From sequence record NC_041878.1: a stretch of 64,000 bases of DNA. One strand, written 5' to 3'. The translations under genes were made by a program, and so were the position numbers. Numbering within the stretch: the first letter of the stretch is position 1; the number at the start of each line of letters is the position of its first letter. The notes below the pieces were generated by a model. It worked only from the letters and a program-made list of their open reading frames with translations. It was not told the DNA's origin and searched no databases. Of the stretch, positions 1-64,000 are shown in pieces.

Positions 1-177
1 GATGATTTTGAATTTGATGCAGGTGAAGAAGAAGATTCTGAGGAACCTGAAGAAGAATTAGAAGAAGAATATGGTGCTGAAGGTATGGGGCCATCTTTTG
101 ATGCAGACGGTACGCAAAACTATGAGAATCCACAAGGTTCATCATATCCTGAACAGAAAGGTTTTGTGGGAATCTAA
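1..177 (+). CDS. 3' end of an acidic hypothetical protein (truncated by window edge)
   Basis: Frame 1 is open from base 1 to TAA at 175-177: DDFEFDAGEEEDSEEPEEELEEEYG...FVGI*. Not in the ORF track. Confidence 0.75.
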   Translation, partial: DDFEFDAGEEEDSEEPEEELEEEYGAEGMGPSFDADGTQNYENPQGSSYPEQKGFVGI

Positions 178-180
178 CTT

Positions 181-555
181 ATGATACCAAAAACCAACAG
201 TACTGAATATCAATACCAGGTTTTAAAATCCATCAGAGAAGTTCATGAATTCGATTCTGAACTCTCTGATAAAATGATTTTAATGTCTATTTTTGATAAT
301 TACAGAACTGGTGGTGGTCTAAGATTGAGTGAGTTGGGGTATCAAATTTGTAACGACAATTCTTTATACGAGTTTCTACCAGTACCGATTAAAAAATCGG
401 ATCGCAATTCAAACGTTTATACATCATTAGACCGAATTTGCACCACTCCATACTATGTTCGTGGAGATACTTTGTACTTATCAGATGATTTAGTAATCGC
501 ACAACTTACGTTTTGTTGCGATGACTTTGCTAAATTGTTTGCTGCATTTTTGTGA
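181..555 (+). CDS. hypothetical protein, 124 aa
   Basis: ORF starts 3 nt after the upstream stop; codon usage matches neighbouring genes. Confidence 0.8.
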   Translation: MIPKTNSTEYQYQVLKSIREVHEFDSELSDKMILMSIFDNYRTGGGLRLSELGYQICNDNSLYEFLPVPIKKSDRNSNVYTSLDRICTTPYYVRGDTLYLSDDLVIAQLTFCCDDFAKLFAAFL

Positions 556-581
556 AACGTCTAAAAAAATTGTGGTATAAT
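553..581 (+). promoter_or_regulatory. early/middle-type promoter TGAAACGT-N10-TGTGGTATAAT
   Basis: One of 7 copies with identical spacing; lies upstream of the MoxR AAA gene. Confidence 0.8.
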
Positions 582-610
582 AGCATTGTTAATAGATAAA
601 TGGATACATT

Positions 611-643
611 AAAAGCACTGAAAACTCAGTGCTTTTCTTTTTA
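611..643 (+). terminator. intrinsic terminator-like hairpin in the AAA gene leader
   Basis: AAAAGCACTG-aaaact-CAGTGCTTTT followed by ctttttat. Confidence 0.7.
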
Positions 644-692
644 TCAAATGGATTTGAGTAGTTCAATTATAACTAAGGTGTAAAAGAGAAGT

Positions 693-2036
693 ATGAGTGA
701 CGCAATCAAAGAAGTACCAACAAATATTCTAAGCTATGATCTAAAACCTGCTCAAGTTGTAGAAGCAATGTCTGTGGCTGATGAAGTACATGATAGCTTA
801 ATGATTTGGGGTTCTCCTGGTATCGGTAAATCCGCAATCGCATTGCAATATGCAAATGAAAATTATCCTCTCCTAAAAAATAATAAAGGCAAACTACATT
901 ATCTTCTTCAACGTGCCGAAGATCCAGAAGATACATTAGTTACCATGCAAGATTATCATGATTTTAAAGATTCACTATTAGATCAAGAAACAAACTTTAT
1001 TGATTTTCGTTTATCACAAATCGAACCATCAGATCTTCGTGGTATTCCAATTCCAGTAAAAATGTATTATGATGCAAATGGAAAACAAATCCGTGAATCC
1101 GAAATTAGTCTCCACCCTGACTATGTTGAAGAAACTGGAGTTGTATGGGCTTCACCAAGTATTCTCAAATTACCTAAAGATTGGAAAGGCGTAATTCTGT
1201 TTGACGAAATCAACTCTGCAATGCCAATTGTTCAGGCAGCATCTTATCAGTTGATTCTAGATCGCCGTGTTGGTGAACTAGTACTACCAGAAAACGCACT
1301 AATTCTTGCAGCAGGTAACCGTGAAACTGATGGTGGTGTAACGTTTAGTCTAGCAACCCCACTTCGTGACCGCATGACTCACATTGAAATGATTCCAGAT
1401 TATAATGATTGGATTGAAAATTATGCAATTCCAAATATGCTAAATCCTGGTACGATTGCATTTATCAAACAAACTGGTTCGCGTCTATTCAATACACTAA
1501 GTCCTAAAGACCCAAGTCATTCCGGTGGTTCATCACCTCGTTCATGGACACGTGTATCAGATATTGAAAATGTTCGTAAACGTAAAAATACTTCTTCAGC
1601 AGTTTATAAAGCACTAATTGCTGGACGTGTGGGAAGTACTGCTGGTATTGAATATACTACTTATATTGAAAATATGGCTTCACTACCTGATGTGATGGAT
1701 ATTCTAGAAGGTACTGTTACTGATTTTGGTGAACATAAACAAGAAGTTTCAAAAAACTACTTTATTACAATCAGTCTTACACAAAAAATTATCGAATTTG
1801 GTCGTGCTCGTAATGAACGTAAAGAAGTTCCAGATGAAGATTGGGCTAGGTATGTTACTAACTTTATCAAGTTCATTGATAAAGAATTTTCTAAAGACCA
1901 AACCGAACTGATCATTTACTCAATTCGTACAATTACTGATGCTGAAATAAATATCACCTATAATGATGTTCCTGCATTCAAAGACTTTGTACGTAAGTAC
2001 GGTCCATTTATCCGTAAAGCACGTAGTATGAAGTGA
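693..2036 (+). CDS. MoxR-like AAA+ ATPase
   Basis: Walker A GSPGIGKS, Walker B ILFDEIN, sensor AAGNR, LRDR arginine finger, SPRSW sensor-2 motif; adjacent to a VWA gene. Confidence 0.9.
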   Translation: MSDAIKEVPTNILSYDLKPAQVVEAMSVADEVHDSLMIWGSPGIGKSAIALQYANENYPLLKNNKGKLHYLLQRAEDPEDTLVTMQDYHDFKDSLLDQETNFIDFRLSQIEPSDLRGIPIPVKMYYDANGKQIRESEISLHPDYVEETGVVWASPSILKLPKDWKGVILFDEINSAMPIVQAASYQLILDRRVGELVLPENALILAAGNRETDGGVTFSLATPLRDRMTHIEMIPDYNDWIENYAIPNMLNPGTIAFIKQTGSRLFNTLSPKDPSHSGGSSPRSWTRVSDIENVRKRKNTSSAVYKALIAGRVGSTAGIEYTTYIENMASLPDVMDILEGTVTDFGEHKQEVSKNYFITISLTQKIIEFGRARNERKEVPDEDWARYVTNFIKFIDKEFSKDQTELIIYSIRTITDAEINITYNDVPAFKDFVRKYGPFIRKARSMK

Positions 2037-2040
2037 TTTT

Positions 2041-2066
2041 AAGGGGCATTATGCCCCTTTTGTTTT
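2041..2066 (+). terminator. terminator-like hairpin between the AAA and VWA genes
   Basis: AAGGGGCAT-t-ATGCCCCTT followed by ttgtttt. Confidence 0.65.
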
Positions 2067-2077
2067 ATGAGGAAGTT

Positions 2078-3430
2078 ATGTCAACTAAACCAAAACGTGT
2101 TAAATATGAAATTCCACAAGATGTTATGGATTCATGTTATGAACGTATTATTATTGCTCGTACCAGTATGGTAATGGCATGTCCATTCTTTGGAATTCTC
2201 GCTGCACAACTTAAATTAGTACCTAATAATACTTGGTGCAGTACTCTTGCAGTTGATGGTAAACATTTGTATTATAATGTTGAGTTTATTGAGGGAATAA
2301 AAGACCCTGTTCGAAAAGCTGAATACGAAGCCAAGTTACGAGAAAGCATTGATGACTTGACTGAAGAACAAATTCATGATGCATTAAATGGATTATCTCA
2401 ACAAAACCTAATTGCAGCAATTTGTCACGAAATTCTTCACTGTGCGTATAATCATTTCCTACGTAAAGGTACACGTGACCGTAAAATTTGGAACAAAGCC
2501 GCTGATTATGCAATTAATCAGATTATTAAACGCAATAGTAAAATGGGTGAAATCCGCAAAACATGGTTGTACCATGAAATGTTTGAAAACATGGCTGCGG
2601 AAGAAATTTATAATATTTTGATTCAAATGGAAGGTGATGGTAGTGGAAGTGGTGGTTCTGGAAATTCACCAAAAGGTGGAACATTAGATCATCATGACTT
2701 ACCACAACAAAGCCAAGATGGTGACGAAGATACTGATGAGGAATTTCCAGATTATTCACAAGAAGAACTTGAAGAATTTATGGAATCCTTTAAGGATGCA
2801 ATGATCAGTGCAGCAATGGCTGACGGTGCTCCACCAGAAATTCGTGCAATGGTTCAGGATTATAAAGAACCAAAAATTGATTGGCGTTCTAAATTGAACC
2901 GAACTCTACGTTCATTAATTAAAAATGATGTAACGTATATGAGTCCATCTCGTCGTTCATGGTCGAATGGTATTGGATATGGTATGCCAATTTATCCAGG
3001 ATTAAAACCTGATTTAGACATTGATATTTGCGTAGCACTAGATGCTTCTGGAAGTATCAGTACTGAAATGTTACGTGATTTCCTTTCTGAAGTATATGGA
3101 ATTACTCAACAATTCAGTCAATTTAAATTACGTATTCTTACTTTTGATACCAGTGTCTATGAAGTTCATGATTATGTAAACGGTCAAGAGCAACAGATCC
3201 TAAACTATCCGGTAAAAGGTGGTGGCGGTACTTTGTTTACGGCAGTTTGGGATTTCATGAAAGAAGATGATTACTGTCCTAAACAGTTGGTTATGTTTAC
3301 TGACGGGGAGCCGTGGGGTTCATGGGGTGATAAAGACTACTGTGAAACTTTATTCGTCGTGCATTCAAATCCAAAAGTAGAAGCACCATTTGGTGTTACT
3401 GTTCATTACGAACTCGAAGGTAAAAAATAG
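2078..3430 (+). CDS. HExxH metallopeptidase-like plus VWA domain protein (DUF2201-type MoxR partner)
   Basis: CHEILH motif, MIDAS LDASGS, GGGGT and FTDG. Start moved from 2033 to ATG 2078, which follows a gagga RBS. Confidence 0.85.
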   Translation: MSTKPKRVKYEIPQDVMDSCYERIIIARTSMVMACPFFGILAAQLKLVPNNTWCSTLAVDGKHLYYNVEFIEGIKDPVRKAEYEAKLRESIDDLTEEQIHDALNGLSQQNLIAAICHEILHCAYNHFLRKGTRDRKIWNKAADYAINQIIKRNSKMGEIRKTWLYHEMFENMAAEEIYNILIQMEGDGSGSGGSGNSPKGGTLDHHDLPQQSQDGDEDTDEEFPDYSQEELEEFMESFKDAMISAAMADGAPPEIRAMVQDYKEPKIDWRSKLNRTLRSLIKNDVTYMSPSRRSWSNGIGYGMPIYPGLKPDLDIDICVALDASGSISTEMLRDFLSEVYGITQQFSQFKLRILTFDTSVYEVHDYVNGQEQQILNYPVKGGGGTLFTAVWDFMKEDDYCPKQLVMFTDGEPWGSWGDKDYCETLFVVHSNPKVEAPFGVTVHYELEGKK

Positions 3431-3474
3431 TAATACTAAATAGAAGGTCGTTATGGATAACGACCTAATTTTTA

Positions 3475-3503
3475 TGAAACGTACCAAAATTTTATGGTAT
3501 AAT
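3475..3503 (+). promoter_or_regulatory. early/middle-type promoter TGAAACGT-N10-TATGGTATAAT
   Basis: Matches the 7-copy consensus; preceded by hairpin aggtcgttat-gg-ataacgacct (~3445-3466). Confidence 0.8.
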
Positions 3504-3538
3504 ATAGTTAATTTCAAAAAATACATGGAGTGTATATA

Positions 3539-3775
3539 ATGAGTGAACAAATTCAAGATCAAGAAACCGTAGTTGGACCACAACTAGAATTCATTGATAT
3601 TATCAATGCAACTAAAATCATGGAAGCTGCTATTGAACGTGGTGTTTTCAACGTTAAAGAACTAGCAGAAGTTGCTCCAATCGTTTCCCGTTTCCAAGAT
3701 TTCTCTGCTGCAATTCTCGCAGACCAAGAAGCTCGTCAAGCTGAATTCGAAGCTAACCAAGCAGAAGGTGAATAA
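3539..3775 (+). CDS. small hypothetical protein
   Basis: ggag RBS before ATG 3539; first gene after the promoter. Confidence 0.8.
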   Translation: MSEQIQDQETVVGPQLEFIDIINATKIMEAAIERGVFNVKELAEVAPIVSRFQDFSAAILADQEARQAEFEANQAEGE

Positions 3776-3776
3776 T

Positions 3777-4469
3777 ATGAGTATTGTTCGTCACTGTGGT
3801 GTTGTTCGTAGTACTGGTTCTCGCGTATTTGTAGTATGGCGACAACTTGAAAATGATCCTAATCATTGCCTAGTAGTATATCGTGATTCTCTACCTGAAG
3901 TTTATTCTAATCGTGTAGCAGAATTAGTTCTAGGTCGTGGTCAAAGCTCTATTGAACTTTGGGATGTGATGGATAAAATCGGAACCCTAGAAGGTGGAAA
4001 CATGCTTTCCGTACTTCACCGTATGGGTTATATCCGTAAACAAAATACTCTAGATATTGACATGCATGTTGGTGGAACTAACAAGATTCCTCTAAATGTT
4101 CTAAATGAAGAAATTAACCAATCCGCTGTAGTTCGTGACGGTACGGTTAAAGAGTTCAATCCATATGAACAAGCACAAAATGAAGTCAAATATCCAGAAC
4201 AAGATTCTATCGTAAGTCGTCTGCTAGAACAAGCAGAACAATACGAACAACTTGCTCGTGAAAACCGTGAACGTGCTTATAACCTAGACCCAAGTCTTCG
4301 TCCACAAGCACAAGTATTCGAAGAAAACTTTGTAATTCTACCAAGTGATTCTGCGGATCAACAATCAGAAGAATCAACCTCTCTATTTGTTGAACTTCCA
4401 GAAGGTATTTCACAAGCTAAAGCTGTAGAACTTGTCAAGAAAGCATTGAAAGAACGTAAAGGTGAATAA
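3777..4469 (+). CDS. hypothetical protein (~230 aa)
   Basis: ATG 3777 directly after the upstream TAA; the track start at 3672 overlaps the previous gene. Confidence 0.8.
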   Translation: MSIVRHCGVVRSTGSRVFVVWRQLENDPNHCLVVYRDSLPEVYSNRVAELVLGRGQSSIELWDVMDKIGTLEGGNMLSVLHRMGYIRKQNTLDIDMHVGGTNKIPLNVLNEEINQSAVVRDGTVKEFNPYEQAQNEVKYPEQDSIVSRLLEQAEQYEQLARENRERAYNLDPSLRPQAQVFEENFVILPSDSADQQSEESTSLFVELPEGISQAKAVELVKKALKERKGE

Positions 4470-4777
4470 TGTCAAAAGTAACTAGGGATATGATAATTCA
4501 ATTGATTATCGAAGAACGCTTGAATCAAATGAGCAACCCAAATACTTTAGCAGATCATCTCAAAACGAAAAATGATTGGACAGGTCTAGCAGGTTACTAT
4601 CTATTTGAAAGTGCATCTAGACCAGATAAACATGTATCGTTTGATGAGTTCAGACAATCACTAATTAAATCAGCAGCCGTTATCTTAGCGGCTCTTGAGA
4701 CAAGTTTCTCTTTAGAAGATGCAAGTATTAAAGACTTACTTTCTAAATTGGAAGAAAAAGAAGATGACTCGAACTGA
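4469..4777 (+). CDS. hypothetical protein, 102 aa
   Basis: TAATG stop/start overlap with the upstream gene. Confidence 0.75.
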   Translation: MSKVTRDMIIQLIIEERLNQMSNPNTLADHLKTKNDWTGLAGYYLFESASRPDKHVSFDEFRQSLIKSAAVILAALETSFSLEDASIKDLLSKLEEKEDDSN

Positions 4778-5351
4778 TCTCGCTGAGATGTTGTTAGAGT
4801 TGCAAAACGTATGTTTTAGTGGCGGTGCTGCGGGTGCAGACCGCCTTTTTGGTTTGTGGGCTTCAGAGAATGATCAAGATGAAATTCATTTTTCATTTAA
4901 AGGTCATAAAGCACATGTTAGACCTGAAACAGTACTAGAACTACCTTCTGAAATGCTAACATGCACAGAAGTAACAACGCAACTCAGAACTGCAAATAAA
5001 AGTCTAGGAAGAAGTGTTCCTAGATTTGGTTATGTTTATAATCTATTAGCTAGAAATAGCTATCAAATATATTGTACTGAACGTGTATATACCATTGGTG
5101 AACTTGTTTCTCCATCTCAATTAGATGGTGGTACTGCATGGGCGGTACAAATGTACTTAGATTTACCTGGTGATACTAAAGAAATATATCATTATGATAT
5201 TATAGATCATAAGGTTTATAAGTACTGTAATGAAACTAAGCAATTCGTTGAAACTGAAACTGTACCAAAACCACACGGACGATGGACAGGGATAGGAACT
5301 CGACGAGCAACGGAAGAAGACTTACGTAATTTTGAAAAGAAATTTGAGTAA
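4764..5351 (+). CDS. SLOG-superfamily (DprA/YpsA-like) nucleotide-binding protein
   Basis: SGGAAGAD glycine-rich loop, GGTAWAV and TGIGTR motifs. Likely start ATG 4764. Confidence 0.6.
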   Translation: MTRTDLAEMLLELQNVCFSGGAAGADRLFGLWASENDQDEIHFSFKGHKAHVRPETVLELPSEMLTCTEVTTQLRTANKSLGRSVPRFGYVYNLLARNSYQIYCTERVYTIGELVSPSQLDGGTAWAVQMYLDLPGDTKEIYHYDIIDHKVYKYCNETKQFVETETVPKPHGRWTGIGTRRATEEDLRNFEKKFE

Positions 5352-5357
5352 TTAAAT

Positions 5358-5687
5358 ATGTCAGAAGAATGCGAAGACGAATATGAACGTGGTTATGAAT
5401 GTGGGTTTGATGATGGCTATTCCGCAGGAGAACAAGCAACGATTAAACACTACGAAGATAAAATCGAAGATATTGATCGTGACCATGAAAAAGAATTAAA
5501 AAAATCACATCGAGAAGGTTATGAAGAAGCTGAAGACAAATACCTTCGTGAAATCGATAATATTACGGACAATGTAAGCACTCTGCTAGATAATTTAAAT
5601 TCAATTATTAAAGATTTGCGTAAACAAAATTATGATCTAAGGAAGGAAAATGCAGCAATTACACGATCTATACAAAAAAGTACTTGA
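5358..5687 (+). CDS. acidic hypothetical protein with GYxxG repeats and a coiled-coil C-terminus
   Basis: YERGYECGFDDGYSAG ... EGYEEA. Confidence 0.7.
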   Translation: MSEECEDEYERGYECGFDDGYSAGEQATIKHYEDKIEDIDRDHEKELKKSHREGYEEAEDKYLREIDNITDNVSTLLDNLNSIIKDLRKQNYDLRKENAAITRSIQKST

Positions 5688-6579
5688 AGAAGGTGTACAT
5701 AGCGATGACCGTACAGGTGTCGGTACAATAAAACTTGTAGGTGAAACGATGCGTTTCAATCTACAAGAAGGTTTTCCAGCTACGACAACTAAGCGTTTAG
5801 CATGGAAAGCAATGGCCTCTGAACTATTATGGTTCGTTGAAGGTTCTCATGATGAACGTCGCCTTGCAGAAATACTTTATGGTACTCGTGATTGGGATAA
5901 GAAAACTATTTGGACTGCAAACTATGAAAATCAAGGTGTAGCACTAGGATATTCAAATGGTGAACTTGGGCCAGTATATGGTAAACAATGGCGTGAATGG
6001 GATGACACTGTTATTTCCAATGATCCAGTTGAAATTGAAACACTAAAAGCACGTGGGTATCATGTTGTGGATAGTACTTTCTTCCACGGTGTAATTCTAA
6101 AAAGAACTATTGACCAGCTTGAAGTACTTATTGATGGATTGAAAAATAATCCTGATTCTCGTCGTCATATTATGACTGCGTGGAACGTTGGTGAACTTGA
6201 TAAGATGACTTTACCACCATGTCATTGCTTTAGTCAATTCTTTGTAAATGATGGAAAACTATCATGTATCCTTTATCAACGTAGTTGTGACTTATTCTTA
6301 GGAGTTCCATTCAATATTGCATCATATTCACTACTAACTCATATGTTAGCACAAGTATGTGGATTAGAAGTTGGTGAGTTTGTTTGGATGGGTGGTGATG
6401 TACACATTTATAAAAACCACGTTGATGCAGTACAAGAACAACTTGCTCGTGAACCTAAAGAATTACCTACACTTTGGATTGACACTAGTATTACTAATAT
6501 TGAAGATTTCACAATGGATTCTTTCAGATTAGAAAACTATAATCCAGATGCTACAATTAAAGCACCAATGGCGGTGTAA
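5650..6579 (+). CDS. thyA: thymidylate synthase (ThyA type)
   Basis: DRTGVGT, LGPVYGKQWR, catalytic LPPCH, QRSCDLFLGVPFNIASY, GDVHIY. Confidence 0.97.
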   Translation: MQQLHDLYKKVLEEGVHSDDRTGVGTIKLVGETMRFNLQEGFPATTTKRLAWKAMASELLWFVEGSHDERRLAEILYGTRDWDKKTIWTANYENQGVALGYSNGELGPVYGKQWREWDDTVISNDPVEIETLKARGYHVVDSTFFHGVILKRTIDQLEVLIDGLKNNPDSRRHIMTAWNVGELDKMTLPPCHCFSQFFVNDGKLSCILYQRSCDLFLGVPFNIASYSLLTHMLAQVCGLEVGEFVWMGGDVHIYKNHVDAVQEQLAREPKELPTLWIDTSITNIEDFTMDSFRLENYNPDATIKAPMAV

Positions 6580-6583
6580 AAAG

Positions 6584-6609
6584 AAAGGGAGCAAAAGCTC
6601 CCTTTTTTT
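6584..6609. terminator. bidirectional terminator between convergent genes
   Basis: AAAGGGAGC-aaaa-GCTCCCTTT with flanking A/T tracts. Confidence 0.85.
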
Positions 6610-6610
6610 G

Positions 6611-8533
6611 TTATTGATATTGTACAATCACACGACCGTTAAAACGTAAATCAGGAGAAGCAGGTACAGAAATTACTGCGTTCGTTGGAGAAATTACGAT
6701 GCTATCAACTTCAACTGGAATATAGTTAGAACCACTTAGTTCTTGAACTGCTACTTGTTGAATGTTAGCATTAGTTACAGTATATGTATAATAGGAACCA
6801 TTTAGTACCCAATTCGCAATAGCAAATGTTGTTGCAACACCACCACCGGAACCGACAGTCGTCCATGTTCCATTTGATTTTTGAACTACAGTATTTCGTT
6901 GAGTACTGTAAGCAATCATACCATTCACACCAACAGAATCATCAATTGGATTTAGTACTGGTAATTGAATACCATAACGGTTAAATCTAGTACGAATAGT
7001 AGAACCATCATAGATAGTAACATCATTAAAGTTCGTCATGTTAAAACGTAACTCAGATGCATCTTTAGTAATAGTTGCAGTATTAGTACCTTCAAATGAT
7101 AGAGTTGAACCTGAACTGAATACAGCCCCTAATGCAAATCGGTTAGTAGCATTGTTGAATAATGTAGTTCCAGTAAAAGTACTAGCAGCATTAACCGTTA
7201 AAGTATCAGTTCCAGCATCACCTAGAATAGTATTGCCATTTACAGTATGATTTCCAGAAACAATAACACTTCCATTAAACGTACTTAGTTGATCTGCAAA
7301 TTTAACTTGCTCAGCATTTTTAACACTAAAACTTAATGTATTATTAATTCCGCTAATTCCAGGGTTATTTGTATTTGTTGATGAATTAAATTGCAACGCT
7401 GGATTAGAACCTACTAAAATACCAGTTTGATATAAAGTTACTTTTGTATTCTCGATTCTTAATTTTTCAATACCAGATGATGAAAATCCAATGCTTCCAG
7501 TTCCAGGATGGAAAATACCAGTACTTGTATCAGACCACAACGAAGGGTTCACACCCGGATCAGTTGCGGGATCAAATGACTTGTTATTAAACGCAATAGC
7601 AGGGGCTGTGGCAGTACCATATGTTACCCCTAGTCTTCCTGCACCTTGTGTACCATCGTTGTACATGGTGTCACCTGTGCGGCGTAAACCCTGTAATAGA
7701 AGGCTATCTATGATAGTTTGTACTGTACCTGAAGTACCGTTAAAACTACGATTTGAAGACGCTAAGAATGTGCGATCAAAAGAAACTGCACCTGCACTAA
7801 TACTAATACGACTTTGACGAAGACGAACGTTTTTAGTACTATCAGAGATTACCCAATCACCATCAGTCAAACCTAGTTCAGAAGTCTTATCTACAGTTGA
7901 AGTAAATGCAGCAGTTAAATTTGGATCAGTAGCTAATGATACTAAACCTTCGTGACCAGTACTAGGAATAGAAGCAGTAACAATACGTCCAAATGCGGCA
8001 ACTACAATTTTATTTGCAGTATTTGTTGGGTCTGTATCAATATAATATTTGATTTGAATCCAGTTACCCTGACCACTTGGGTTAGTTGGAGTGAATGTCA
8101 CGGTTGCAGTTGTTGGATTATTAGCTCTAAAGTGTGCAACAGCAGCATCATATAATCCACGGATAATATAGTACTGTCCTGAGTTTGCAGATGTTGCGGC
8201 TGGTAGTTTTGCGTAAGTTGCATCAACTGGTGGATCAATATCATCAGAGATTGGTGAATAAGTACCAATCCATTGCATACCACTTGTAACGGTATCTGGT
8301 AATTGTGAAGTTTGTAGTTGACCATTGTCATCAAGTTGTGCAAAACGTCTGTAGCTTAGGCTACCATCAGAAAATTCTAATACACCTTCAAATGCTTTCC
8401 ATTCTGAGTTGTAGCGAATCATACCTGCACGTTCAGCGTAGGTTGTTTGTTTGGTAGGAGCTTTAGGTAATTCTAAAAAGTAAGTACTATTAATAATTAC
8501 ACCTTCAGCACCTTTTATAGTAGAAGCACTCAT
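6611..8533 (-). CDS. virion structural/fibre-like protein, 640 aa
   Basis: T/S/G/N-rich, predicted beta-rich; late promoter at 8565-8572; shares the GD.GTDTLTVNA.STF module with the 1553-aa fibre. Confidence 0.7.
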   Translation of the reverse strand: MSASTIKGAEGVIINSTYFLELPKAPTKQTTYAERAGMIRYNSEWKAFEGVLEFSDGSLSYRRFAQLDDNGQLQTSQLPDTVTSGMQWIGTYSPISDDIDPPVDATYAKLPAATSANSGQYYIIRGLYDAAVAHFRANNPTTATVTFTPTNPSGQGNWIQIKYYIDTDPTNTANKIVVAAFGRIVTASIPSTGHEGLVSLATDPNLTAAFTSTVDKTSELGLTDGDWVISDSTKNVRLRQSRISISAGAVSFDRTFLASSNRSFNGTSGTVQTIIDSLLLQGLRRTGDTMYNDGTQGAGRLGVTYGTATAPAIAFNNKSFDPATDPGVNPSLWSDTSTGIFHPGTGSIGFSSSGIEKLRIENTKVTLYQTGILVGSNPALQFNSSTNTNNPGISGINNTLSFSVKNAEQVKFADQLSTFNGSVIVSGNHTVNGNTILGDAGTDTLTVNAASTFTGTTLFNNATNRFALGAVFSSGSTLSFEGTNTATITKDASELRFNMTNFNDVTIYDGSTIRTRFNRYGIQLPVLNPIDDSVGVNGMIAYSTQRNTVVQKSNGTWTTVGSGGGVATTFAIANWVLNGSYYTYTVTNANIQQVAVQELSGSNYIPVEVDSIVISPTNAVISVPASPDLRFNGRVIVQYQ

Positions 8534-8588
8534 TAAAAATTCCTCAGATAAAGGTTATATCCAGTATTTATTCAGTACTACAAAAAAC

Positions 8589-8614
8589 AAAAGGCCAACA
8601 TAAGTTGACCTTTT
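8589..8614 (-). terminator. terminator after the DUF4376-like gene
   Basis: AAAAGGCCAAC-ataa-GTTGACCTTTT. Confidence 0.65.
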
Positions 8615-8620
8615 AATTTA

Positions 8621-9259
8621 TTATAGAGCTTCGCCTTTCCAGTTAGCAGCAGCACGAATATCTTCGTATGTTTCTGCGGCATCGATAGCGGCTTTAACGT
8701 TACGTGCTTCGATGAACAATTCACGTGTAAAGTCAGCTAATGCTTTAACGAAAAGTTTAAATGTTGCCAAATCCATTGGGATTTGTTCATTATCTACGGT
8801 ATCCCAAACTAAATCTGATGGGAAATCTGCTTCATTAATTAGAGCAGTCATCATGATTAGTTGTATATTGCTGCGATTAGAAACGCCAGAGAAGAAAGTT
8901 TTACCCTGGAATTCGAATCCAGCGAAATACAAAGTATCTCGCTTAGAATCGACCCGACCTTTAAGGTCGGATCTAATATCAGCTAAAGGCATTAACTCAT
9001 AGATGTAAGTATTAGTTACTTCGGCGTTTTCTTCACTAAAATCAACAGTTTTCTCTTTGAAGACCATGAACTCACCTGTGTTTTCATAAACATCTTTTTG
9101 AGTCCAGAAACCTTCATCTCTGCGAGTATCCAAGTCAAGCTTGGATATATCGCCATAAGTATTTCCTGTTTTATTCCCAACTACGTTAATTGGGTAAGTG
9201 ATTGTTTTTAGAATTTTCCAATCACCGTTTGCATCTTTTACTACTGATAAGTAAATCAT
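8621..9259 (-). CDS. DUF4376-like tail-fibre-associated/assembly protein
   Basis: W.T.DN..IPM ... AR.VK.AIDAA.T pattern; directly downstream of the long fibre gene. Confidence 0.65.
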   Translation of the reverse strand: MIYLSVVKDANGDWKILKTITYPINVVGNKTGNTYGDISKLDLDTRRDEGFWTQKDVYENTGEFMVFKEKTVDFSEENAEVTNTYIYELMPLADIRSDLKGRVDSKRDTLYFAGFEFQGKTFFSGVSNRSNIQLIMMTALINEADFPSDLVWDTVDNEQIPMDLATFKLFVKALADFTRELFIEARNVKAAIDAAETYEDIRAAANWKGEAL

Positions 9260-9272
9260 CCTTTATCTCCTA

Positions 9273-12200
9273 TTATGGGCGTTGTGCAATGAATACGTCA
9301 AATACTGAACCAATACCACAGTAAACTACTTGACAGATACTTACTGCGTTCGCAGAGGTATTTACTTCACCACCGATAATCTTGTATGAAGAATCCCAAG
9401 TTACGGTACGGCCACCAGTACTATCCTGAGTGATATAGATGAACCAAGAACCTGCTCCACCCGCCGCTGCACCAGTAATAGGTTGAATTGCGGTGTTAGA
9501 AGAAACAGTAACGTTATAAACGTTAGAAGTTCCATCTGGTGTATAAGTAGCAGTACTTACAGTTTCTTGTGCATGTTGTGCAACGAAATATGTTCCAGTT
9601 TTGAATGAAGTGGTTGTTAAATTCGCCAAATCAACATTCAATGTACCAGTAACAGTAATATCGTCAACAGTTACAGCACCAGCAAAAGTACTTGTTGCAT
9701 TAACAGTTAGAGTGTCAGTATCGGCATCGCCAATAACAGTGTTACCATTTAACGTAGTAGTTCCACCAACGGTTAGAGCACCAGTTACAGTACCAGAAGC
9801 AAGAGTTGCTAGACCAGAAGTACTTAGAGTACTTAAAGTAGTAGCACCAGTTACACCTAGAGTTGTAGTTACTGAAGCACTGTTTAGTGTTGCTAGACCA
9901 GAAGTACTTAGAGTAGTTGCTGAAACAGCAGCTAATGTACTTGCACCTGCTACGTTCAATGTAGTACCAGAGGTAATACCTTCTGTAGTAGTTACAGATT
10001 TGAAAGTAACATCTGAAGTTGTTTGGTCTAGAGTACCGATAATTAAACCTTGTACTTCTAAGTTACCAGTATAAGTAGCGTTACCATTAACTTGTAGGTT
10101 GTTGTTAGTGCTACCAACATCACCTAGAATTGCAGTCTTAGCAGTTAATGAAGTACCAGCAGTTAGAGAACCAGCAGCACTAATACTACCAGAAGCAGTA
10201 ATGTTACGTGGTGAAATATCACGTGAAGTTAAGTCAATCGCAGCGTTAATAACACCTGTTACATCTAGGTCACCAGTGATTGTTGTATTACCAAATACAT
10301 CTAGAAGCATACCTGCGTTACCAGTACCAGTACCAATTTTAACAGCATCAGCAACAAAGTCATTAACAGTAGTTGTAGTACCATTAACAGTTAAGTTACC
10401 GCTTAAAGTAGTGTTTCCAGCGACGGTTAAAGTATTACCGATAGTTACATCAGCTAAGTTACTTGCACCGCTTACAGTTAGAGTACCGGTGATTCCGTGG
10501 TTTCCAGAGTCAACACCTGCTAAAGTTGTTAGGCCAGTTACACCTAAAGTTCCACCAATTGTAGTGTTACCAGTTACACCTAGTGTTGTACCAACAGTTG
10601 CACCAGCAGCCAAATCAATACTATTTGCATCAATATCTGCACCGCTTAGATCTAGACCACCAGCAGGAGAGAATGTACCAGTTACGGTTACATTATTAGC
10701 AAAAGTAGTGTTGCCGTTGATTGTTGGAACTGTTAAAGAACTTAGTGTAGTTGCACCAGTTACGTTTAGTGTACCAGATACTTTTGGTGAACCAGTAATT
10801 ACACCAGTTGTTAGAACTAAGTCAGCACCAACAGTAGTGTTACCAGTACTTGTTAATGTTGCAGCAGATACATTAGATGTACTTAGATCGAATGTACCAG
10901 CAACAACTAAGTCACCACCTACGTTCACATCACCAGTAGTATCTAGAGATGCAGCATTAATTGCTGTACCAGTTAGATCAATACCACCCGCATTTAATGT
11001 ACCACTAACAGTTAGGTCACCAGTAATAGAAGTACTTTTTGCAATTGCTACAGTTGTGTTTGCAGAAGTAATGTTACCATTAAATGTTGCAGCACCAGTT
11101 ACAGTTGCACTAGCTAATGTTGCTAAACCAGAAGTACTTAGAGTACCAGTGATTGCAGTATTACCCGCACTTAAACCAGCAAGAGTTGTTGCACCAGTTA
11201 CGTCTAATGTACCGCTTGCGGTAATATTCGCAGCTTTTAATGTACCAGTTACGTTACCAGTTACCGCTAAGTCTCCACCAACAGTTACGTTCGCCGCACT
11301 TGTTAGAGAATTTACATCAACATCGGCAGCAGATAAATCTAGGCCACCAGCAGGAGTTAGTGTACCATTAACAGTTACATCACCAGTTACAGTAGCATCG
11401 CCACCAACAGTTAGGTTAGTACCAACAGTTGTTGCACCAGTGCTTTCTAATGTTGCACCTTTAACTGAAGTTGTCGCAACAACAGAGTTAGGTTCAATAT
11501 CTAAACCATCAACATTCGCCGCAGCAGTTACACCAGTAGTAGTACCAGTAACAACTAGGTTATGAATTGTGGTTTGACCAGTAGTTCCACCGAATGAAGT
11601 ATTGCCATCAACAGTTAGAGTTCCACCAATATGTGCGTTGTTTGTAACGTCTAATGCAGTTCCAGCTTTAGTAGTAGTGATTCCACCAGCAGTACTAATA
11701 CCACTAACGATAACTTCATTACCACCATTACCAGCTAGAATACCAGATACGGTTACGTCAGTTAATGTAGTTGCACCAGTTACATTTAGAGTTGTATCAA
11801 CATCTACTGAATTTGGAACAATATCTAAACCATCTACGTTAGCTTGTGCAGTTACACCAGTAGTAGTACCAGTAACAACTAGATCTTTAACAGTTACGGT
11901 TTGACCATTAACAGTTACGTTACCACCTAGTACAGAACCACCGCTAACACTTAGTGTTCCAGCAGATACTTGACCAGATGCAGTTACAGATGCAGCATCT
12001 ACACTAGTAGTAGAAGTTAGAGAGTTTAAAGTAATATCTTGACCTGTTAGATCGAAAGTAATACCACTTACAGAACCAGTTACTTCTAGATCATTTAGAA
12101 TTGTTTTACCAGCAACAGTCAATTGTGCACGAGAAGTACCAGTTGTACTATTACCAACAATATCTAGATAATCGATTTTAGCAATACCAGCAGCAGTTAA

Positions 12201-13934
12201 GCCTGGGTTACTAAAGGTTACATCACCAACTGTGATATAGTCTAGATCAGCATTTTGACCCTGGAATGTACTTGAACTTACTTTGTATGGCTCAATCGCA
12301 GATTTAATATCTAATGGGCGAGCAGGATCATTGTAAGAGAACTGTACAACACCAGTATTACCAGCTACGGTGAAAGTATTAAAGGTTGCAGTTTGTGCAG
12401 AACCAGTTACGTTACCAGAAAGAACAACACTTGACAAAGAACTTTGACCAGATACAGTTAGAGTTTCAAAGTTGCCATCCTTAATATTGAAACCACCAGT
12501 TAATGTACCGTTGATAACTACATCATTGAAAGTCGCAGTACCAGTACTTTCTAGGTCAACAAAGGTTGCCTTATTAGTGAAATCTGAAGTTCCAGCTACT
12601 GTCATATCACCAGTTACGTTTAGGTCAGCAAAGTTTAGACCAGTTACAGCACCAGTAATGTTTAAATCACCAACAGTTACAGCACCAGTAAATGTACTTG
12701 TACCAGCTACGGTTAGTTGTGGACGAGATGTACCAGTCGTTGAGTTACCTTTAATATCAAGATAATCAATAACAGCTTTGCCAGCAGCAGTTAAACCATA
12801 ATCAGCGAATGTTACATCACCAACAGTAATACGGTCAATATCAGCTTTTTGTCCCTGGAATTCACTTGAACTTACTTTATAAGGTTCAATTGCAGATTTA
12901 ATATCTAAAGGACGTGCTGGATCATTATATGTAAATTGAATTAGACCAGTTTGACCTGCTACGTTGTAAGTTTGGAAAGTAGCTGAACGAGTAGTACCAG
13001 TTACGTTACCAGAAAGAACAACACTGTTAAGGTTACTTTGACCAGTTACATTTAGAGTAGTGAAATTACCATTTGCAAGTGAGAAATTTCCACCTAAAGT
13101 ACCGTTAATGATTACATCTTCAAAGGTAGCAGAAGTACCAGCACCCATTACTAGGTCGCCATTTAGGTTTGAAGTTCCATCAACGGTTAGAGATTCTAGA
13201 TTAGTAGAACCAGTTACATTTAAATCACCAACTAAGTTAGTAGTTGAGTTGATTGTTAAAATGTCAGTACTATCAGAACCAATTGTTACGTTATTTTTAA
13301 AATCAGAAGTTGCGTTTACTGTTAGTGTATCAGTGCTTGCATCACCAATAACAGTATTGCCGTTTAATGTAGTATTACCATCAACTGTTACATTACTTTT
13401 TAGGTTAGTAGTAGAGTTTACGGTAAGAATATCAGTAGAGTTTTCACCGATAGTCACATTGTTTTTGAAATCAGAAGTTGAATTCACAATTAATGAATCA
13501 GTACTAGAAGCACCAACAGTAACATCATCATTGAATGTTGCTGGAGCAGCAAAAGTACTTGTTGCATTAACAGTTAAAGTGTCGGTAGAAGCATTACCAA
13601 CAACGGTATTACCTTCAATTGATACATTGCTTTTTGCATTAACATTCGCATTGAATGTTGTAACACCGTTCACGGTAACAGTATCAGTGCCGGAATCACC
13701 GAGAATTGTGTTACCTGAAACTTGAACGTTGTTCAATGAAGCAGTACCAGTAGAGTTTACGTTGTTAAGATTTGCTGTACCTGTGACGGTAATCTGAGTA
13801 AATGTCGCATTAGCGAAATTAATCGTACCACCTACGGTAAGATTATTCGTAATGACGGCATTACCATTAACCAAAAGATCTTTAGAGATCGTTTGATTAC
13901 CAGATACGCCAAGATCAGTTTTTATAGAATACAT
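9273..13934 (-). CDS. long repetitive beta-helical fibre protein, 1553 aa
   Basis: Dense G/T/V/N repeats and internal duplications; C-terminal TQDSTGGRTVTW domain; gagg RBS; late promoter at 13993-14000. Confidence 0.8.
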   Translation of the reverse strand: MYSIKTDLGVSGNQTISKDLLVNGNAVITNNLTVGGTINFANATFTQITVTGTANLNNVNSTGTASLNNVQVSGNTILGDSGTDTVTVNGVTTFNANVNAKSNVSIEGNTVVGNASTDTLTVNATSTFAAPATFNDDVTVGASSTDSLIVNSTSDFKNNVTIGENSTDILTVNSTTNLKSNVTVDGNTTLNGNTVIGDASTDTLTVNATSDFKNNVTIGSDSTDILTINSTTNLVGDLNVTGSTNLESLTVDGTSNLNGDLVMGAGTSATFEDVIINGTLGGNFSLANGNFTTLNVTGQSNLNSVVLSGNVTGTTRSATFQTYNVAGQTGLIQFTYNDPARPLDIKSAIEPYKVSSSEFQGQKADIDRITVGDVTFADYGLTAAGKAVIDYLDIKGNSTTGTSRPQLTVAGTSTFTGAVTVGDLNITGAVTGLNFADLNVTGDMTVAGTSDFTNKATFVDLESTGTATFNDVVINGTLTGGFNIKDGNFETLTVSGQSSLSSVVLSGNVTGSAQTATFNTFTVAGNTGVVQFSYNDPARPLDIKSAIEPYKVSSSTFQGQNADLDYITVGDVTFSNPGLTAAGIAKIDYLDIVGNSTTGTSRAQLTVAGKTILNDLEVTGSVSGITFDLTGQDITLNSLTSTTSVDAASVTASGQVSAGTLSVSGGSVLGGNVTVNGQTVTVKDLVVTGTTTGVTAQANVDGLDIVPNSVDVDTTLNVTGATTLTDVTVSGILAGNGGNEVIVSGISTAGGITTTKAGTALDVTNNAHIGGTLTVDGNTSFGGTTGQTTIHNLVVTGTTTGVTAAANVDGLDIEPNSVVATTSVKGATLESTGATTVGTNLTVGGDATVTGDVTVNGTLTPAGGLDLSAADVDVNSLTSAANVTVGGDLAVTGNVTGTLKAANITASGTLDVTGATTLAGLSAGNTAITGTLSTSGLATLASATVTGAATFNGNITSANTTVAIAKSTSITGDLTVSGTLNAGGIDLTGTAINAASLDTTGDVNVGGDLVVAGTFDLSTSNVSAATLTSTGNTTVGADLVLTTGVITGSPKVSGTLNVTGATTLSSLTVPTINGNTTFANNVTVTGTFSPAGGLDLSGADIDANSIDLAAGATVGTTLGVTGNTTIGGTLGVTGLTTLAGVDSGNHGITGTLTVSGASNLADVTIGNTLTVAGNTTLSGNLTVNGTTTTVNDFVADAVKIGTGTGNAGMLLDVFGNTTITGDLDVTGVINAAIDLTSRDISPRNITASGSISAAGSLTAGTSLTAKTAILGDVGSTNNNLQVNGNATYTGNLEVQGLIIGTLDQTTSDVTFKSVTTTEGITSGTTLNVAGASTLAAVSATTLSTSGLATLNSASVTTTLGVTGATTLSTLSTSGLATLASGTVTGALTVGGTTTLNGNTVIGDADTDTLTVNATSTFAGAVTVDDITVTGTLNVDLANLTTTSFKTGTYFVAQHAQETVSTATYTPDGTSNVYNVTVSSNTAIQPITGAAAGGAGSWFIYITQDSTGGRTVTWDSSYKIIGGEVNTSANAVSICQVVYCGIGSVFDVFIAQRP
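12120..13200 (-). repeat. tandem ~198-aa (594-nt period) duplication inside the fibre gene (ends approximate)
   Basis: YNDPARPLDIKSAIEPYKVSS...IDYLDI.GNSTTGTSR.QLTVAG occurs twice; anchor gatttaatatctaa at 12301 and 12895. Confidence 0.9.
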
Positions 13935-14032
13935 GTAATCCCTCCGTTGGATTGAAATATGGAAAAACTTTATCCCAAATCATTATTTCAAGTATTTATT
14001 ATCTCTAGACAATTTGAGACATGATTATAAAG

Positions 14033-14064
14033 AAAAAATCCAGAAATGGTTTTCCTGGATTTTT
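14033..14064. terminator. terminator hairpin
   Basis: AAAAATCCAG...CTGGATTTTT. Confidence 0.7.
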
Positions 14065-14083
14065 ATTAAGATTAAAACTAATT

Positions 14084-14944
14084 TTATTTTCCGCTTACAA
14101 CAGCTTTCCCGCTGAAACGTACACTACTTGTTAATGTAATGTTACCAGAACTATCAATTGATGTTTGTACAGCAACGATTTGATATGGTGAAGAACTTGT
14201 TGCACCATCGGTAGTATTCTCATATACTGCGATGAAAATTGCACCAGGAACTTGATCATGAATAGCTTGTGGAATAGAAAGAGTGAACTCTTGACCAGAA
14301 GTATTCCAATCAGCTTTATTAATTAAACGACTAAATGGTGTAGACAAAGTGGTATCTCCTATTATTACTACATTGACGTTGGATGTTGGTTGAGTACTTA
14401 GTTTAACAGTAATGTTACCTGAACCATCTACTTGTGTATCAGTATTTTGTACATCACCATTTTGGCCTTGTAGCTGAACAATAATATTTGAACCACGACC
14501 ATGAGTTGCGGCTGGTAATGTATAAACATAGTCTGAACCAACTAAAGTGAAATCTGTTGGTGCAGCTACCGTAGTAGTTACATACGCAGAATCAGTTGGG
14601 GTTGAAAGAAAAGGTTTCCAAATTCCTGCATCTTTAATATAAATTTGTAAGATGCTAGTGTCGTTTATCTTGTAGTATACATCACCGTCAATCCCTAAAC
14701 TTGGAGCAGGATCTACTGTTCCACGTAATGCATTTCCTGAACCACCGCCTGAGTGTGAATTGAAATACGATAAGGTTACTAGGTGAGTACCGTCAAGTGG
14801 GTCAGCCGCACTGATAGGAATAAGACTTGTTCCTTGATAATTATATACAGATAGTTCTGAACCATCAGTAATTAGTTTTGCACCATTTTTACCAAGAATG
14901 AAAGACTTTTTCATGGTTCCTTCTAAATTAGAAAAAACTGCCAT
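14084..14944 (-). CDS. putative virion structural protein, 286 aa
   Basis: ggag RBS; TATAAATA at 14984-14977; P...G..GD.YY motif seen in phage fibre-associated proteins. Confidence 0.65.
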   Translation of the reverse strand: MAVFSNLEGTMKKSFILGKNGAKLITDGSELSVYNYQGTSLIPISAADPLDGTHLVTLSYFNSHSGGGSGNALRGTVDPAPSLGIDGDVYYKINDTSILQIYIKDAGIWKPFLSTPTDSAYVTTTVAAPTDFTLVGSDYVYTLPAATHGRGSNIIVQLQGQNGDVQNTDTQVDGSGNITVKLSTQPTSNVNVVIIGDTTLSTPFSRLINKADWNTSGQEFTLSIPQAIHDQVPGAIFIAVYENTTDGATSSSPYQIVAVQTSIDSSGNITLTSSVRFSGKAVVSGK

Positions 14945-14992
14945 CGATACTTTCTCCTAAGAATGTTTGTTTCTTATATTTATATCACAATG

Positions 14993-15019
14993 AAAAAAGG
15001 GAGATAAGTATCTCCCTTT
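14993..15019 (-). terminator. terminator hairpin
   Basis: AAAGGGAGATA-ag-TATCTCCCTTT. Confidence 0.75.
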
Positions 15020-15023
15020 CATA

Positions 15024-16166
15024 TTAGATATTGTCTTCGATTGGTGTAATCGGAAGTTGTTTTGCAATAGTACAGATAATAGTCATTAGACCAACAGAGC
15101 TATTGTTCACTGATTCATTAAAGATACATGATAAAATTTCTTCTTTATCACTAATTTCATGATTGACTTCATCAACAATGTAACGTTGTACACGGTTAAT
15201 ATCAAAATAATCAGGTGGAGCAATGATAGTACCATCAATTTCTGATTGTGCAGTACCACCAAAACGTACCGATAATTCGTTAACATCTATATCGTATGGG
15301 TTTCGAATGTCGATCTCAATTCGTGTTACCAAATATCCAGCAGGAACATTACCAATTACTAATAGAGCATTCTCATATGAAGTATCAATTACATTTTTGA
15401 TTGCATAGATGTTGTTAGAATCTTCACCTGGTTCACCTTTATCACCCTTGTCACCATCTTCACCTTTTGGACCACGGAATAGAATACCGTCGCTCCAAAC
15501 TTTTTGGGTAACTGGACCATTTTGAACTTCCTGTACATAGAACAAATATCCAGTATCAGTGTTGTAAAAAGTATATCCAAGATTCAAATTAGCGATTGGT
15601 GGGAATTGATCACCTTGTGAATTAATGATAAACTGACCTTGTAAACCTTGTGGACCACGCCATTGATATGGAGCCGACCATGAGGTTGTATCTAAATCAT
15701 AAACAAAAATTTCACCAGTACTAGTATCTAAGAAGGTATAGTTATCAAAAAGACCAGTTGTAGGTTTAGTAGTTCCTTGTGAGTCAATGTGGAATGGAGA
15801 ACCCATTTCACCTTTTTCACCCTTACTAAATGGTGCACCTACCCAAGTTGCTGTTGGTTCATTAGCAGCATTAGTTTTAAAATAAAGTGTCGGTACGGTT
15901 TGTGTAGAATTGACAGTTAGGCTAAGGTAAGACCAGCCAATATCTTTATCTAATCTGAAAGAAGCATCTGGAATATCAAAACCTACTTCATTTGGATAAA
16001 AATTAGTACCATTTGCACCATCGTGACCAACGACTAGACCAAGATCTTCAATGGTATTATCATCGTATGTAACAATCAAATGACCAGCATTATTGATCAC
16101 TAAACTCTTAATACCAGAACAATTATTACATGAAGATCCCGAACCATTATTAAATGAAATTGTCAT
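15024..16166 (-). CDS. putative structural protein with short collagen-like segments, 380 aa
   Basis: GPKGEDGDKGDKGEPGE, KGEKGEMG, GPQGLQG; late promoter at 16202-16209. Confidence 0.7.
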   Translation of the reverse strand: MTISFNNGSGSSCNNCSGIKSLVINNAGHLIVTYDDNTIEDLGLVVGHDGANGTNFYPNEVGFDIPDASFRLDKDIGWSYLSLTVNSTQTVPTLYFKTNAANEPTATWVGAPFSKGEKGEMGSPFHIDSQGTTKPTTGLFDNYTFLDTSTGEIFVYDLDTTSWSAPYQWRGPQGLQGQFIINSQGDQFPPIANLNLGYTFYNTDTGYLFYVQEVQNGPVTQKVWSDGILFRGPKGEDGDKGDKGEPGEDSNNIYAIKNVIDTSYENALLVIGNVPAGYLVTRIEIDIRNPYDIDVNELSVRFGGTAQSEIDGTIIAPPDYFDINRVQRYIVDEVNHEISDKEEILSCIFNESVNNSSVGLMTIICTIAKQLPITPIEDNI

Positions 16167-16232
16167 AGTTCATTCCTTTTTATGTTATGTCATATTACAA
16201 ATATTTATCCTCTAAATTTGCAATGACGGTAC

Positions 16233-16240
16233 TATAAATA
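16233..16240 (+). promoter_or_regulatory. late-type promoter TATAAATA
   Basis: Exact T4 late consensus ~30 nt before ATG 16272; divergent from the 16202-16209 site. Confidence 0.75.
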
Positions 16241-16271
16241 AGTAAAAGTTCATTATAGAGGACTAAAGACA

Positions 16272-16769
16272 ATGGCTTTAAGATCAAAGAATTTTCTTTT
16301 TAGAAGAATAGGAAAAGACGGCGAAGAAATGGATTATCAGGATACTGACTCATGGTACAATACTAATAATGATTATCACTGGAATGAGGTTTCTTTGCCA
16401 TTAGCTGCTGGTGGTTATTATGGCAGTACTTCTGGATTACACACAATTGCATTTACACTACGAAACTTCATTGGAAGAATTTACGTAGAAGCGACTTTAG
16501 CAAGTAATCCTACTGAGGCAGATTGGTTTCCAATCAAATTCGAAGAAAGTTGCAAATTTTATATAGAATTTACTGATACAGTTATCTACAATCCAGATTC
16601 AGAAAAAACCATTTATCAACATGGTGTAACTGGAACATTTGCAGAAAACGTTATTGGTAACTTTACTTACTTGCGTGTAGGTGTTCGTCGTGATTACATT
16701 AGTGTAGAACCAACTGAACTACAAAAAACACTAGCAGGTAAATTAGAAGAAATTCAAATTAACTACTAA
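16272..16769 (+). CDS. hypothetical (likely virion) protein, 165 aa
   Basis: gagga RBS; follows a late promoter. Confidence 0.7.
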   Translation: MALRSKNFLFRRIGKDGEEMDYQDTDSWYNTNNDYHWNEVSLPLAAGGYYGSTSGLHTIAFTLRNFIGRIYVEATLASNPTEADWFPIKFEESCKFYIEFTDTVIYNPDSEKTIYQHGVTGTFAENVIGNFTYLRVGVRRDYISVEPTELQKTLAGKLEEIQINY

Positions 16770-16779
16770 GGGATTAGAA

Positions 16780-17388
16780 ATGAATAACAAAATTGAGCAA
16801 CCAAGACTATTTGTTAAAGGACATGTGCTAATTACCGATATTACTGATCCTGAAAATGTGTCAATCGTTGTTGATAAGTCTAACGCAATTCACCCTGAAA
16901 ATATGAGCCAAGCAATTGCAAACGCACTTGCAGCAAATGTTGATTCGTTGGGTGTAAGTTTAGGTGCTATTTCAGAAATGAGATTCGGGAACGGTGGTAC
17001 AGTTGTACTAAGTACTGGTCGTGTTACGTACAAAACCCCACGTATCAGTTCATTCGGGGGCTTGTACTCTGAAACATACGCAAAGAAAATTAATGCTAAT
17101 GTAAATGCTGGTGTTGAATCTGAATATAACAATGTAAGCACTGTTCATATTCCTGGTCAAGTTTATACTGATATTGTATGTTTATGTACACTAGGATTAG
17201 GTGAACCATCTGACCAAAACGTAAGTTCTACTACAGATATGGAAGGTAATTACGTTTTTGATGAATTGGGTTTATATACTGATGGTACATCAGGAATTGC
17301 TCTATCGCACATTATTTTCCATCCAGTCGAAAAGAGTGCTAACCGTATTCTACAAATTAAGTACACAGTACGAGTACAGTTACAATAA
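16780..17388 (+). CDS. hypothetical (likely virion) protein, 202 aa
   Basis: Operon spacing; FDELGL and HP.EKS.NR motifs recalled from T4-like structural proteins. Confidence 0.65.
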   Translation: MNNKIEQPRLFVKGHVLITDITDPENVSIVVDKSNAIHPENMSQAIANALAANVDSLGVSLGAISEMRFGNGGTVVLSTGRVTYKTPRISSFGGLYSETYAKKINANVNAGVESEYNNVSTVHIPGQVYTDIVCLCTLGLGEPSDQNVSSTTDMEGNYVFDELGLYTDGTSGIALSHIIFHPVEKSANRILQIKYTVRVQLQ

Positions 17389-17398
17389 GGAGCAATAA

Positions 17399-18505
17399 AT
17401 GATTAACTATATTATAAAGCGTAGTAATGGTAAAATTTACGCTTCAGTACCGAATAACGTTATTCTCGGCCCAAATCAACCTAACTCAAACCCTGTTCCA
17501 ATTAACTTACTTGGACGTGATAAAGTTGGTTATGGTCAAGCATTGAACGAAAACTTCCTATGGTTGGCTGAAAACTTTGCCGGACAAAATAGACCACTAG
17601 GCTCTGTTCCTGGTCAGATTTGGTACAGAAATACTTCAGGTACTGGTGAATTACTAATTTCATTAGTTGATTCTGCAAGACAACCTGACAATACTAATCC
17701 AAGTACTGAATTAGATTGGGCTAGTATTCCAATGATCACATTGTTCAATACTGTTCCAGATGGTGATACTTCCATCATGGGTCGTATGGTATTAACAAAC
17801 AATGGCGATTCATTAAAAGTGCTAATGAAGAATAAAGAATGGCGTGAAATTCAAACTACACGACCAATTAACAAACAATATGAATCACTACTAGATATTA
17901 ACTACGATACTGGTGTGAAATATATTTCATTTACACAAGGTACGCCAACTAAAACAATTGCATATTTTAACTTAGGTGGTGCAAGTACTACTGATGCTAA
18001 TGGTTGGGTGACCTTCCAGAACGGCGAAAGTGTGTTACAATTTGGTTCGAACTATTTTTATGAATTAAAAATAATGGGTCGTCAAGTAAACTTAGACACA
18101 AGCGGTAATGTAGTTGCATTCCCTAGCGTATACAGTACTTGGATGATTAAAGGATCGTTTTATGTTGATAACGCAGGTACAATTGTCCCTGGTCAAGTTA
18201 CTGCAAGCCAAATTCCAGATCCAAGACGTATTAAGGATTTAACTCAAATTGTTGACACTATTGATAGTATGGATCAAACTTGGGCGGTTAAGGTTGTTAT
18301 TAATGATGCAGATACAACATTGCCAAGTGCAAATGGAACTACCAAAACTGATTACAATACATATGTAACGGCTTCGTTGAATAGTCCTAAACATTTAGGT
18401 TTTAGGATTGATGCTTCAATTAATGGATTAAACGCAGGTGAAACAACACGAACACAATGGTCCGCGTTGTTACAATTGACAGGTATACCACCAGTTGGGG
18501 TATAA
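17399..18505 (+). CDS. putative baseplate/fibre-attachment structural protein, 368 aa
   Basis: N-terminal L.G....GYG..LNENF..LAENFA...P...GQIWY motif typical of T4-like virion proteins. Confidence 0.6.
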   Translation: MINYIIKRSNGKIYASVPNNVILGPNQPNSNPVPINLLGRDKVGYGQALNENFLWLAENFAGQNRPLGSVPGQIWYRNTSGTGELLISLVDSARQPDNTNPSTELDWASIPMITLFNTVPDGDTSIMGRMVLTNNGDSLKVLMKNKEWREIQTTRPINKQYESLLDINYDTGVKYISFTQGTPTKTIAYFNLGGASTTDANGWVTFQNGESVLQFGSNYFYELKIMGRQVNLDTSGNVVAFPSVYSTWMIKGSFYVDNAGTIVPGQVTASQIPDPRRIKDLTQIVDTIDSMDQTWAVKVVINDADTTLPSANGTTKTDYNTYVTASLNSPKHLGFRIDASINGLNAGETTRTQWSALLQLTGIPPVGV

Positions 18506-18508
18506 TTT

Positions 18509-18976
18509 TTAGAAATGATATGGCAGACTGTTTTCAAATGGTCTGCCATTTTTTATTGATTCCCAAAGAGAATTAAAGTCAGTTACAATGTTTGTATTGT
18601 ATAATGTACTTTTAGCTCCAGGGTGAAGGGGTTTAGGCCAGTTTCCTATTTTAACCCAAGAATATCCAGCACTTTCATCATTAAGTTCCGGTATAAACTC
18701 ATCCGGTACTACCACAATAAAAGAATAATATCTGAATTTCTCGTTCTTAGTACAGAAAACATCAAAAGGAATTATATCTTCTATTGGGGGAACAGAATCC
18801 CCCAATTCTTCAGCTATTTCTCTATATAGAGCTTCAATAGCAGTTTCATCATTTTCAATCTTACCACCAACGAAGCCCCAATTGTTTGAGTACGTAACTG
18901 TTTCAGAACGTAAGTTTAGCATCATACGTCCAGTACGCTTTGATAAAAATATAGCTCCTACTGCTTCGTTTGTCAT
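18509..18976 (-). CDS. Nudix hydrolase
   Basis: Complete Nudix box GGKIENDETAIEALYREIAEELG. Confidence 0.92.
   Translation of the reverse strand: MTNEAVGAIFLSKRTGRMMLNLRSETVTYSNNWGFVGGKIENDETAIEALYREIAEELGDSVPPIEDIIPFDVFCTKNEKFRYYSFIVVVPDEFIPELNDESAGYSWVKIGNWPKPLHPGAKSTLYNTNIVTDFNSLWESIKNGRPFENSLPYHF
18520..18554 (+). terminator. terminator for the 16272-18505 operon (overlaps the Nudix gene 3' end)
   Basis: ATGGCAGAC...GTCTGCCAT followed by tttttt. Confidence 0.7.
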
Positions 18977-18985
18977 AATATTTCC

Positions 18986-20323
18986 TTAAATGCTTTTAAA
19001 GGCAATTCTCCAATAACCTTGTCTGTATTTGTTCATCACTGATTGATGCCAACCCACGACTTCGTTATATTTGTAAAAATGTGAATCATTTGAATTATAT
19101 ACATAATTTTCTACTGTATTAGGGTCTATAATAGTAGCACCATTATTTTCGATTTTGAATAAATCGTTGGGTTTAATATTAGTACCTTTATACTCTAAAT
19201 TATGTTCAGCAATGTTTATAAACATTTGCTCAGGTAATACGTTTTCTAATTGTGAATTTTCATACACAAATGATTTTATAGGATAGTCTACTGTGTAACC
19301 TGACGTATCTACTTGAACTGTCATTTTGTTAGGAATTTCAGTCGTTGCTCGTTTAATTACATCACCACGGATTGGATTAACTTCTTCAATACCTTGTTGG
19401 AACTTAATATATAATTCTTTCTCATCAAAATCAGGATCTAGATATTTCAAATACCTATCCCATGAATATACATTTCCGTTAGCTGATAGAGGATTCAAAC
19501 TTGAACTAACCAATGTTAGTTCATATATTTCAGAATTGATACTATTATCTACTCTATCAACCAATATGCACATATTCTTAGGAGTATAAACATCCGTAAC
19601 GCTATCAATATAATTTCCCAAATCGATTTCCAATTCATCCTTTGCAGTATTGATATTGGTAACAATTTGTTGTATTAGTTTTGCTTGTTTAACGTTGGCT
19701 GGTAGGCTTAACCACATTGGACATTCAAATGTTAGTACCATAATATCCAAATCAGTATCAGTTCCTTGAGGAAATCCTCTAGTACTGAACTGGCAATCAG
19801 TTAATTCTATATCAACAACACCTGTCCAATCAAGAGGATTCTCTGACAACTGTAAGGTAACTGATGGATTGAACAATGTTGCAATTTGTTCAAACAATTC
19901 CATTTTGTTTGTTAATGTAGTTGTCCAAATATTGACGTTAAATGTTAGTTTCCACGGAGTCGGATTGTATCGAGTTATCTGATATTGTTTATCAAGTTCA
20001 TCTACATATTCATTTTCACGTGGACTAACATTTGTTCCCATCACGGTAGTATATGCTGCTGGAGCACGAAGATTCGATCTATCAAATTTCAATGATTGCA
20101 CGTTAATTGTAATAATAGGAGCAGTTGGTAAAATATTTTCAGAGCCACCATTAATATAATATGCTGCCATTCTGGAAATATCTGCATAGCGAGCTGGAAC
20201 AACTTTATATTTTTGGTTCCCAGCGTCATCTACTCCATTTTTTACTTGAAATTCTCCAAAGACTCTGATAAGATGTTTCAACAGACGGCGAAATTGACCG
20301 TCATAATAATAATTTATTTTCAT
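18986..20323 (-). CDS. gp15: tail terminator / sheath stabiliser, T4 gp15-like
   Basis: N-terminal YYYDGQFRR...F..F.V...VP.RY and P.P..L.F motifs matching gp15. Confidence 0.7.
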   Translation of the reverse strand: MKINYYYDGQFRRLLKHLIRVFGEFQVKNGVDDAGNQKYKVVPARYADISRMAAYYINGGSENILPTAPIITINVQSLKFDRSNLRAPAAYTTVMGTNVSPRENEYVDELDKQYQITRYNPTPWKLTFNVNIWTTTLTNKMELFEQIATLFNPSVTLQLSENPLDWTGVVDIELTDCQFSTRGFPQGTDTDLDIMVLTFECPMWLSLPANVKQAKLIQQIVTNINTAKDELEIDLGNYIDSVTDVYTPKNMCILVDRVDNSINSEIYELTLVSSSLNPLSANGNVYSWDRYLKYLDPDFDEKELYIKFQQGIEEVNPIRGDVIKRATTEIPNKMTVQVDTSGYTVDYPIKSFVYENSQLENVLPEQMFINIAEHNLEYKGTNIKPNDLFKIENNGATIIDPNTVENYVYNSNDSHFYKYNEVVGWHQSVMNKYRQGYWRIAFKSI

Positions 20324-21816
20324 TTGTTATCCTTTTTTCTATAAACGATATTTGGTTTAACAACGTCTTGAATAGAAACCCTATCAGGACTATTGATGAA
20401 ATTGGTTTGCTCAATGTTTGCACCTGTCCACGGTAAACGACCACCATAGTTGAACTGTGACCATGAAGAATTTTCCGCACTATATTGCCATAATGTTACT
20501 GGCACATAATCAGTACGATAAAAGTAACTTCCATCTTCTGGATCACTTGGGAACATAGAACCACTGTTTTCATCTGTTTGTGTAGGTGGAATTGCAGAAC
20601 GAATATCATCATGTGCAGTTCTGTTCGCCGCAATATCTTTTGTGGTAAATGGAACATCACTATGTGAATCTGGTGGAATTACCCATGTTACGCCATCATC
20701 TTCTACTTGATAAAGTTGAGGTTTTTGATAGTAACAGTAGAAATCTTCTGCATCATCAGGAACAATGTTTTCATCTGTGTAAGGTAGTATACAATTTAAC
20801 CATTTTTTATCACTTAAATAGTATTGATACAATGAATATCCAGAAACACTTGCAGGATCTTCTAAGAAGAAGAATGAGAAATCTTCAGCTTTTCTTGGAA
20901 GTTTATTACCATATTGTGTTTCAACAATAGTCCAGTTATCATTAGTATCTTTCTCATAAAGTACTGGTAAAGTAAGTTTTATGAAAAACATATTTTTGGA
21001 TGGATTTGCAGGGAATTCATAACCACTAATAACATAACGTGCCAATTCATTAATATCTGAAAGGTCATCATAAATGTGTTCGTTAGTCCAATGAATATAA
21101 GGTACTTCTGAATCTGCTTGTTGAATGATTCTGTTCATAATATCCAGTTCAGTTTGACCAGTACTGATGCCACCACCTGAACCATTACCGTTTCCGTTAT
21201 TTGGGTCATTTGGGTTATCAGGGAAAGTATTGTTGTCAGGATCTGTAATATCTGAAAACTCTGGTGAATCTGTTAATGGTTTAACACGCAATTTAAAAAT
21301 GTGATGTTGCCATGTTGCAGAATAACCTTCAGATGTTCTGAAAGCATCTTGAACAACATAAAATCTGTTTACACCAACGTCTCGACCTAGCACGTCGAAA
21401 TCGCGTAGGTTTGGTAATTCAATTACGTCACCGGGCATGATTTTTCTTCCCACACGCTGCATCATTGTGTTATAATGAACCGTTATGTCCATCGTATCAA
21501 AATTAAAAAATAAACCTGGAATTTTTAGGTCAGGAGTTGCTTCTTGCACTTGATAAACAGCAGGAAGTGTGATAGCTTGAACGTTGTAGGAACGTTGTGT
21601 AACTTCTCCGAATACGTAGTCACTTAAACTTGACAACGTAGCTGAACCATCAGTATAATCAGGTAAAGTTTGGTCAGTACTTCCAGCATTGCCTTTTGGT
21701 CCTTGATATGTATACAACCACATATCAACACCACCAATGTTATATTGTTCAGCAATGGCTTTATCAATGAAGTTGTAGTCGTTAGTACGACCTTTTTTCC
21801 ACATTCTATAAGACAT
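20320..21816 (-). CDS. gp14: neck/head-completion protein, T4 gp14-like, with a C-terminal extension
   Basis: GGVDMWLY and PGDVIELP motifs. Start moved to MSYRMW (21816), after a ggag RBS; late promoter at 21848-21855. Confidence 0.6.
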   Translation of the reverse strand: MSYRMWKKGRTNDYNFIDKAIAEQYNIGGVDMWLYTYQGPKGNAGSTDQTLPDYTDGSATLSSLSDYVFGEVTQRSYNVQAITLPAVYQVQEATPDLKIPGLFFNFDTMDITVHYNTMMQRVGRKIMPGDVIELPNLRDFDVLGRDVGVNRFYVVQDAFRTSEGYSATWQHHIFKLRVKPLTDSPEFSDITDPDNNTFPDNPNDPNNGNGNGSGGGISTGQTELDIMNRIIQQADSEVPYIHWTNEHIYDDLSDINELARYVISGYEFPANPSKNMFFIKLTLPVLYEKDTNDNWTIVETQYGNKLPRKAEDFSFFFLEDPASVSGYSLYQYYLSDKKWLNCILPYTDENIVPDDAEDFYCYYQKPQLYQVEDDGVTWVIPPDSHSDVPFTTKDIAANRTAHDDIRSAIPPTQTDENSGSMFPSDPEDGSYFYRTDYVPVTLWQYSAENSSWSQFNYGGRLPWTGANIEQTNFINSPDRVSIQDVVKPNIVYRKKDNK

Positions 21817-21857
21817 ATTCTTAATCTCCAAAAAGAAATTTATACCGTATTTATTTT

Positions 21858-21886
21858 TGGAACGACCTAAAAAAATGTGCTATAAT
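21858..21886 (+). promoter_or_regulatory. early/middle-type promoter TGGAACGA-N10-TGTGCTATAAT
   Basis: Matches the consensus; upstream of clpA. Confidence 0.8.
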
Positions 21887-21921
21887 GTATAAGTGCAGAT
21901 AATTTAATGAAGGAGAGCACA

Positions 21922-24219
21922 ATGAGCTATAGTTTCGAAGATTTTTATCAAGAAGGTGAATCATTAGCACGTTCTATGGGTCATTCAATTATGACAGTAG
22001 ATCATCTGACTGTTGTTGCCCTTGATGTACCAAGTATCGTCGAATTCTTAAATGAAATTAATGTCGATGCAGTAAAACTTAAAAAACGCATCACGGATTT
22101 TCTCGAAAATTCTGCTGCACCAGTTCTGCCGTATTCTGTTGAAGAACAGCTTGGCGAGAACATGACTCCAGTTTCTTCTATGATGACTAAAATCATGGTT
22201 GAACTACAAAAGAAAGCAGTTATCGAACAACTTAAAGAAAATGATTATACCATTCAGGCGTATTTCATTCTGTTCGAATGTCTTTCTTTCCCAAATACAG
22301 CATTAGATACTGCACTAGATGAACTTGATCTTAGCCGTACTGCTGTTGCTCGTGAATTGCAAAGTTATATTCACAGTCGTGACTTTGAAGTAGATCTGCG
22401 TAGCAGTACTGCTGATGAAGAACCGCAGGAAAATGAAAAGCTACCATACCAACGTAAAACTAACAAACGTAGCGAAGAAGGCAGTAAACGTAGTATCGAA
22501 AGTTACACTACTAACTTAACGGCACTTGCATCTGAAGGTAAACTTGATCCTCTTATTGGTCGCGAAGTTGAATTGGACGATTTGATTCAGATTCTATCTC
22601 GTAAAACTAAAAAGAATGGTGCACTTGTTGGCGAACCAGGTGTTGGTAAAACTCAAATTATCGACGGTCTTGCTCAGCGTATTGCTGATGGTAATGTACC
22701 AGATTCAATGAAAGATGTTGAAATTCTTTCTTTGAATATGGGAGCATTTACTGCTGGTACTAAGTATCGTGGTGAGTTTGAAGAACGGGTAGATAATCTA
22801 CTTCAAGAACTTAAAGAACGTGAAGATGTAATTCTGTTCATTGATGAAATCCATACTATTATGGGTGCGGGTTCTTCTGGTGGCGGTTCTTTAGATATGA
22901 GCAATATGCTAAAACCTGCTCTATCTCGTGGTGAAATCCGTGTTATCGGTGCAACTACATACGATGAATATCGTAAACATATTGAAAAAGATGCAGCACT
23001 TCAGCGTCGTTTCATGAAAGTTGATATTCTTGAACCAACACTTGATGAAACTCGTCAAATCGTTGAAGGTGTTAAGGTAACGTTTGAGAAGTTCCACAGT
23101 ACTACTTATTCTGCGGAAGCAATTGCAGCAGTACTAGAACTATCTAACAAGTTCTTACAGAATAAACGTTTCCCTGATAAGGCAATCGATCTTCTGGATG
23201 CTGCTGGTGCACGTAACCGTACTAAAGATAAACCAGCCGCTGTAATTAGCCGTGCTGATATTGAAAGTGAAGTAGCTCGTATTGCGAACCTACCTCTTGA
23301 AGTAGTAGCATGTGAAGAAAGTGATCGTATGCTTTCTTTAGGTGATAATCTTCGCAAACGTGTGTTTGGTCAGGATCAGGCGGTTGATAAACTAGTTGAG
23401 AACGTAATGGTTGCTCGTGCTGGTCTACGTGGTAAAAGTACTATTCAAGGTGCGTTCATGTTTGTCGGACCATCTGGTACTGGTAAAACTGAAATTACCA
23501 AAGCACTTGCTGATGCAATGGGTCAAGAATTGATTCGTTTTGATATGTCAGAGTTTGCTCAAGAACATAACGTATCTAAACTTATTGGTTCACCTCCTGG
23601 TTATGTTGGACATGATGCAGGTAACGGTCAACTACTTGATAAAGTTGAAGCACATCCTAACTGTGTTCTACTTCTTGACGAAATCGAGAAAGCGAACAAG
23701 AAAGTACTTTTAACTTTCTTACAAGTTATGGACGAAGGTCGTTTAACTGGTTCTCATGGTAAAACTGTCCACTTCGACAACGTTACTATTATCATGACAA
23801 CTAACTTAGGTGCACGTGATGCTTCAGTACTTTCATTAGGTATGGATTCATCTGGTGATGATGGTATGGATTCTGCAATCAAACAACATCTACCACCAGA
23901 ATTTATTAACCGTATCGATGCAGTTGTTAAATTCAACGAACTTGGTCACGATGTGATTCTAAATGTAGTTGATAAATTCATCGGCGAACTTAACGCTGAT
24001 ACAGCAGTTCGTAACGTCAAAGTAGTTCTTACTGACGCAGCGAAAGAAGTATTGGCAGAGAAAGGTGTAACTCCAGGAATGGGTGCACGACCAATGAAAC
24101 GTATCATCAATGATAAAATTCGTGTTCCACTATCTAAAGAGATTCTATGTGGCTCTCTAAACAAAGGTGGTGAAGCATTGTTCGATGTTATTGATGGCGA
24201 AATTCAGCTAGTCAAATAA
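21922..24219 (+). CDS. clpA: ClpA-like Hsp100 ATPase
   Basis: Clp N-domain (H..MTVDHL), AAA1 GEPGVGKT / LFIDEIH, AAA2 GPSGTGKT / [22 protein letters not shown]; no ClpB M-domain. aggag RBS before ATG 21922. Confidence 0.92.
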
Positions 24220-24221
24220 AG

Positions 24222-24250
24222 AAAAAGGGAGCCATATGGCTCCCTTTTTT
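24222..24250. terminator. bidirectional terminator
   Basis: AAAAAGGGAGCC-atat-GGCTCCCTTTTTT between convergent genes. Confidence 0.9.
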
Positions 24251-24251
24251 G

Positions 24252-27200
24252 TTATAGTAGTTGTCCAATTTGTGTACCAGTTACAGTATATCCAGTACTG
24301 AATGTGTTTAATGGTATAGATGGGTAGAAGTTATTATAAACATTCCAATCACCTTCTGCTCCAAGAATCACGCCAATATTGGTATACGTTGTTCCTGCTA
24401 CATAGTTGTTTTCTGCTGTACCGTACATTCCACGTAACATATGACGACCATTACGTAGTAGAACAATCTCATTATTAACTGCTACAAGATTAGTATCTGA
24501 GGCATTTGATGAAGTCAAAATACCATTCGCAATTGATGTACTTTCAACATGTGTAGGTTTAGCAACGTAACCCATACCTTGAGCGGTATCACGAATTGCA
24601 ACAACCAATGATGCATTTTTATCACTAATATACACACCATCAACTAAGGTTCCGGTATAAGTCCAATTGTTCCCGTTCTTAACTGGTTTGATTGATTCCA
24701 CTGGATATTCGTAAACGAATATTTGTAGACTATCATCCATTTTAGCTCTTACTAGTTCACTTAGAACACCCTTACCATAAATTGGTAGATAATATCCATG
24801 ATCTACTTCAACACCATCAATTTCAACAATTTCATTTGATGTGTACCAATCATCATAGTCATCAGTACTAAATGCATTTGAGTACTTTGAACCGATAATC
24901 ATTCTATCATAGAACATGTCATAATCAAGAACACTTATGCGGTAAGAACGCTCTGTGCTGTACATTGCAACTCCAGCATTCACAAATTCAGGATCAGTAA
25001 ATGATGTAATGCGAACTACGTTGATTGATGATGCAGATGGAACCATTAACGTATCGGAAGTACTGTCATATGTAGAGCTAAATGACAATCCACCTAAGCG
25101 AATTGTATCACCAGATACAGATGAAACAGTAAAGATACGTGGTCTAGTTCCATTCTTAATGTTAGCAACAGGTAGAATTGTCTTCATTGTGTTGTCTGAC
25201 ATTAGAACATCATAATCAGTACCTTCTGGTACGAATACCATAACTTTTTCACCAACTTTAAAATCATTTTTCTGTACTAGACGAATTGTACCAGTGGTAT
25301 TAATTACGTCTTTAATACGGTATGAATAACGAATTTCATTTTTAGCAATTAAGTTCTTTTGCATGTATTCGATTGCAGCTTCATAACGAGGAATACTTAC
25401 GATAGCTTCTTTCATGTTATAAGGGTTTTGAACAACATATCCCTCAATCTGGAAGTTACCTTGTGATTTAAGTTGGATATTACCAGAGGTATTATATCCG
25501 TAACCATTCACTGTAAATCTCATTTGTGCTACATCTAGACCTAGTGGATTAATATCACTAATATCAACATAAACTGGATCTTGTGTTGAATTAACAGCAC
25601 CAGATGCATAATATGTAATATCTCTTGTTTGAGATTCTAGACCAGAATTATCAAATGCGTTAGCATCATCAAGATATTGTTTACCAGAAATAGTTTCAAG
25701 TACATTTTGAATGTTATCATATAATGGGTTATTAATGTCTAGAGCCAAATCGTTTAAGTCAGGTTCTAGTAAAGTAACAACATCATTATTGATGATTAAC
25801 CGTTCTTGCATAAAGTCATCTAGACTCACATCCATCGGAACTTCTAAGAATTCTTCAGTAGCAACGTTTTGTACTAGTACTAATTTACGTGGTATCATTA
25901 CCATACAATACATATCAATAGTAGGTTGTGCTAGAATTTGACGAGCAACTTCAAATTGGTCAACTGCATCTGGATTATATGTATTACGCATTGCGGTTAG
26001 TACATATAAAGTATCTAGATAGTTTTTACCATTTAGTGAACCTGTATCCTCATCAATAGAATCCATATCAACTTTCCACGGATACAAACCATATTCATAC
26101 ACTAGGTAATCATTGATTTGAGCATCAGTAAATGATGGATGAGATTCTTTGACTAATTCAACATAATGTTCATACAAGTCTCGACTATACATAATGTAAC
26201 CATAGTTTTCACTATTAACTGCTGAGAAACCAAATGGCAATCTGGTATTCAAGTTGTCAGTTAAGACACGACCTTTAAATGGACAGCCCATTTCTTGGGA
26301 AATATTGGTATCAGTAAGTTGTGTATATAGTCTTCTTCTATTTGCTAATGTGTTATATTGTGTATATTGTTTTGCAACTTTAACAGTAGAATCGCTGTTA
26401 AGTACAGAGTTATAAACTTGTTGTAGATCTTTATCAAACTGCTCTGACGCCGCAACATCATCTTTCAATGATTCAAGCATTTCATTAATAGCATCAACTA
26501 GTGGAATTTGAGTGTTAAATTGTGGATAAATCGCACTAATTCCAACACTTACATTAGAGTTGATGGTACTGCTATCAATCTCTGGATAAGTAAATGCATA
26601 ACGTTGTAGCTTATAATGATTACCTTGCAATAATAGATCATCTTTATTACTCATGAAGGAGTTGTTCACAGCTTCAAGAGTTAATCTATCATTCAAATCT
26701 GCATCAGGTGTACATTGGAAATTATCATAAACGAACATTTCATAAGATTCTTGGAATCTACGGTTCGGATAAACGAAATCTGATGGTAGTGAGCCAATAA
26801 TTTCCCATTTTCCAGTAGTACTGTTATACTGAGCGTATTCATGATCCCAAATATCATCTTGAGTCTTAATCCACGCACCGTTTGTGAAAATATACCCGTT
26901 AGGGTCAAGGTCATTTGATAGACCTAGCATTTCATCAGTGTCAGATGTTTTCTGCTCAATCTGAGAACGAATTTTAGTTCGGTATGGTTTAACTTCTTCG
27001 AAGTACTCAACAATTTGACTAATCAAGTTATCAGTAGCGTTATTTTGTTGTAAAGATTGCTCTAAACCAACAATATAAATGTAAGAAGTTTTGAATACCC
27101 AATCAACTACAGTTTGTTCAGTGTGTACATATTTTACCATGTCAAAAACTAAGCGACTCTGAGTAGTGTTGAATGAATTTTTCAACAATGATAGTGCTTT

Positions 27201-30200
27201 ACGAACGTTAATTTCTACGTTAGTTAGTGAACCATCTTCATTATATTGTTTATAACCATTATACAACTGATTATTCAATGCTACAGTACTGTTTTGTCTA
27301 GCAACTGCTTGCCAGATAACAACATTACGAGACAATGATTTAACATATAATGTCCAAACGCCATCAGCATCAGTGATCCGAATTACATCACCTTCTTGAT
27401 AGTTTTTCTGGTTAGCAGCATCAATACTTAACTCATCAGTGTAAGAAGTATTTTCGTTATAACCAATATCATACCAATCCGCAAGTGACCAGTACTGTGT
27501 CATATCAAGAGATGTTCCTAGTGATTCGATATAGTCAGCTTGCTTAATCATTTTATGCTGACCTTCACCACGGTTTTCTAAAGTAATATAAACTGCTGAA
27601 CCACCAGTACTTGGAGAGTTCATTAGACGAATATAGTTATTTTCATCGAAGTGTACAAAGTACACAGTAGTTGAATTCAATGGAGAAGGTAGAGTACCAT
27701 TGGAACTAACCAATACAGCATCATTTTCTACAAAGGCATCAGTACTTGGATTAATAACAAGTTCGTTGTTAAAGTTTAATACTTTGAAACTGATTAGATT
27801 TGGGTTTTCTTCTTCAGTTTTGACATTGAATACATCATTCATAACAACAGTATTTGTCGTTACGTTGATGGTTTTGTAAATTGCGTTAGCAGAATCAACA
27901 AATGTTCTACGAGCCTCAATTGGATCTTGGAACCAAGTTTCTCCTGGCAAAATACCGTTATCGTTAATTGGATAAATCAAATTAGAAGTTTTTCCGTCAG
28001 GTAATACTTCTTGTGAAATTAGAGAATTCCACATTGAATTCCAAATAACAGGGTTAAAGTTATAATCTAAACCTTCTTTACATAGTTGATACTGATCATG
28101 TTTAATGACTTCAGTAGCATCGTTCTGATAGGTTATAGATAGAATGCTCTTATCATCTGTGATTTCTTGTTGGAGTCCACTGATGATGAATGAATTAGTA
28201 CTAATTGGTGCGAACCACGGAGCATTTAATAACGATGGTTCTTTTATAGTTCTTGCCAATTCATTACAAGGTTTATTTCTGTTCTTAACTTTTGGAACGT
28301 AAATTGCGTTCTGAACCCAAAAATAATATACAGTCTTATAAGAATTAGTACTTACATCGTACTCTTGGAATTCTGAGTAGTAATCTTCAATTGCATCACC
28401 ACTTGGAACCCATGCTGTGCTGTCTTTATTCAACTTAGCTTGACGTTCACAGTACTTAGCCCAATCATAAGGTAATACTGGAGAGGCTACCCATTCTAGA
28501 ACATTAATTTCTGAATTTGGTAGTAGTTTACCCCAATTATAACGCTTATAATTATTTGTAGCTTCTTCATCTACGTTACCTGATGCATCATAAATTGGAC
28601 GGGTATAGTCCATAAAGAATGCATTAGTTGTATTCCACCATACTAAGCCAACTTTTTCAGAACCCCATGCTTGTGTTGTTTCTTCATCACTGTTATACTT
28701 AGCAGGATCAACTGGACTTACGTAAGTAATGTCGCTCATGATACTACCAGGAATAACCCCATTAATTGGGTCATATGTGTTCATATACAATTCAGTAACG
28801 TTGTTTTCTTTATTGTATGTAGTTGGGCGTACAAATAGAGTACTTTCTGGTGCATCATAAGAGTATTTCTTAGTGATGTACGCATTTTTCTGTTCTGTAG
28901 TACTGAAACGGTTTACATAACGATATAAAACAGGGTTATCACCACTGAAGGTAATCGTGTTAGTAACGTTCAACGGAATTACGAAGCTTGTTGGATTTGA
29001 ACCAGTAGTAAAGTACTGAGTTTCCGCTTTTAGCAAATCTGGCATATATTCAGATTCATCCACGAAGAAGAAGTAATCACCATCTTCCATTCCATGTGCT
29101 GCACTTAGTTGTAAAGTACAATGGTTTCCAGGATAGTTATCTTCATCACCAATTGGAGTGATTGAATTTAGTTTAATTCCAGTATTAACTAGTTCGTAGA
29201 TATTCCAGTTATTATCCATATCACGGAATACCCAAACAGAAGTTGGTGTAGAATCCGTATTGCTGATAAAGGATAGACGGTCTGCATAAGCTGTGGTAAA
29301 ATCACGAGTACTGTAAGATACTTCGTCAAGTGTCACTGGTCCAATGTCCGGTAGATGGATTCGTTCACTTTTACCTGAACGCATTGGAAACGCAAATTGA
29401 CCTTTAGGACGAGTAATCCAGCGTGAGTCTATACCTTGTGTACCATAATAAACAATATTGTTCTCTGAACTATCTGATGTTGCATTTTGATCAAATGTAA
29501 ACAACTGTGGTTCTTGTGCAAACTCATTGTTAATTAATTGGAACTGAAGGTGTTTCTTACCATAAATGTTACCATATTCACCAATTTTAAATGCCCATTC
29601 CTGCAATGCTTTGTAGTTATCAGTATTGTACGATTTAGATACACGAAGTACACGTTCAAATACCTGATTCGTACCTTTATCACGAATAAAGCCTTTATAA
29701 AAATCGATTTGTGATGTATCACTAGTAATCATTTGAGAAATATAATCACGAGTTTGGAATCCAATTAGATGACGAGCTAAGTTACGTAGAGTAACGTTGT
29801 CAACAGGATTATCATTATCGTAATAATGTTGGAAATCATCAACTAGTTTTTCGAAATCTGGCATAGTACCAGCTTCTAGGATAATAAATCCAGGTGCTTC
29901 TAGGCGACCATTCCAAGAACCAGTTACATAACCATACATTTTAAGCATTTCATGGATTACACCATACTTAGGAACGTAGATATTGTTTCCGAAAATAGTT
30001 TTATCATCAAAGATTACTGCATGTTCATATGCAACTACACTTACTCGAATTAGAGCCATACGCTTATCAGATTCATCATTTAAGCGAACGCTGAATACGT
30101 TACCAATACGAGAAGTATCAATTTCATATGGACGGATACCAGTGTTTGTATCATCTAATAATGACCATACACCGCCGTTAAATTGAGTTACGGATTGTAC

Positions 30201-33200
30201 TGAACCGAAAGTTGTGCCGAATTTAGCATTTTTAGTACTTGGAGATACTGAAATAAAGTCACCTACTGCTGGAGATGTTGCACTCCATGAGATGAAATCT
30301 TTACCAATAACTGACCAATCTTGAGTAACGCCATCTTCGTTTACATCTTCGAAAATCCAGCCGCTATCTTTTAGATATTCGCCGTAACCACACAAGAAGG
30401 TATAAACTTCTTGATAAGTTTTTAGTAATGTTCCATATTCATAAGACTCGTACTTATCTAGATATTCATTATAATGAATAACTGAACGTTTACCAACTTG
30501 AATTGATACACGACGGCCTGTTTTATTAGGAACTTTATATGTTAGTTTAGCACCAACTAGATCATATCCACTAATTGCGAATCCAGAACCAGTCCATTGA
30601 ATTTTAACAGCACTTAGTACTTCATCACGGAATGCAGCACTTTTTACTAATCCAATATGTTGATTCTCCTGAGATACTAAACCGAAAGAATCCGAGCTAA
30701 ATGTTAATTGATCTTGTTTTGTATAACCACCAATACGATGACCAACATTCACATAAGATGAACGTAAGATATCACCATAATTTGATGTTACATCTTTATT
30801 CTGGTACACTAGGTAATCACTTACCCAAGTTTGATAACCAAGAATACGTTGATTGTTTTCTGTATGAACAATAGTTGTATCGTTAAAGTTTAAACGCTTA
30901 TTGCTTTCTCCATATAAGAATTGTTCACCATCACTAGCAATTTTTTGAATAGTACTTCCTTTTGTATCATAGAAGTAGTTCGCAAATTGGCCTGGTTTCG
31001 CACGTAATAGAGCCATAGCTTTATCATATGCGTACATAACGGTGTTCATATATGTGAATTCCATATCGCCCATGTCACCATAAGCCCACGGTTCAGAAAT
31101 ATGAGCAAGAGCACCACTGACTAAACCTAATACTTCAGGAGCAATTAGATTTAATTCGCAGATTTCTTCACCATCAGTTGTGAATACACCAGTTTTTACA
31201 ATTTCAAATGGTTGAGTGCCGAAACGTTTGTAACGATCATATTGACCTGCACGAGCACCATGTAGAATAGTACCAGTACTTGCATCACCTTGACCAGAAG
31301 TAGTATCCCATAGTCCACTTGGAACTTCGTCACCATTTTCGTCAATTACATATGCAGTATAAACATATACATACTCAGTTGTTCCTTGACCTAAACGTAC
31401 TTTAGTTGGTTCATATTCTTGGTTAAACCAATCTGGACGTTGAGAGAATCCAAACATTTCCCACGGATGGGTATGTGGACGGTAAGTACCGAACATGTCA
31501 GTATAGATTGCTCTCCATGAACCACGTGCTGGAATAGTAGTTGGTTGACCATTTACAACATAAGTTGTTCCTGTATAGTTCCAAGTCATCCAGTTATTAG
31601 GATCATAGTCATGTGTACTGTTATCAATACCATTCGTTGCGATAAAGTTTACATATCCACGTAGTTCAAGTTGATTATATTCGTTGATAGAATATTCAGT
31701 ACTATTGAAGTACGGAGTTGGTTTTAGTAAATCTTCATCCATTGCTGGTTGAAAGTCAACAATTTTAAATGCGTTATCAATACTAGAGAAAATACGATTT
31801 TCAAGTTCATAAATTACATCATCCATTAGGTCAATACCGTTGATAACTCGATATGCCTTGCTTGCAACACCCATATGGTCGATATTATAACATCCAATAT
31901 CACGACCTAGATGTAGATATGTTGCTTTTTCTGGACGGAAAGCTTTCAAAATACCCAAAAATTGTGGTGTAGGTGGTATAAATGTTTTACCAGTAGTGCT
32001 ATTTGAACCTACATTATCTAGTGCAAATGGGAATGAATTATCTTTACCAACATTAATTTTGGAGAAGATCATATCCACAATATTAGATGCACTTTCTGAC
32101 ATAAATGCTGATGGGTCTGCATTATACATATTCATCATTTGGGTACTAAATTTGTTTTTGAAGCGGAAATATTCATATTGAGTGAAAATAATAGCAGAGA
32201 ACAAGTCTAAGTTTTCATTTGCACTGTGAAGCATCAATGGTAATAGTGATGTTTCGTTCTGAATAATCTTAGTACCAACAGAGTTGTCTACTAGATCAGC
32301 TTCTAAACGAGTTTCATAGTTGTTTAAATCATTAACTGAACCTTCAGTAATATTTTTACCAATAATATCTAGGAAGTGTGGAGTATATTCGCCTTGATCA
32401 ATATAATCAACAAATTCATTATATGGGTTATTCTGTAGGTTAATAGGCACTTGATATGAACCTAGACTTAAATCAGGAACTTTAGTTGCACTATAAGTTA
32501 CAATTTCAACAATACTATCTTCGTTAATAGTTAATTCATCATCAAACACGATGCTTTGAACATTACCATCTGCATTTAGAACAGTACTGTAATCAAAAGT
32601 CTTAACTCCATCAAAGAAAACTTCTAGGCTTTCAGATGAATCAGTTGGATTAATCTTCTGAGCTAATTCATAAGTATGTTCGAAACGATCAGATTGTACA
32701 GCGGTGTCTGTGGTTAGATTCCACTTCATAAACGTACTGTTTGATGGTTTGTAATATTTGTATGTACTATCATTTTCCACAACGTATGCATACATATTTT
32801 CAATTGGAGACTTATAAAGATTCATCTCAGAAATAGTATTGAATACTTTGTACATAGAAGTTTTAGTAACTTCTGGTACTTGACGTACATATTGTTTTGA
32901 TTCTTCAGTACTGCGAACCCAATCAGATTTAAGGTTTTGTTCTAATTCACCATTATCAGCTTCAGCAATTACATTATAGAAATATAATCCTGGGATTTCG
33001 GTGATAGCACCAGCTTTAGAATAAGTAAAGCGTTGGGTTTGTAGGAAGTTCTCAAAAATGTAGTAATTATATTGGTTCAATTCTACATGTTGACCATAAA
33101 CTTTATCTAAACCATAGTTGTAGTTAATTTTTAGACCAAATAAGTTAGAGCCAGTAAAAGTACTGCTTGGATATACTGTACTATCGTTTAGTTTAATACC

Positions 33201-34274
33201 GTTTTTATCGTATAGTTGGAAAATTGGGAACGTGTTCACACCTGGCTTAGCTTGTGAAGCTGTCCATTCACGACCATTCCAATATACTGATGTATTACCG
33301 TATACATTACCTTTACGAACCAATACAACATCACCAGTTAATGGCTCACCTGTTGGACGTTCAGTAGTTTCTTCGTCTTCATCTAGTACTAAACCATATA
33401 CGCGAGTACCATCAGCCATTTGCTTAATGTATACTTTATAGATTCGGTTATTTTCCCCAGGGTTACCAATACTGGTGAATAAAATTCTGTCGCCAGCTTG
33501 AAGAACAAAACCATCGATACGAACGTTTTTGCCAACATCTTTTTGTACAATATCTTCTGGTTTAACAGAATCAGACAAATAATCAACAACACCACGGAAA
33601 CGAGTACCGTAGTTTACTAGTTCGATGTTCTTATTGAATTCAATAATAGGTGCAGCAGCACGAGCGAAACGACCGCTTTGTGCCATTTGTTCTGTTACTA
33701 CAGTTCCATCAGGTAGAGTTTGTCCTACAGTATACCAGAAGTTTTGTAATGACCATGTGTTACCGTTTAGAGCACCACGTTCCATTACAACATAGTCTGG
33801 ATTAATACCGTATTCGTTTTGGGTATCCCATAGATACGAACTATAGTTTTGTAGTTTATTTGGGTTAATTGGTGGAGTCCATGCATAGTACTTACCACTC
33901 AATAGACGTGCCTGATTATCCGTTAGTGCACCATAATGTTCCAAATAACCTACTAAATCTGGATAGAATTGGATGGAGCGAACGCTTGTGTCTGCATTAC
34001 GAGATACGTATGCAGTACTAAATTGATAATCTTGACGTTGTAAATCTAGTTCATTTAGGAAGATTTTTCCAGACGCAGCAGGAGAACCACGATCACCAAT
34101 GTAACCGTCTACGATTTCCTCATCTGCTGGATTGAACCATTGTTGGATAATATCGTCACAGAACATTTGAATTTGTTCTAGACCTTGCATCCACTCAGGC
34201 AATCTCTTTATGAACAATTTTTGATTCACTGCTTCTGATATTTTTGAAGCCTGAAATTTAAATTCGTTCGCCAT
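24252..34274 (-). CDS. giant virion (probably baseplate wedge-associated) protein, ~3340 aa
   Basis: Unbroken 10-kb ORF directly downstream of gp6; start MANEFK (34274) after ggag; late promoter at 34313-34320. Confidence 0.8.
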   Translation of the reverse strand: MANEFKFQASKISEAVNQKLFIKRLPEWMQGLEQIQMFCDDIIQQWFNPADEEIVDGYIGDRGSPAASGKIFLNELDLQRQDYQFSTAYVSRNADTSVRSIQFYPDLVGYLEHYGALTDNQARLLSGKYYAWTPPINPNKLQNYSSYLWDTQNEYGINPDYVVMERGALNGNTWSLQNFWYTVGQTLPDGTVVTEQMAQSGRFARAAAPIIEFNKNIELVNYGTRFRGVVDYLSDSVKPEDIVQKDVGKNVRIDGFVLQAGDRILFTSIGNPGENNRIYKVYIKQMADGTRVYGLVLDEDEETTERPTGEPLTGDVVLVRKGNVYGNTSVYWNGREWTASQAKPGVNTFPIFQLYDKNGIKLNDSTVYPSSTFTGSNLFGLKINYNYGLDKVYGQHVELNQYNYYIFENFLQTQRFTYSKAGAITEIPGLYFYNVIAEADNGELEQNLKSDWVRSTEESKQYVRQVPEVTKTSMYKVFNTISEMNLYKSPIENMYAYVVENDSTYKYYKPSNSTFMKWNLTTDTAVQSDRFEHTYELAQKINPTDSSESLEVFFDGVKTFDYSTVLNADGNVQSIVFDDELTINEDSIVEIVTYSATKVPDLSLGSYQVPINLQNNPYNEFVDYIDQGEYTPHFLDIIGKNITEGSVNDLNNYETRLEADLVDNSVGTKIIQNETSLLPLMLHSANENLDLFSAIIFTQYEYFRFKNKFSTQMMNMYNADPSAFMSESASNIVDMIFSKINVGKDNSFPFALDNVGSNSTTGKTFIPPTPQFLGILKAFRPEKATYLHLGRDIGCYNIDHMGVASKAYRVINGIDLMDDVIYELENRIFSSIDNAFKIVDFQPAMDEDLLKPTPYFNSTEYSINEYNQLELRGYVNFIATNGIDNSTHDYDPNNWMTWNYTGTTYVVNGQPTTIPARGSWRAIYTDMFGTYRPHTHPWEMFGFSQRPDWFNQEYEPTKVRLGQGTTEYVYVYTAYVIDENGDEVPSGLWDTTSGQGDASTGTILHGARAGQYDRYKRFGTQPFEIVKTGVFTTDGEEICELNLIAPEVLGLVSGALAHISEPWAYGDMGDMEFTYMNTVMYAYDKAMALLRAKPGQFANYFYDTKGSTIQKIASDGEQFLYGESNKRLNFNDTTIVHTENNQRILGYQTWVSDYLVYQNKDVTSNYGDILRSSYVNVGHRIGGYTKQDQLTFSSDSFGLVSQENQHIGLVKSAAFRDEVLSAVKIQWTGSGFAISGYDLVGAKLTYKVPNKTGRRVSIQVGKRSVIHYNEYLDKYESYEYGTLLKTYQEVYTFLCGYGEYLKDSGWIFEDVNEDGVTQDWSVIGKDFISWSATSPAVGDFISVSPSTKNAKFGTTFGSVQSVTQFNGGVWSLLDDTNTGIRPYEIDTSRIGNVFSVRLNDESDKRMALIRVSVVAYEHAVIFDDKTIFGNNIYVPKYGVIHEMLKMYGYVTGSWNGRLEAPGFIILEAGTMPDFEKLVDDFQHYYDNDNPVDNVTLRNLARHLIGFQTRDYISQMITSDTSQIDFYKGFIRDKGTNQVFERVLRVSKSYNTDNYKALQEWAFKIGEYGNIYGKKHLQFQLINNEFAQEPQLFTFDQNATSDSSENNIVYYGTQGIDSRWITRPKGQFAFPMRSGKSERIHLPDIGPVTLDEVSYSTRDFTTAYADRLSFISNTDSTPTSVWVFRDMDNNWNIYELVNTGIKLNSITPIGDEDNYPGNHCTLQLSAAHGMEDGDYFFFVDESEYMPDLLKAETQYFTTGSNPTSFVIPLNVTNTITFSGDNPVLYRYVNRFSTTEQKNAYITKKYSYDAPESTLFVRPTTYNKENNVTELYMNTYDPINGVIPGSIMSDITYVSPVDPAKYNSDEETTQAWGSEKVGLVWWNTTNAFFMDYTRPIYDASGNVDEEATNNYKRYNWGKLLPNSEINVLEWVASPVLPYDWAKYCERQAKLNKDSTAWVPSGDAIEDYYSEFQEYDVSTNSYKTVYYFWVQNAIYVPKVKNRNKPCNELARTIKEPSLLNAPWFAPISTNSFIISGLQQEITDDKSILSITYQNDATEVIKHDQYQLCKEGLDYNFNPVIWNSMWNSLISQEVLPDGKTSNLIYPINDNGILPGETWFQDPIEARRTFVDSANAIYKTINVTTNTVVMNDVFNVKTEEENPNLISFKVLNFNNELVINPSTDAFVENDAVLVSSNGTLPSPLNSTTVYFVHFDENNYIRLMNSPSTGGSAVYITLENRGEGQHKMIKQADYIESLGTSLDMTQYWSLADWYDIGYNENTSYTDELSIDAANQKNYQEGDVIRITDADGVWTLYVKSLSRNVVIWQAVARQNSTVALNNQLYNGYKQYNEDGSLTNVEINVRKALSLLKNSFNTTQSRLVFDMVKYVHTEQTVVDWVFKTSYIYIVGLEQSLQQNNATDNLISQIVEYFEEVKPYRTKIRSQIEQKTSDTDEMLGLSNDLDPNGYIFTNGAWIKTQDDIWDHEYAQYNSTTGKWEIIGSLPSDFVYPNRRFQESYEMFVYDNFQCTPDADLNDRLTLEAVNNSFMSNKDDLLLQGNHYKLQRYAFTYPEIDSSTINSNVSVGISAIYPQFNTQIPLVDAINEMLESLKDDVAASEQFDKDLQQVYNSVLNSDSTVKVAKQYTQYNTLANRRRLYTQLTDTNISQEMGCPFKGRVLTDNLNTRLPFGFSAVNSENYGYIMYSRDLYEHYVELVKESHPSFTDAQINDYLVYEYGLYPWKVDMDSIDEDTGSLNGKNYLDTLYVLTAMRNTYNPDAVDQFEVARQILAQPTIDMYCMVMIPRKLVLVQNVATEEFLEVPMDVSLDDFMQERLIINNDVVTLLEPDLNDLALDINNPLYDNIQNVLETISGKQYLDDANAFDNSGLESQTRDITYYASGAVNSTQDPVYVDISDINPLGLDVAQMRFTVNGYGYNTSGNIQLKSQGNFQIEGYVVQNPYNMKEAIVSIPRYEAAIEYMQKNLIAKNEIRYSYRIKDVINTTGTIRLVQKNDFKVGEKVMVFVPEGTDYDVLMSDNTMKTILPVANIKNGTRPRIFTVSSVSGDTIRLGGLSFSSTYDSTSDTLMVPSASSINVVRITSFTDPEFVNAGVAMYSTERSYRISVLDYDMFYDRMIIGSKYSNAFSTDDYDDWYTSNEIVEIDGVEVDHGYYLPIYGKGVLSELVRAKMDDSLQIFVYEYPVESIKPVKNGNNWTYTGTLVDGVYISDKNASLVVAIRDTAQGMGYVAKPTHVESTSIANGILTSSNASDTNLVAVNNEIVLLRNGRHMLRGMYGTAENNYVAGTTYTNIGVILGAEGDWNVYNNFYPSIPLNTFSTGYTVTGTQIGQLL

Positions 34275-34327
34275 TATAATCTCCAATAAAAAATTCTTTT
34301 TCTCATTTGTTTTATTTATGCAAGAAT

Positions 34328-34350
34328 AAAGGGCATCCGAAGATGCCCTT
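34328..34350 (-). terminator. terminator after the gp6-like gene
   Basis: AAAGGGCATC-cgaa-GATGCCCTT. Confidence 0.75.
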
Positions 34351-34355
34351 GTGAA

Positions 34356-37300
34356 TTATTTTCCAATATTAATATTACTTTTTGCTAGAGAGTTAACAAT
34401 GATAACGTTGTCAACGGTAGCTGTACTTACAAACAACTGGTCAGATGCACTTGGTATTTCAAACAGTTCACCAAACTTAGAGCTTGGATTCTGTGGAACA
34501 ATAACAACTGAAGCAATTTCAGTACTTAAATTAATGTGGATGTATGTAGCCAATTCAGTATAGTAGAAGCTTTCACCGAAATCCCAATTATCTACACTAA
34601 AGAATTCATTAGTCAACGATATAACACGTTGTCTAATTTCATCATCACTTAGTGTTGAGTTAGGTAGCTTGATTACTTTGAAGTCAGCTCTGTAATCTGG
34701 ATCTGCTGTATCACCAAATAATTGTAGATACTTAGCACTATGCCATATAGTACTGTCACTAACAACTATTCTATTTTCAACATCAGCAAACATCTCTGAT
34801 AGCTCTGCACTGGTAGGTGGTTTAGGGAATTCCGAACCATCATTTTGTTTTAACCATATATCAACGGCTTCTTTATATGATGTTGTTAGAACATACATAT
34901 CAATCAAGTTAGTTTTACTTGGGTCAATACGGTTATCATCCGGTGCATAATGCTTCCAATGATAGTTAATATCAACACGTGCATCTTTCTTGATAAAGTA
35001 ATCAGTACTTACATCTTTGTATCCATAATAATCTAAACGCACACTTTCATCTGCATTAGGATCACTCATATTTGTAATAGCACGAGCAAATGCTTGCTCT
35101 GGTGTTAATGGTGATTCGTCACTTGGTAGAGTCATGTTAGATAAGAAGTTATTCATTCTATCATTATTATTACCAACTGTTTGTTCGATAAAGTAATCTT
35201 CACCATTCAGTTCGAATGCAACTACAAAGCCTGAACCTTTATTAAGTAGTTGAGTAACACTTGTGCTTCTCATATTAACATTTCGTAAAAATGCTGCCTT
35301 TTTATAAGCAACGGTTTCTGCATTAGCTTGAGCAGCAGTGTAAGTCCACGAACTATCCAACAATGTAAATTCTGATGTTAACGGATCAATAAAATCAATT
35401 GTAAAATCAGTATTCTCATGGAAGAAAAGCCATTGTTCATATTTTACTTTATCAACACCTGATAGGAGCGGTACAATTTTTCTAAACTGATTTGGATTTA
35501 ACGGAATACCGTTTGTATCACGTTGTGCACTTGTAATAATAACACGAGAGCCATCGATATAACCATTTTCCTGATTTACTGTTTCGATAATTTGGAATTG
35601 TTCATCATCCGTATATCCATTATTATTTGTATAATTGGAATTATACGATAGAACATCAATCTTATCAGATTGGACAGTGCCTGTGCTAATATCACTAATG
35701 TTTTCAGTACTAACGAAATAGAATCGAACTTTTTCACCACCAACAAATACGTAATCAATACCATTGCTAACAAAATCCCATGATTCTGCTGTATAAGAAC
35801 ATTTAACCAAAATAGGATATGATGTGTTATTATATGTTACGGTATCAGTTGTATATGTTCCTTCAATCGGAATCCATGTTAATGTGTTTGTATCGTAAAT
35901 TAAAACGAAATCTGTTTTCTTATCAAGTTCAGCAGCAATAGTTTGAACTTCAACGTTAGAAAACTTCACACGGAAAGGTTTAATATATTCCGTTAATGAT
36001 TGAAGATTCGAAATAGGTAATGATAATACAAGATAACCATTATCTAATGAATCAACTACAGAAGTCCAAATATCAATACCTGATTGAGTTGGGAAATTTA
36101 ATAATGTTCCGATTTCATATACTTGTGCAGTTCCATTAACTAATATTCTACCGTAAGTGTTAGATGAATAGTTTGAATTAAACTCTGGATTCCATTGTTG
36201 GTTATTAGTTACCAGAACCGTATTCGATGGAAATTCTTGATACAACTGAATAACTGCGGTATCACCAATTAATGGTTGAATATTATCAATAACAACGGCA
36301 GTATTTGATTTTGATGATGGTAGTAATAATGAAGTACTTCCATGTGCAGAATCACGATAAATTGCACCATCATCTGTGAATACATCAGTGTTTTGATACT
36401 TACCCGTTGGATCATTAATATCAATAAATCTCGACTGACCAGAATAAATTCGGTTAATTGCTTTAGCTTTTAGTACTGAGTTACCTAGCATCAAAGGTGC
36501 AATATTATAATCTTCACCATTGACAAAACGGTTTTGAGTGTAATATAATTGTGGTGCACGTTCTTTAATTTGTTCTAATGTCTCTCTCGATTGTGCAAGA
36601 GATGATTGGAATTGTAAACTAAATTGAATATCAAGTGTACTGCTTTCATATTCAGATTGCGTATTAGTACGATATGTGTACTTAATAGATTTATTTTGAA
36701 TATCGGTTGTTTTAATTGTATATGTTTCACCATTACTAACTCTGTACCAGAAACGATAAGAACCACGTGGAACTTGACCGCTACGTGCATCAGGGAACTT
36801 AATAGTAATCTGATCATTGTCACGAGTCGTTACTGAGAAAATATTCTTTTGTCTACGGTCAACTGAGTTATACGCAATTGATTCGATTGCTGGAACACGA
36901 GTCCACTTAGTACGTACTAAACCATCTTCAGTAATTTCTTGTACCCAAACGTCAGTTTCATTAATATTGTTTGTATCAACATCCTGAACACGGTTCTCAA
37001 TACGTTGGTCATATTGATAATCAGTAAATGACAAGTTACCTTGTTTGAAATAAACAAAGAAACCAGTATATGGTGAATCGAAACCATTACCATCATTACG
37101 ATAAATGATATGTTTTTGTTCTTGTGGTTGTGGATGACGTTCTACCGCAGTACCAGTACTTGTAATATCAGGGTTCACTACCTCAAATGTCATTGATTCT
37201 CCGTTAATGTTTGCACTAAATGGAATATTAGGTGCACTCATTGGAATAGTGTTCATTTGATAAAGATGATTTGATACACCATTAATAGTTATCTTTTTGA

Positions 37301-37820
37301 TAGGATCACCGAATTGGTTAGTATCCACAAAAGAACTATTCATTACTAAGATAAAGTTTTCGTACCAGTTATTATCGCTTGGGTCATTCCAACGAATAAT
37401 TTGATTACGTAATGATTGACCAAAACTATTTTTAATATCTTGGTTTGTTTTTACTGTCATTACTTTTGCAAGGCCACGCCCTGGGTATGCACGTTTTGGT
37501 GCATAAGAAATCATCTTAGCTAATTTCAGTACTGAAGCTCTACGTTCCGCAGTATCTAGGAAGTTTTCTCTACTGTTCATATCCATACGGAATGCTAAGT
37601 TCTGACCAATTAATGCAATTGTATCAAGAATAAAAATGAACTCATCGTTTTCAATCCAGTCGTTAAATGAATCAGGATATGTTAAACGTAGATAGTTAAC
37701 CATACTTTCACGGATTGTATCAAAATCGTAGGCAGTTAAGTTGATCTGAGCAAATGACTCATACACTTGTTGCCAATCTTCAGCAGCATACAAATTAGAT
37801 TGTCGTTTTTGTTGTGCCAT
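34356..37820 (-). CDS. gp6: baseplate wedge subunit, T4 gp6-like, 1154 aa
   Basis: DFDTIRESMVNYL, E.FLDTA.RR.SV..LAK...Y.P, and the Q.RFV..EDY baseplate-J-type motif. Confidence 0.85.
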   Translation of the reverse strand: MAQQKRQSNLYAAEDWQQVYESFAQINLTAYDFDTIRESMVNYLRLTYPDSFNDWIENDEFIFILDTIALIGQNLAFRMDMNSRENFLDTAERRASVLKLAKMISYAPKRAYPGRGLAKVMTVKTNQDIKNSFGQSLRNQIIRWNDPSDNNWYENFILVMNSSFVDTNQFGDPIKKITINGVSNHLYQMNTIPMSAPNIPFSANINGESMTFEVVNPDITSTGTAVERHPQPQEQKHIIYRNDGNGFDSPYTGFFVYFKQGNLSFTDYQYDQRIENRVQDVDTNNINETDVWVQEITEDGLVRTKWTRVPAIESIAYNSVDRRQKNIFSVTTRDNDQITIKFPDARSGQVPRGSYRFWYRVSNGETYTIKTTDIQNKSIKYTYRTNTQSEYESSTLDIQFSLQFQSSLAQSRETLEQIKERAPQLYYTQNRFVNGEDYNIAPLMLGNSVLKAKAINRIYSGQSRFIDINDPTGKYQNTDVFTDDGAIYRDSAHGSTSLLLPSSKSNTAVVIDNIQPLIGDTAVIQLYQEFPSNTVLVTNNQQWNPEFNSNYSSNTYGRILVNGTAQVYEIGTLLNFPTQSGIDIWTSVVDSLDNGYLVLSLPISNLQSLTEYIKPFRVKFSNVEVQTIAAELDKKTDFVLIYDTNTLTWIPIEGTYTTDTVTYNNTSYPILVKCSYTAESWDFVSNGIDYVFVGGEKVRFYFVSTENISDISTGTVQSDKIDVLSYNSNYTNNNGYTDDEQFQIIETVNQENGYIDGSRVIITSAQRDTNGIPLNPNQFRKIVPLLSGVDKVKYEQWLFFHENTDFTIDFIDPLTSEFTLLDSSWTYTAAQANAETVAYKKAAFLRNVNMRSTSVTQLLNKGSGFVVAFELNGEDYFIEQTVGNNNDRMNNFLSNMTLPSDESPLTPEQAFARAITNMSDPNADESVRLDYYGYKDVSTDYFIKKDARVDINYHWKHYAPDDNRIDPSKTNLIDMYVLTTSYKEAVDIWLKQNDGSEFPKPPTSAELSEMFADVENRIVVSDSTIWHSAKYLQLFGDTADPDYRADFKVIKLPNSTLSDDEIRQRVISLTNEFFSVDNWDFGESFYYTELATYIHINLSTEIASVVIVPQNPSSKFGELFEIPSASDQLFVSTATVDNVIIVNSLAKSNINIGK

Positions 37821-37865
37821 GTTTTATACACCTCATATAATAATATAGAAATATTTATCCAAAAG

Positions 37866-37892
37866 AAAAGGCATCACGAGGATGCCTTTTTT
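37866..37892. terminator. terminator hairpin
   Basis: AAAAGGCATC-acga-GGATGCCTTTTTT. Confidence 0.75.
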
Positions 37893-37895
37893 AAT

Positions 37896-38285
37896 TTATG
37901 CTGCATTGACAAATGCCATTCTTTGTTGTGAACGATTATCAAAAACTAGAGATAAATCTTCTACTGTATCCAGTTGAACATATCTTAATCTTAGGTCAAT
38001 CTGATAACCATATTCGACATTTTGAACTTGAATAGATAGCAATTGTAATCTTGGGTCTTGTGCCACTATGTTACGTGCATCAGCTTCTAAAAGCTGAGCA
38101 TTACCAGGTCTATCAAGTTCAAATAATAAATCCCAACCAATAAAACCGTACTCTACATCCATCACTCGTTCACCCTTTCGAGTATTAAAGTGATTGATTA
38201 GATCTTGCTTAACTAACTCTACATCAAAAAGTACATTAGTTTTGCCGACTATTGGCGAAGAAAACCCTTTGAAAACTACTGCCAT
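37896..38285 (-). CDS. gp25: baseplate wedge subunit, gp25/GPW family
   Basis: L..HFNTRKGERV...YG ... DPRL motif. Confidence 0.9.
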   Translation of the reverse strand: MAVVFKGFSSPIVGKTNVLFDVELVKQDLINHFNTRKGERVMDVEYGFIGWDLLFELDRPGNAQLLEADARNIVAQDPRLQLLSIQVQNVEYGYQIDLRLRYVQLDTVEDLSLVFDNRSQQRMAFVNAA

Positions 38286-38295
38286 CTATTACTCC

Positions 38296-38784
38296 TTATA
38301 GAGATTCTACAATACGTGCTAGAGTTTCAGCACGAGATGTAGTTTGTCTGTACCAAGCAGAATTACGCATACCTGCTGCTGCACCTTTATAATCCTCACG
38401 AGCCATGCATGAAAGAGTATTTTTAAATTTAAGTACTTTAGTTTTACCCATTTGGAAAACCATTTGAGTTAGTACTTTTTGTAATTCAATTCCACCCTTC
38501 ATGCCATATTGCTCATAAATGTATTTTGCATCAGCAACTTTTTCCGCTATATCTTTATCTAGTAAAGCGTTAGCTTGGCTTTCAGTTAAGCCTTGCTTAA
38601 AGTCTTCACCACTAAGAATTAAGTGTCCATATCCAATTGTTGGATAGCCTAAACTATCTTTATACGTCCAAAACTTATCGTTTTTATAATATCCTAATTT
38701 CTTTTGATATTGAATAGAACCTTCAAAGTTTTTAATATCATTTAATAGTTTAGGATCTTTGCTTGTTAAAACCCAATTGCTCAT
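38296..38784 (-). CDS. stand-alone T4-type (GH24) lysozyme, candidate endolysin
   Basis: FEG ... YKDSLGYPTIGYGH (E/D/T catalytic pattern); F..T...M...DY..AA..M..S.WY.QT. Start MSNWV (38784) after ggagg; own late promoter at 38817-38824. Confidence 0.88.
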   Translation of the reverse strand: MSNWVLTSKDPKLLNDIKNFEGSIQYQKKLGYYKNDKFWTYKDSLGYPTIGYGHLILSGEDFKQGLTESQANALLDKDIAEKVADAKYIYEQYGMKGGIELQKVLTQMVFQMGKTKVLKFKNTLSCMAREDYKGAAAGMRNSAWYRQTTSRAETLARIVESL

Positions 38785-38819
38785 ATTAATTACCTCCCGA
38801 TGATAATCAGTATAAGTAT

Positions 38820-41504
38820 TTATTGGCATGACTCTACACGACGAGCCATTACTTCAGCACGTCTTGGAGTTTGTCTATACCATGCTGAGTTTCGAATACC
38901 TGCGGCGGCTGCTTTGTAATCTCCACGAGCCATTGCTGCTAATGTATTTTTAAACTTCAGTACTTTACCCTTACCCATTTGGAAACACATCTCTGTTAAA
39001 ACAATTTGACAGATATAAGGCGTTTTCATATTGTATTGAGCATAAATTGATTGTGCATCACGTACAGTACGAACAAGGTCTTTCTGTAACAATGCATCAG
39101 CTTGTGCTTCATCAATACCACCGCCAAAATTATCACTGGCTGTAATTAAGTGTCCGTAACCAATTGTTGGATAACCTAAACTATCTTTATAAATCCAGAA
39201 TCTTCCATTACGATAATATCCAACCGCAGTTTGATATTGAATAGTACCTTCAAACTCTTTCACTTCTTCAATTAATTTCGCATCACTTGCAGTGACTTTC
39301 CAATCTACAGCAGTTTTATCTAGGTTTGACAAATCCTCTGGTGGAGTATTTGCAGATGTATTTCTGTTTTGCTTAGTTCCAGCAGTTCTGCGAGGAACAT
39401 GTCTTGAACCACGTTGTGAATATACAGAACCAATACTATTAACAGTTGTAATAACAACCAACTCATTACTATCTGGTGAATAACCAGTAGCAGGTTTAGG
39501 ATTAGGATTTGATGGTTTTCCAATTGTCAGACTCTTATTAGCACAGTCTTTACCTTTTCCCGTAACAGTACTAAAGAATAATCCAGGGTCTACCGTTCCA
39601 GAGAATCCATAGATATTTGCAGATTGTAATCGAATTTCATATTCAAATACCCCATTAGCAGTACCTATTTTTTGTCCTTTCGTAACAGTATCTTTATTAT
39701 TAACAGTAACAGTAATATCATAGAAAATAGATTTGTAACCGATTGGGTGCGTGATAATTAAACCACCGTTAGCCATTTTGGTAACTAAACCACCTTCAGG
39801 AGCTACAACATCTCCTTTAGCTTGTATGATCCAACCATTTCTGTTTGTTGTTGAACCAGATTGTGTCGGAACTCCTTTACCCCAATATCCAAATTCACGA
39901 ATAGTACCAGTACAAGGCATAAAGAGTTGCAATCCTTCGTAAGTTGTGGTATAAGATTGTACTGTGGTGTCATCTTCACCCCTATCAGATACTACTAAAT
40001 CTTGAGTTAGTACTTGACCAACTTCAGTTGTGCTGTTAATATATTGAACAGTTTCTTGTGCTTGCTGCGTTGGTGCAACAGGAGCAACATCATTAGCTGG
40101 TTGTGGTTCTGCTGCGGCTTTCGCATTATTTGCTCCACCCCCATTGACTGGTGCTGCCATAGCATTACTATGGTTATCTGGTGCAGAGAATGATTCGTGG
40201 TAATGGATATGTCCATTTAAATTCACAGATGGTGAAACAAAGTCTGGTGCATTAATTTGAGAACTTGAATCTACCGTTCCAGCAATCGTGAAGTTTGTTC
40301 CACCACCAGTTAAGTTAATAGATGTTGGTGCAGTTACATCCATAGTTGAACCAGTTTTAATTGCAGTGTTCTCACCTGAAGTTATGTTAGTACTACTCCC
40401 TGATTGAACTCTAATACTTGCTGCGGCAACTAATCTTAAATCAGCTCCAGTATTAATTACTACTTGACCATTGACAATTGCATCCAATTTACCAACTAAG
40501 TTCAATTTAGTATCGGCCTGTGTATGCACATTTAGATTTCTACCAATTTCAACGTTCATATCTCTTGCAACTGATAGGTTGAAATCTTCGTCAGTACGTA
40601 TAGTAATGCTTTTATCAGAGTGAACTGTTATTTGACCATCTGGTGTCATCTCAAAACGAGCAGTACCATCGCGGTTAATTAAGAACACGTTACCATCACT
40701 TTCTGATAATAAGAATTGTGCACCACTACGAGTGCGGAGCACAATACCTTCGTTTTTGCGTTGACCAACCTTTGTATCGTTTACAGGGTTATTAAATTGT
40801 GTATCCTGATACGAATCTGGATCATCATCCCAACTTGGAGCAGTTAGTTCAGCATCAGTGAATCCATCATCAACAATAAAACTATTTCCACGTGGTGATG
40901 ATAAACCATATACTGTGCTGATAGTTTGACGAGTACTGCTACGGTTCGGAACACCTTTTTGTTCGTCATATAATAGGTTTTGTTTTTTTAAACCTTCTAC
41001 CAATGGTACGTTTACGTACTTTTGGTCTAATTGTGTTTGTAGTGTGTTACGGTCATAATCAGTAATTGGTACTGCCATGTCATAACCACTGTTTGGCAAT
41101 TTTTGTGTTGCACTACCAGGAACCATTGTGTTCATACGGTCGTCATAGCCACATGCGAACCACCAGCAATCATGAATGTTGCCGTTAGCAAAGAATATTG
41201 CAACGGTAGTTCCTACATCTGGTGGAACAGCCCAAAAGCCGTAACCTTTTGGAAACTGTTGATATGATTCAGCCCCTGGCGTACCAGGTGTCCTTCCTGC
41301 GAATGGCGAAAGGTATGACGCAGTTAACCATGAACCTTTTGAGTCTCGATCACTTTGTGAGTTCTGGACCCATACTTTTAATTTACCAGTTCTGGTCGGG
41401 TCACGGTTATCCATTACGGTTGCCAATTGCACGAATTGTGGATTAAAACGTGCTTTTTGGTTATTCGCAAATGCTTGACTTTTACTGTTGTTTGAATCAG
41501 CCAT
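38820..41504 (-). CDS. gp5: baseplate central spike, gp5/VgrG-like, with C-terminal M23-like and lysozyme domains
   Basis: OB-fold DPTRTGKLKV / WAVPPDVG.V; beta-helix repeats; HIHYH; degenerate M23; GH24 lysozyme at the C-terminus. Confidence 0.85.
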   Translation of the reverse strand: MADSNNSKSQAFANNQKARFNPQFVQLATVMDNRDPTRTGKLKVWVQNSQSDRDSKGSWLTASYLSPFAGRTPGTPGAESYQQFPKGYGFWAVPPDVGTTVAIFFANGNIHDCWWFACGYDDRMNTMVPGSATQKLPNSGYDMAVPITDYDRNTLQTQLDQKYVNVPLVEGLKKQNLLYDEQKGVPNRSSTRQTISTVYGLSSPRGNSFIVDDGFTDAELTAPSWDDDPDSYQDTQFNNPVNDTKVGQRKNEGIVLRTRSGAQFLLSESDGNVFLINRDGTARFEMTPDGQITVHSDKSITIRTDEDFNLSVARDMNVEIGRNLNVHTQADTKLNLVGKLDAIVNGQVVINTGADLRLVAAASIRVQSGSSTNITSGENTAIKTGSTMDVTAPTSINLTGGGTNFTIAGTVDSSSQINAPDFVSPSVNLNGHIHYHESFSAPDNHSNAMAAPVNGGGANNAKAAAEPQPANDVAPVAPTQQAQETVQYINSTTEVGQVLTQDLVVSDRGEDDTTVQSYTTTYEGLQLFMPCTGTIREFGYWGKGVPTQSGSTTNRNGWIIQAKGDVVAPEGGLVTKMANGGLIITHPIGYKSIFYDITVTVNNKDTVTKGQKIGTANGVFEYEIRLQSANIYGFSGTVDPGLFFSTVTGKGKDCANKSLTIGKPSNPNPKPATGYSPDSNELVVITTVNSIGSVYSQRGSRHVPRRTAGTKQNRNTSANTPPEDLSNLDKTAVDWKVTASDAKLIEEVKEFEGTIQYQTAVGYYRNGRFWIYKDSLGYPTIGYGHLITASDNFGGGIDEAQADALLQKDLVRTVRDAQSIYAQYNMKTPYICQIVLTEMCFQMGKGKVLKFKNTLAAMARGDYKAAAAGIRNSAWYRQTPRRAEVMARRVESCQ

Positions 41505-43891
41505 TATTGTGTTTTCCCATTCTTTTTAATTGATTCTGTACTTTCAGTTACGTCATTGTACTGGTCTTTTCGTCTTAAAGAACGAATTACCAATCCACCC
41601 GTAATCTGTTGTGTGAATGTTCCGTTGCTATTAAATTCACTTACAATTTTATTCACACGATAGAATGTTTGTGCAAATACTGAACTTTGGTTAATTTCCA
41701 AAATACCAGTTTCATCACTAATAGCAACGATTGGTTTTAAATTTAGAAGTAGATAAGTTTCAGTAGTTAAGTAGTTTGCAAAATGAATATCTGAAGGATC
41801 TGGATTAATATCTTGTCCTTGTACTGCACGGTCTAGATATTTCATATATGAGTAATCACCCCATCCTAACCAGAATGGATCTCCAATTACTTTCATATCT
41901 AACTTAGCTAAGAATGAACGGTTATAATAATTATCACGCACTAAACGACGTTCCAGTTCATCATCAGAACTGTTATCACCTTTTGTACCTGAGTTTGTTG
42001 TTTTAGTGTTAGTTGGCTCAACCGGAACACTATCAACTCTAGGAGAACCTATACCATTAGTACCTTCAGTTGTTAAGTCAATATCTTTACGGAAATCTTC
42101 AATGTACTGTGGTAAAGCAGCACTTAGTGAAAGACTATAATTACTTTGGTCAGTTTCACCCTCAGTTGGCATCACCAGTGAAGCAGTTACACCTTGAGCA
42201 TCACGAATAAACTGACGTTCTTCATCGGTTAGCTGTCTTCCATTTTTTTGTTCACGAACGAGACTTCGTGATTTAGCCCATAATGCTGTGGCATCAGTTG
42301 TTGAATATTCTTGACCAGCTAATTCTAATGTTTCAGCCGTATGTGTACCGCTTGAGTTAGATGGGTCGATTTGAGATTGTGGATTACGAATAAATGCAAG
42401 GTTGAAACCTTGATCGTATTTTAAATCCAAGTTTAAAATTTCATTGTTTAAACCACTGAATTGATAGTCATATCGTTTCGCATTTATTTTTGGTAAACGA
42501 GAAGGATCAGTTTCATCAGCAATTTTATCAGCATTTTGGTAGAAGTAATCTAGGTTAAAAGATTCTGGTGCTAAATCATCTTTTGAGGTAATGTCACCAA
42601 TCTTATATTTTAAGATATAGAAGAAACTTTTAAAAGCTGATGTATTACGAATTGGATCAAATCCAACATACCGAGATACAGGAATTATATTCACAAATTG
42701 TCTACGCTTGTCAGTACTTTCATGTAATGGCATACAGCAGTCAAGAATATCATCTATAACACGTGATACAGGAACATCAGCACCCCATGTAAATTCTTTT
42801 GCAGCACTTGTACCGCTTGGGGCTTGGCTAACTTCAGGACTCTGCTTAACGTCATAGTTAATTGACATATTAGCAAGTTCTGTTGGACATTTAAGTTCGA
42901 AGTACTTGTCATTAGCGAAAGCTGCATAACGGTATCGTAAGTATCCGTACTGGTCTGTTGCTACTTTGTTTAAGTGGTCTTCTAATTGTTGAATGAATTC
43001 ACCGAAGTTTCCAGTTGTACAAGTATATGGTTCCATCAAAGTCCAGTCTTTGTTTTCCATTACGCCACCACGAGTACTTGTCATCGTGAAGGTATATGTC
43101 ATGGTTCCACCAGATGAACTTGCTGAACCCTGAATTGTGTTTATACGAACACTCCATTTACGATTCAAACCTGGAATAATCATTGGTTCACCAGTATCTT
43201 GATCATAACCGACAAAGTTCAAATCAAGAACCATAGGAACATCCATGAACTTTTTATAGCCTAGTTCGTTTGATAGTACTACTAAATCATCGAACAAACT
43301 CATACCACCATTTTCTTGAACTTCCATAATACAGGTGTTCATAGAATAGTTGGATGTTAAGCCTGGCGTTGCAGGACCAGCCATCGTGAACTTAACACTA
43401 TTAATACTATAACGACCAGTTACACCACTCTGAGCAATAACATACTTAGATACTGGTGCATCAGGATTGTTTAAAAAGAATTCATACTCGGATGCATTCA
43501 TTGAATACAATGAAAAATTCCAAGTCCATTGGTCATAAGACAACAACGGATTATCATATGGTAGTATCAAATCATTAAGATTTATGTTTGAGTACGTTCC
43601 ATCAGTTGCGTTATATGATTTTTGTTTTTCATTATTTGGACGTAAAACATATCCATTTGTTGAACCAGGAACCATACCTTTAACTGAGTTTGAAGTTTCT
43701 TCAATTCCTTGTTTAAGTGAGTTCACTGTTGCATTAGCTGTAGCCTGTGCATTATTTTTTGCTTTAGAAACTGATTCGTTTAAAGCGGTAACGTTTGATA
43801 AAATTTGATCAGATACACCTTCTATATTACCATCAGGTGTTCCGGTTTTACCCGTTGTCACTTTGTTAACTATATTATTAATTGACGCCAT
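41504..43891 (-). CDS. putative baseplate hub protein (gp27/late-control-D-like), 795 aa
   Basis: Lies between gp53-like and gp5-like genes; C-terminal VIGDPFW and Y.V..I...F..G.FTQ motifs. Confidence 0.55.
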   Translation of the reverse strand: MASINNIVNKVTTGKTGTPDGNIEGVSDQILSNVTALNESVSKAKNNAQATANATVNSLKQGIEETSNSVKGMVPGSTNGYVLRPNNEKQKSYNATDGTYSNINLNDLILPYDNPLLSYDQWTWNFSLYSMNASEYEFFLNNPDAPVSKYVIAQSGVTGRYSINSVKFTMAGPATPGLTSNYSMNTCIMEVQENGGMSLFDDLVVLSNELGYKKFMDVPMVLDLNFVGYDQDTGEPMIIPGLNRKWSVRINTIQGSASSSGGTMTYTFTMTSTRGGVMENKDWTLMEPYTCTTGNFGEFIQQLEDHLNKVATDQYGYLRYRYAAFANDKYFELKCPTELANMSINYDVKQSPEVSQAPSGTSAAKEFTWGADVPVSRVIDDILDCCMPLHESTDKRRQFVNIIPVSRYVGFDPIRNTSAFKSFFYILKYKIGDITSKDDLAPESFNLDYFYQNADKIADETDPSRLPKINAKRYDYQFSGLNNEILNLDLKYDQGFNLAFIRNPQSQIDPSNSSGTHTAETLELAGQEYSTTDATALWAKSRSLVREQKNGRQLTDEERQFIRDAQGVTASLVMPTEGETDQSNYSLSLSAALPQYIEDFRKDIDLTTEGTNGIGSPRVDSVPVEPTNTKTTNSGTKGDNSSDDELERRLVRDNYYNRSFLAKLDMKVIGDPFWLGWGDYSYMKYLDRAVQGQDINPDPSDIHFANYLTTETYLLLNLKPIVAISDETGILEINQSSVFAQTFYRVNKIVSEFNSNGTFTQQITGGLVIRSLRRKDQYNDVTESTESIKKNGKTQ

Positions 43892-43902
43892 GTTGAATAT
43901 CC

Positions 43903-44217
43903 TTACTTAACATTACGTGAACTGTTCAACCAAGTTTGTACACGCTGTAGTGTTGGAACTGTAATAACTTTTCCAGCAGTAAAATCATAAATTGGATCTA
44001 CTAGAATGTCTGGATTAATTAGTGCAAAGATGTAGTATAAACGTTCATTACCGTACAATTCCTTAGCTAAACGCCACGGTTGTTCATTGAACTGCGTAGG
44101 GATTGTATATTCTACATCTGAATCTGCTTTTATAATTGATTGTGGTAAATTGTAATCAAGATACCATGTTTGTTTTACTTTCGCATAAGGCGAATATAAA
44201 CTATATTTGGAAGCCAT
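43903..44217 (-). CDS. gp53: LysM-like baseplate wedge protein, T4 gp53 / P2 X-like
   Basis: WRLAKELYG..RLYY.FA..N ... G..I.VP. Confidence 0.75.
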   Translation of the reverse strand: MASKYSLYSPYAKVKQTWYLDYNLPQSIIKADSDVEYTIPTQFNEQPWRLAKELYGNERLYYIFALINPDILVDPIYDFTAGKVITVPTLQRVQTWLNSSRNVK

Positions 44218-44954
44218 TAAATGAATCCTCCTTTACGTAATAGTGCACCACGCTTAAAAGCATTCAGATTAAACTTAGTAGTCATGTAATCTGGTGTTGG
44301 TTGCTGTTCAAGCTGCAATGTGATTGTCATTTTTTGTGGAATCCATACTTCATTTTCTGGATTCGTTGTTCCTACATCACGAAGATTTTCGAAATATGCA
44401 CGAGTTGCAGAATCCGAATAATCATATCCATCTAGAGAACTATCCAGTGGAACTTGAATGTATGAAACATCATCTGGATAACTGAACTGATACGACTTGA
44501 TAATAACAGGAATGTCATTATAAATGTAACGTCCATATCCACTTAGTAATAGAATTGGTGGTGGTGCACCTACAACAGCAAAGTCAGGATTTTGTGATAG
44601 TGCTGCTGTTCTACCAAAGTCCATCAATGTTACTGAACGAATGAAATGCATACATGCTAAAGTATACATCGCTTCCATTGCAGTACTGGCATAGAAGGAA
44701 CCTTGAATAGTAATTACTGTATTTGAAGTGTTTTTGTAGTTGTTGTAACCACTATTTGTATGAACTGGTTGATCCATTTCATAATTTATTGTTCTTTGTT
44801 CTGATATGATAGGTGTATAGTTCCATACCATACCATTTGTAACACGTAAGAAAGACAAAATAGATGTTTGGGAAGTTCCAGCATTGCTTACATCTCCATA
44901 AACATAGTTAGCCGCAGCATCTTTTGGTCTTAATCTAATTCTACGATCTATCAT
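44217..44954 (-). CDS. putative tail-tube initiator (gp48/gp54-like)
   Basis: Upstream of gp53; PPP.LLLSGYG motif. Start moved to MIDRR (44954), after ggag; TATAAATA at 44990-44983. Confidence 0.55.
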   Translation of the reverse strand: MIDRRIRLRPKDAAANYVYGDVSNAGTSQTSILSFLRVTNGMVWNYTPIISEQRTINYEMDQPVHTNSGYNNYKNTSNTVITIQGSFYASTAMEAMYTLACMHFIRSVTLMDFGRTAALSQNPDFAVVGAPPPILLLSGYGRYIYNDIPVIIKSYQFSYPDDVSYIQVPLDSSLDGYDYSDSATRAYFENLRDVGTTNPENEVWIPQKMTITLQLEQQPTPDYMTTKFNLNAFKRGALLRKGGFI

Positions 44955-44993
44955 ATACGTTCTCCAAGAAAATCTTATCAAGTATTTATAATA

Positions 44994-45022
44994 TGGAACG
45001 TTTTTTAAAATTGTGGTATAAT
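44994..45022 (+). promoter_or_regulatory. early/middle-type promoter TGGAACGT-N10-TGTGGTATAAT
   Basis: Matches the consensus; drives gp55-47-46. Confidence 0.8.
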
Positions 45023-45070
45023 AGAGAGGTAAAACAAGGATCGTTTTATATAAAAACATGGAGATTTTTA

Positions 45071-45931
45071 ATGGCAATTAAACCAAAACGCAAGAAGTAC
45101 TTGAACAATGCGGATTTGCTAAGAGAAATTCACATCAGTAAAATGTCATATTGTTGGGTTCTAGACGATGCTTACAATATGTATGATTATATCGTCTTCG
45201 ACGAATCCGAAATTACTGAAGAATTACTTGAACTGGCGGCAGCAGAGCGAATTAAACGACTGAATTCCAGTACTTTAGATAAAATACGTGCAGAACATGC
45301 TTTCACTGCCAAGAAAGCAAAAGAATTTGCTGAAGAAAAGAATCTTTTGCTACATGATGTACCTCAAGATGAAGTAGTTATTCGTGTTATCACTAATGAA
45401 CACGTACCTTTCATCGAAGGAACTGACAACGAAAAGAAAGTTCGTACTAATTTTGAACCATTCAAGCATTATATCGTTGATGAAACAGGTGAACTTTATG
45501 AAGTTGCTCGTTCACATTGGCGTGGAACACTTGAAAATGGAGAATTCAGTACTACTCATGGTCGGCAAACTAATGAATTAGGTAAAATGTTCATTAAACT
45601 TGCTGAAGAAATTTCACATAAGCCTAATTATCGAAATTATACTTACTTAGATGAAATGATGGGTGATGCTAGAATCCAATTAGTGAAGAATGCTCTCCTT
45701 TTCAATGAAAGTATTTTGTACAAAAAGGTAAAACCAGCAGTTCAGCTTAACCCTTTCGCATATTACACTTCATTTGTTAATAACGCATTCCGTTCAGTAC
45801 TTAATGCTGAGAAGAATGTACGTAATATACGTGATGACTTATTAGAGTTACAAGGTTTTAACCCAAGTCACACTCGACAAATCGAAATTGAAATGAAAAT
45901 GCTAGAAAGGAAGCAAAATGGCACTATTTGA
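45071..45931 (+). CDS. gp55: late-transcription sigma factor, T4 gp55-like, with a large insertion
   Basis: YLNNADLL (T4 YVNNKELL), LG.MF..LAE.IS...NY..YTY.DEM..D, NPFAYYT....NAF; precedes gp47/46 as in T4. Start 45071 after ggag. Confidence 0.85.
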   Translation: MAIKPKRKKYLNNADLLREIHISKMSYCWVLDDAYNMYDYIVFDESEITEELLELAAAERIKRLNSSTLDKIRAEHAFTAKKAKEFAEEKNLLLHDVPQDEVVIRVITNEHVPFIEGTDNEKKVRTNFEPFKHYIVDETGELYEVARSHWRGTLENGEFSTTHGRQTNELGKMFIKLAEEISHKPNYRNYTYLDEMMGDARIQLVKNALLFNESILYKKVKPAVQLNPFAYYTSFVNNAFRSVLNAEKNVRNIRDDLLELQGFNPSHTRQIEIEMKMLERKQNGTI

Positions 45932-46949
45932 TAAAGCGATTGTCTTTACAGACATTCACTTAGGTTTGAAAAACAATAGCAAGGAGCATAATATCGATTG
46001 CGTTGAGTTTGTTCAATTCATGATCGATGAAGCTAAGCAAAGAGATATTAAAACTTGCATCTTTATGGGAGACTTCTTCCACAATCGTAGTAACATTAAC
46101 ATCCATACACTAGATTACGGCCTACTTATCATGAATATGTTGAATGAATCATTCGACATTACTTATTTCCTAGTAGGAAACCATGATATGTATTATAAAA
46201 ACAAGCGTGATGTAACCAGTATCAACATGGCAAAATCATTTGACAGAATTCACTTCGTCAATAACATCGAAACCATTGATGACTGTACTTTTATACCGTT
46301 TTTAGTAGATGATGAATACAAACAACTACCTTCTATTCGTAGTAAGTACGTTTTTGGTCATTTAGAACTTCCTGGTTATCTTTTGAATAAGATGGTAGCA
46401 ATGCCTGACCACGGAAAAGAGACTGAAGATTCATTTGCTGGATGTGAATATGTGTTTAGTGGTCATTTCCACAAACGACAAGCTAAAGTTACATCAAAAG
46501 GTACTAAAATTCTGTACACTGGAAACTGTTTCCCACATAACTTCTCAGATACTTGGGATGATGCACGTGGAATTATGTTCCTAGAACATGGTGGCGAGCC
46601 TGAATTCAAAATGTGGCCTGGTGCACCAAGATACAGACACTTTACCTTATCAGAATTACTATCTGAACCAACCTATTATCTAGAAGATAACGTTGTTGCT
46701 AAAATTCAGATTGATATTCCTATTACAATGGATGAGATTGCTTTTATTCGTGAAACTTTTACTAAATTGTATAAGATTCGTGAATTTAATATTATTCCTG
46801 GCAAGAAACTAGTTGAAAACAACTTCAGTACTGATAATTTTGAAGGTAGTACTGAAACTGTTGACGAAATAGTTATTGCTCAGATTAAAGAAAACAAATC
46901 TAATGTAATTGACAATGATCTATTGATTCAACTTTATCTATCACTATAA
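45918..46949 (+). CDS. gp47: recombination nuclease subunit, gp47 / Mre11-SbcD-like
   Basis: FTDIHLG, GDFFH, GNHD, GHLE and SGHFH phosphoesterase motifs. Confidence 0.93.
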   Translation: MALFDKAIVFTDIHLGLKNNSKEHNIDCVEFVQFMIDEAKQRDIKTCIFMGDFFHNRSNINIHTLDYGLLIMNMLNESFDITYFLVGNHDMYYKNKRDVTSINMAKSFDRIHFVNNIETIDDCTFIPFLVDDEYKQLPSIRSKYVFGHLELPGYLLNKMVAMPDHGKETEDSFAGCEYVFSGHFHKRQAKVTSKGTKILYTGNCFPHNFSDTWDDARGIMFLEHGGEPEFKMWPGAPRYRHFTLSELLSEPTYYLEDNVVAKIQIDIPITMDEIAFIRETFTKLYKIREFNIIPGKKLVENNFSTDNFEGSTETVDEIVIAQIKENKSNVIDNDLLIQLYLSL

Positions 46950-46961
46950 TTGGAGGCAAGG

Positions 46962-49103
46962 ATGCTATCTATTAAACGTATTTCAATGCGTAATTTCTTT
47001 TCATTTGGTAATGCACCACAAGTTTTAGAACTAGATAGTACTGACCTTGCGTTAGTACTCGGTCAAAACAATGATGCATCTGTTGGGGATGATGCTGCTG
47101 GTCGCCGTAATGGTGTTGGTAAGTCAGCAATCATTCAAGGAATCGTGTTCGGATTATACGGAAAAAGCATCGGTAATGATATTAAAATTCCTAACTTAGT
47201 GAATAAGATTAATGCTAAGAATTGCGAAGTCACTATCGATTTTGAAAAAGATGGCGTAGAATATCGTATTGAACGTGGGCGTAATCCCACGTTTTTTAAT
47301 TTTCTAACGCTAGGTGATCACCAGAATGTAGTTGATGATTCTCGTGGTGAAAAGAAAGATACACAAGAAGACTTAAATGAAATTCTTGGAATCTCTCAGT
47401 TACTATTTGAGCACATCGTAGTACTGAACGCTAACGTAGAACCATTCCTATCACTTTCGCAACAAAAACAACGTGAAATGATCGAAGAACTACTTGGTAT
47501 CACACAACTAACAGAGAAAGCAAATCTCTTAAAGGATATGTATAAGGAAACTAAACGTCAAGCAGATCAAGAGAAGTTCAAGATTGAGACAATTACAGAA
47601 TCCAATAAACGTATTCAACAAAGTATTGAGTCATTACAGACTCGTGCTAACGAATTTGAGCAAAAGAAAGCACAAACTATTAAAGAATTGACTGATAATC
47701 TAAAAGATTTTGAAGGAGTAGACTTTAACCAACTGTTTGTACTTGCAGAACAAATGGAAGCTGCTATTGCACATAATAATGCACGTGAAAAACTTGAAAA
47801 TCGAGTCAATCAACTTGCAGTTAAGCACGAAGAATACTCAATATCACTTCAAGAAAAGAAAGATGCAGTACTGAAGCAAATTGAAGACTTATCAAAGCTT
47901 GATATTGATGCAGAACTATCTTTGCATGAAGAATTAGAGATGTGGAACACGTTAGACCAGATGTTAAAAGAGTCTTTGAATACTAAACGTTTCAAAGAAC
48001 AACAAATCAAATCCGTTTCAGAAAAACTAAAGCTACAGAACACCAGTTTAGCAAGTACTAAGCTTAACATGGCTACTCTAGCTGACAATAAATGCCCTAT
48101 GTGTCAATCTGAACTAGAAAAATCACATAGTCATGATGAAATGATAAAGAAATCTGAGGAAACAATCAAAGAACTCGAAGAAAGTATTAAAGTACTTGAA
48201 TCAGAGCTTGAAACATTGCAAAATGAAGTTCAAGAATTAGAAATCTTTGATATGCCAGAAAAACCTAAGACTTTTTATCCTTCAATCTCTGAAGCTAAGC
48301 TTCATGAACACAAATTAGAAGAATTGAAGAAGCAAAGTACTGGTGATGACATTAATATCTATGATGAGGAACTAATGACTGCATTTGCAGAGTTAGAAAG
48401 TACAGAGTTAATGGATGTTCCTGAAGTTTACAGTACTGATGAGGTGAAAGATCTTAAACGTGCATATGATTCATACATTACTTCATTAGAGCGTGAACAA
48501 AATTCACAAAACCCATTCTTTGAGCAAATTGAAACTCTTAAAACGAATTCAATTCAATCAGTGGATTATGATGAATACAATAAATTAGTCAAACTTGCTG
48601 ACCATCAGGATTATTTGACTAAACTACTAATGAATAAAGATTCGTTCGTTCGTCGCCGTATTATTGACCAGAATATTTCCTTCTTGAACTCAAGATTGCA
48701 GTACTGGATCGATAAATCAGGCTCACAACATACTGTTGAGTTCCTAAATGACCTAAGTGTAGATATTAATCTAAATGGACAGTCATACGACTTCAAACAG
48801 TTATCTCGTGGTGAACGTACTCGTGTAATTATCGCACTGAACCTAGCGTTCCGTGATACTTACGAGTCATTATATCAAGGAATCAACATTCTACTCGTTG
48901 ATGAATTGCTAGATAATGGTCTTGATAGTGGTGGTATCGAATGTTCATGGCATATGCTTCAAGATTTGAGTGCAATCCGTGGTAAGAACATCTTTGTTGT
49001 TTCGCACCGTGAAGAATTAGTAAATCGTGCTAGTTCCATACTACGAGTCGTGAAAGAAGATAGTTTCAGTACTATGGAATTCTGTGACGTATTAGACCTA
49101 TAA
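46962..49103 (+). CDS. gp46: recombination ATPase subunit, gp46 / Rad50-SbcC-like
   Basis: NGVGKS Walker A, coiled coil with CPMC zinc hook, LSRGE signature, LLVDE Walker B. Start 46962 after ggagg. Confidence 0.93.
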   Translation: MLSIKRISMRNFFSFGNAPQVLELDSTDLALVLGQNNDASVGDDAAGRRNGVGKSAIIQGIVFGLYGKSIGNDIKIPNLVNKINAKNCEVTIDFEKDGVEYRIERGRNPTFFNFLTLGDHQNVVDDSRGEKKDTQEDLNEILGISQLLFEHIVVLNANVEPFLSLSQQKQREMIEELLGITQLTEKANLLKDMYKETKRQADQEKFKIETITESNKRIQQSIESLQTRANEFEQKKAQTIKELTDNLKDFEGVDFNQLFVLAEQMEAAIAHNNAREKLENRVNQLAVKHEEYSISLQEKKDAVLKQIEDLSKLDIDAELSLHEELEMWNTLDQMLKESLNTKRFKEQQIKSVSEKLKLQNTSLASTKLNMATLADNKCPMCQSELEKSHSHDEMIKKSEETIKELEESIKVLESELETLQNEVQELEIFDMPEKPKTFYPSISEAKLHEHKLEELKKQSTGDDINIYDEELMTAFAELESTELMDVPEVYSTDEVKDLKRAYDSYITSLEREQNSQNPFFEQIETLKTNSIQSVDYDEYNKLVKLADHQDYLTKLLMNKDSFVRRRIIDQNISFLNSRLQYWIDKSGSQHTVEFLNDLSVDINLNGQSYDFKQLSRGERTRVIIALNLAFRDTYESLYQGINILLVDELLDNGLDSGGIECSWHMLQDLSAIRGKNIFVVSHREELVNRASSILRVVKEDSFSTMEFCDVLDL

Positions 49104-49105
49104 AC

Positions 49106-49133
49106 AAAAAGGAGCCATTAGGCTCCTTTTTTT
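49106..49133. terminator. bidirectional terminator
   Basis: AAAAAGGAGCC-atta-GGCTCCTTTTTTT. Confidence 0.9.
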
Positions 49134-49866
49134 ATGATATTTTTGTACCAGGATAAATTGTACTTAAATTAAAACCTGAAATATCAAAATATTGACCAGT
49201 CCGTAATCTGTAACGGTCTATGACCGCATACGACGACTGAGGGTTAGCTCGACCGAAATTTCCAATTATAGCAAGGTCTTGCCATGTTGTTCCGGTAATA
49301 TTAAATGAAAATTCTTCAACAAGAATCCCATTTTTGAAAAAATATAATCTTCCGTTGAGATATTGAATAGCATAGTGATAGAATACATTACTTATGTAAA
49401 CATTTGATGATACGTTTCCTGCGTACAATGCCCCACCTGAATTCTGAAATACTTGAGTTGTTGAAAAATGATCTATTTCAAAACGTGTGGAGAATTCTTG
49501 ATTAGAAATATTGCTATTGACAAATATAACTGGACAATATGCAACACCATCTGTTACAACAACATTTTGTTTCACATAAAAATCAAGACACCATGACGTT
49601 GTAAAAATGCCTTGAGCCGTAGATTTAAAAGTACTGATGTATCCTTGATTTAAATTAATTCCTGAACCAAATGGAGAACCAATTCCTAATGATGGAGTAG
49701 TTCCATTAAGCTGGAAAACTACATTACCGACTCTCATTGTGTTTCCTGCATAATCAGTAAAGCCATTACTATTGAAAATTGATGAGTCATATGCAATAAC
49801 TTCATTTCCAGTATACCAACGTGCTATAGTGTTCCCGTATTCAAACATTCTTGGAAATGGTAACAT
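49132..49866 (-). CDS. concanavalin A / LamG-like domain protein (likely virion)
   Basis: WCLDFYV, HYAIQY.NG.LYFFKNG and IDRYRL motifs. Confidence 0.6.
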   Translation of the reverse strand: MLPFPRMFEYGNTIARWYTGNEVIAYDSSIFNSNGFTDYAGNTMRVGNVVFQLNGTTPSLGIGSPFGSGINLNQGYISTFKSTAQGIFTTSWCLDFYVKQNVVVTDGVAYCPVIFVNSNISNQEFSTRFEIDHFSTTQVFQNSGGALYAGNVSSNVYISNVFYHYAIQYLNGRLYFFKNGILVEEFSFNITGTTWQDLAIIGNFGRANPQSSYAVIDRYRLRTGQYFDISGFNLSTIYPGTKIS

Positions 49867-49867
49867 T

Positions 49868-50344
49868 TTATCCTCTCTTAATCTTTGTCATATCTAAATC
49901 ACCAGATTTAATTAATTTACGAGCTTGATTGGCTCTTTTAGCAGTATTGGATTCTGGAGTTATACCAAATGATTCTAGTACTGAACATTGTTGTGCTGCT
50001 GGAAGTGCTTTGAACTTCTTAACATCAACAGTAAGTGCAGTATGATGTATATGTGTTTCAGTATAGTCCTGTTCATAATAGTCTGCTAAATTTCTTAAAA
50101 CCGTAGGTAAATCTTTATCAGTTAAATGTTTAATGTATCTATCGAATGCGTTTTGTACTTTACCTTCGAAAGAGTTTACTGTACGATCTAGTACTGCCCG
50201 ACATTCTTGTTCACCTTTATGATTATGGTCTAGAACAGGGTCTTGTACTTTCTCTTTGATAATTGGATCTAATCCTTTTTGACTTTTAAGTAATTCCTGC
50301 CTGTACTTGGCAGCTTCTTTAGAATTTTTTAATCTCTTTCTCAT
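49868..50344 (-). CDS. gp49: recombination/packaging endonuclease VII, T4 gp49-like
   Basis: LDHNH, N.FEGK and L.NLADY...DY...IH align with T4 EndoVII; same length class (158 aa). Confidence 0.8.
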   Translation of the reverse strand: MRKRLKNSKEAAKYRQELLKSQKGLDPIIKEKVQDPVLDHNHKGEQECRAVLDRTVNSFEGKVQNAFDRYIKHLTDKDLPTVLRNLADYYEQDYTETHIHHTALTVDVKKFKALPAAQQCSVLESFGITPESNTAKRANQARKLIKSGDLDMTKIKRG

Positions 50345-50387
50345 ATGTACCCCAAAAAGTTTCCATATTGTATTTAATAAAATATCT

Positions 50388-50416
50388 TGGAACGATGAAA
50401 AATTTTGTGGTATAAT
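50388..50416 (+). promoter_or_regulatory. early/middle-type promoter TGGAACGA-N10-TGTGGTATAAT with no downstream gene
   Basis: Perfect consensus copy facing a ~700-nt region with no credible ORF. Confidence 0.8.
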
Positions 50417-50419
50417 ATG

Positions 50420-51100
50420 TTAGTAAAACCCTGCTTGGCGGTACGAAAGTACTGACAAAATAAACCTGATCCTATCGAAAATGTAGATGGCAGATGAGAA
50501 GTTCAAGCAGTTCGCAGTGCAGAAGACACCCGTTAGGAGATGGCATAGTTTGTACCACCCACGGCAATACGGCACTATAAAGAAGTACACTAGACTTGAT
50601 AGTACTTCCTCGATAGATATATAGGTTCGCACCCTACCAATAAGTTAAGGGAGTTTATCTGGATGATAAATTTGCGATGGATTTTTGTACAATATTGATC
50701 CGTCTAAATTTCCAGATGAATAGGTACTGAGTTTGATTGTATAGACTTAGTGCTGAGTGTGGTTAGCCCACGACCGTTACTATATGAACTGCGATAGAGA
50801 GAAACAGAGTAACCCGCTTTCATTCTACCTTGTAGAAATTCGCAATACAATGAATCGACGACTATCATCGTCAGATATAAATCAGTACTTTAAATAGTAC
50901 TTTTTTTACGCCTTCATTCCCCTGCGGGGGGATGATAGAATCTCTACAAATCTCGTCAGTAATAAATGTGTTAAACGTACAGAATGATATGAATTGAGTT
51001 GTCTCAGTACAAACGTAGTGCAGTACAGAACAACGAAAATTCTTTGACATTCGAAGAATGGCAAATCTCAATCTTATAAAGAGTACAGAAATTCAGACAC
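50420..51100 (+). ncRNA. candidate large structured non-coding RNA (or origin-priming transcript)
   Basis: Dedicated promoter; no RBS-led ORF; many stems with G-U pairs, a GAAA and a cUGCGg tetraloop; possible 3' ends near 50907 or 51127. Confidence 0.55.
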
Positions 51101-51127
51101 AAAAAAACCAGCACTAAGGCTGGTTCT
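51101..51127 (-). terminator. terminator (long T-tract on the minus strand, possibly bidirectional)
   Basis: Minus strand reads AACCAGC-cttagt-GCTGGTTTTTTT, starting a few nt after the TAA at 51131. Confidence 0.8.
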
Positions 51128-51130
51128 TTA

Positions 51131-51349
51131 TTATCTTTTATTTTCCTTTTTGACCTTTTTATTGTATTGCTTCACCAACAGGTCACGGTCAGTCACAGGC
51201 ATATTGAGTAGCATTTCATAGCTAGTATTCTCAATATATACAGAAACCTCCATTAAACCATTTTTTATATCTTCACAGTTCATACGAAGGTCTGCGATTT
51301 CCTGCATAATTTCTTCTGGTTCAGAAATTAGAAGCTTTGTTCGAAAAAA
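51131..51349 (-). CDS. hidden -1-frame ORF downstream of the gp26-like gene (G/GT 'T' or gp51-like domain)
   Basis: The -1 frame is open from the UUUUUUC slippery site to TAA 51131. It encodes RTKLLISEPEEI then MQEIADLRMNCEDIKNGLMEVSVYIENTSYEMLLNMPVTDRDLLVKQYNKKVKKENKR (58 aa from ATG 51307, below the track cutoff). Confidence 0.75.
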   Translation of the reverse strand, partial: FFRTKLLISEPEEIMQEIADLRMNCEDIKNGLMEVSVYIENTSYEMLLNMPVTDRDLLVKQYNKKVKKENKR

Positions 51350-52185
51350 TTGCTAGGATCGAATTGTAGATTCTCGATAGTCCATTCATGACCACAACTA
51401 GAACATCCAACATCCATAGTATGACTGACACCAATATTATTGATTAAGTCAGATTTTTCACGGATTTGTTTTAGAATAAATGCTGGTTGTGCACCTAACC
51501 ATTCTGCAATAAATTCACGTTCAGTGATTTTATCCCCTTCCACAGTTTCAATACTGTCAATATTTGCAACAATCATATCAAAACTTAGCTTAGTCATTTC
51601 TTCAAAAATTTGACTGAACATTTCCATTTTTTCTTCATCACTCATCTCTTCTAGATCTTCTAGCATACGAGCTTTCTTTTGTTGCTGGAACATTTTTTGT
51701 CCAAATACTGAATATTCTTCCCATGTATGAGGTTTGAATTTTAGTAGCAATCCACCAACATCTTCTAGTAGAAGTTCAGGTTGTTCTTCTAGTAATTCTG
51801 CACTATCAAGTAGGAATTGTAGGTCACGCTCAAATGCACCGTGATGACCACATTCAGGACAATCTACTTCAATGTGATATTCTCTTTCTTTGGTTGCTAA
51901 TTTGATACCGATTAGAAGCAACTCAACATCAGGTACAAATAGTTTACGAGCATCACCAATGTTAGGAACACAATTCTCAATAACATTCGCTACTGCTTCA
52001 CCATTCATTAATGCATCTGGATTGTTAAACATTAATTCATCTCTTGCTGAACGAGCACAAATACCACATTCAACTGTATCATTTACTAAAACACCAGCAG
52101 GATATTTGATAACATCATTACTTACTAGTTTAGTATAAAGTACTTCAACCTTTGTGTACTTTGATAAAGGGTTCATCTTATTCAT
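51328..52185 (-). CDS. gp26: baseplate hub / tail assembly chaperone, T4 gp26-like
   Basis: CPECG and CSSCG motifs; D.E.LL..IK.AT pattern; TATAAATA at 52238-52231. Confidence 0.7.
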   Translation of the reverse strand: MNKMNPLSKYTKVEVLYTKLVSNDVIKYPAGVLVNDTVECGICARSARDELMFNNPDALMNGEAVANVIENCVPNIGDARKLFVPDVELLLIGIKLATKEREYHIEVDCPECGHHGAFERDLQFLLDSAELLEEQPELLLEDVGGLLLKFKPHTWEEYSVFGQKMFQQQKKARMLEDLEEMSDEEKMEMFSQIFEEMTKLSFDMIVANIDSIETVEGDKITEREFIAEWLGAQPAFILKQIREKSDLINNIGVSHTMDVGCSSCGHEWTIENLQFDPSNFFEQSF

Positions 52186-52249
52186 ATCGACTCCATAATA
52201 AATACGACTATACTATAAATTTGTATTAGTTATTTATAAGGAAAATCAC

Positions 52250-54418
52250 ATGGCAGGAATAGGCTCTGATATTATTCAACAGCAATTGTTGGATCAAAGT
52301 ATTGCTATGAATGATAATTTAAGTGCGATGCGTACAGTACTTCTTGATATTGAAAAGAATACCAAGAATGGAAGTGGATCAGGTGGTTCTGGCGGCAATG
52401 GTGGTAGTGGAAACCCTGGAAACCGAAATGATCGTAGAGGCGGCGGTGGAAGTGGTGGAAACCCATTCAAAGATGCATTTAAAGATTTATTCGGTGAAGC
52501 AAAAAATATGGGTAGAACCATATTAGGAAATAACGGTTCCATTCAAAATACAGTTGGGGCATTCACTACTTCAGCTAGAGTACTACAAAACTCATTAGGT
52601 AAACTACCTGGGCCAATCGGCTTAGCAGCTAATGCATTTCTTTCAATCGTTCAGGTTGGTGGACAAGTCTACGAGTACTTGAATGAACAATTAAACATGT
52701 ATAACCAGTTAAACAGTGCTGGTCTTACTCTTGCTGATGGTATGTTGACAGTACGTAAAGGTTCTGGTGCTGCATTCATGAGTATAAATGAATTTGGTGC
52801 TGCATTAACAAAGAACAGTGATGCACTAGCAGCAATGGAAGGTCAATATGGTGATGGTGTTGAACACTTCGGTAAATTGCTAAATAGTGTCCAGCTTGTA
52901 CAAGAACAAATGGGATTGTACGGTGTTAGTGTTCAACAACTAGCAGACTTAACAGCTAAGAACTACAAGTATCAAAAAATGTATTCTAGCCAAGCTACAT
53001 TGAATTCAATTAACGAACAAGCTAGTACTACTAAGTTTGTTGGTCAAATGACATATTTGAGTAAGGCTGTTGGTAAGAGTGTTGATGAATTACTTGCTCG
53101 TTTTTCTGATTTAAGTACTAACATTGATTCTGGTGCAATTATATCTGGTTTACAAAACCGTGCTGGTCAAACTGAAAAACAAGCACTTGATGTAAACAAA
53201 TCATGGACAGCAATGTATGCGTCTTTAGGTGAATTTGGTAAGACTGCACAAAGAATTAACGCTTCAAAATGGGGTCTAGGTTCATTACCAGATGAATTTA
53301 CTGATGTTGTTTCACAACAATATGCAGATTTTATGGAACAGGTTCAACGGGCAGGTATTACTGACCAACGAACTATTAACCAATTAAACGCTAAATTCAT
53401 TAAAGACCATGAAGACCAAATTAAGAAACAAGCAGATATTGACCGTGCAGTAGGTAACACGGCGGCAGAAACATTCCACCGTCAAATGCTACAAGCGGCG
53501 AACACCTTAAACGACCCAAAAAATAATCCTAACCCAGCAATTGAAGCATTCACTAATAGATTTAATTTATGGATTGGTAAAACATTTACTGAACCATTCA
53601 ATGCATTCTATACAAGAACTGCTGAAAATGCAGTTAAATATCTAAGTGATTTGGCTGATAGAAGTACTGACTCATGGGATTTCATGGCTAATTTAGCAAA
53701 AGATGCCTTTACGAAATTTGATGCAGGTATGCTTGGGCCGTTTGGTGAATTAATAAAACTTCCTGGTAAGTTAATGGAAGGAATATTTGGTGATACGTGG
53801 ACTAAATTATCTAGTGCATTTGATAATTTGGCTGGAGATATAGTACAGATTCCGATTCGTATAGGTAAATTAATTTGGGAAATGTTTACTGGTTCAGAAG
53901 AAGAAGTTGATGCTGCTGGTAAGCAATTAATGGGTTCAATTAAGAGAATATTCTCGGATGTAGTGGGTGTTTTCACAAGGATTGGTGAATTAAGTATAAA
54001 TTTCGATGATGTTAAGAAAGGATTTACTGAGGCTATTGAGTCCTTAAAAAATAAATTCACTAAATTGTGGAGTCGTATTAAAAACTGGTGGTCAGATTCA
54101 GAAGAACCTGAAGAAAAAACTACACCAACTGCTTCAACTACAACACCACCTGTTTCACCAACTGCTTCACAGCCTAAAACTGCTGGAGTACAGAAAGTTA
54201 CTGCACAACCTGAATTCACTAAACCAGTGAAAATAGAACAAGCGGAGCAAACTGCACCGCAAGAAACACAGACCGCTCAAAATAATACGAATGATTCTGT
54301 AAATAAGCTACTTTCGGGAATACTAAATAACTTAGAATCTCAAGTACAGAATAATAACCAATTGGCTATTATCTTACGTCAGATTGCTGAGAATACAGAA
54401 CCACCTCGAAATGTATAA
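52250..54418 (+). CDS. putative tape-measure / gp29-like helical tail protein, 722 aa
   Basis: A/G/L/Q-rich helical composition, aromatic-spaced repeats in the C-terminal half, low-complexity termini; late promoter at 52197-52204. Confidence 0.5.
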   Translation: MAGIGSDIIQQQLLDQSIAMNDNLSAMRTVLLDIEKNTKNGSGSGGSGGNGGSGNPGNRNDRRGGGGSGGNPFKDAFKDLFGEAKNMGRTILGNNGSIQNTVGAFTTSARVLQNSLGKLPGPIGLAANAFLSIVQVGGQVYEYLNEQLNMYNQLNSAGLTLADGMLTVRKGSGAAFMSINEFGAALTKNSDALAAMEGQYGDGVEHFGKLLNSVQLVQEQMGLYGVSVQQLADLTAKNYKYQKMYSSQATLNSINEQASTTKFVGQMTYLSKAVGKSVDELLARFSDLSTNIDSGAIISGLQNRAGQTEKQALDVNKSWTAMYASLGEFGKTAQRINASKWGLGSLPDEFTDVVSQQYADFMEQVQRAGITDQRTINQLNAKFIKDHEDQIKKQADIDRAVGNTAAETFHRQMLQAANTLNDPKNNPNPAIEAFTNRFNLWIGKTFTEPFNAFYTRTAENAVKYLSDLADRSTDSWDFMANLAKDAFTKFDAGMLGPFGELIKLPGKLMEGIFGDTWTKLSSAFDNLAGDIVQIPIRIGKLIWEMFTGSEEEVDAAGKQLMGSIKRIFSDVVGVFTRIGELSINFDDVKKGFTEAIESLKNKFTKLWSRIKNWWSDSEEPEEKTTPTASTTTPPVSPTASQPKTAGVQKVTAQPEFTKPVKIEQAEQTAPQETQTAQNNTNDSVNKLLSGILNNLESQVQNNNQLAIILRQIAENTEPPRNV

Positions 54419-54434
54419 TGGAGTTACATAAAAT

Positions 54435-56171
54435 ATGAGTTGGAAACGACATATGACAATGGGGCGTTCGAAAATTTCGAGCACCCCTCAGAACAATAAT
54501 CCAGTACAAACAACCGGAGCGAAGACAAACTTCGCTTCATATCTACCTGCTGTTTATACTGGTCTTTCAAACCGTGTTGACCGTTATCGTCAATACGATC
54601 AAATGGACCAAGATCCAGAAATTAGAACCGCTTTAAACATTATTGCGGATTTCTGTACTCAGAGTACTAAAGATTTCGGATTACCGTTCCAAATACAATA
54701 TAAAGATGATATGGGTGATACAGAAGTAACCACGCTAGAAGATAGATTGGAATCATGGTCTGACCAGAACCAATTTAAGATCAGAATTTATGATATTATT
54801 CGTGGTATTTTAAAATACGGCGACCAATTCTTTGTTCGTGATCCAGAAACCTTTGAATGGTATTGGGTAAACCCAATGAACGTGGATAAAGTAGTAGTCA
54901 ATGAAGCTACTGGTAAAAATCCAATCATTTATTATATGCGTGACATTTCTTTGAACATTCGTGACAAAGTTATGAGTAATAACCAGTTTGGATTTGACAA
55001 ACAAGCTTATCCTGGTTCATTACCTAACTCATTAGCAGGTTCAGGAACACAATATGGTTCAATTGGTAGTAGTGGCGGTGGTAGTACTGATAGTTCTAAT
55101 CCATTCGGCACTAATGGTCAATTAGATGTTCTTCCAGTAGCGGCAGAACATGTAATTCATCTATCCTTAAACACTGGACAAGATGCTTTCTGGCCTTTCG
55201 GCACTAGTATCTTAGAAAATATCTTTAAAGTATATAAACAAAAAGAATTATTAGAAGATAGTATTATTATATACCGTGTACAACGTGCACCAGAACGTCG
55301 TGTTTTCAAAATTGACGTAGGTGATATGCAACCGCACCAAGCGATGGCTTATGTTGAGCGTGTTAAGAATGATATTCACCAAAGACGTATTCCGTCGAAT
55401 AAAGGTGGTAGTACTTCATTAATGGATGCAGCATATAACCCATTAAGTATTTTAGAAGACTATTTCTTCCCACAAACAGCAGAAGGACGTGGTTCTTCAG
55501 TAGAAACGTTACCCGGCGGGGATAACTTAGGTCAGATTGATGACTTACGTTACTTTAATAACAAATTAATCCGTGGTCTACAAATCCCAGCATCATATCT
55601 ACCTATGGGTCCAGATGATGGCGGCGTTGCATTGTTTGGTGATGGTGCAACTCAAGCAATGGCAAGTGAACTACGTTTTAATAATGAATGTATGCGTTAT
55701 CAACGTATTATTTCAAGAATCTTCGATGAAGAATTCAAACGATACATGATTAAGAATGGATATAACATTAGTGCTTCATCATTTGAAGTAACATTCAACC
55801 CTCCAATGAACTTTGCTGCGAATCGTAAAGCTGAAATGGATGCTAAGTTGATTCAAACTTATATGCCACTAAATGATCTCAAATATTTCTCTAAACAGTT
55901 CATTATGAAAAAAATGGGCTTCGAACAAGATGAAATTGTTGAGAACGAAAAACTATGGATGCAAGAAAATCCTGAAGCAATGCAAAATGCTGGACCGGAT
56001 GCTCCTGGAGCAGATGCAGGTCTACAATCTGTTGGTATTGAATCACCAAATAACCCTGAACAAGATTTAGGTATGGATGATGACGGTAATTTACAGGATG
56101 CAGATGCAGAATATCAAGACCAAAGTGGTTCTGATGGATTTGATCCAAATAGTTTAGGCAATTCATTTTAA
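54435..56171 (+). CDS. gp20: portal protein, T4 gp20-like
   Basis: LLEDSIIIYRVQRAPERRVFKIDVG, EDYFFP...GRGSSVETLPGG.NLG.IDD..YF..KL..GL..P.S. Confidence 0.95.
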   Translation: MSWKRHMTMGRSKISSTPQNNNPVQTTGAKTNFASYLPAVYTGLSNRVDRYRQYDQMDQDPEIRTALNIIADFCTQSTKDFGLPFQIQYKDDMGDTEVTTLEDRLESWSDQNQFKIRIYDIIRGILKYGDQFFVRDPETFEWYWVNPMNVDKVVVNEATGKNPIIYYMRDISLNIRDKVMSNNQFGFDKQAYPGSLPNSLAGSGTQYGSIGSSGGGSTDSSNPFGTNGQLDVLPVAAEHVIHLSLNTGQDAFWPFGTSILENIFKVYKQKELLEDSIIIYRVQRAPERRVFKIDVGDMQPHQAMAYVERVKNDIHQRRIPSNKGGSTSLMDAAYNPLSILEDYFFPQTAEGRGSSVETLPGGDNLGQIDDLRYFNNKLIRGLQIPASYLPMGPDDGGVALFGDGATQAMASELRFNNECMRYQRIISRIFDEEFKRYMIKNGYNISASSFEVTFNPPMNFAANRKAEMDAKLIQTYMPLNDLKYFSKQFIMKKMGFEQDEIVENEKLWMQENPEAMQNAGPDAPGADAGLQSVGIESPNNPEQDLGMDDDGNLQDADAEYQDQSGSDGFDPNSLGNSF

Positions 56172-56228
56172 CAGTCATAAATAGTTATGTTCGTTCAGTG
56201 AACGATTAAATTAAAAGGAATATAGGTT

Positions 56229-56459
56229 ATGTTAGACGAAATTTTTGAAGCTAAAGATGATTCTATGTACGACCCTGAAGATGATCAGACTGTATATAAG
56301 ATCGACGATACTCGCAAACCTAAATTGACATTGCAAATTCTCAACAGCTTGAGAAAGTACAGGGAATTTAAAAAAAATGAAGCTGCTAAGCGTGATGCAG
56401 TTGTTGCAGTAGTTTATGCTCCTGCACCTGCTGATGATTCTGGTGGTGGAATGATGTAA
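56229..56459 (+). CDS. small head-module protein, 76 aa
   Basis: Own late promoter CATAAATA (56176-56183) and agga RBS. Confidence 0.75.
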   Translation: MLDEIFEAKDDSMYDPEDDQTVYKIDDTRKPKLTLQILNSLRKYREFKKNEAAKRDAVVAVVYAPAPADDSGGGMM

Positions 56460-56566
56460 TTATCGTGAAAAGTGCCATTTTTGAGCTTTTTCGAAAATGG
56501 TATTTTTTCAATCTATAAATAATGACATACCAAAAATAAATTTTTGTATATCTTTTGGAGGATATA

Positions 56567-57391
56567 ATGGCTAATATTAAACTATTGCAAGAAGCTATCC
56601 AAGCTTTTGCTAATGGCGATAACGAAGTAGCAGATAAGAAAATGCGTAAGTACTTTGTTGAGCAAGCACAAGAAATCAACAAAAAACTAGAAGAAGAAAT
56701 GGATTCTGAAGAAGAAATGTGTGAAGACATTGACACTGGCGAAGAAGAAGACATGACTGATGATGTTGGTTATAAACTAAATGAAGAAGAAGATCTAGAA
56801 GAAGGTCTATTCAATGAAGCTGATGAAGAAGCAGATTTATTTGTTTCTGGCGACGAAGGTTCTGCTGATTTTGATGTAGACGGCGAAGGTGAAGGTTCTG
56901 TAGAAGTATCCGGTGATGCTCCAGACGCTGACCAATGGGAATCAATCAAAACTGCATTTGATGCTCTAGAACGTATGTTCGATGAAATCGAAGGTGGTGA
57001 TGCTGAGTTTGATGATGAGTCTGCTGATTTCGGTGACGAAGAACAAGAATCTGATGAATTCGGTGATGTTGATTTCGGTGACGAAAAAATGGGTGAATCT
57101 TTCCAAATGAAGAAAGTTTCTGAACCAGAAAAATCAGAAAAAGCTGGTGTTAACAAGAAATCTGTAGTTGCTAAAAACGCTAAGTCTCCAGTAGACGGTG
57201 TTAAACCAGTAACTATCAAAGATGGTACTGTTGATGCAACTGATGATAAATTCGAAAACTCTGATGCATTGGATGCTAAAGTAGAAGACCATAACAACGT
57301 TATGGATAACGGTAAACACGTTATGAAACCTGCTAAAACCCCAAGCAACACTGCTGAAAAATCTAAATCAGTACTACCAAAACAAAAATAA
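56567..57391 (+). CDS. highly acidic prohead core protein (gp67/68-like position)
   Basis: Very D/E-rich; lies between portal and protease; TATAAATA at 56514-56521; ggagg RBS before MANIK (56567). Confidence 0.7.
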   Translation: MANIKLLQEAIQAFANGDNEVADKKMRKYFVEQAQEINKKLEEEMDSEEEMCEDIDTGEEEDMTDDVGYKLNEEEDLEEGLFNEADEEADLFVSGDEGSADFDVDGEGEGSVEVSGDAPDADQWESIKTAFDALERMFDEIEGGDAEFDDESADFGDEEQESDEFGDVDFGDEKMGESFQMKKVSEPEKSEKAGVNKKSVVAKNAKSPVDGVKPVTIKDGTVDATDDKFENSDALDAKVEDHNNVMDNGKHVMKPAKTPSNTAEKSKSVLPKQK

Positions 57392-57413
57392 TTAAAGAGC
57401 GGAGATCATTTTT

Positions 57414-58043
57414 ATGAGTATGTTAAGAGAATGGTCTTCATTCAATGATTCTAAAATAGTACTAGAGTACAAAGAAGATCAACAGACTGGTCGTAAAAAT
57501 TGCTATCTTAAAGGGATAGCAATTCAAGCAGACCGCCGTAATTTGAATGAACGTGTATACCCATTTGCCGAAATTGCGAAAGCAGTAAATAACATGGCTG
57601 AACGTATTGCACGTGGTGAAAGTATTCTTTGTGAATGTGATCACCCTGAAACCTTAACCGTTAACCTAGATCGTGTTGTTGGAATGATTACTAGTGTATG
57701 GATGGAAGGTGCTAATGGTATGGCTACTATTATGCTTCTAGATACTACACTTGGTAAGGACATTCGTACCATGATTGAAAGTGGTGTTAAGTTAGGTGTA
57801 AGTTCTCGTGGTTCAGGTAATGTTGATCATAACGGTATTGTATCGGATTTCGAAATCGTAACTATTGATATTGTGGCACAACCGAGTGCTCCAGATGCGT
57901 ATCCTAAAGCGGTATTTGAATCTCTGAATAGTAAGTACGGAGCACCTATTAGCGACTCAAATCGTGTATTTGAATCTAAAAAAGGTACTTTTAATTCTAT
58001 TGATGATGAAATTCATCAATTTTTTAAGAATTTAAAAGCTTAA
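57414..58043 (+). CDS. gp21: prohead core protease, T4 gp21-like
   Basis: N.N.RVYP, ECDHP, GVKLGVSSRG.G and D.VAQPSAP.A motifs. Confidence 0.93.
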   Translation: MSMLREWSSFNDSKIVLEYKEDQQTGRKNCYLKGIAIQADRRNLNERVYPFAEIAKAVNNMAERIARGESILCECDHPETLTVNLDRVVGMITSVWMEGANGMATIMLLDTTLGKDIRTMIESGVKLGVSSRGSGNVDHNGIVSDFEIVTIDIVAQPSAPDAYPKAVFESLNSKYGAPISDSNRVFESKKGTFNSIDDEIHQFFKNLKA

Positions 58044-58111
58044 TAAAATAATTTTATAAATATCTTTACATCAAGAGTACAGATATTATCAGTACTTAAA
58101 GGAGAAAACGA

Positions 58112-59236
58112 ATGTCAAAATTGGATAAGTTTCTAAACGAATCATCTCTTTCTGACGAAGCTAAAAAGCTTATTCAGGAAGCATGGAATGAAGAAAAGGC
58201 TAATGTAGCTGCTGAAATGCGTGAAGAAATGAAAGAACGTTACCAAGAAGACTTAGCAAAATTAACTGAAGGTCTAGACAAAATGATGGCTGATGTAATC
58301 AGCGAACAAATGTCTGAAGTATATGCTGAGAAGCGTAAACTTGTTGAAGATCGTGTTAAATTGCGTAAGACACTAGGTAATTTCTCAGATTTCGCTAACA
58401 CAGTATTAGCTGAAGAAGTTAAACAAATGCGTGAAGAACGCAAACACATCAACGAAAGTCTAGAAAAATTCATGGGATTCAGTAATCGTGTCCTAGCTGA
58501 AGAACTAAAAGACTTCCACGCTGAAAAACGTCAACTAGTTGAAACTCGCGTTAAGTTAATTGCTGAAGGTTCTAAACAAATCGCTGAAGCACGTGCAAAC
58601 TTTATTAAGCGTACCGCTGAAAGTGCTGCAACTTATATCGCTGAAACCACTGAGAAGAATCTTTCTGCTCTTAAAAGTGAACTAGTAGAAGCTAAACAAA
58701 ATATGTTTGGACGTAAGATTTTCGAAGCGTTTGCAAATGAATTCTATTCAAAACAATATAACGAAAGTTCTATTCTACGTGAATTGAATGAATCTGTGAA
58801 AGAAGCTGAAGATGAAGCTATGGCTGCTAAAGTTGCTCTACAAGAAGCAAAACAAGAAGCTGAAGCTGCGAAACGTAAAGTTCGTATCATGGAAGATAAA
58901 GCTGCTCGTTCAGCAATCATCTCTGAACTAACTAAACCTCTTACTTCACAACAAAAACAAATTATGGAATCACTACTTTCTGCAACTCCAACTGAGAAGC
59001 TAAAAGATGATTTCACTAAGTACCATAAGTCTGTACTTAAAGGTACTGTAAATGAATCTGCTGCTAATCCTAGCCGTCCAGCAGTTAATAACAAGGCTAA
59101 AAATACTTTAACGGAAGGTAAAGTTGTTACCGGAAACCGTCAAAGTGATTTCATTAAAAACGAAGAATTGGATGCTGATGACTTAGATTTCCTAAATGAA
59201 ATCTCAAGAAATGCAGGAATTTCAAAAAATCGTTAA
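58112..59236 (+). CDS. gp22: prohead scaffold, T4 gp22-like
   Basis: Coiled-coil E/K/A-rich protein between protease and capsid genes; TATAAATA at 58055-58062. Confidence 0.85.
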   Translation: MSKLDKFLNESSLSDEAKKLIQEAWNEEKANVAAEMREEMKERYQEDLAKLTEGLDKMMADVISEQMSEVYAEKRKLVEDRVKLRKTLGNFSDFANTVLAEEVKQMREERKHINESLEKFMGFSNRVLAEELKDFHAEKRQLVETRVKLIAEGSKQIAEARANFIKRTAESAATYIAETTEKNLSALKSELVEAKQNMFGRKIFEAFANEFYSKQYNESSILRELNESVKEAEDEAMAAKVALQEAKQEAEAAKRKVRIMEDKAARSAIISELTKPLTSQQKQIMESLLSATPTEKLKDDFTKYHKSVLKGTVNESAANPSRPAVNNKAKNTLTEGKVVTGNRQSDFIKNEELDADDLDFLNEISRNAGISKNR

Positions 59237-59314
59237 TTATTAAATGCTAATTTTTCTGTGAGATAAATAAAAGCATACAGAAAAGCAAAAAAATATCTTT
59301 TTAAGGAGATTATA

Positions 59315-60490
59315 ATGTCACAACTATTAACTGAATCTAAATGGGCTGCTGTAAAAGATAAGCTTGTTGAAGGTCTTTCTGGTAATCGTAAAACTGTAAT
59401 GGAATCAGTTCTAGATAACCAACGTAAAGTAATGCTACGTGAATCCGCGACTGCTGGTGCAACTTCTGCTGGTAACATCGCAACACTAAACAAAGTAATT
59501 CTACCAATTATTCGTCGTGTTATGCCAACCGTTATCGCTAACGAAATCATCGGTGTTCAACCTATGACCGGTCCAGTTGGTCAAATCCATACACTACGTG
59601 TTCAATATGCTGATAATGCACCAGGCGTTGTTGCAGGTGAAGAAGCTCTATCACCATACAAAATCGCTAAGTCTTACACTGGTGAAATTAACTCTGATAA
59701 CACTGCACCACGTGCTGCACCAACTTCTCAACTAGAAGGTGTTATGGGTCGTCGTGTGAACATCCGTATTCTACGTGAAACCGTAGAAGCTCAATCTCGT
59801 CGTCTATCTGCTCGTTGGACTGTTGAATCTGCACAAGATGCACAAGCACAACACGGTATTGACGTTGAAGCTGAACTAATGGCTGCAATCGCACAAGAAA
59901 TCACTACTGAGATCGACCAAGAACTACTAGCTCGTCTACGTGCTCTACCAGGTGCTGCTGCTGTTGTTTATGATCAATCTAAAGTTACTGGTGTTGCTAC
60001 CTTCGTTGGTGATGAACACGCTGCTCTAGCTACTCTAATCAACCGTCAAGCAAACGAAGTTGCTCGTCGTACCAAACGTGGTGCTGCAAACTGGGCCGTT
60101 GTTTCTCCAACTGCTCTAACTATTCTTCAGTCTGCAACTACTTCTAGTTTTGCACGTACTACTGAAGGTACTTTTGAAGCTCCAACTAACGTTAAATTCG
60201 TTGGTGTTCTAAACTCTACTATGCGTGTATACGTAGATACCTATGCTGATGACAGTACTGATGTACTAATCGGTTATAAAGGTAACCAAGAGACTGATGC
60301 TGGTGCATTCTATTGCCCATACATCCCACTAATGGCTTCTGGTACTGTGATGGACCCAAATACTGGTGAACTAGTAACTAGCTTCCTAACTCGTTATGGC
60401 TATGTACAACTAACTGATTCTACCAGTTCTCTAGGTAACGCTGCTGACTACTACAGCAAAATTGCTATCCGCAACGTAACCTTCATGTAA
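59315..60490 (+). CDS. gp23: major capsid protein, T4 gp23-like
   Basis: IIGVQPMTGPVGQI..LR, RRLSARWT.E.AQD..A.HGID.EAE, FYCPYIPL and TRYG. Confidence 0.96.
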   Translation: MSQLLTESKWAAVKDKLVEGLSGNRKTVMESVLDNQRKVMLRESATAGATSAGNIATLNKVILPIIRRVMPTVIANEIIGVQPMTGPVGQIHTLRVQYADNAPGVVAGEEALSPYKIAKSYTGEINSDNTAPRAAPTSQLEGVMGRRVNIRILRETVEAQSRRLSARWTVESAQDAQAQHGIDVEAELMAAIAQEITTEIDQELLARLRALPGAAAVVYDQSKVTGVATFVGDEHAALATLINRQANEVARRTKRGAANWAVVSPTALTILQSATTSSFARTTEGTFEAPTNVKFVGVLNSTMRVYVDTYADDSTDVLIGYKGNQETDAGAFYCPYIPLMASGTVMDPNTGELVTSFLTRYGYVQLTDSTSSLGNAADYYSKIAIRNVTFM

Positions 60491-60533
60491 TTTGAAGTAT
60501 CATTTAGATTTAAATTAAATCTGATATTAAATG

Positions 60534-60558
60534 AAAAGGACGCTTTATGCGTCCTTTT
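60534..60558 (+). terminator. terminator after the major capsid gene
   Basis: AAAAGGACGC-ttta-TGCGTCCTTTT. Confidence 0.8.
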
Positions 60559-60599
60559 CGCATTTCTGGAATCCATAAAGTAAATAGCTCTATAATGTA

Positions 60600-60628
60600 T
60601 GAAACGTATACATTTATTATGGTATAAT
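60600..60628 (+). promoter_or_regulatory. early/middle-type promoter TGAAACGT-N10-TATGGTATAAT
   Basis: Matches the consensus. Confidence 0.8.
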
Positions 60629-60643
60629 CATGGAGACAAAAAT

Positions 60644-61060
60644 ATGAACATTAAACCAGATTCAACTGTTGTGGTTTATCTTAACAATCAACAGCAATAC
60701 CACAGAAGTGTGTACAGCAAGTTCGAAGTACTAATTCAAGAATACAAAATGGTTGGGTACATAGAAGACTTAGGTGTACTTTGCTGTGGTTTTGAAACAG
60801 TGTACTATGACATGAACAAATATGTCAATGACATTATGAATTCTGATTTTGAAGAAATGACGTATGAACAGTACATTCTTTATTATCAAGGAAAGCTTGC
60901 ACAAGATAATCCTGGTGCTCCAGTTCTCAATGATATGCCTAAGATGGTTCCTGGTGTACAAATGAATGAGACTGTTCCAGTACGTGAAGTGCTGAACTCA
61001 AACCCTATCTTACAGAATTTGAACGATAAGGGTATAAAAGTGCAGATTTTGAAAGGATAA
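60644..61060 (+). CDS. hypothetical protein (~138 aa)
   Basis: ggag RBS before MNIKP; the track start at 60599 lies inside the promoter. Confidence 0.75.
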   Translation: MNIKPDSTVVVYLNNQQQYHRSVYSKFEVLIQEYKMVGYIEDLGVLCCGFETVYYDMNKYVNDIMNSDFEEMTYEQYILYYQGKLAQDNPGAPVLNDMPKMVPGVQMNETVPVREVLNSNPILQNLNDKGIKVQILKG

Positions 61061-61088
61061 ATACCCCACTTATATAGAGGGGTGAACT

Positions 61089-61400
61089 ATGTCTAATCAA
61101 ATTTGCTACGTTATCGTTAATCAAGCTTGGCCTGAATGGGTCAAAATTGGATTTACTTCAAAAGAAGAAATGAAAACTCGTTTGAGTACATACCAAACAG
61201 GTTCTCCGTTTAGAGATTATGAAGTTTATCATGAAGTATACTTTGAAGATGCAAAAGCTGCTGAAAAAGAAGTAAACAAAAGATTAAAGCAAATGAATGC
61301 AACTCAAGGTACTGGCAAAGAATGGTATAAGATGCCAAAGAAACTTGCTGCTAACATGATAGATGCAGTATTAGACGATTTAGAAGAAGGATTGCTCTAA
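61089..61400 (+). CDS. T5orf172 / GIY-YIG-like domain protein
   Basis: CYVI.N.AWPEWVKIGFT...RL..YQTGSP ... EWY. Confidence 0.75.
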   Translation: MSNQICYVIVNQAWPEWVKIGFTSKEEMKTRLSTYQTGSPFRDYEVYHEVYFEDAKAAEKEVNKRLKQMNATQGTGKEWYKMPKKLAANMIDAVLDDLEEGLL

Positions 61401-61444
61401 ATCATAAATATTTCTATAATATATAAACGAGAGGATTGATTTAT

Positions 61445-63064
61445 ATGAGTATAAGATTTAATCATGCTTCCAACACAATGACTAGTACTGATACAGCTAC
61501 TATTGTCATTGAGGGTGGAACGCCAAGTATTCCACGTCCATTGAGACTTGATGCTTCTTCTGTAATTTTTCCAAATAAAACATTACCAGCAGGTGAAGCA
61601 GGTGCAGTAGTTTTTGATACATCATCAAAATCACTAAAATATCATGATGGTTTCCAATGGGTAGAACTATTATCACAAGATGAAATACTTGCACCAGTTC
61701 AAATATCATTGACTGACATTTATAACCAGTTAGCTAACCGTGTAAAAACGGTTTCATATACATCAAGTACTGTTCCTTCTGCATCAATTAGTGGAACTAA
61801 CTTGAATATTGTTTTCCCATCTAGTACTTCTGGTGGTGGAACAGCAGTTCCTGGATTGTTTACTTCATCCCCTCCAGGAAGTATAATGCAGTACTCACTA
61901 TCTTCAGGACAATCAGTAGCTAGTATTCGTGAACAAATGAGCGGAGTTACTAATGGTCAAAGTGGTAGAAACGGTACAGCAGGTGCACCATATGTTACTA
62001 AAACTGGTTGGTGTTTTGCTGATGGTGCATATTGGACATGGAATGGTGAAGGTGGAACTGTAACTAAGGTTGTTCCTAATTTAAACCAAAATGCATACTT
62101 AAAAGGTATCACCACAAGTGGTGTAACAAAAACTGATGCAGTAATTGCTGATTCTGGTACAATAAGTAGCACATCAATAACTATACCAGATCACTATCAT
62201 GGTGTTGGTAGCATGTTGGGGTTAAGTGGATCACAAGGTGATGATGTTGCATTAATTATTGGTAAAACTTTTAACGATGGTCGAGTATATAGTGGTGCAA
62301 TTGTAACTGGTGATAAACAAAAATATTGGACAACATCAGTTAACGGTTCAGACACACGTACTGCTATTAGTACTACATATGCAATTTACCCAAATGGAAA
62401 TACAAGTTCACACACCCATAACCTAACAGGTATTGATGTTGGACACTTTAACGTTGCAATTTTATATAATATTGCAGAACCAAGTTTAGCTTTGAACCAA
62501 ACAGCGGGTGATGCTCGTTATGTTCTTAAATCTGGTGATGTAATGACTGGCTCATTAACTATTGCTAACAGTGCTGCGATTCAAGCTAATGATACAAACT
62601 TAGTATTATGGTTCCGTAACACTTCAGGTGGTGAACGTGGTGCAATTTATCATAGCAATACTACAAACACATTACGCTTCCGTTCTGCTGGCGGTACTGA
62701 AATGATACTTTCAAATACTGCTGGATTAACTATTAATAGTTTAGTAGTATCTTCACAAAGTGCAACTGTTGCTGGTCGTAATGTTGTTCGTGCAATTAAC
62801 GGAACAACAGCAGATGCTAATGGTAACGTTACATTAAGCATTACTGGTGGTGTAGTAACAAACGTTCGTCGTGGTGCTGAAATAGCTGTGAACCGTTATA
62901 CATTGGGTGGTGAATCATTTGTGTACCGTTGTGGTGAAGGTCAATATGTTACTGGTTTTAACATATGGTCAAAAAGTGGTAATAACGATGAATTCCGTGA
63001 TATGTATTCACGTCCTGTTCAAATTTTAATTGATGGTGCATGGAGAACAATTTCTGATGTTTAA
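61445..63064 (+). CDS. tail fibre / receptor-binding protein
   Basis: RYVLKSGDVMTG fibre motif; INGTTADANGNV; C-terminal VTNVRRG...YSRPVQI.I.G.WRTI fibre tip; late promoter at 61403-61410. Confidence 0.75.
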   Translation: MSIRFNHASNTMTSTDTATIVIEGGTPSIPRPLRLDASSVIFPNKTLPAGEAGAVVFDTSSKSLKYHDGFQWVELLSQDEILAPVQISLTDIYNQLANRVKTVSYTSSTVPSASISGTNLNIVFPSSTSGGGTAVPGLFTSSPPGSIMQYSLSSGQSVASIREQMSGVTNGQSGRNGTAGAPYVTKTGWCFADGAYWTWNGEGGTVTKVVPNLNQNAYLKGITTSGVTKTDAVIADSGTISSTSITIPDHYHGVGSMLGLSGSQGDDVALIIGKTFNDGRVYSGAIVTGDKQKYWTTSVNGSDTRTAISTTYAIYPNGNTSSHTHNLTGIDVGHFNVAILYNIAEPSLALNQTAGDARYVLKSGDVMTGSLTIANSAAIQANDTNLVLWFRNTSGGERGAIYHSNTTNTLRFRSAGGTEMILSNTAGLTINSLVVSSQSATVAGRNVVRAINGTTADANGNVTLSITGGVVTNVRRGAEIAVNRYTLGGESFVYRCGEGQYVTGFNIWSKSGNNDEFRDMYSRPVQILIDGAWRTISDV

Positions 63065-63470
63065 AAGATATGAAAAACCTGGCGGTTATACAAACGTTCA
63101 GTACTGGATCGATGAAAACGGTACTGATTGGTATGATTATGCAGATAATGCTACTTTAGATAACTTGAAAGTATTAGTAGATGTAAACAATATTGTTGTG
63201 GGTTTCCATATGGATGCTACAACTCTTACACCAACTGATGCAACACTTTATGAAGTAACTCTTGACAAGGTTCCAGAAGACTTACAATTGGTTAAGTATT
63301 CATATGATGGAGACAAATTCTACTTAACTGAGTTTCCTGACAGTGGTCAGTCCATTGATGATATTAAGAATGAATTGTTTATGTTAATGCTTAAAACCAA
63401 AATGACTACTGAAGAAAAGAAATACTTTGAAGAACTCAAAGAATTGCTTCTACAAAAACTTTCGAAATAA
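63057..63470 (+). CDS. tail fibre assembly chaperone
   Basis: ENGTDWY, DATTL.P and YDG motifs; overlaps the fibre gene stop; ggag RBS. Confidence 0.65.
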   Translation: MFKRYEKPGGYTNVQYWIDENGTDWYDYADNATLDNLKVLVDVNNIVVGFHMDATTLTPTDATLYEVTLDKVPEDLQLVKYSYDGDKFYLTEFPDSGQSIDDIKNELFMLMLKTKMTTEEKKYFEELKELLLQKLSK

Positions 63471-63471
63471 A

Positions 63472-63500
63472 TGAAACGAAAATAAAACGTATGATATAAT
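63472..63500 (+). promoter_or_regulatory. early/middle-type promoter TGAAACGA-N10-TATGATATAAT
   Basis: Matches the consensus. Confidence 0.78.
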
Positions 63501-63502
63501 GT

Positions 63503-63536
63503 AGGCATCCTAGCGGAGAGTTAGGATGCTTTTTTT
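63503..63536 (+). terminator. terminator hairpin overlapping the predicted +1 of the promoter
   Basis: GCATCCTAG-cggagag-TTAGGATGC followed by TTTTTTT. Confidence 0.75.
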
Positions 63537-63553
63537 ATACATGGAGAAATGAA

Positions 63554-63856
63554 ATGGCTAAGAAGACTGAATCTAAAATTGAAGCACATGAGCTAAACGA
63601 CGCACAGCGTAAAAAACTTAAAGACGGCCTCAATTCCGCAGTAGTACAGCTAACCCACCTTGATACACTAAAAGAATCTTATGCAGATTTCATGGATACT
63701 CTAGCAGATGAACTAGGTCTTGACAAGGCTAAGTTGAAATCAGCAGCAATGCGTATCTATAAGCAAGACTTCTTTGATAAAGTTCGTGCACAAGACGAAG
63801 TAGAAACTATTCTAACAGTTTCCGGTAATCTTGCACAAATGGAAGATGATGAATAA
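63554..63856 (+). CDS. dsbA: dsDNA-binding protein, T4 DsbA / GapR-like
   Basis: About 100 aa; DELGLDK.........Y.QD pattern matching T4 DsbA (DELGVDGK). Confidence 0.6.
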   Translation: MAKKTESKIEAHELNDAQRKKLKDGLNSAVVQLTHLDTLKESYADFMDTLADELGLDKAKLKSAAMRIYKQDFFDKVRAQDEVETILTVSGNLAQMEDDE

Positions 63857-63860
63857 TAAA

Positions 63861-63889
63861 AATGCCCCAGGATTGGGGCGTTTTGTTTT
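63861..63889 (+). terminator. terminator hairpin
   Basis: AATGCCCCA-ggat-TGGGGCGTT followed by ttgtttt. Confidence 0.7.
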
Positions 63890-63915
63890 AAGTGCGTGTA
63901 ACATAAGGAGATAAG

Positions 63916-64000
63916 ATGTACGTAGATGGATATATGGATAGGAAAAAGACTGGTGAAGTTCTTCACGTAGCTGAACGTGTTAATGGTCAGCGTATACTGC
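63916..64000 (+). CDS. 5' fragment of a probable family-B DNA polymerase (truncated by window edge)
   Basis: aggag RBS; MYVDGYMDRKKTGEVLHVAERVNGQRIL resembles the YVD....VVER..G.R N-terminus of T4-like phage polymerases. Only 28 codons are visible. Confidence 0.5.
   Translation, partial: MYVDGYMDRKKTGEVLHVAERVNGQRIL

Follow-up and report, generated by a model that had tools for sequence, protein, structure and literature searches.

A Probable New Family of Large Structured Non-Coding RNAs in Rak2-like Jumbo Phages and Enterobacterial Integrative Islands

An ORF-Free Gap in the Genome of Phage CBB

What occupies the one long gap between genes in a densely coding stretch of jumbo phage DNA? 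The stretch analysed here (the window, 64,000 nt of record NC_041878.1) comes from the Pectobacterium jumbo phage vB_PcaM_CBB, and positions 50345-51130 are its sole long gap without ORFs. When ORFs of at least 75 aa are counted, 50345-51327 is the single ORF-free stretch of at least 300 nt across the 64 kb, in agreement with the initial annotation, which had singled out this gap. The corresponding part of the GenBank record (KU574722.1, 174345-175130) holds zero annotated features. The flanking genes are listed in Table 1; in related phages, the orthologues of CBB_250 carry the annotation baseplate hub.

According to the initial annotation, the gap encodes a large, structured and non-coding RNA transcribed from a promoter of its own. 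Strong plus-strand covariation, a non-coding substitution pattern and a conserved promoter uphold this proposal, and we conclude from the comparative sequence evidence below that the gap almost certainly contains a real gene for a structured RNA whose family is new and has no entry in Rfam 15. The copy in the window is called copy A; 3′ of it lie a terminator and then convergent genes, with no co-oriented gene.

Table 1. Predicted features of the RNA locus and its neighbours (positions in the window; PK, pseudoknot)
Feature	Position	Strand	Basis
Endonuclease VII, CBB_248; upstream, divergent from the RNA	49868-50344	-	annotation and ORF list
Promoter: -35-like TGGAAC (50388-93), 17-nt spacer, extended -10 TGG-TATAAT (50408-16)	50387-50416	+	consensus scan
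5′ domain, P1-P7 with PKa and PKb	50431-50636	+	covariation
P1	50431-37/50504-10	+	covariation
P2	50439-44/50449-54	+	covariation
P3, invariant loop GAAAAUGUA	50466-76/50486-93	+	covariation
PKa, crosses P1	50498-500/50511-13	+	covariation
P4	50516-20/50572-76	+	covariation
P5, around replaceable insert	50530-33/50561-64	+	covariation
PKb	50567-69/50618-20	+	
P6	50582-88/50602-08	+	covariation
P7	50622-25/50633-36	+	
Variable arm P8; tip hairpin GAUGGAU-UUUUGUACAAUAUUG-AUCCGUC	50654-50720	+	alignments
3′ core, common to all subfamilies	50721-50875	+	covariation
P9	50724-35/50742-53	+	covariation
PKc, P9 loop with strand 3′ of P11	50736-41/50846-51	+	covariation
P10	50758-62/50768-72	+	covariation
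PKd, pairing with P12 loop	50776-80/50809-13	+	65-sequence alignment
P11	50790-94/50840-44	+	65-sequence alignment
P12	50797-801/50817-21	+	65-sequence alignment
P13	50823-28/50832-37	+	covariation
P15 hairpin AGUACU/AGUACU with U7	50884-50907	+	covaries, 5/6 pairs
P16 hairpin UCAUUCCCC-UGCG-GGGGGAUGA	50914-35	+	one-sided changes only
Conserved single strand CAAAUCUCGUCAG, 3′ of P16	50947-59	+	65 sequences
3′ extension: GAAUU/AAUUC, inner GUUGU/ACAAC stem, P17	50985-51066	+	
P17 hairpin UUUG-CAUUC-GAA-GAAUG-CAAA	51043-65	+	covariation
Bidirectional intrinsic terminator, common to the RNA and convergent CBB_249	51101-51127	.	terminator scan
CBB_249, 58-aa ORF; downstream, convergent with the RNA	51131-51307	-	annotation and ORF list
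CBB_250, structural protein; downstream, convergent with the RNA	51328-52185	-	annotation and ORF list

Conserved Fold of the RNA

Comparison of 29-65 homologues backs about 19 helices, four of them pseudoknots. Under the curated model of 115 pairs, pairing holds in 94.4% of the cells of alignment A3; sliding the partners lowers this to 37-42%. Covariation among homologues, named beforehand as a test, is present: compensatory changes occur in 72 of the 115 pairs versus 21-29 in controls, and the covariation score is 0.407 versus about 0.05 (both A3). On four of five measures the observed value is reached by none of 500 shuffles, and on the remaining one, further pair types, by 2/500. Of the 89 pairs predicted by RNAalifold, 55 have compensatory changes, and the MFE z-score is -3.98. 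The 65-sequence alignment contains 628 G·U/U·G cells versus 236 A·C/C·A cells, and conserved G·U pairs (50733-44, 50735-42, 50799-819) fix the plus strand as the one selected. The comparative data establish that the predicted plus-strand transcript folds into a conserved structure with four long-range pseudoknots. The flanking genes align at 64-77% identity as well, so the RNA is not exceptionally conserved by raw identity.

Over the 65 sequences, PKa, P4, P5, PKd and P12 are 100% canonical, with two to three pair types each in PKa, P4 and P5. P11 is 99-100% canonical, PKc 99.4% (6/6 pairs compensatory) and P3 95% (7/8 pairs compensatory); every pair is compensatory in P2 and P6, and seven of nine in P17. 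Many unpaired nucleotides in junctions and loops are invariant.

Most stems that had been picked out by eye from the single sequence recur in this fold. CTGCTTG/CAAGCAG (P1), ACTGAGTTT/AGACTTAGT (P9), GTGG/CCAC (P10) and TTCTAC/GTAGAA (P13) all covary, as does the stem of GGTAC-GAAA-GTACT (P2), although its GAAA loop is not conserved. The helix TCATTCCCC-TGCG-GGGGGATGA (P16) is conserved, but its changes are one-sided or G·U only. Less firmly backed is TTTATCTGGA/TCCAGATGAA with its inner stem (P8), a variable arm that is absent from some paralogues, sits in the P13 loop in others and has a gap fraction of 0.3-0.5. The pairing TTCTTTGA/TCGAAGAA was drawn in the wrong register and is better replaced by CATTC/GAATG plus TTTG/CAAA (P17), and GACGA/TCGTC, at 59% canonical, has to be dropped. 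As a whole, the proposed fold was far simpler than the real one, missing P3-P7, P11, P12 and the four pseudoknots.

The 3′ core carries the invariant strings CGACCGUU, GAGAAACAG and AACCCGC, with CUAUCAUCGUCAG next. The conserved single strand CAAAUCUCGUCAG directly repeats AUCAUCGUCAG (50865-75), and both change together in subfamily 2; P16 and this following strand (50914-50959) show a majority-base identity of 0.83-0.84 over 65 sequences. The 3′ extension is present in A/B-type copies and different in the others; its GAAUU/AAUUC pairing comes from a helix scan and the inner GUUGU/ACAAC stem was read by eye from A3. The palindromic loop UUGUACAA was considered as a kissing site and rejected, the palindrome of copy A being unconserved in other copies.

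Coding Potential and Known RNA Families

Variable columns make up 107/201, 117/199 and 114/203 of the three codon phases, giving no 3-nt periodicity, and 185 of 198 indels have lengths not divisible by three. At the level of substitution patterns, the RNA region is demonstrably not translated. An SD-like UAAGGGAG with AUG in copy A was rejected as an ORF start, since it is unconserved in the other copies (read from A3). Small "hypothetical proteins" annotated across the interval in related phages would suit the view that this is no RNA gene at all, but a decayed coding sequence, a group of small ORFs or a DNA-level repeat. However, these ORF calls vary between genomes, and beside the periodicity and indel data, one-strand compensatory changes with conserved G·U pairs are inexplicable at the DNA or protein level; this view is effectively refuted.

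Searches of Rfam 15 gave no family match for the RNA, either at the gathering score over the whole window or at E ≤ 1 in six relatives; at E ≤ 10, positions 50300-51200 returned only terminator-like sRNA models (51036-51171) and chance matches. None of the Rfam models of RNase P RNA, tmRNA, 6S and SRP RNA was matched, and ARAGORN found no tRNA or tmRNA. The lack of any Rfam 15 match excludes ROOL, GOLLD, introns, RNase P RNA and tmRNA as the identity of the RNA, and the initial annotation was right in leaving it outside known families. A group I or group II intron was rejected in view of the missing Intron_gpI and Intron_gpII matches, the RNA's own promoter and its position between divergent and convergent genes. 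The 3′ core stretch CCCACGACCGUU... ACAGAG..AACCCGC presumably resembles the RNase P specificity domain, and P16 plus ACAGAG has what we take to be a likeness to the U6 ISL and ACAGAGA box; no Rfam model backs either, so we regard both as coincidence. No prior description of the RNA turned up in full-text searches, in the CBB genome paper, in a 2026 review of jumbo phages or in a 2023 survey of structured viral RNAs.

Promoter and Transcript Ends

The promoter comprises TTGGAA/TGGAAC (50387-50393), a spacer of 17-18 nt, TG (50408-09) and TATAAT (50411-16), and scores 10/12 in the consensus scan, with an extended -10. It had been described as perfect; it is a real, conserved extended -10 type, but not a perfect consensus. 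A TGRRAY-N17-TATAAT/TATACT type promoter, mostly with the TGn extension, precedes the RNA in 57 of 64 family representatives, 41 of which have a spacing of 17 nt. It falls in the "divergent RpoD-like" class described for CBB (PMC5259590). Transcription would start near 50423.

The predicted ends give a plus-strand RNA of ~485 nt, to an optional hairpin with U7, or of ~705 nt, to the 51101-51127 terminator. The latter hairpin is kept in orthologues and is likely the 3′ end of the longer isoform. The AGTACT hairpin with its T-tract, also seen in the initial annotation, covaries (P15) and resembles an intrinsic terminator, possibly the 3′ end of the ~485-nt isoform; but it is optional in the family, missing from ~40% of copies (gap fraction 0.40), among them the CBB copies at 32.3 and 336.3 kb.

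Paralogues, Relatives and Integrative Islands

The element in the window is one of five paralogues in CBB, and jumbo phages are not the only carriers of the family. The five CBB copies all lie on the plus strand, one in each of five unannotated gaps of 660-790 nt. They share one orientation and follow each other at roughly even intervals, the smallest of which is 0.146 of the unique genome (P ~0.005 for five random points). Orthologues stand at collinear positions in GAP32, BF, Yen9-04 and XbC2, with the layout of CBB, and the five paralogues are orthologously kept across Rak2-like phages. Sharanji and vB_Eco_slurp01, whose listed host is MG1655 (E. coli K-12), carry the RNA too.

Metagenome and genome scans produced 94 confirmed loci. 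Another 47, unconfirmed by nhmmer, were set aside as chance matches in appearance, with L095 a possible exception; this verdict comes from the P12 test and a reading of the sequences. Chromosomal loci were found in Serratia fonticola, Citrobacter amalonaticus, Enterobacter chinensis and E. coli LR-29-1. In Enterobacterales, a single copy adjoins an integrase in small SOS-type integrative islands, where the RNA converges on a cI-like repressor gene. The island copies have the promoter type of the phage copies and retain the 3′ core, which is all that subfamily 2 has in common with the rest of the family. Members have in common the core fold (P9-P13, PKc and PKd) and the invariant strings CGACCGUU, GAAACNG and AACCCGC, and come only from Rak2-like phages and from islands in the same host order.

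No homologue was detected among 72,556 plasmids, no replication protein is recognisable within 5 kb of the RNA in islands, and no neighbouring protein family is conserved between the phage and island contexts that would point to a partner of the RNA. The only protein links between phage and islands are an island ORF of 165 aa that weakly matches CBB_3 (30%), and DUF4326, which occurs in both.

Possible Function and Alternative Explanations

Our overall best reading, to which we assign a probability of roughly 0.6, is that this is a new family of free-standing, trans-acting large RNAs of mobile elements. Host RNA polymerase with sigma-70 would transcribe the RNA, since the same promoter type drives the island copies in uninfected cells, and five copies, each with a conserved extended -10 promoter, suggest a high dosage. 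The RNA would then fold autonomously and act in trans, which we consider a better than even prospect against a role as cis-acting origin or primer. By analogy, it would most likely serve as a scaffold or decoy for a conserved host or phage factor, contacted through the invariant single strands GAAAAUGUA, CACGGCAAU, UAAGGGAG, CGACCGUU and GAAACAG..AACCCGC and the repeated YCGUCAG; in the islands, the solo copy may mimic or compete for the same partner. Co-oriented, roughly even spacing is left unexplained by a purely trans-acting RNA and fits a cis role.

Such a role would be that of an RNA-primed replication origin, where the structured transcript primes phage DNA synthesis. A persistent R-loop would form in the 3′ module near the G6 run of P16, and the RNA, processed for example by phage RNase H, would prime leading-strand synthesis by a T4-like replisome; there would be five origins over 356 kb, and the islands would hold one for replication by a helper jumbo phage. 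We consider this unlikely, even though several observations besides the layout, which recurs in four other genomes, agree with it: the promoter class lies mostly upstream of DNA-synthesis genes in CBB (PMC5259590), the phage has genes for RNase H, for a UvsW-like RNA-DNA helicase and for Dda, the islands have no recognisable replication protein near the RNA, and the restriction to Rak2-like phages and same-host-order islands is the distribution expected of a phage-dependent origin. Cumulative GC skew is monotonic, follows gene orientation and has no origin-like turning points, but is uninformative on an R-loop origin of the T4 type, with which spacing and orientation agree. However, because the genomes are collinear, the even spacing counts as a single evolutionary observation. 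The absence from plasmids speaks against a host-only origin, and known primer transcripts manage without such features as four conserved pseudoknots or dozens of unpaired positions that never vary.

The extreme conservation of unpaired core bases, such as GAGAAACAGAGCAACCCGC in the P12 loop (in PKd), is typical of catalytic RNAs and could point to a new ribozyme, self-processing or otherwise catalytic, with its active site in the conserved pseudoknotted core. Similar conservation is nevertheless seen in large non-catalytic RNAs, no Rfam ribozyme family was matched, and the locus has no flanking exons, repeated cleavage-site architecture or associated processing context, which leaves this explanation with a small probability. 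Smaller still is that of a cis-regulatory leader, whether a giant riboswitch, an attenuator or a processive antiterminator governing P15 read-through. In both copy A and copy B, the core does have a hairpin with U7 behind it, copy B leads directly into CBB_350 with an RBS, and a methyltransferase gene lies 3′ of copy A in Yersinia phage fHe-Yen9-04. But copy A of CBB and the island copies have convergent genes next to them and no co-oriented gene downstream, so the RNA is not a leader there, P15 is absent from many copies, including two of the five in CBB, and the conserved structure extends past it.

Comparison with Known Systems

ColE1 RNA II and T4 oriF/oriG are primer or origin transcripts that form R-loops. 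At a T4-type origin, a transcript driven by a promoter remains paired to a DNA unwinding element and primes replication; RNA II has an antisense RNA I at its 5′ end and belongs to plasmids replicated by host enzymes alone. The CBB RNA resembles them as a several-hundred-nt non-coding transcript with a dedicated promoter on a mobile element, and the T4 origins also in having multiple sites per T4-like genome, with RNase H and a UvsW-like helicase encoded by CBB. Unlike for ColE1 RNA II, Rfam gives no RNAI match on either strand and the plasmid set holds no homologue; the tertiary structure of the CBB RNA is far more elaborate and conserved than that of primer and origin transcripts, and no skew signal is seen.

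ROOL (RF03087) and GOLLD (RF01998) are similar in size (~500-800 nt), in their many helices and pseudoknots, and in their occurrence in phages and prophages without an associated protein gene. Their hosts are mainly Firmicutes, or they come from lake and rumen metagenomes, whereas the CBB RNA family belongs to Enterobacterales. Neither covariance model matches the CBB RNA, which, in contrast to them, has five paralogues per genome and also adjoins integrases in small islands. ROOL and GOLLD assemble as RNA-only homo-oligomers (PMC12286853).

In the distantly related phage PA5oct, RNA-seq defined the 619-nt "putative lncRNA" ncRNA004 (PMC7318152). It likewise occupies a long ORF-free gap of a related jumbo myovirus, is of similar length, lies on the plus strand and ends in a C/G-rich hairpin, but nhmmer finds no homology and the invariant core strings are all absent. 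Solo VIPR RNAs, which have no adjacent protein gene, occur in lytic enterobacterial phages and in integrated satellite-like elements, where the satellite copy redirects phage machinery; their vrRNAs consist of an array of 10-12 GGYNN repeats and a structured tail (bioRxiv 10.64898/2026.10.15.759431). The distribution logic, phage plus integrated element, is similar, whereas size and fold are unrelated to those of the CBB RNA. A vrRNA was rejected here, as the window contains no (GGYNN)x4 with one mismatch allowed and the region no tandem array.

Implications

Large bacterial or phage RNAs with complex conserved tertiary structure are, to our knowledge, rare. The known large RNAs are those of the ribosome, RNase P, introns, tmRNA, OLE, ROOL, GOLLD, raiA and HEARO, and every one of this kind has brought new biochemistry or stays an open puzzle. 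The comparative support for the present family is unusually clean, covering roughly 19 helices, four of them pseudoknots, and dozens of unpaired bases that never vary. In each Rak2-like genome, it accounts for five ~700-bp gaps that are today blank or hold spurious "hypothetical proteins". The RNA is also tractable, being present in small chromosomal islands and in phages for which laboratory E. coli K-12 is a host, and the trans-versus-cis question posed by the evenly spaced five-copy layout is answerable by ordinary phage genetics.

The island copies hint that jumbo phages and integrated elements interact at the RNA level. It is conceivable, though we hold this only tentatively, that an RNA-primed origin system dependent on structure has this RNA as its central cis-acting element or, equally, that the RNA is a new self-assembling or catalytic ornate RNA. 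If true, either would add a new functional class to the large RNAs of bacteria and phages, and on the origin reading the small islands would have captured one origin for replication by the phage.

Genomic Context and Promoter

The window derives from Pectobacterium phage vB_PcaM_CBB (KU574722.1; window 50345 equals record 174345), a 378-kb Rak2-like jumbo myovirus. Its interval 50345–51130, for which this record holds no annotated feature, is flanked downstream by a gene pair including that of structural protein CBB_250, whose orthologues in other phages are annotated as baseplate hub. An ORF scan with a 75-aa threshold returned it as the sole ORF-free stretch of at least 300 nt in the 64 kb, in agreement with the initial annotation, which had described it as the only long non-coding gap.

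The borders of the RNA element look like hot spots for insertion; the edges of the window copy (copy A) carry additional genes in some relatives. An adenine methyltransferase gene lies just past the 3′ module in Yersinia phage fHe-Yen9-04 (L006 2227–3033), and a 957-bp ORF separates the endonuclease VII (EndoVII) gene from the promoter in Salmonella phage Munch and Klebsiella phage fENko-Kae01 (L013/L009 506–1462). In CBB, the structural-protein gene CBB_247 (49132–49866, minus strand) is found between gp46 and EndoVII, with no counterpart at the same position in GAP32, Kaldavass, XbC2 or BF.

A promoter-like site at 50387–50416 comprises TTGGAA, an 18-nt spacer and TATAAT with TG upstream; in the family register it reads TGGAAC-N17-TGG-TATAAT. 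The promoter proposed earlier is therefore present, although it is not the perfect consensus claimed (TTGGAA/TGGAAC, TATAAT). Its type occurs in 57 of 64 family representatives (−35 TGRRAY, −10 TATAAT or TATACT), mostly with a 17-nt spacer and usually with a TGn extension at −10, and matches the "divergent RpoD-like" class described in the CBB genome paper (PMC5259590). Further window sites of this type (552–581, 3474–3503 and 60599–60628 (+); pattern (A/G)TGAAACG-N-TGGTATAAT) also fit that class. Copies in chromosomal islands carry the same promoter type, and because they do so in phage-free cells, the enzyme that transcribes the RNA is probably host RNA polymerase with sigma-70.

Structure and Novelty of the RNA

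The minimum free energy of 50423–50910 lies below that of all 100 shuffles (z = −3.98). The interval was matched by blastn in 65 phage records at 69–93% identity, all of them large (337–386 kb among those listed) and most called Rak2-like in the literature. Compensatory changes are visible by eye in an alignment of 13 syntenic intervals. Additional copies from pattern scans of IMG/VR yielded a 29-sequence alignment (A3), on which RNAalifold predicted 89 pairs, 55 with compensatory double changes; long-range pairings crossing the nested structure were added by a separate helix scan.

The curated model (115 pairs in 19 helices) was counted on A3 against a control with partners slid by 1–3 columns. 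Standard pairs filled 94.4% of cells (slid, 37–42%), 72 pairs were changed on both sides (slid, 21–29), and the covariation score was 0.407 (slid, about 0.05). No shuffle out of 500 was as good on four of five measures, and two were on the fifth, further pair types. A second test used 65 sequences, representatives clustered at 94% identity with metagenomic and chromosomal copies included: pseudoknots PKa and PKd and helices P4, P5 and P12 were 100% canonical, P11 99%, and PKc 99.4% with compensatory changes in 6/6 pairs. The selection on RNA structure suggested earlier is thus borne out, and all but two of the stems then drawn hold; GACGA/TCGTC is only 59% canonical, and 51040–51058 pairs better in another register. 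G·U pairs are kept as such at 50733–44, 50735–42 and 50799–819; since these would be A·C mismatches on the opposite strand, the structured molecule is the plus-strand transcript.

Small "hypothetical proteins" are annotated across the interval in some genomes, with calls varying from genome to genome. Variable columns are about equally frequent in each of the three phases (107/201, 117/199 and 114/203), and of 198 pairwise indels 185 have a length not divisible by three, as expected from the non-coding reading. Conserved promoter, plus-strand fold and lack of coding signal together uphold the original proposal of a large structured non-coding RNA with its own promoter.

At the gathering score, Rfam 15 gave no match anywhere in the window; at E ≤ 10, only terminator-like sRNA models appeared in the region (around 51036–51171), and at E ≤ 1 six relatives, island copies and subfamily 2 included, had none. 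ARAGORN found neither tRNA nor tmRNA. These searches rule out ROOL, GOLLD, group I or II introns, RNase P RNA, tmRNA, 6S and HEARO, and accord with the earlier view that the RNA is unassignable and may be new. VIPR RNAs, GGYNN arrays newly reported from enterobacterial phages and their satellites, are excluded, as no such array is present here. No account of the RNA was found in the CBB paper (PMC5259590), in full-text searches, in a jumbo-phage review of 2026 or in a viral structured-RNA survey of 2023, among whose unnamed models parts of it could figure. On strong comparative evidence, this large structured RNA represents a new family. Pseudomonas phage PA5oct, a distant relative, has an RNA-seq-annotated 619-nt "putative lncRNA", ncRNA004 (L191 1617–2235; MK797984 246116–246734), which occupies a similar ORF-free gap, with a C/G-rich hairpin at its end, yet shows no detectable homology to the family.

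Coordinates of the RNA, its neighbors and its copies (window positions unless a record or locus is named)
Feature	Position	Strand	Remarks
Endonuclease VII gene	49868–50344	−	Upstream neighbor of interval 50345–51130
5′ domain	50431–50636	+	P1–P7, two short pseudoknots, invariant GAAAAUGUA loop
Variable arm P8		+	Hairpin module (…UACAAUAU…GAUCCGUC)
3′ core	50721–50875	+	Most conserved part
Structured P17 extension, then bidirectional terminator	51101–51127 (terminator)		Likely 3′ end of the longer RNA form
58-aa ORF and CBB_250	51131–52185	−	Downstream pair, convergent with RNA
Copy C1	KU574722.1 32283–32886	+	Without P15
Copy C2	KU574722.1 94224–94900	+	
Copy A	KU574722.1 174366–175084	+	Window copy
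Copy B	KU574722.1 258074–258788	+	
Copy C5	KU574722.1 336276–336840	+	Without P15
GAP32 copies	35.1, 98.7, 177.4, 261.4, 340.6 kb		
BF copies	30.2, 92.9, 174.4, 258.7, 335.4 kb		
fHe-Yen9-04 copies	24.5, 93.2, 174.2, 260.3, 334.7 kb		
XbC2 copies	28.7, 94.6, 175.1, 259.1, 338.9 kb		
Chromosomal homologue	L183 3566–4270		Full length; Serratia fonticola chromosome
Chromosomal homologue	L177 3471–4165		Full length; Citrobacter amalonaticus
Chromosomal homologue	L190 12001–12583		Full length; E. coli LR-29-1

Within the 3′ core, PKc joins the P9 loop to the strand 3′ of P11, and PKd joins GUUAC, 3′ of P10, to the P12 loop; the invariant strings of the core are CGACCGUU, GAAACAG and AACCCGC. The P8 module is absent from some copies and sits in the P13 loop of others. 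The core is followed by P15, a hairpin with U7 that only some 60% of copies possess; next come P16, a C4/G6 hairpin, and a conserved single strand CAAAUCUCGUCAG that repeats AUCAUCGUCAG, located 5′ of P15. The direct repeat AUCAUCGUCAG (50865–50875)/AUCUCGUCAG (50949–50959) brackets P15–P16. If P15 terminates transcription, the RNA would be about 485 nt long, otherwise about 705 nt; sequence conservation extends 3′ beyond P15.

Five Copies in Rak2-like Phages

Scanning the whole CBB record with a profile built from A3 revealed five copies, all on the plus strand and one in each of its five unannotated gaps of 660–790 nt; the four outside the window are loci L043, L044, L034 and L047. Promoter and core are kept in all five, and four further genomes have collinear orthologues. 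By BLAST, 121Q-like coliphages have 3–4 matching places per record, not five, and no full-length counterpart to the C2 query. The insert enclosed by P5 (50534–50559 in copy A; columns about 227–300 of alignment A2) has a short and a long form, whose distribution over copies A and B in Serratia phage BF is the reverse of that in CBB. The swap implies exchange among copies and suggests gene conversion.

Gaps between the CBB copies are roughly even (61.9, 80.1, 83.7, 78.2 and about 51.9 kb on a 355.9-kb unique genome). By our own arithmetic, five random points on a circle would have so large a smallest gap with a probability of about 0.005; as the genomes are collinear, this spacing counts as one evolutionary observation, not several.

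Chromosomal Islands and Wider Distribution

A degenerate core pattern, run against metagenomes and one genome per species, returned 141 loci, 94 of them confirmed by profile. Chromosomal cases among these include the complete chromosome of Serratia fonticola GTA-SR07 and large contigs from Citrobacter amalonaticus, Enterobacter chinensis, Silvania, Serratia sp. and Buttiauxella. These copies share the fold of the phage RNAs, with copy A as closest phage relative, and lie in small SOS-type integrative elements, at the end that carries the integrase. The recurrent order begins with the integrase, in many cases a large serine recombinase, and the co-oriented RNA, followed by a convergent cI-like S24 repressor, a Cro-like HTH protein, proteins of unknown function and a resolvase. 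Defense cargo includes Lamassu (in L073) and a PADLOC candidate system, with a PDC-M45A-like protein in the E. coli island. In E. coli the RNA is rare (2/5,426 complete genomes) and unannotated, within an island of about 10.7 kb adjoining ffs. None of 72,556 plasmids carries it, and only 62–65 of 50,697 phage records do, depending on the query, all from the same jumbo-phage group.

Metagenomic relatives forming subfamily 2 (contigs L084, L102, L090 and L130, possibly L095) keep the 3′ core (P9–P13, P16 and flanking direct repeats) with a different or unrelated 5′ half. In place of the window's repeat pair stands ACCAACGAAG/ACCACGAAG, the two having changed jointly. In L090 and L130, which are unannotated, the RNA is succeeded by a terminator and minus-strand sequence that by eye resemble the context downstream of copy A. 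Weak matches to this subfamily's group were seen in Xanthomonas phage XaC1.

Possible Function

The genes that follow copy A and the island copies are convergent with them, which argues that the RNA itself is the gene product and makes a leader or attenuator very improbable. The pseudoknotted core contains many invariant unpaired nucleotides, pointing to the folded RNA itself as the functional entity, which would serve as scaffold, decoy or catalyst. We propose, with a probability of roughly 0.6 given that the RNA is real, that it acts in trans: the free-standing molecule would bind a conserved host or phage factor. Five copies, each with a conserved extended −10 promoter, could provide high dosage, and the island copies may mimic the phage RNA or compete for its partner.

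The main rival, a cis-acting, RNA-primed replication origin, would account for the even, co-oriented spacing and give a small island reason to carry one copy; it also fits the promoter class, common to DNA-synthesis genes, and the RNase H and UvsW-like helicase of the phage. It leaves the complexity of the fold unexplained, however, and we consider it unlikely; the GC skew of CBB speaks neither for nor against it. That the RNA is a ribozyme appears improbable, and the chance that the locus is not an RNA gene at all is negligible.

Whichever role applies, the family combines an unusual genomic layout with an unexpected second habitat in integrative islands, and is open to direct testing in laboratory E. 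coli systems.

What the first reader, a model, noticed from the sequence alone, without database searches (positions are those of the whole stretch)
51131..51360. Probable programmed -1 ribosomal frameshift giving a lambda G/GT-like chaperone pair
On the minus strand the gp26-like gene ends GAT CCT AGC AAT TTT TTC GAA CAA AGC TTC TAA. It contains a correctly phased X XXY YYZ slippery heptamer, T TTT TTC (51349-51343). The -1 frame has a TAG just upstream (51355-51353) and then stays open for 70 codons to TAA at 51131. A U-rich terminator follows immediately, so the hidden ORF is inside the transcript. Its internal ATG (51307) has no convincing RBS. Slippage would give ...NFF-RTKLLISEPEEIMQEI...TSYEMLLNMPVTDRDLL...KR (~351 aa vs 285 aa). 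The S.E.L.NMP..DR segment resembles the tail-chaperone 'T' / gp51-like motif. A weak stem (TAATTTCT/AGAAATTA) starts ~12 nt downstream. The gene lies head-to-head with the tape-measure candidate. G/GT frameshifts are established for lambda-, P2- and Mu-type tails; I am not aware of one described for a T4-related jumbo phage gp26/gp51 pair.
Basis: partly seen in the sequence, partly recalled or inferred. Interest (0 to 1): 0.8.

Follow-up and report, generated by a model that had tools for sequence, protein, structure and literature searches.

The report
Conserved −1 frameshift in gp26-like gene
The baseplate-hub chaperone gene of jumbo phage CBB very probably makes a short and a longer protein by a programmed −1 ribosomal frameshift, a device kept in every T4-related lineage sampled except T4 itself, which makes the two forms from two separate genes (26 and 51).

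Summary
On the minus strand, the 285-aa T4 gp26-like gene (51328-52185) carries an in-phase T TTT TTC (51349-51343). A −1 stop lies just upstream, and 70 open −1 codons follow, ending at a terminator.

The window is Pectobacterium phage vB_PcaM_CBB. The −1 ORF is annotated there as a separate 58-aa gene.

- **Jumbo relatives:** all 82 loci (37 non-redundant lineages, gp26 identity down to about 25%) keep an in-phase slippery heptamer and a 70-79-codon −1 ORF. The −1 peptide is conserved from the slip site onward, while the first ATG falls anywhere between codon −12 and +50.
- **Smaller T4-like phages:** 93 of 93 loci keep the arrangement. Five different canonical heptamers replace one another.
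- **T4 gp51:** in the smaller phages the −1 peptide is the C-terminal domain of T4 gp51. For the jumbo clade, including CBB, this is probable but weaker.
- **T4 itself:** its gp26 has no slippery site. Genes 26 and 51 are separate paralogues.

So this works like lambda G/GT, but the protein belongs to the PF12322 family, not the G/GT family. No protein-level evidence exists, and I found no published description.

The parts
51328..52185 (-). 0-frame gene (CBB gp250, 285 aa): T4 gp26-like baseplate hub assembly protein. This is the short product.
   Evidence: PF12322 8e-23 and phrog_150 7.5e-30. AlphaFold model pLDDT 88.5. Two conserved Cys pairs and an invariant Phe-Phe at residues 280-281.
51343..51349 (-). 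Slippery heptamer T TTT TTC, in X XXY YYZ phase with the gp26-like frame.
   Evidence: An in-phase slippery heptamer is present in 37/37 jumbo lineages and in 93/93 small-genome loci.
51353..51355 (-). TAG in the −1 frame, one codon upstream of the heptamer. It closes the −1 frame, so that frame opens essentially at the slip site.
   Evidence: In 16 of 37 lineages at most one −1 codon is open upstream of the heptamer.
51131..51352 (-). Open −1 frame including its TAA (73 codons in all, 70 after the slip). It encodes a helical extension domain of about 70 residues.
   Evidence: Alignment A2 of 28 −1 peptides starts at the slip-site Phe-Phe and has no gap before column 11. Model pLDDT 84, four helices. 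Profile similarity to the gp51 C-terminus.
51131..51307 (-). The part of the −1 ORF annotated in RefSeq as a separate 58-aa gene (gp249, hypothetical protein).
   Evidence: phrog_18291 5.6e-38, matching residues 16-73 only.
51307..51330 (-). Weak AU-rich hairpin (8 bp) starting 12 nt after the heptamer. Probably not a stimulator in CBB.
   Evidence: centroid −5.9 kcal/mol, z −0.19. (percentile 0.17).
51098..51125 (-). Terminator-like hairpin with T-run directly after the −1 stop. It places both reading frames on one transcript.
   Evidence: Direct reading. The stem was found by the scan.
52186..52249 (.). 64-bp divergent intergenic region between the gp26-like gene and the 722-aa gene.
   Evidence: One weak promoter-like match on the + strand.
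52250..54418 (+). Divergent neighbour gp251 (722 aa), an abundant virion protein and candidate tape measure.
   Evidence: phrog_14121. 29 peptides in CBB virions. Called tape measure in some relatives. Not detectably related to T4 gp29. Length scales with tail length in CBB and PA5oct.

Best explanation
Ribosomes translating the gp26-like gene usually read on for four codons and stop, giving the 285-aa protein. A fraction slip back one base on U UUU UUC, with both tRNA-Phe re-pairing on UUU UUU. These ribosomes continue for 70 codons in the −1 frame and give a protein of about 351 aa with the same first 281 residues plus a helical C-terminal domain.

The two nested products correspond to T4 gp26 (PF12322 domain alone) and T4 gp51 (PF12322 domain plus C-terminal domain), the two baseplate-hub assembly factors of T4. 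The frameshift would fix the ratio of an abundant short form to a scarce long form.

Shown here: the site, the open frame, their conservation, the −1 coding signature, and the homology of the domains. Inferred: that slippage occurs, how efficient it is, and the chaperone role.
For: 1. **Conservation in jumbo phages.** Twenty-two GenBank jumbo phages and 60 IMG/VR loci were evaluated: 82 loci, 37 lineages with under 80% identity. All have an in-phase slippery heptamer 1-11 codons before the stop (32 TTTTTTC, 4 TTTTTTT, 1 AAATTTT) followed by 70-79 open −1 codons.
2. **Selection at the nucleotide level.** The codon before the heptamer encodes 9 different residues. Its wobble base is T in 36/36 T-type heptamers, against a background of 0.74. 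The first Phe codon is TTT in 36/36 T-type heptamers (the A AAT TTT lineage has Asn there), against a background of 0.735.
3. **No conserved start.** The first ATG of the −1 ORF lies anywhere from codon −12 to +50, and one lineage has none. The −1 peptides nevertheless align from the slip-site Phe-Phe (28/28), with no gap before column 11. The next residue is Arg in 20/28, and Leu follows in 26/28 and 21/28 a few positions on. The 0-frame tail varies from 1 to 11 codons.
4. **Coding signature.** Variability by codon position after the site follows the −1 frame (1.38, 1.21, 1.71 bits).
5. **Smaller T4-related phages.** All 93 evaluable loci keep the arrangement, and five different canonical heptamers replace one another (TTTTTTC 69, GGGTTTA 11, AAATTTT 10, GGGTTTT 2, AAAGGGT 1). 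The same holds in S-WAM1, OLIVR5 and LPCS28.
6. **Link to gp51.** Those −1 peptides match phrog_634 'baseplate hub assembly catalyst' from residue 1-3 (4e-31, 3e-8, 6e-11). The last 55 aa of T4 gp51 match the same region. A gp51 C-terminal HMM hits 13/13 of them. The jumbo profile against gp51 C-termini gives hhalign P 2.6e-5 to 9e-5, and no column shuffle of 200-300 reaches the observed score.
7. **T4 as a natural control.** T4 gp26 keeps Phe-Phe but with non-slippery codons (G TTC TTT), and gene 25 follows it. gp26 and gp51 are paralogues.
8. **Downstream RNA structure.** In 19 of 37 lineages the window after the site is among the 10% most stable of its own gene, and the hairpin most often starts 7-8 nt after the heptamer.
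9. **Uniqueness in the window.** It is the only in-phase heptamer followed by a long −1 ORF.
Against: - There is no protein, ribosome-profiling or transcript evidence for any member.
- CBB virion mass spectrometry lists neither gp250 nor gp249. That fits a non-structural chaperone but proves nothing.
- CBB's own downstream structure is weak, and no family-wide consensus structure was predicted.
- In several relatives an ATG overlaps the gp26 stop, so a free-standing small protein made by coupled re-initiation could coexist with the frameshift.
- The link between CBB's extension and gp51 rests on profile-profile similarity only. There is no direct PHROG or Pfam hit.
- No in-frame fusion was found in the jumbo clade.
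Confidence: 0.88

Rival explanations
1. There is no frameshift. The −1 ORF is an independent small gene, as annotated, started at its own ATG/GTG/TTG or by termination-reinitiation at the gp26 stop.
For: It is annotated this way in all 25 GenBank records examined, apart from three where it is not annotated at all. ATG overlaps the stop in XbC2, Kaldavass, both Yersinia phages, PBECO4 and Turkey5. Gene callers produce 40-67-aa proteins from it.
Against: The start position is not conserved (codon −12 to +50, with none in one lineage). In RaK2 and Vibrio phage 2.275.O the first ATG lies 69-90 nt past the gp26 stop, inside the conserved peptide. Conservation begins exactly at the heptamer. This model does not explain the wobble-base constraint on the upstream codon or the interchange of five different slippery heptamers. 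CBB has no GGAG-type Shine-Dalgarno sequence before ATG 51307.
Confidence: 0.06
2. The shift is made on the RNA, not on the ribosome. RNA polymerase stutters on the T-run and inserts one U in a fraction of transcripts.
For: Most sites are runs of six or seven T. Transcriptional slippage on homopolymers is an established way of reaching a −1 frame (my own knowledge).
Against: Twenty-four of the 93 small-genome loci and one jumbo lineage use heptamers that are not homopolymers (G GGT TTA, A AAT TTT, G GGT TTT, A AAG GGT) yet are perfect tandem-slippage sites. The strict X XXY YYZ phase is not required for polymerase stuttering. Six T is short for efficient stuttering (my own knowledge).
Confidence: 0.03
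3. The heptamer is only a by-product of a conserved Phe-Phe in the protein, and the long −1 ORF is not translated from it.
For: Phe-Phe is invariant in the jumbo gp26-like proteins, and T4 gp26 has it too without any extension.
Against: T4 encodes the same Phe-Phe with non-slippery codons. Lineages that lost Phe-Phe in the 0 frame keep another slippery heptamer (L044; GGGTTTA and AAAGGGT types). The −1 ORF length, its sequence and its homology to the gp51 C-terminal domain are conserved.
Confidence: 0.02

Closest known systems
Lambda gpG/gpGT and the conserved tail-assembly-chaperone frameshift of long-tailed phages (Xu, Hendrix and Duda 2004; also P2 E/E+E' and Mu)
   Same: A −1 slip on a heptamer near the 3' end of a tail-assembly gene gives a short product and a C-terminally extended product with the same N-terminus. 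The gene lies next to the putative tape-measure gene. Neither product is in the CBB virion protein list.
   Different: The protein family is unrelated (PF12322) and has no fold match to any solved structure. The gene is transcribed divergently from the tape-measure candidate and is not between the tube and tape-measure genes. The role in T4 is assigned to hub assembly, not tube polymerisation. The short-to-long ratio is unknown.
T4 gp26 and gp51, listed as 'hub assembly chaperones' in PMC3004832
   Same: The CBB short product has the PF12322 domain of both T4 proteins. The extension aligns with the C-terminal domain that distinguishes gp51 from gp26, starting at the Phe equivalent to gp51 Phe-200. 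As in T4, the gene lies head-to-head with the hub and tape-measure side of the cluster.
   Different: T4 uses two diverged paralogous genes and has no slippery site in gene 26. CBB and most other sampled lineages show one PF12322 gene plus a frameshift. CBB's extension is about 15 residues longer than the gp51 domain and only distantly similar to it.
T4 gene 26 / 26' (internal in-frame start annotated in NC_000866)
   Same: One hub-chaperone gene yields two nested products.
   Different: In T4 the products share the C-terminus and differ at the N-terminus, through internal initiation. Here they share the N-terminus and differ at the C-terminus, through frameshifting.
E. coli dnaX tau/gamma −1 frameshift
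   Same: Tandem slippage on an X XXY YYZ heptamer. Many relatives have a hairpin starting 6-8 nt downstream.
   Different: In dnaX the shifted product is the shorter one. No upstream Shine-Dalgarno-like stimulator is evident here. CBB itself lacks a convincing hairpin.

Membership tests
Programmed −1 ribosomal frameshift site (tandem slippage) | X XXY YYZ heptamer in phase with the upstream frame | tested here: met
   T TTT TTC at 51349-51343.
Programmed −1 ribosomal frameshift site (tandem slippage) | Overlapping −1 ORF open from the site, with no need for its own start | tested here: met
   70 open codons after the site, with a TAG one codon upstream. Unique among the 80 in-phase heptamers of the window.
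Programmed −1 ribosomal frameshift site (tandem slippage) | Site and frame relation conserved in diverged relatives, with slipperiness kept when the sequence changes | tested here: met
   37/37 jumbo lineages and 93/93 small-genome loci. Six different canonical heptamers in all.
Programmed −1 ribosomal frameshift site (tandem slippage) | Downstream stimulatory RNA structure at a 5-9 nt spacing | tested here: inconclusive
   CBB: weak (z −0.19, percentile 0.17). Family: 19/37 lineages in the top 10% of their own gene. No common consensus structure and no Rfam match.
Programmed −1 ribosomal frameshift site (tandem slippage) | Trans-frame protein observed | not testable with these tools
   No proteomic or ribosome-profiling data were available. 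The virion list of CBB lacks both ORFs.
Lambda G/GT-type tail assembly chaperone | Sequence or fold membership in the tail-assembly-chaperone families | tested here: not met
   The only significant Pfam match is PF12322. No PDB sequence hit. No Foldseek hit below E = 1 for either piece.
Lambda G/GT-type tail assembly chaperone | Gene pair located between the tail-tube gene and the tape-measure gene, on the same strand | tested here: not met
   The gene is divergent from the 722-aa candidate. Endonuclease VII and gp46-like genes lie on the other side.
Lambda G/GT-type tail assembly chaperone | Short and long nested products from a 3'-proximal frameshift | tested here: met
   Inferred from sequence: about 285 aa and about 351 aa.
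Lambda G/GT-type tail assembly chaperone | Products needed for tail assembly but absent from virions, and binding to the tape measure and tube protein | not testable with these tools
   Absence from the CBB virion list is consistent with this but weak.
T4 gp26/gp51 family (PF12322, baseplate hub assembly chaperone/catalyst) | PF12322 domain above the curated cut-off | tested here: met
   81.7 bits against a cut-off of 24.5. T4 gp26 and gp51 both match the same model.
T4 gp26/gp51 family (PF12322, baseplate hub assembly chaperone/catalyst) | gp51-type C-terminal domain directly after the PF12322 domain | tested here: inconclusive
   CBB and the jumbo clade: hhalign P 2.6e-5 to 9e-5, collinear, 0/200-300 shuffles, but no direct HMM hit. 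Small-genome relatives: clearly met.
T4 gp26/gp51 family (PF12322, baseplate hub assembly chaperone/catalyst) | Only one PF12322 gene in the genome, so that the frameshift replaces gene 51 | tested here: inconclusive
   One PF12322 ORF in the window and none in CBB 1-50000, together about 114 of 356 kb. tblastn finds one place per genome in 91 records, but it would miss a paralogue as diverged as gp51 is from gp26.

The most novel reading that the evidence does not exclude
Making a short and a long hub-assembly protein from one PF12322 gene by −1 frameshifting is the general, probably ancestral, arrangement of T4-related phages. It is seen here in cyanophage-like contigs, Pootjesviridae, a Nanhuvirus of the Straboviridae, and the Rak2/PA5oct/Atu_ph07 jumbo clade. 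T4's separate genes 26 and 51 would then be a derived duplication in which the long form became fixed in one frame. On this reading gp26 and gp51 are the T4 counterpart of the G/GT chaperone pair, which T4 seemed to lack. The 'catalytic' low-dose requirement for gp51 would be what the low-efficiency frameshift provides elsewhere.
Probability: 0.55. Interest if true: 0.85.

Novelty: new variant of a known kind. Interest (0 to 1): 0.78.

Why it matters
Programmed frameshifting in tail-assembly chaperone genes is one of the most conserved features of long-tailed phages. To my knowledge, T4 and its relatives have been treated as lacking it.

If this site is real:
- The principle extends to the T4 superfamily through an unrelated protein family.
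- It gives a concrete, testable model for two T4 proteins, gp26 and gp51, whose roles in hub assembly are still poorly understood.
- It corrects the annotation of these phage genomes. None of the 25 GenBank records examined marks a slippage. The extension is called a separate hypothetical gene, or 'gp51' in one record, or is not called at all.
- The interchange of six different slippery heptamers at one homologous position makes a clean natural data set for studying what makes a heptamer slippery in bacteria.

Tried and rejected
- **Consensus RNA fold (RNAalifold)** of 26 downstream regions: no pairs predicted. Structure is lineage-specific.
- **Rfam** on 50900-51600: only sub-threshold hits on the terminator.
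- **Sequence searches for the pieces:** Pfam, NCBIfam and PDB sequence searches found nothing for the extension. For the gp26-like piece they found only PF12322 and a sub-threshold zinc-ribbon match.
- **Foldseek against PDB** for both models: nothing below E = 1.
- **Profile search of the extension** against 1.84 billion representative proteins: only 41-67-aa stand-alone calls and no in-frame fusion. The two long hits look like low-complexity noise.
- **Extension against T4 gp28:** nothing.
- **Extension against single-sequence T4 gp51:** not significant. The signal appeared only with family profiles.
- **gp251 against T4 gp29:** no similarity, and they fall in different PHROGs.
- **Fetching the whole CBB genome** to exclude a second PF12322 gene: stopped after the first 50 kb because of cost.

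No trans-frame sequence was built, searched or folded. The two frames were always handled apart.

Full report
**Identity of the window.** Window 50900-52300 is 100% identical to Pectobacterium phage vB_PcaM_CBB (NC_041878/KU574722, record 174900-176300), a 378-kb 'Rak2-like' jumbo myovirus. The gene in question is gp250. It is 285 aa, annotated 'structural protein', and matches Pfam PF12322 'T4_baseplate' at 8e-23 and phrog_150 'baseplate hub'. RefSeq annotates the last 58 codons of the −1 ORF as a separate hypothetical gene, gp249. That piece matches phrog_18291, a family of unknown function, over residues 16-73 only, that is, from the Met onward.

**The observation.**
- an in-phase T TTT TTC at 51349-51343;
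- a −1 TAG at 51355-51353;
- 70 open −1 codons down to TAA at 51131;
- a hairpin plus T-run directly after it.

Among 80 in-phase X XXY YYZ heptamers in the 40 long ORFs of the window, the −1 frame stays open for a median of 4 codons. This is the only one with 50 or more.

**Conservation in jumbo relatives.** I read the homologous locus in 21 other GenBank jumbo phages. These cover Mimas-, Eneladus-, Asterius- and Alcyoneusvirus, 7t3/Kae01, XaC1, Vibrio 2.275.O, PA5oct, Atu_ph07, Phosso, SCTP-2 and Xoo-sp13. I also read 68 IMG/VR loci found with a gp26 alignment.
- Of 82 evaluable loci (37 lineages below 80% identity in the −1 peptide), every one has an in-phase slippery heptamer 1-11 codons before the gp26 stop. 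The types are 32 TTTTTTC, 4 TTTTTTT and 1 AAATTTT. Each is followed by 70-79 open −1 codons. gp26 identity to CBB falls to 22-30% in the distant members.
- The codon preceding the heptamer encodes nine different residues. Its third base is T in 36/36 T-type sites, and A in the A-type site.
- The first Phe codon is TTT in 36/36 T-type sites; the A-type lineage has Asn there. Background frequencies in the same genes are 0.74 and 0.735.
- The seventh base is C in 32/37, against codon bias, because the next −1 codon encodes Arg (20 of 28 aligned peptides).

**Translation starts at the slip site, not at a downstream start codon.**
- The first ATG of the −1 ORF lies anywhere between codon −12 and +50 relative to the heptamer, and one lineage has none.
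- In RaK2 and Vibrio phage 2.275.O it lies 69 and 90 nt beyond the gp26 stop, inside the conserved peptide.
- The 28 aligned −1 peptides begin at the slip-site Phe-Phe (28/28), with no gap before column 11.
- The 0-frame tail after the site varies from 1 to 11 codons.
- Nucleotide variability after the site is highest at the third position of the −1 frame, which is the second position of the 0 frame.
- The +1 frame closes quickly and shows no conservation.

**T4 as a control, and the link to gp51.** The CBB paper gives the T4 accession, and I fetched the T4 hub cluster.
- T4 gp26 (208 aa) keeps the Phe-Phe, but with codons that are not slippery. It is followed by gene 25.
- T4 gp26 and gp51 are paralogues. 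Both match PF12322 (8.8e-64 and 3.9e-52) and phrog_150, and BLASTP between them gives 2e-6.
- gp51 has an extra C-terminal domain of about 48 residues after the PF12322 domain.
- The jumbo-phage −1 profile aligns with the C-terminus of the gp51 family (P 7e-4 against full-length gp51). Against the C-terminal piece the score is 25.3, while 300 column shuffles reach at most 22.1. The N-terminal halves alone are only marginal, with 10/200 shuffles reaching the observed score.

**Beyond jumbo phages.** A tblastn search with T4 gp26 led to three phages: Synechococcus phage S-WAM1 (Kyanoviridae), Agrobacterium phage OLIVR5 (Pootjesviridae) and Cronobacter phage LPCS28 (Straboviridae, Nanhuvirus).
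- All three have an in-phase T TTT TTC one or two codons before the stop and 57-65 open −1 codons after it.
- Their −1 peptides match phrog_634 'baseplate hub assembly catalyst' at 4e-31, 3e-8 and 6e-11. The matches start at residue 1-3 and cover the same profile region as the last 55 residues of T4 gp51.
- In OLIVR5 the small ORF is actually annotated with the gp51 name.
- Two further IMG/VR scans gave 93 evaluable loci, and all 93 have an in-phase slippery heptamer followed by at least 40 open −1 codons. Five heptamer types occur: TTTTTTC 69, GGGTTTA 11, AAATTTT 10, GGGTTTT 2 and AAAGGGT 1.
- A gp51 C-terminal HMM built only from T4-type proteins hits 13/13 non-redundant −1 peptides.
- With these peptides added to the gp51 profile, the jumbo profile scores P 2.6e-5, and no shuffle of 200 reaches it.

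The interchange of different canonical heptamers at one homologous position argues for tandem tRNA slippage. It argues against polymerase stuttering and against mere conservation of Phe-Phe.

**RNA structure.**
- No family-wide consensus fold was predicted, and no Rfam family matches.
- Taken singly, many lineages have a hairpin whose 5' arm most often starts 7-8 nt after the heptamer. The z-score is −2 or lower (down to −5.4) in 8 of 20 folded sequences.
- In 19 of 37 lineages the window after the site is among the 10% most stable of its own gene.
- CBB and its closest relatives are weak in this respect.

**What the proteins are.**
- The AlphaFold model of the short product is confident (pLDDT 88.5, pTM 0.85). 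Confidence drops right after the Phe-Phe. The model has no structural neighbour in the PDB.
- The extension alone is predicted as four helices (pLDDT 84), also without a neighbour.
- Membership in the lambda G/GT family is therefore not supported. The likeness is one of mechanism and logic.
- The T4 tail review lists gp26 and gp51 as hub assembly chaperones, and says gp51 is required for assembly but absent from the particle.
- CBB virion mass spectrometry lists neither gp250 nor gp249, but finds 29 peptides of the divergent neighbour gp251.
- gp251 (722 aa) is called tape measure in some relatives. Its length scales with tail length: CBB has 722 aa and 123 nm, PA5oct has 798 aa and 136 nm. 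It shows no similarity to T4 gp29. Its identity as a tape measure is an inference.

**Novelty.**
- None of the 25 GenBank records marks a slippage.
- Full-text searches found no paper that mentions a frameshift for these phages or for gp26/gp51.
- The searchable library omits most subscription journals, so an earlier description cannot be excluded.

**Limits.**
- There is no expression evidence.
- Efficiency is unknown.
- The equivalence of CBB's extension to the gp51 domain is probable, not proven.
- The absence of a second PF12322 gene was checked in only about 114 of 356 kb of CBB.
- Conservation is given as counts, and only descriptive follow-up is proposed.

Noticed in passing
L007:1586-2461, L008:1586-2461; P0009, P0054, P0061: The gp26-like protein is misnamed 'Lead, cadmium, zinc and mercury transporting ATPase' in the two Yersinia phage records and 'ribosomal protein S27E' in JGI records. 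The cause is presumably its Cys-x-x-Cys pairs.
   Followed up: no
L012 (RaK2), L018 (PA5oct), L010 (fENko-Kae01): The −1 ORF is not annotated at all in these records, although it is open and conserved (76, 78 and 72 codons).
   Followed up: yes
window 50345-51097: About 750 bp after the terminator hold no annotated gene in CBB. The same spot is variable in relatives: three small ORFs in Kaldavass, an adenine methyltransferase in Yersinia fHe-Yen9-04, two opposite-strand genes in XaC1, and a P-loop NTPase in Vibrio phage 2.275.O. It looks like an insertion hot spot.
   Followed up: no
L092:35657-36371 (CBB gp077, HD-domain protein): The jumbo gp26 HMM gives a weak hit (17 bits, E 2.5e-5 among 210 ORFs) to the helical middle part of this HD-domain protein. 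It lacks the Cys pairs and is probably compositional.
   Followed up: partly
L091:7803-8090 (T4 gene 26'): RefSeq annotates an internal in-frame start in T4 gene 26, giving a 95-aa C-terminal product. T4 therefore also makes nested products from this gene, by a different route.
   Followed up: no
window 20320-21831 (−) and 18509-18976 (−): In-phase A AAA AAG and A AAA AAT heptamers lie within the last 15 codons of two other genes. The −1 frame closes after 1 and 4 codons, so a slip would only alter the extreme C-terminus.
   Followed up: no
window 52250-54418 (gp251) and L018:1-1925: The length of the divergent neighbour tracks tail length (722 aa and 123 nm in CBB; 798 aa and 136 nm in PA5oct), as expected of a tape measure. 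PHROGs files it under 'head and packaging'.
   Followed up: partly
window 51098-51125: The terminator stem is palindromic and has T-rich tails on both strands. It may therefore stop transcription from either direction.
   Followed up: no
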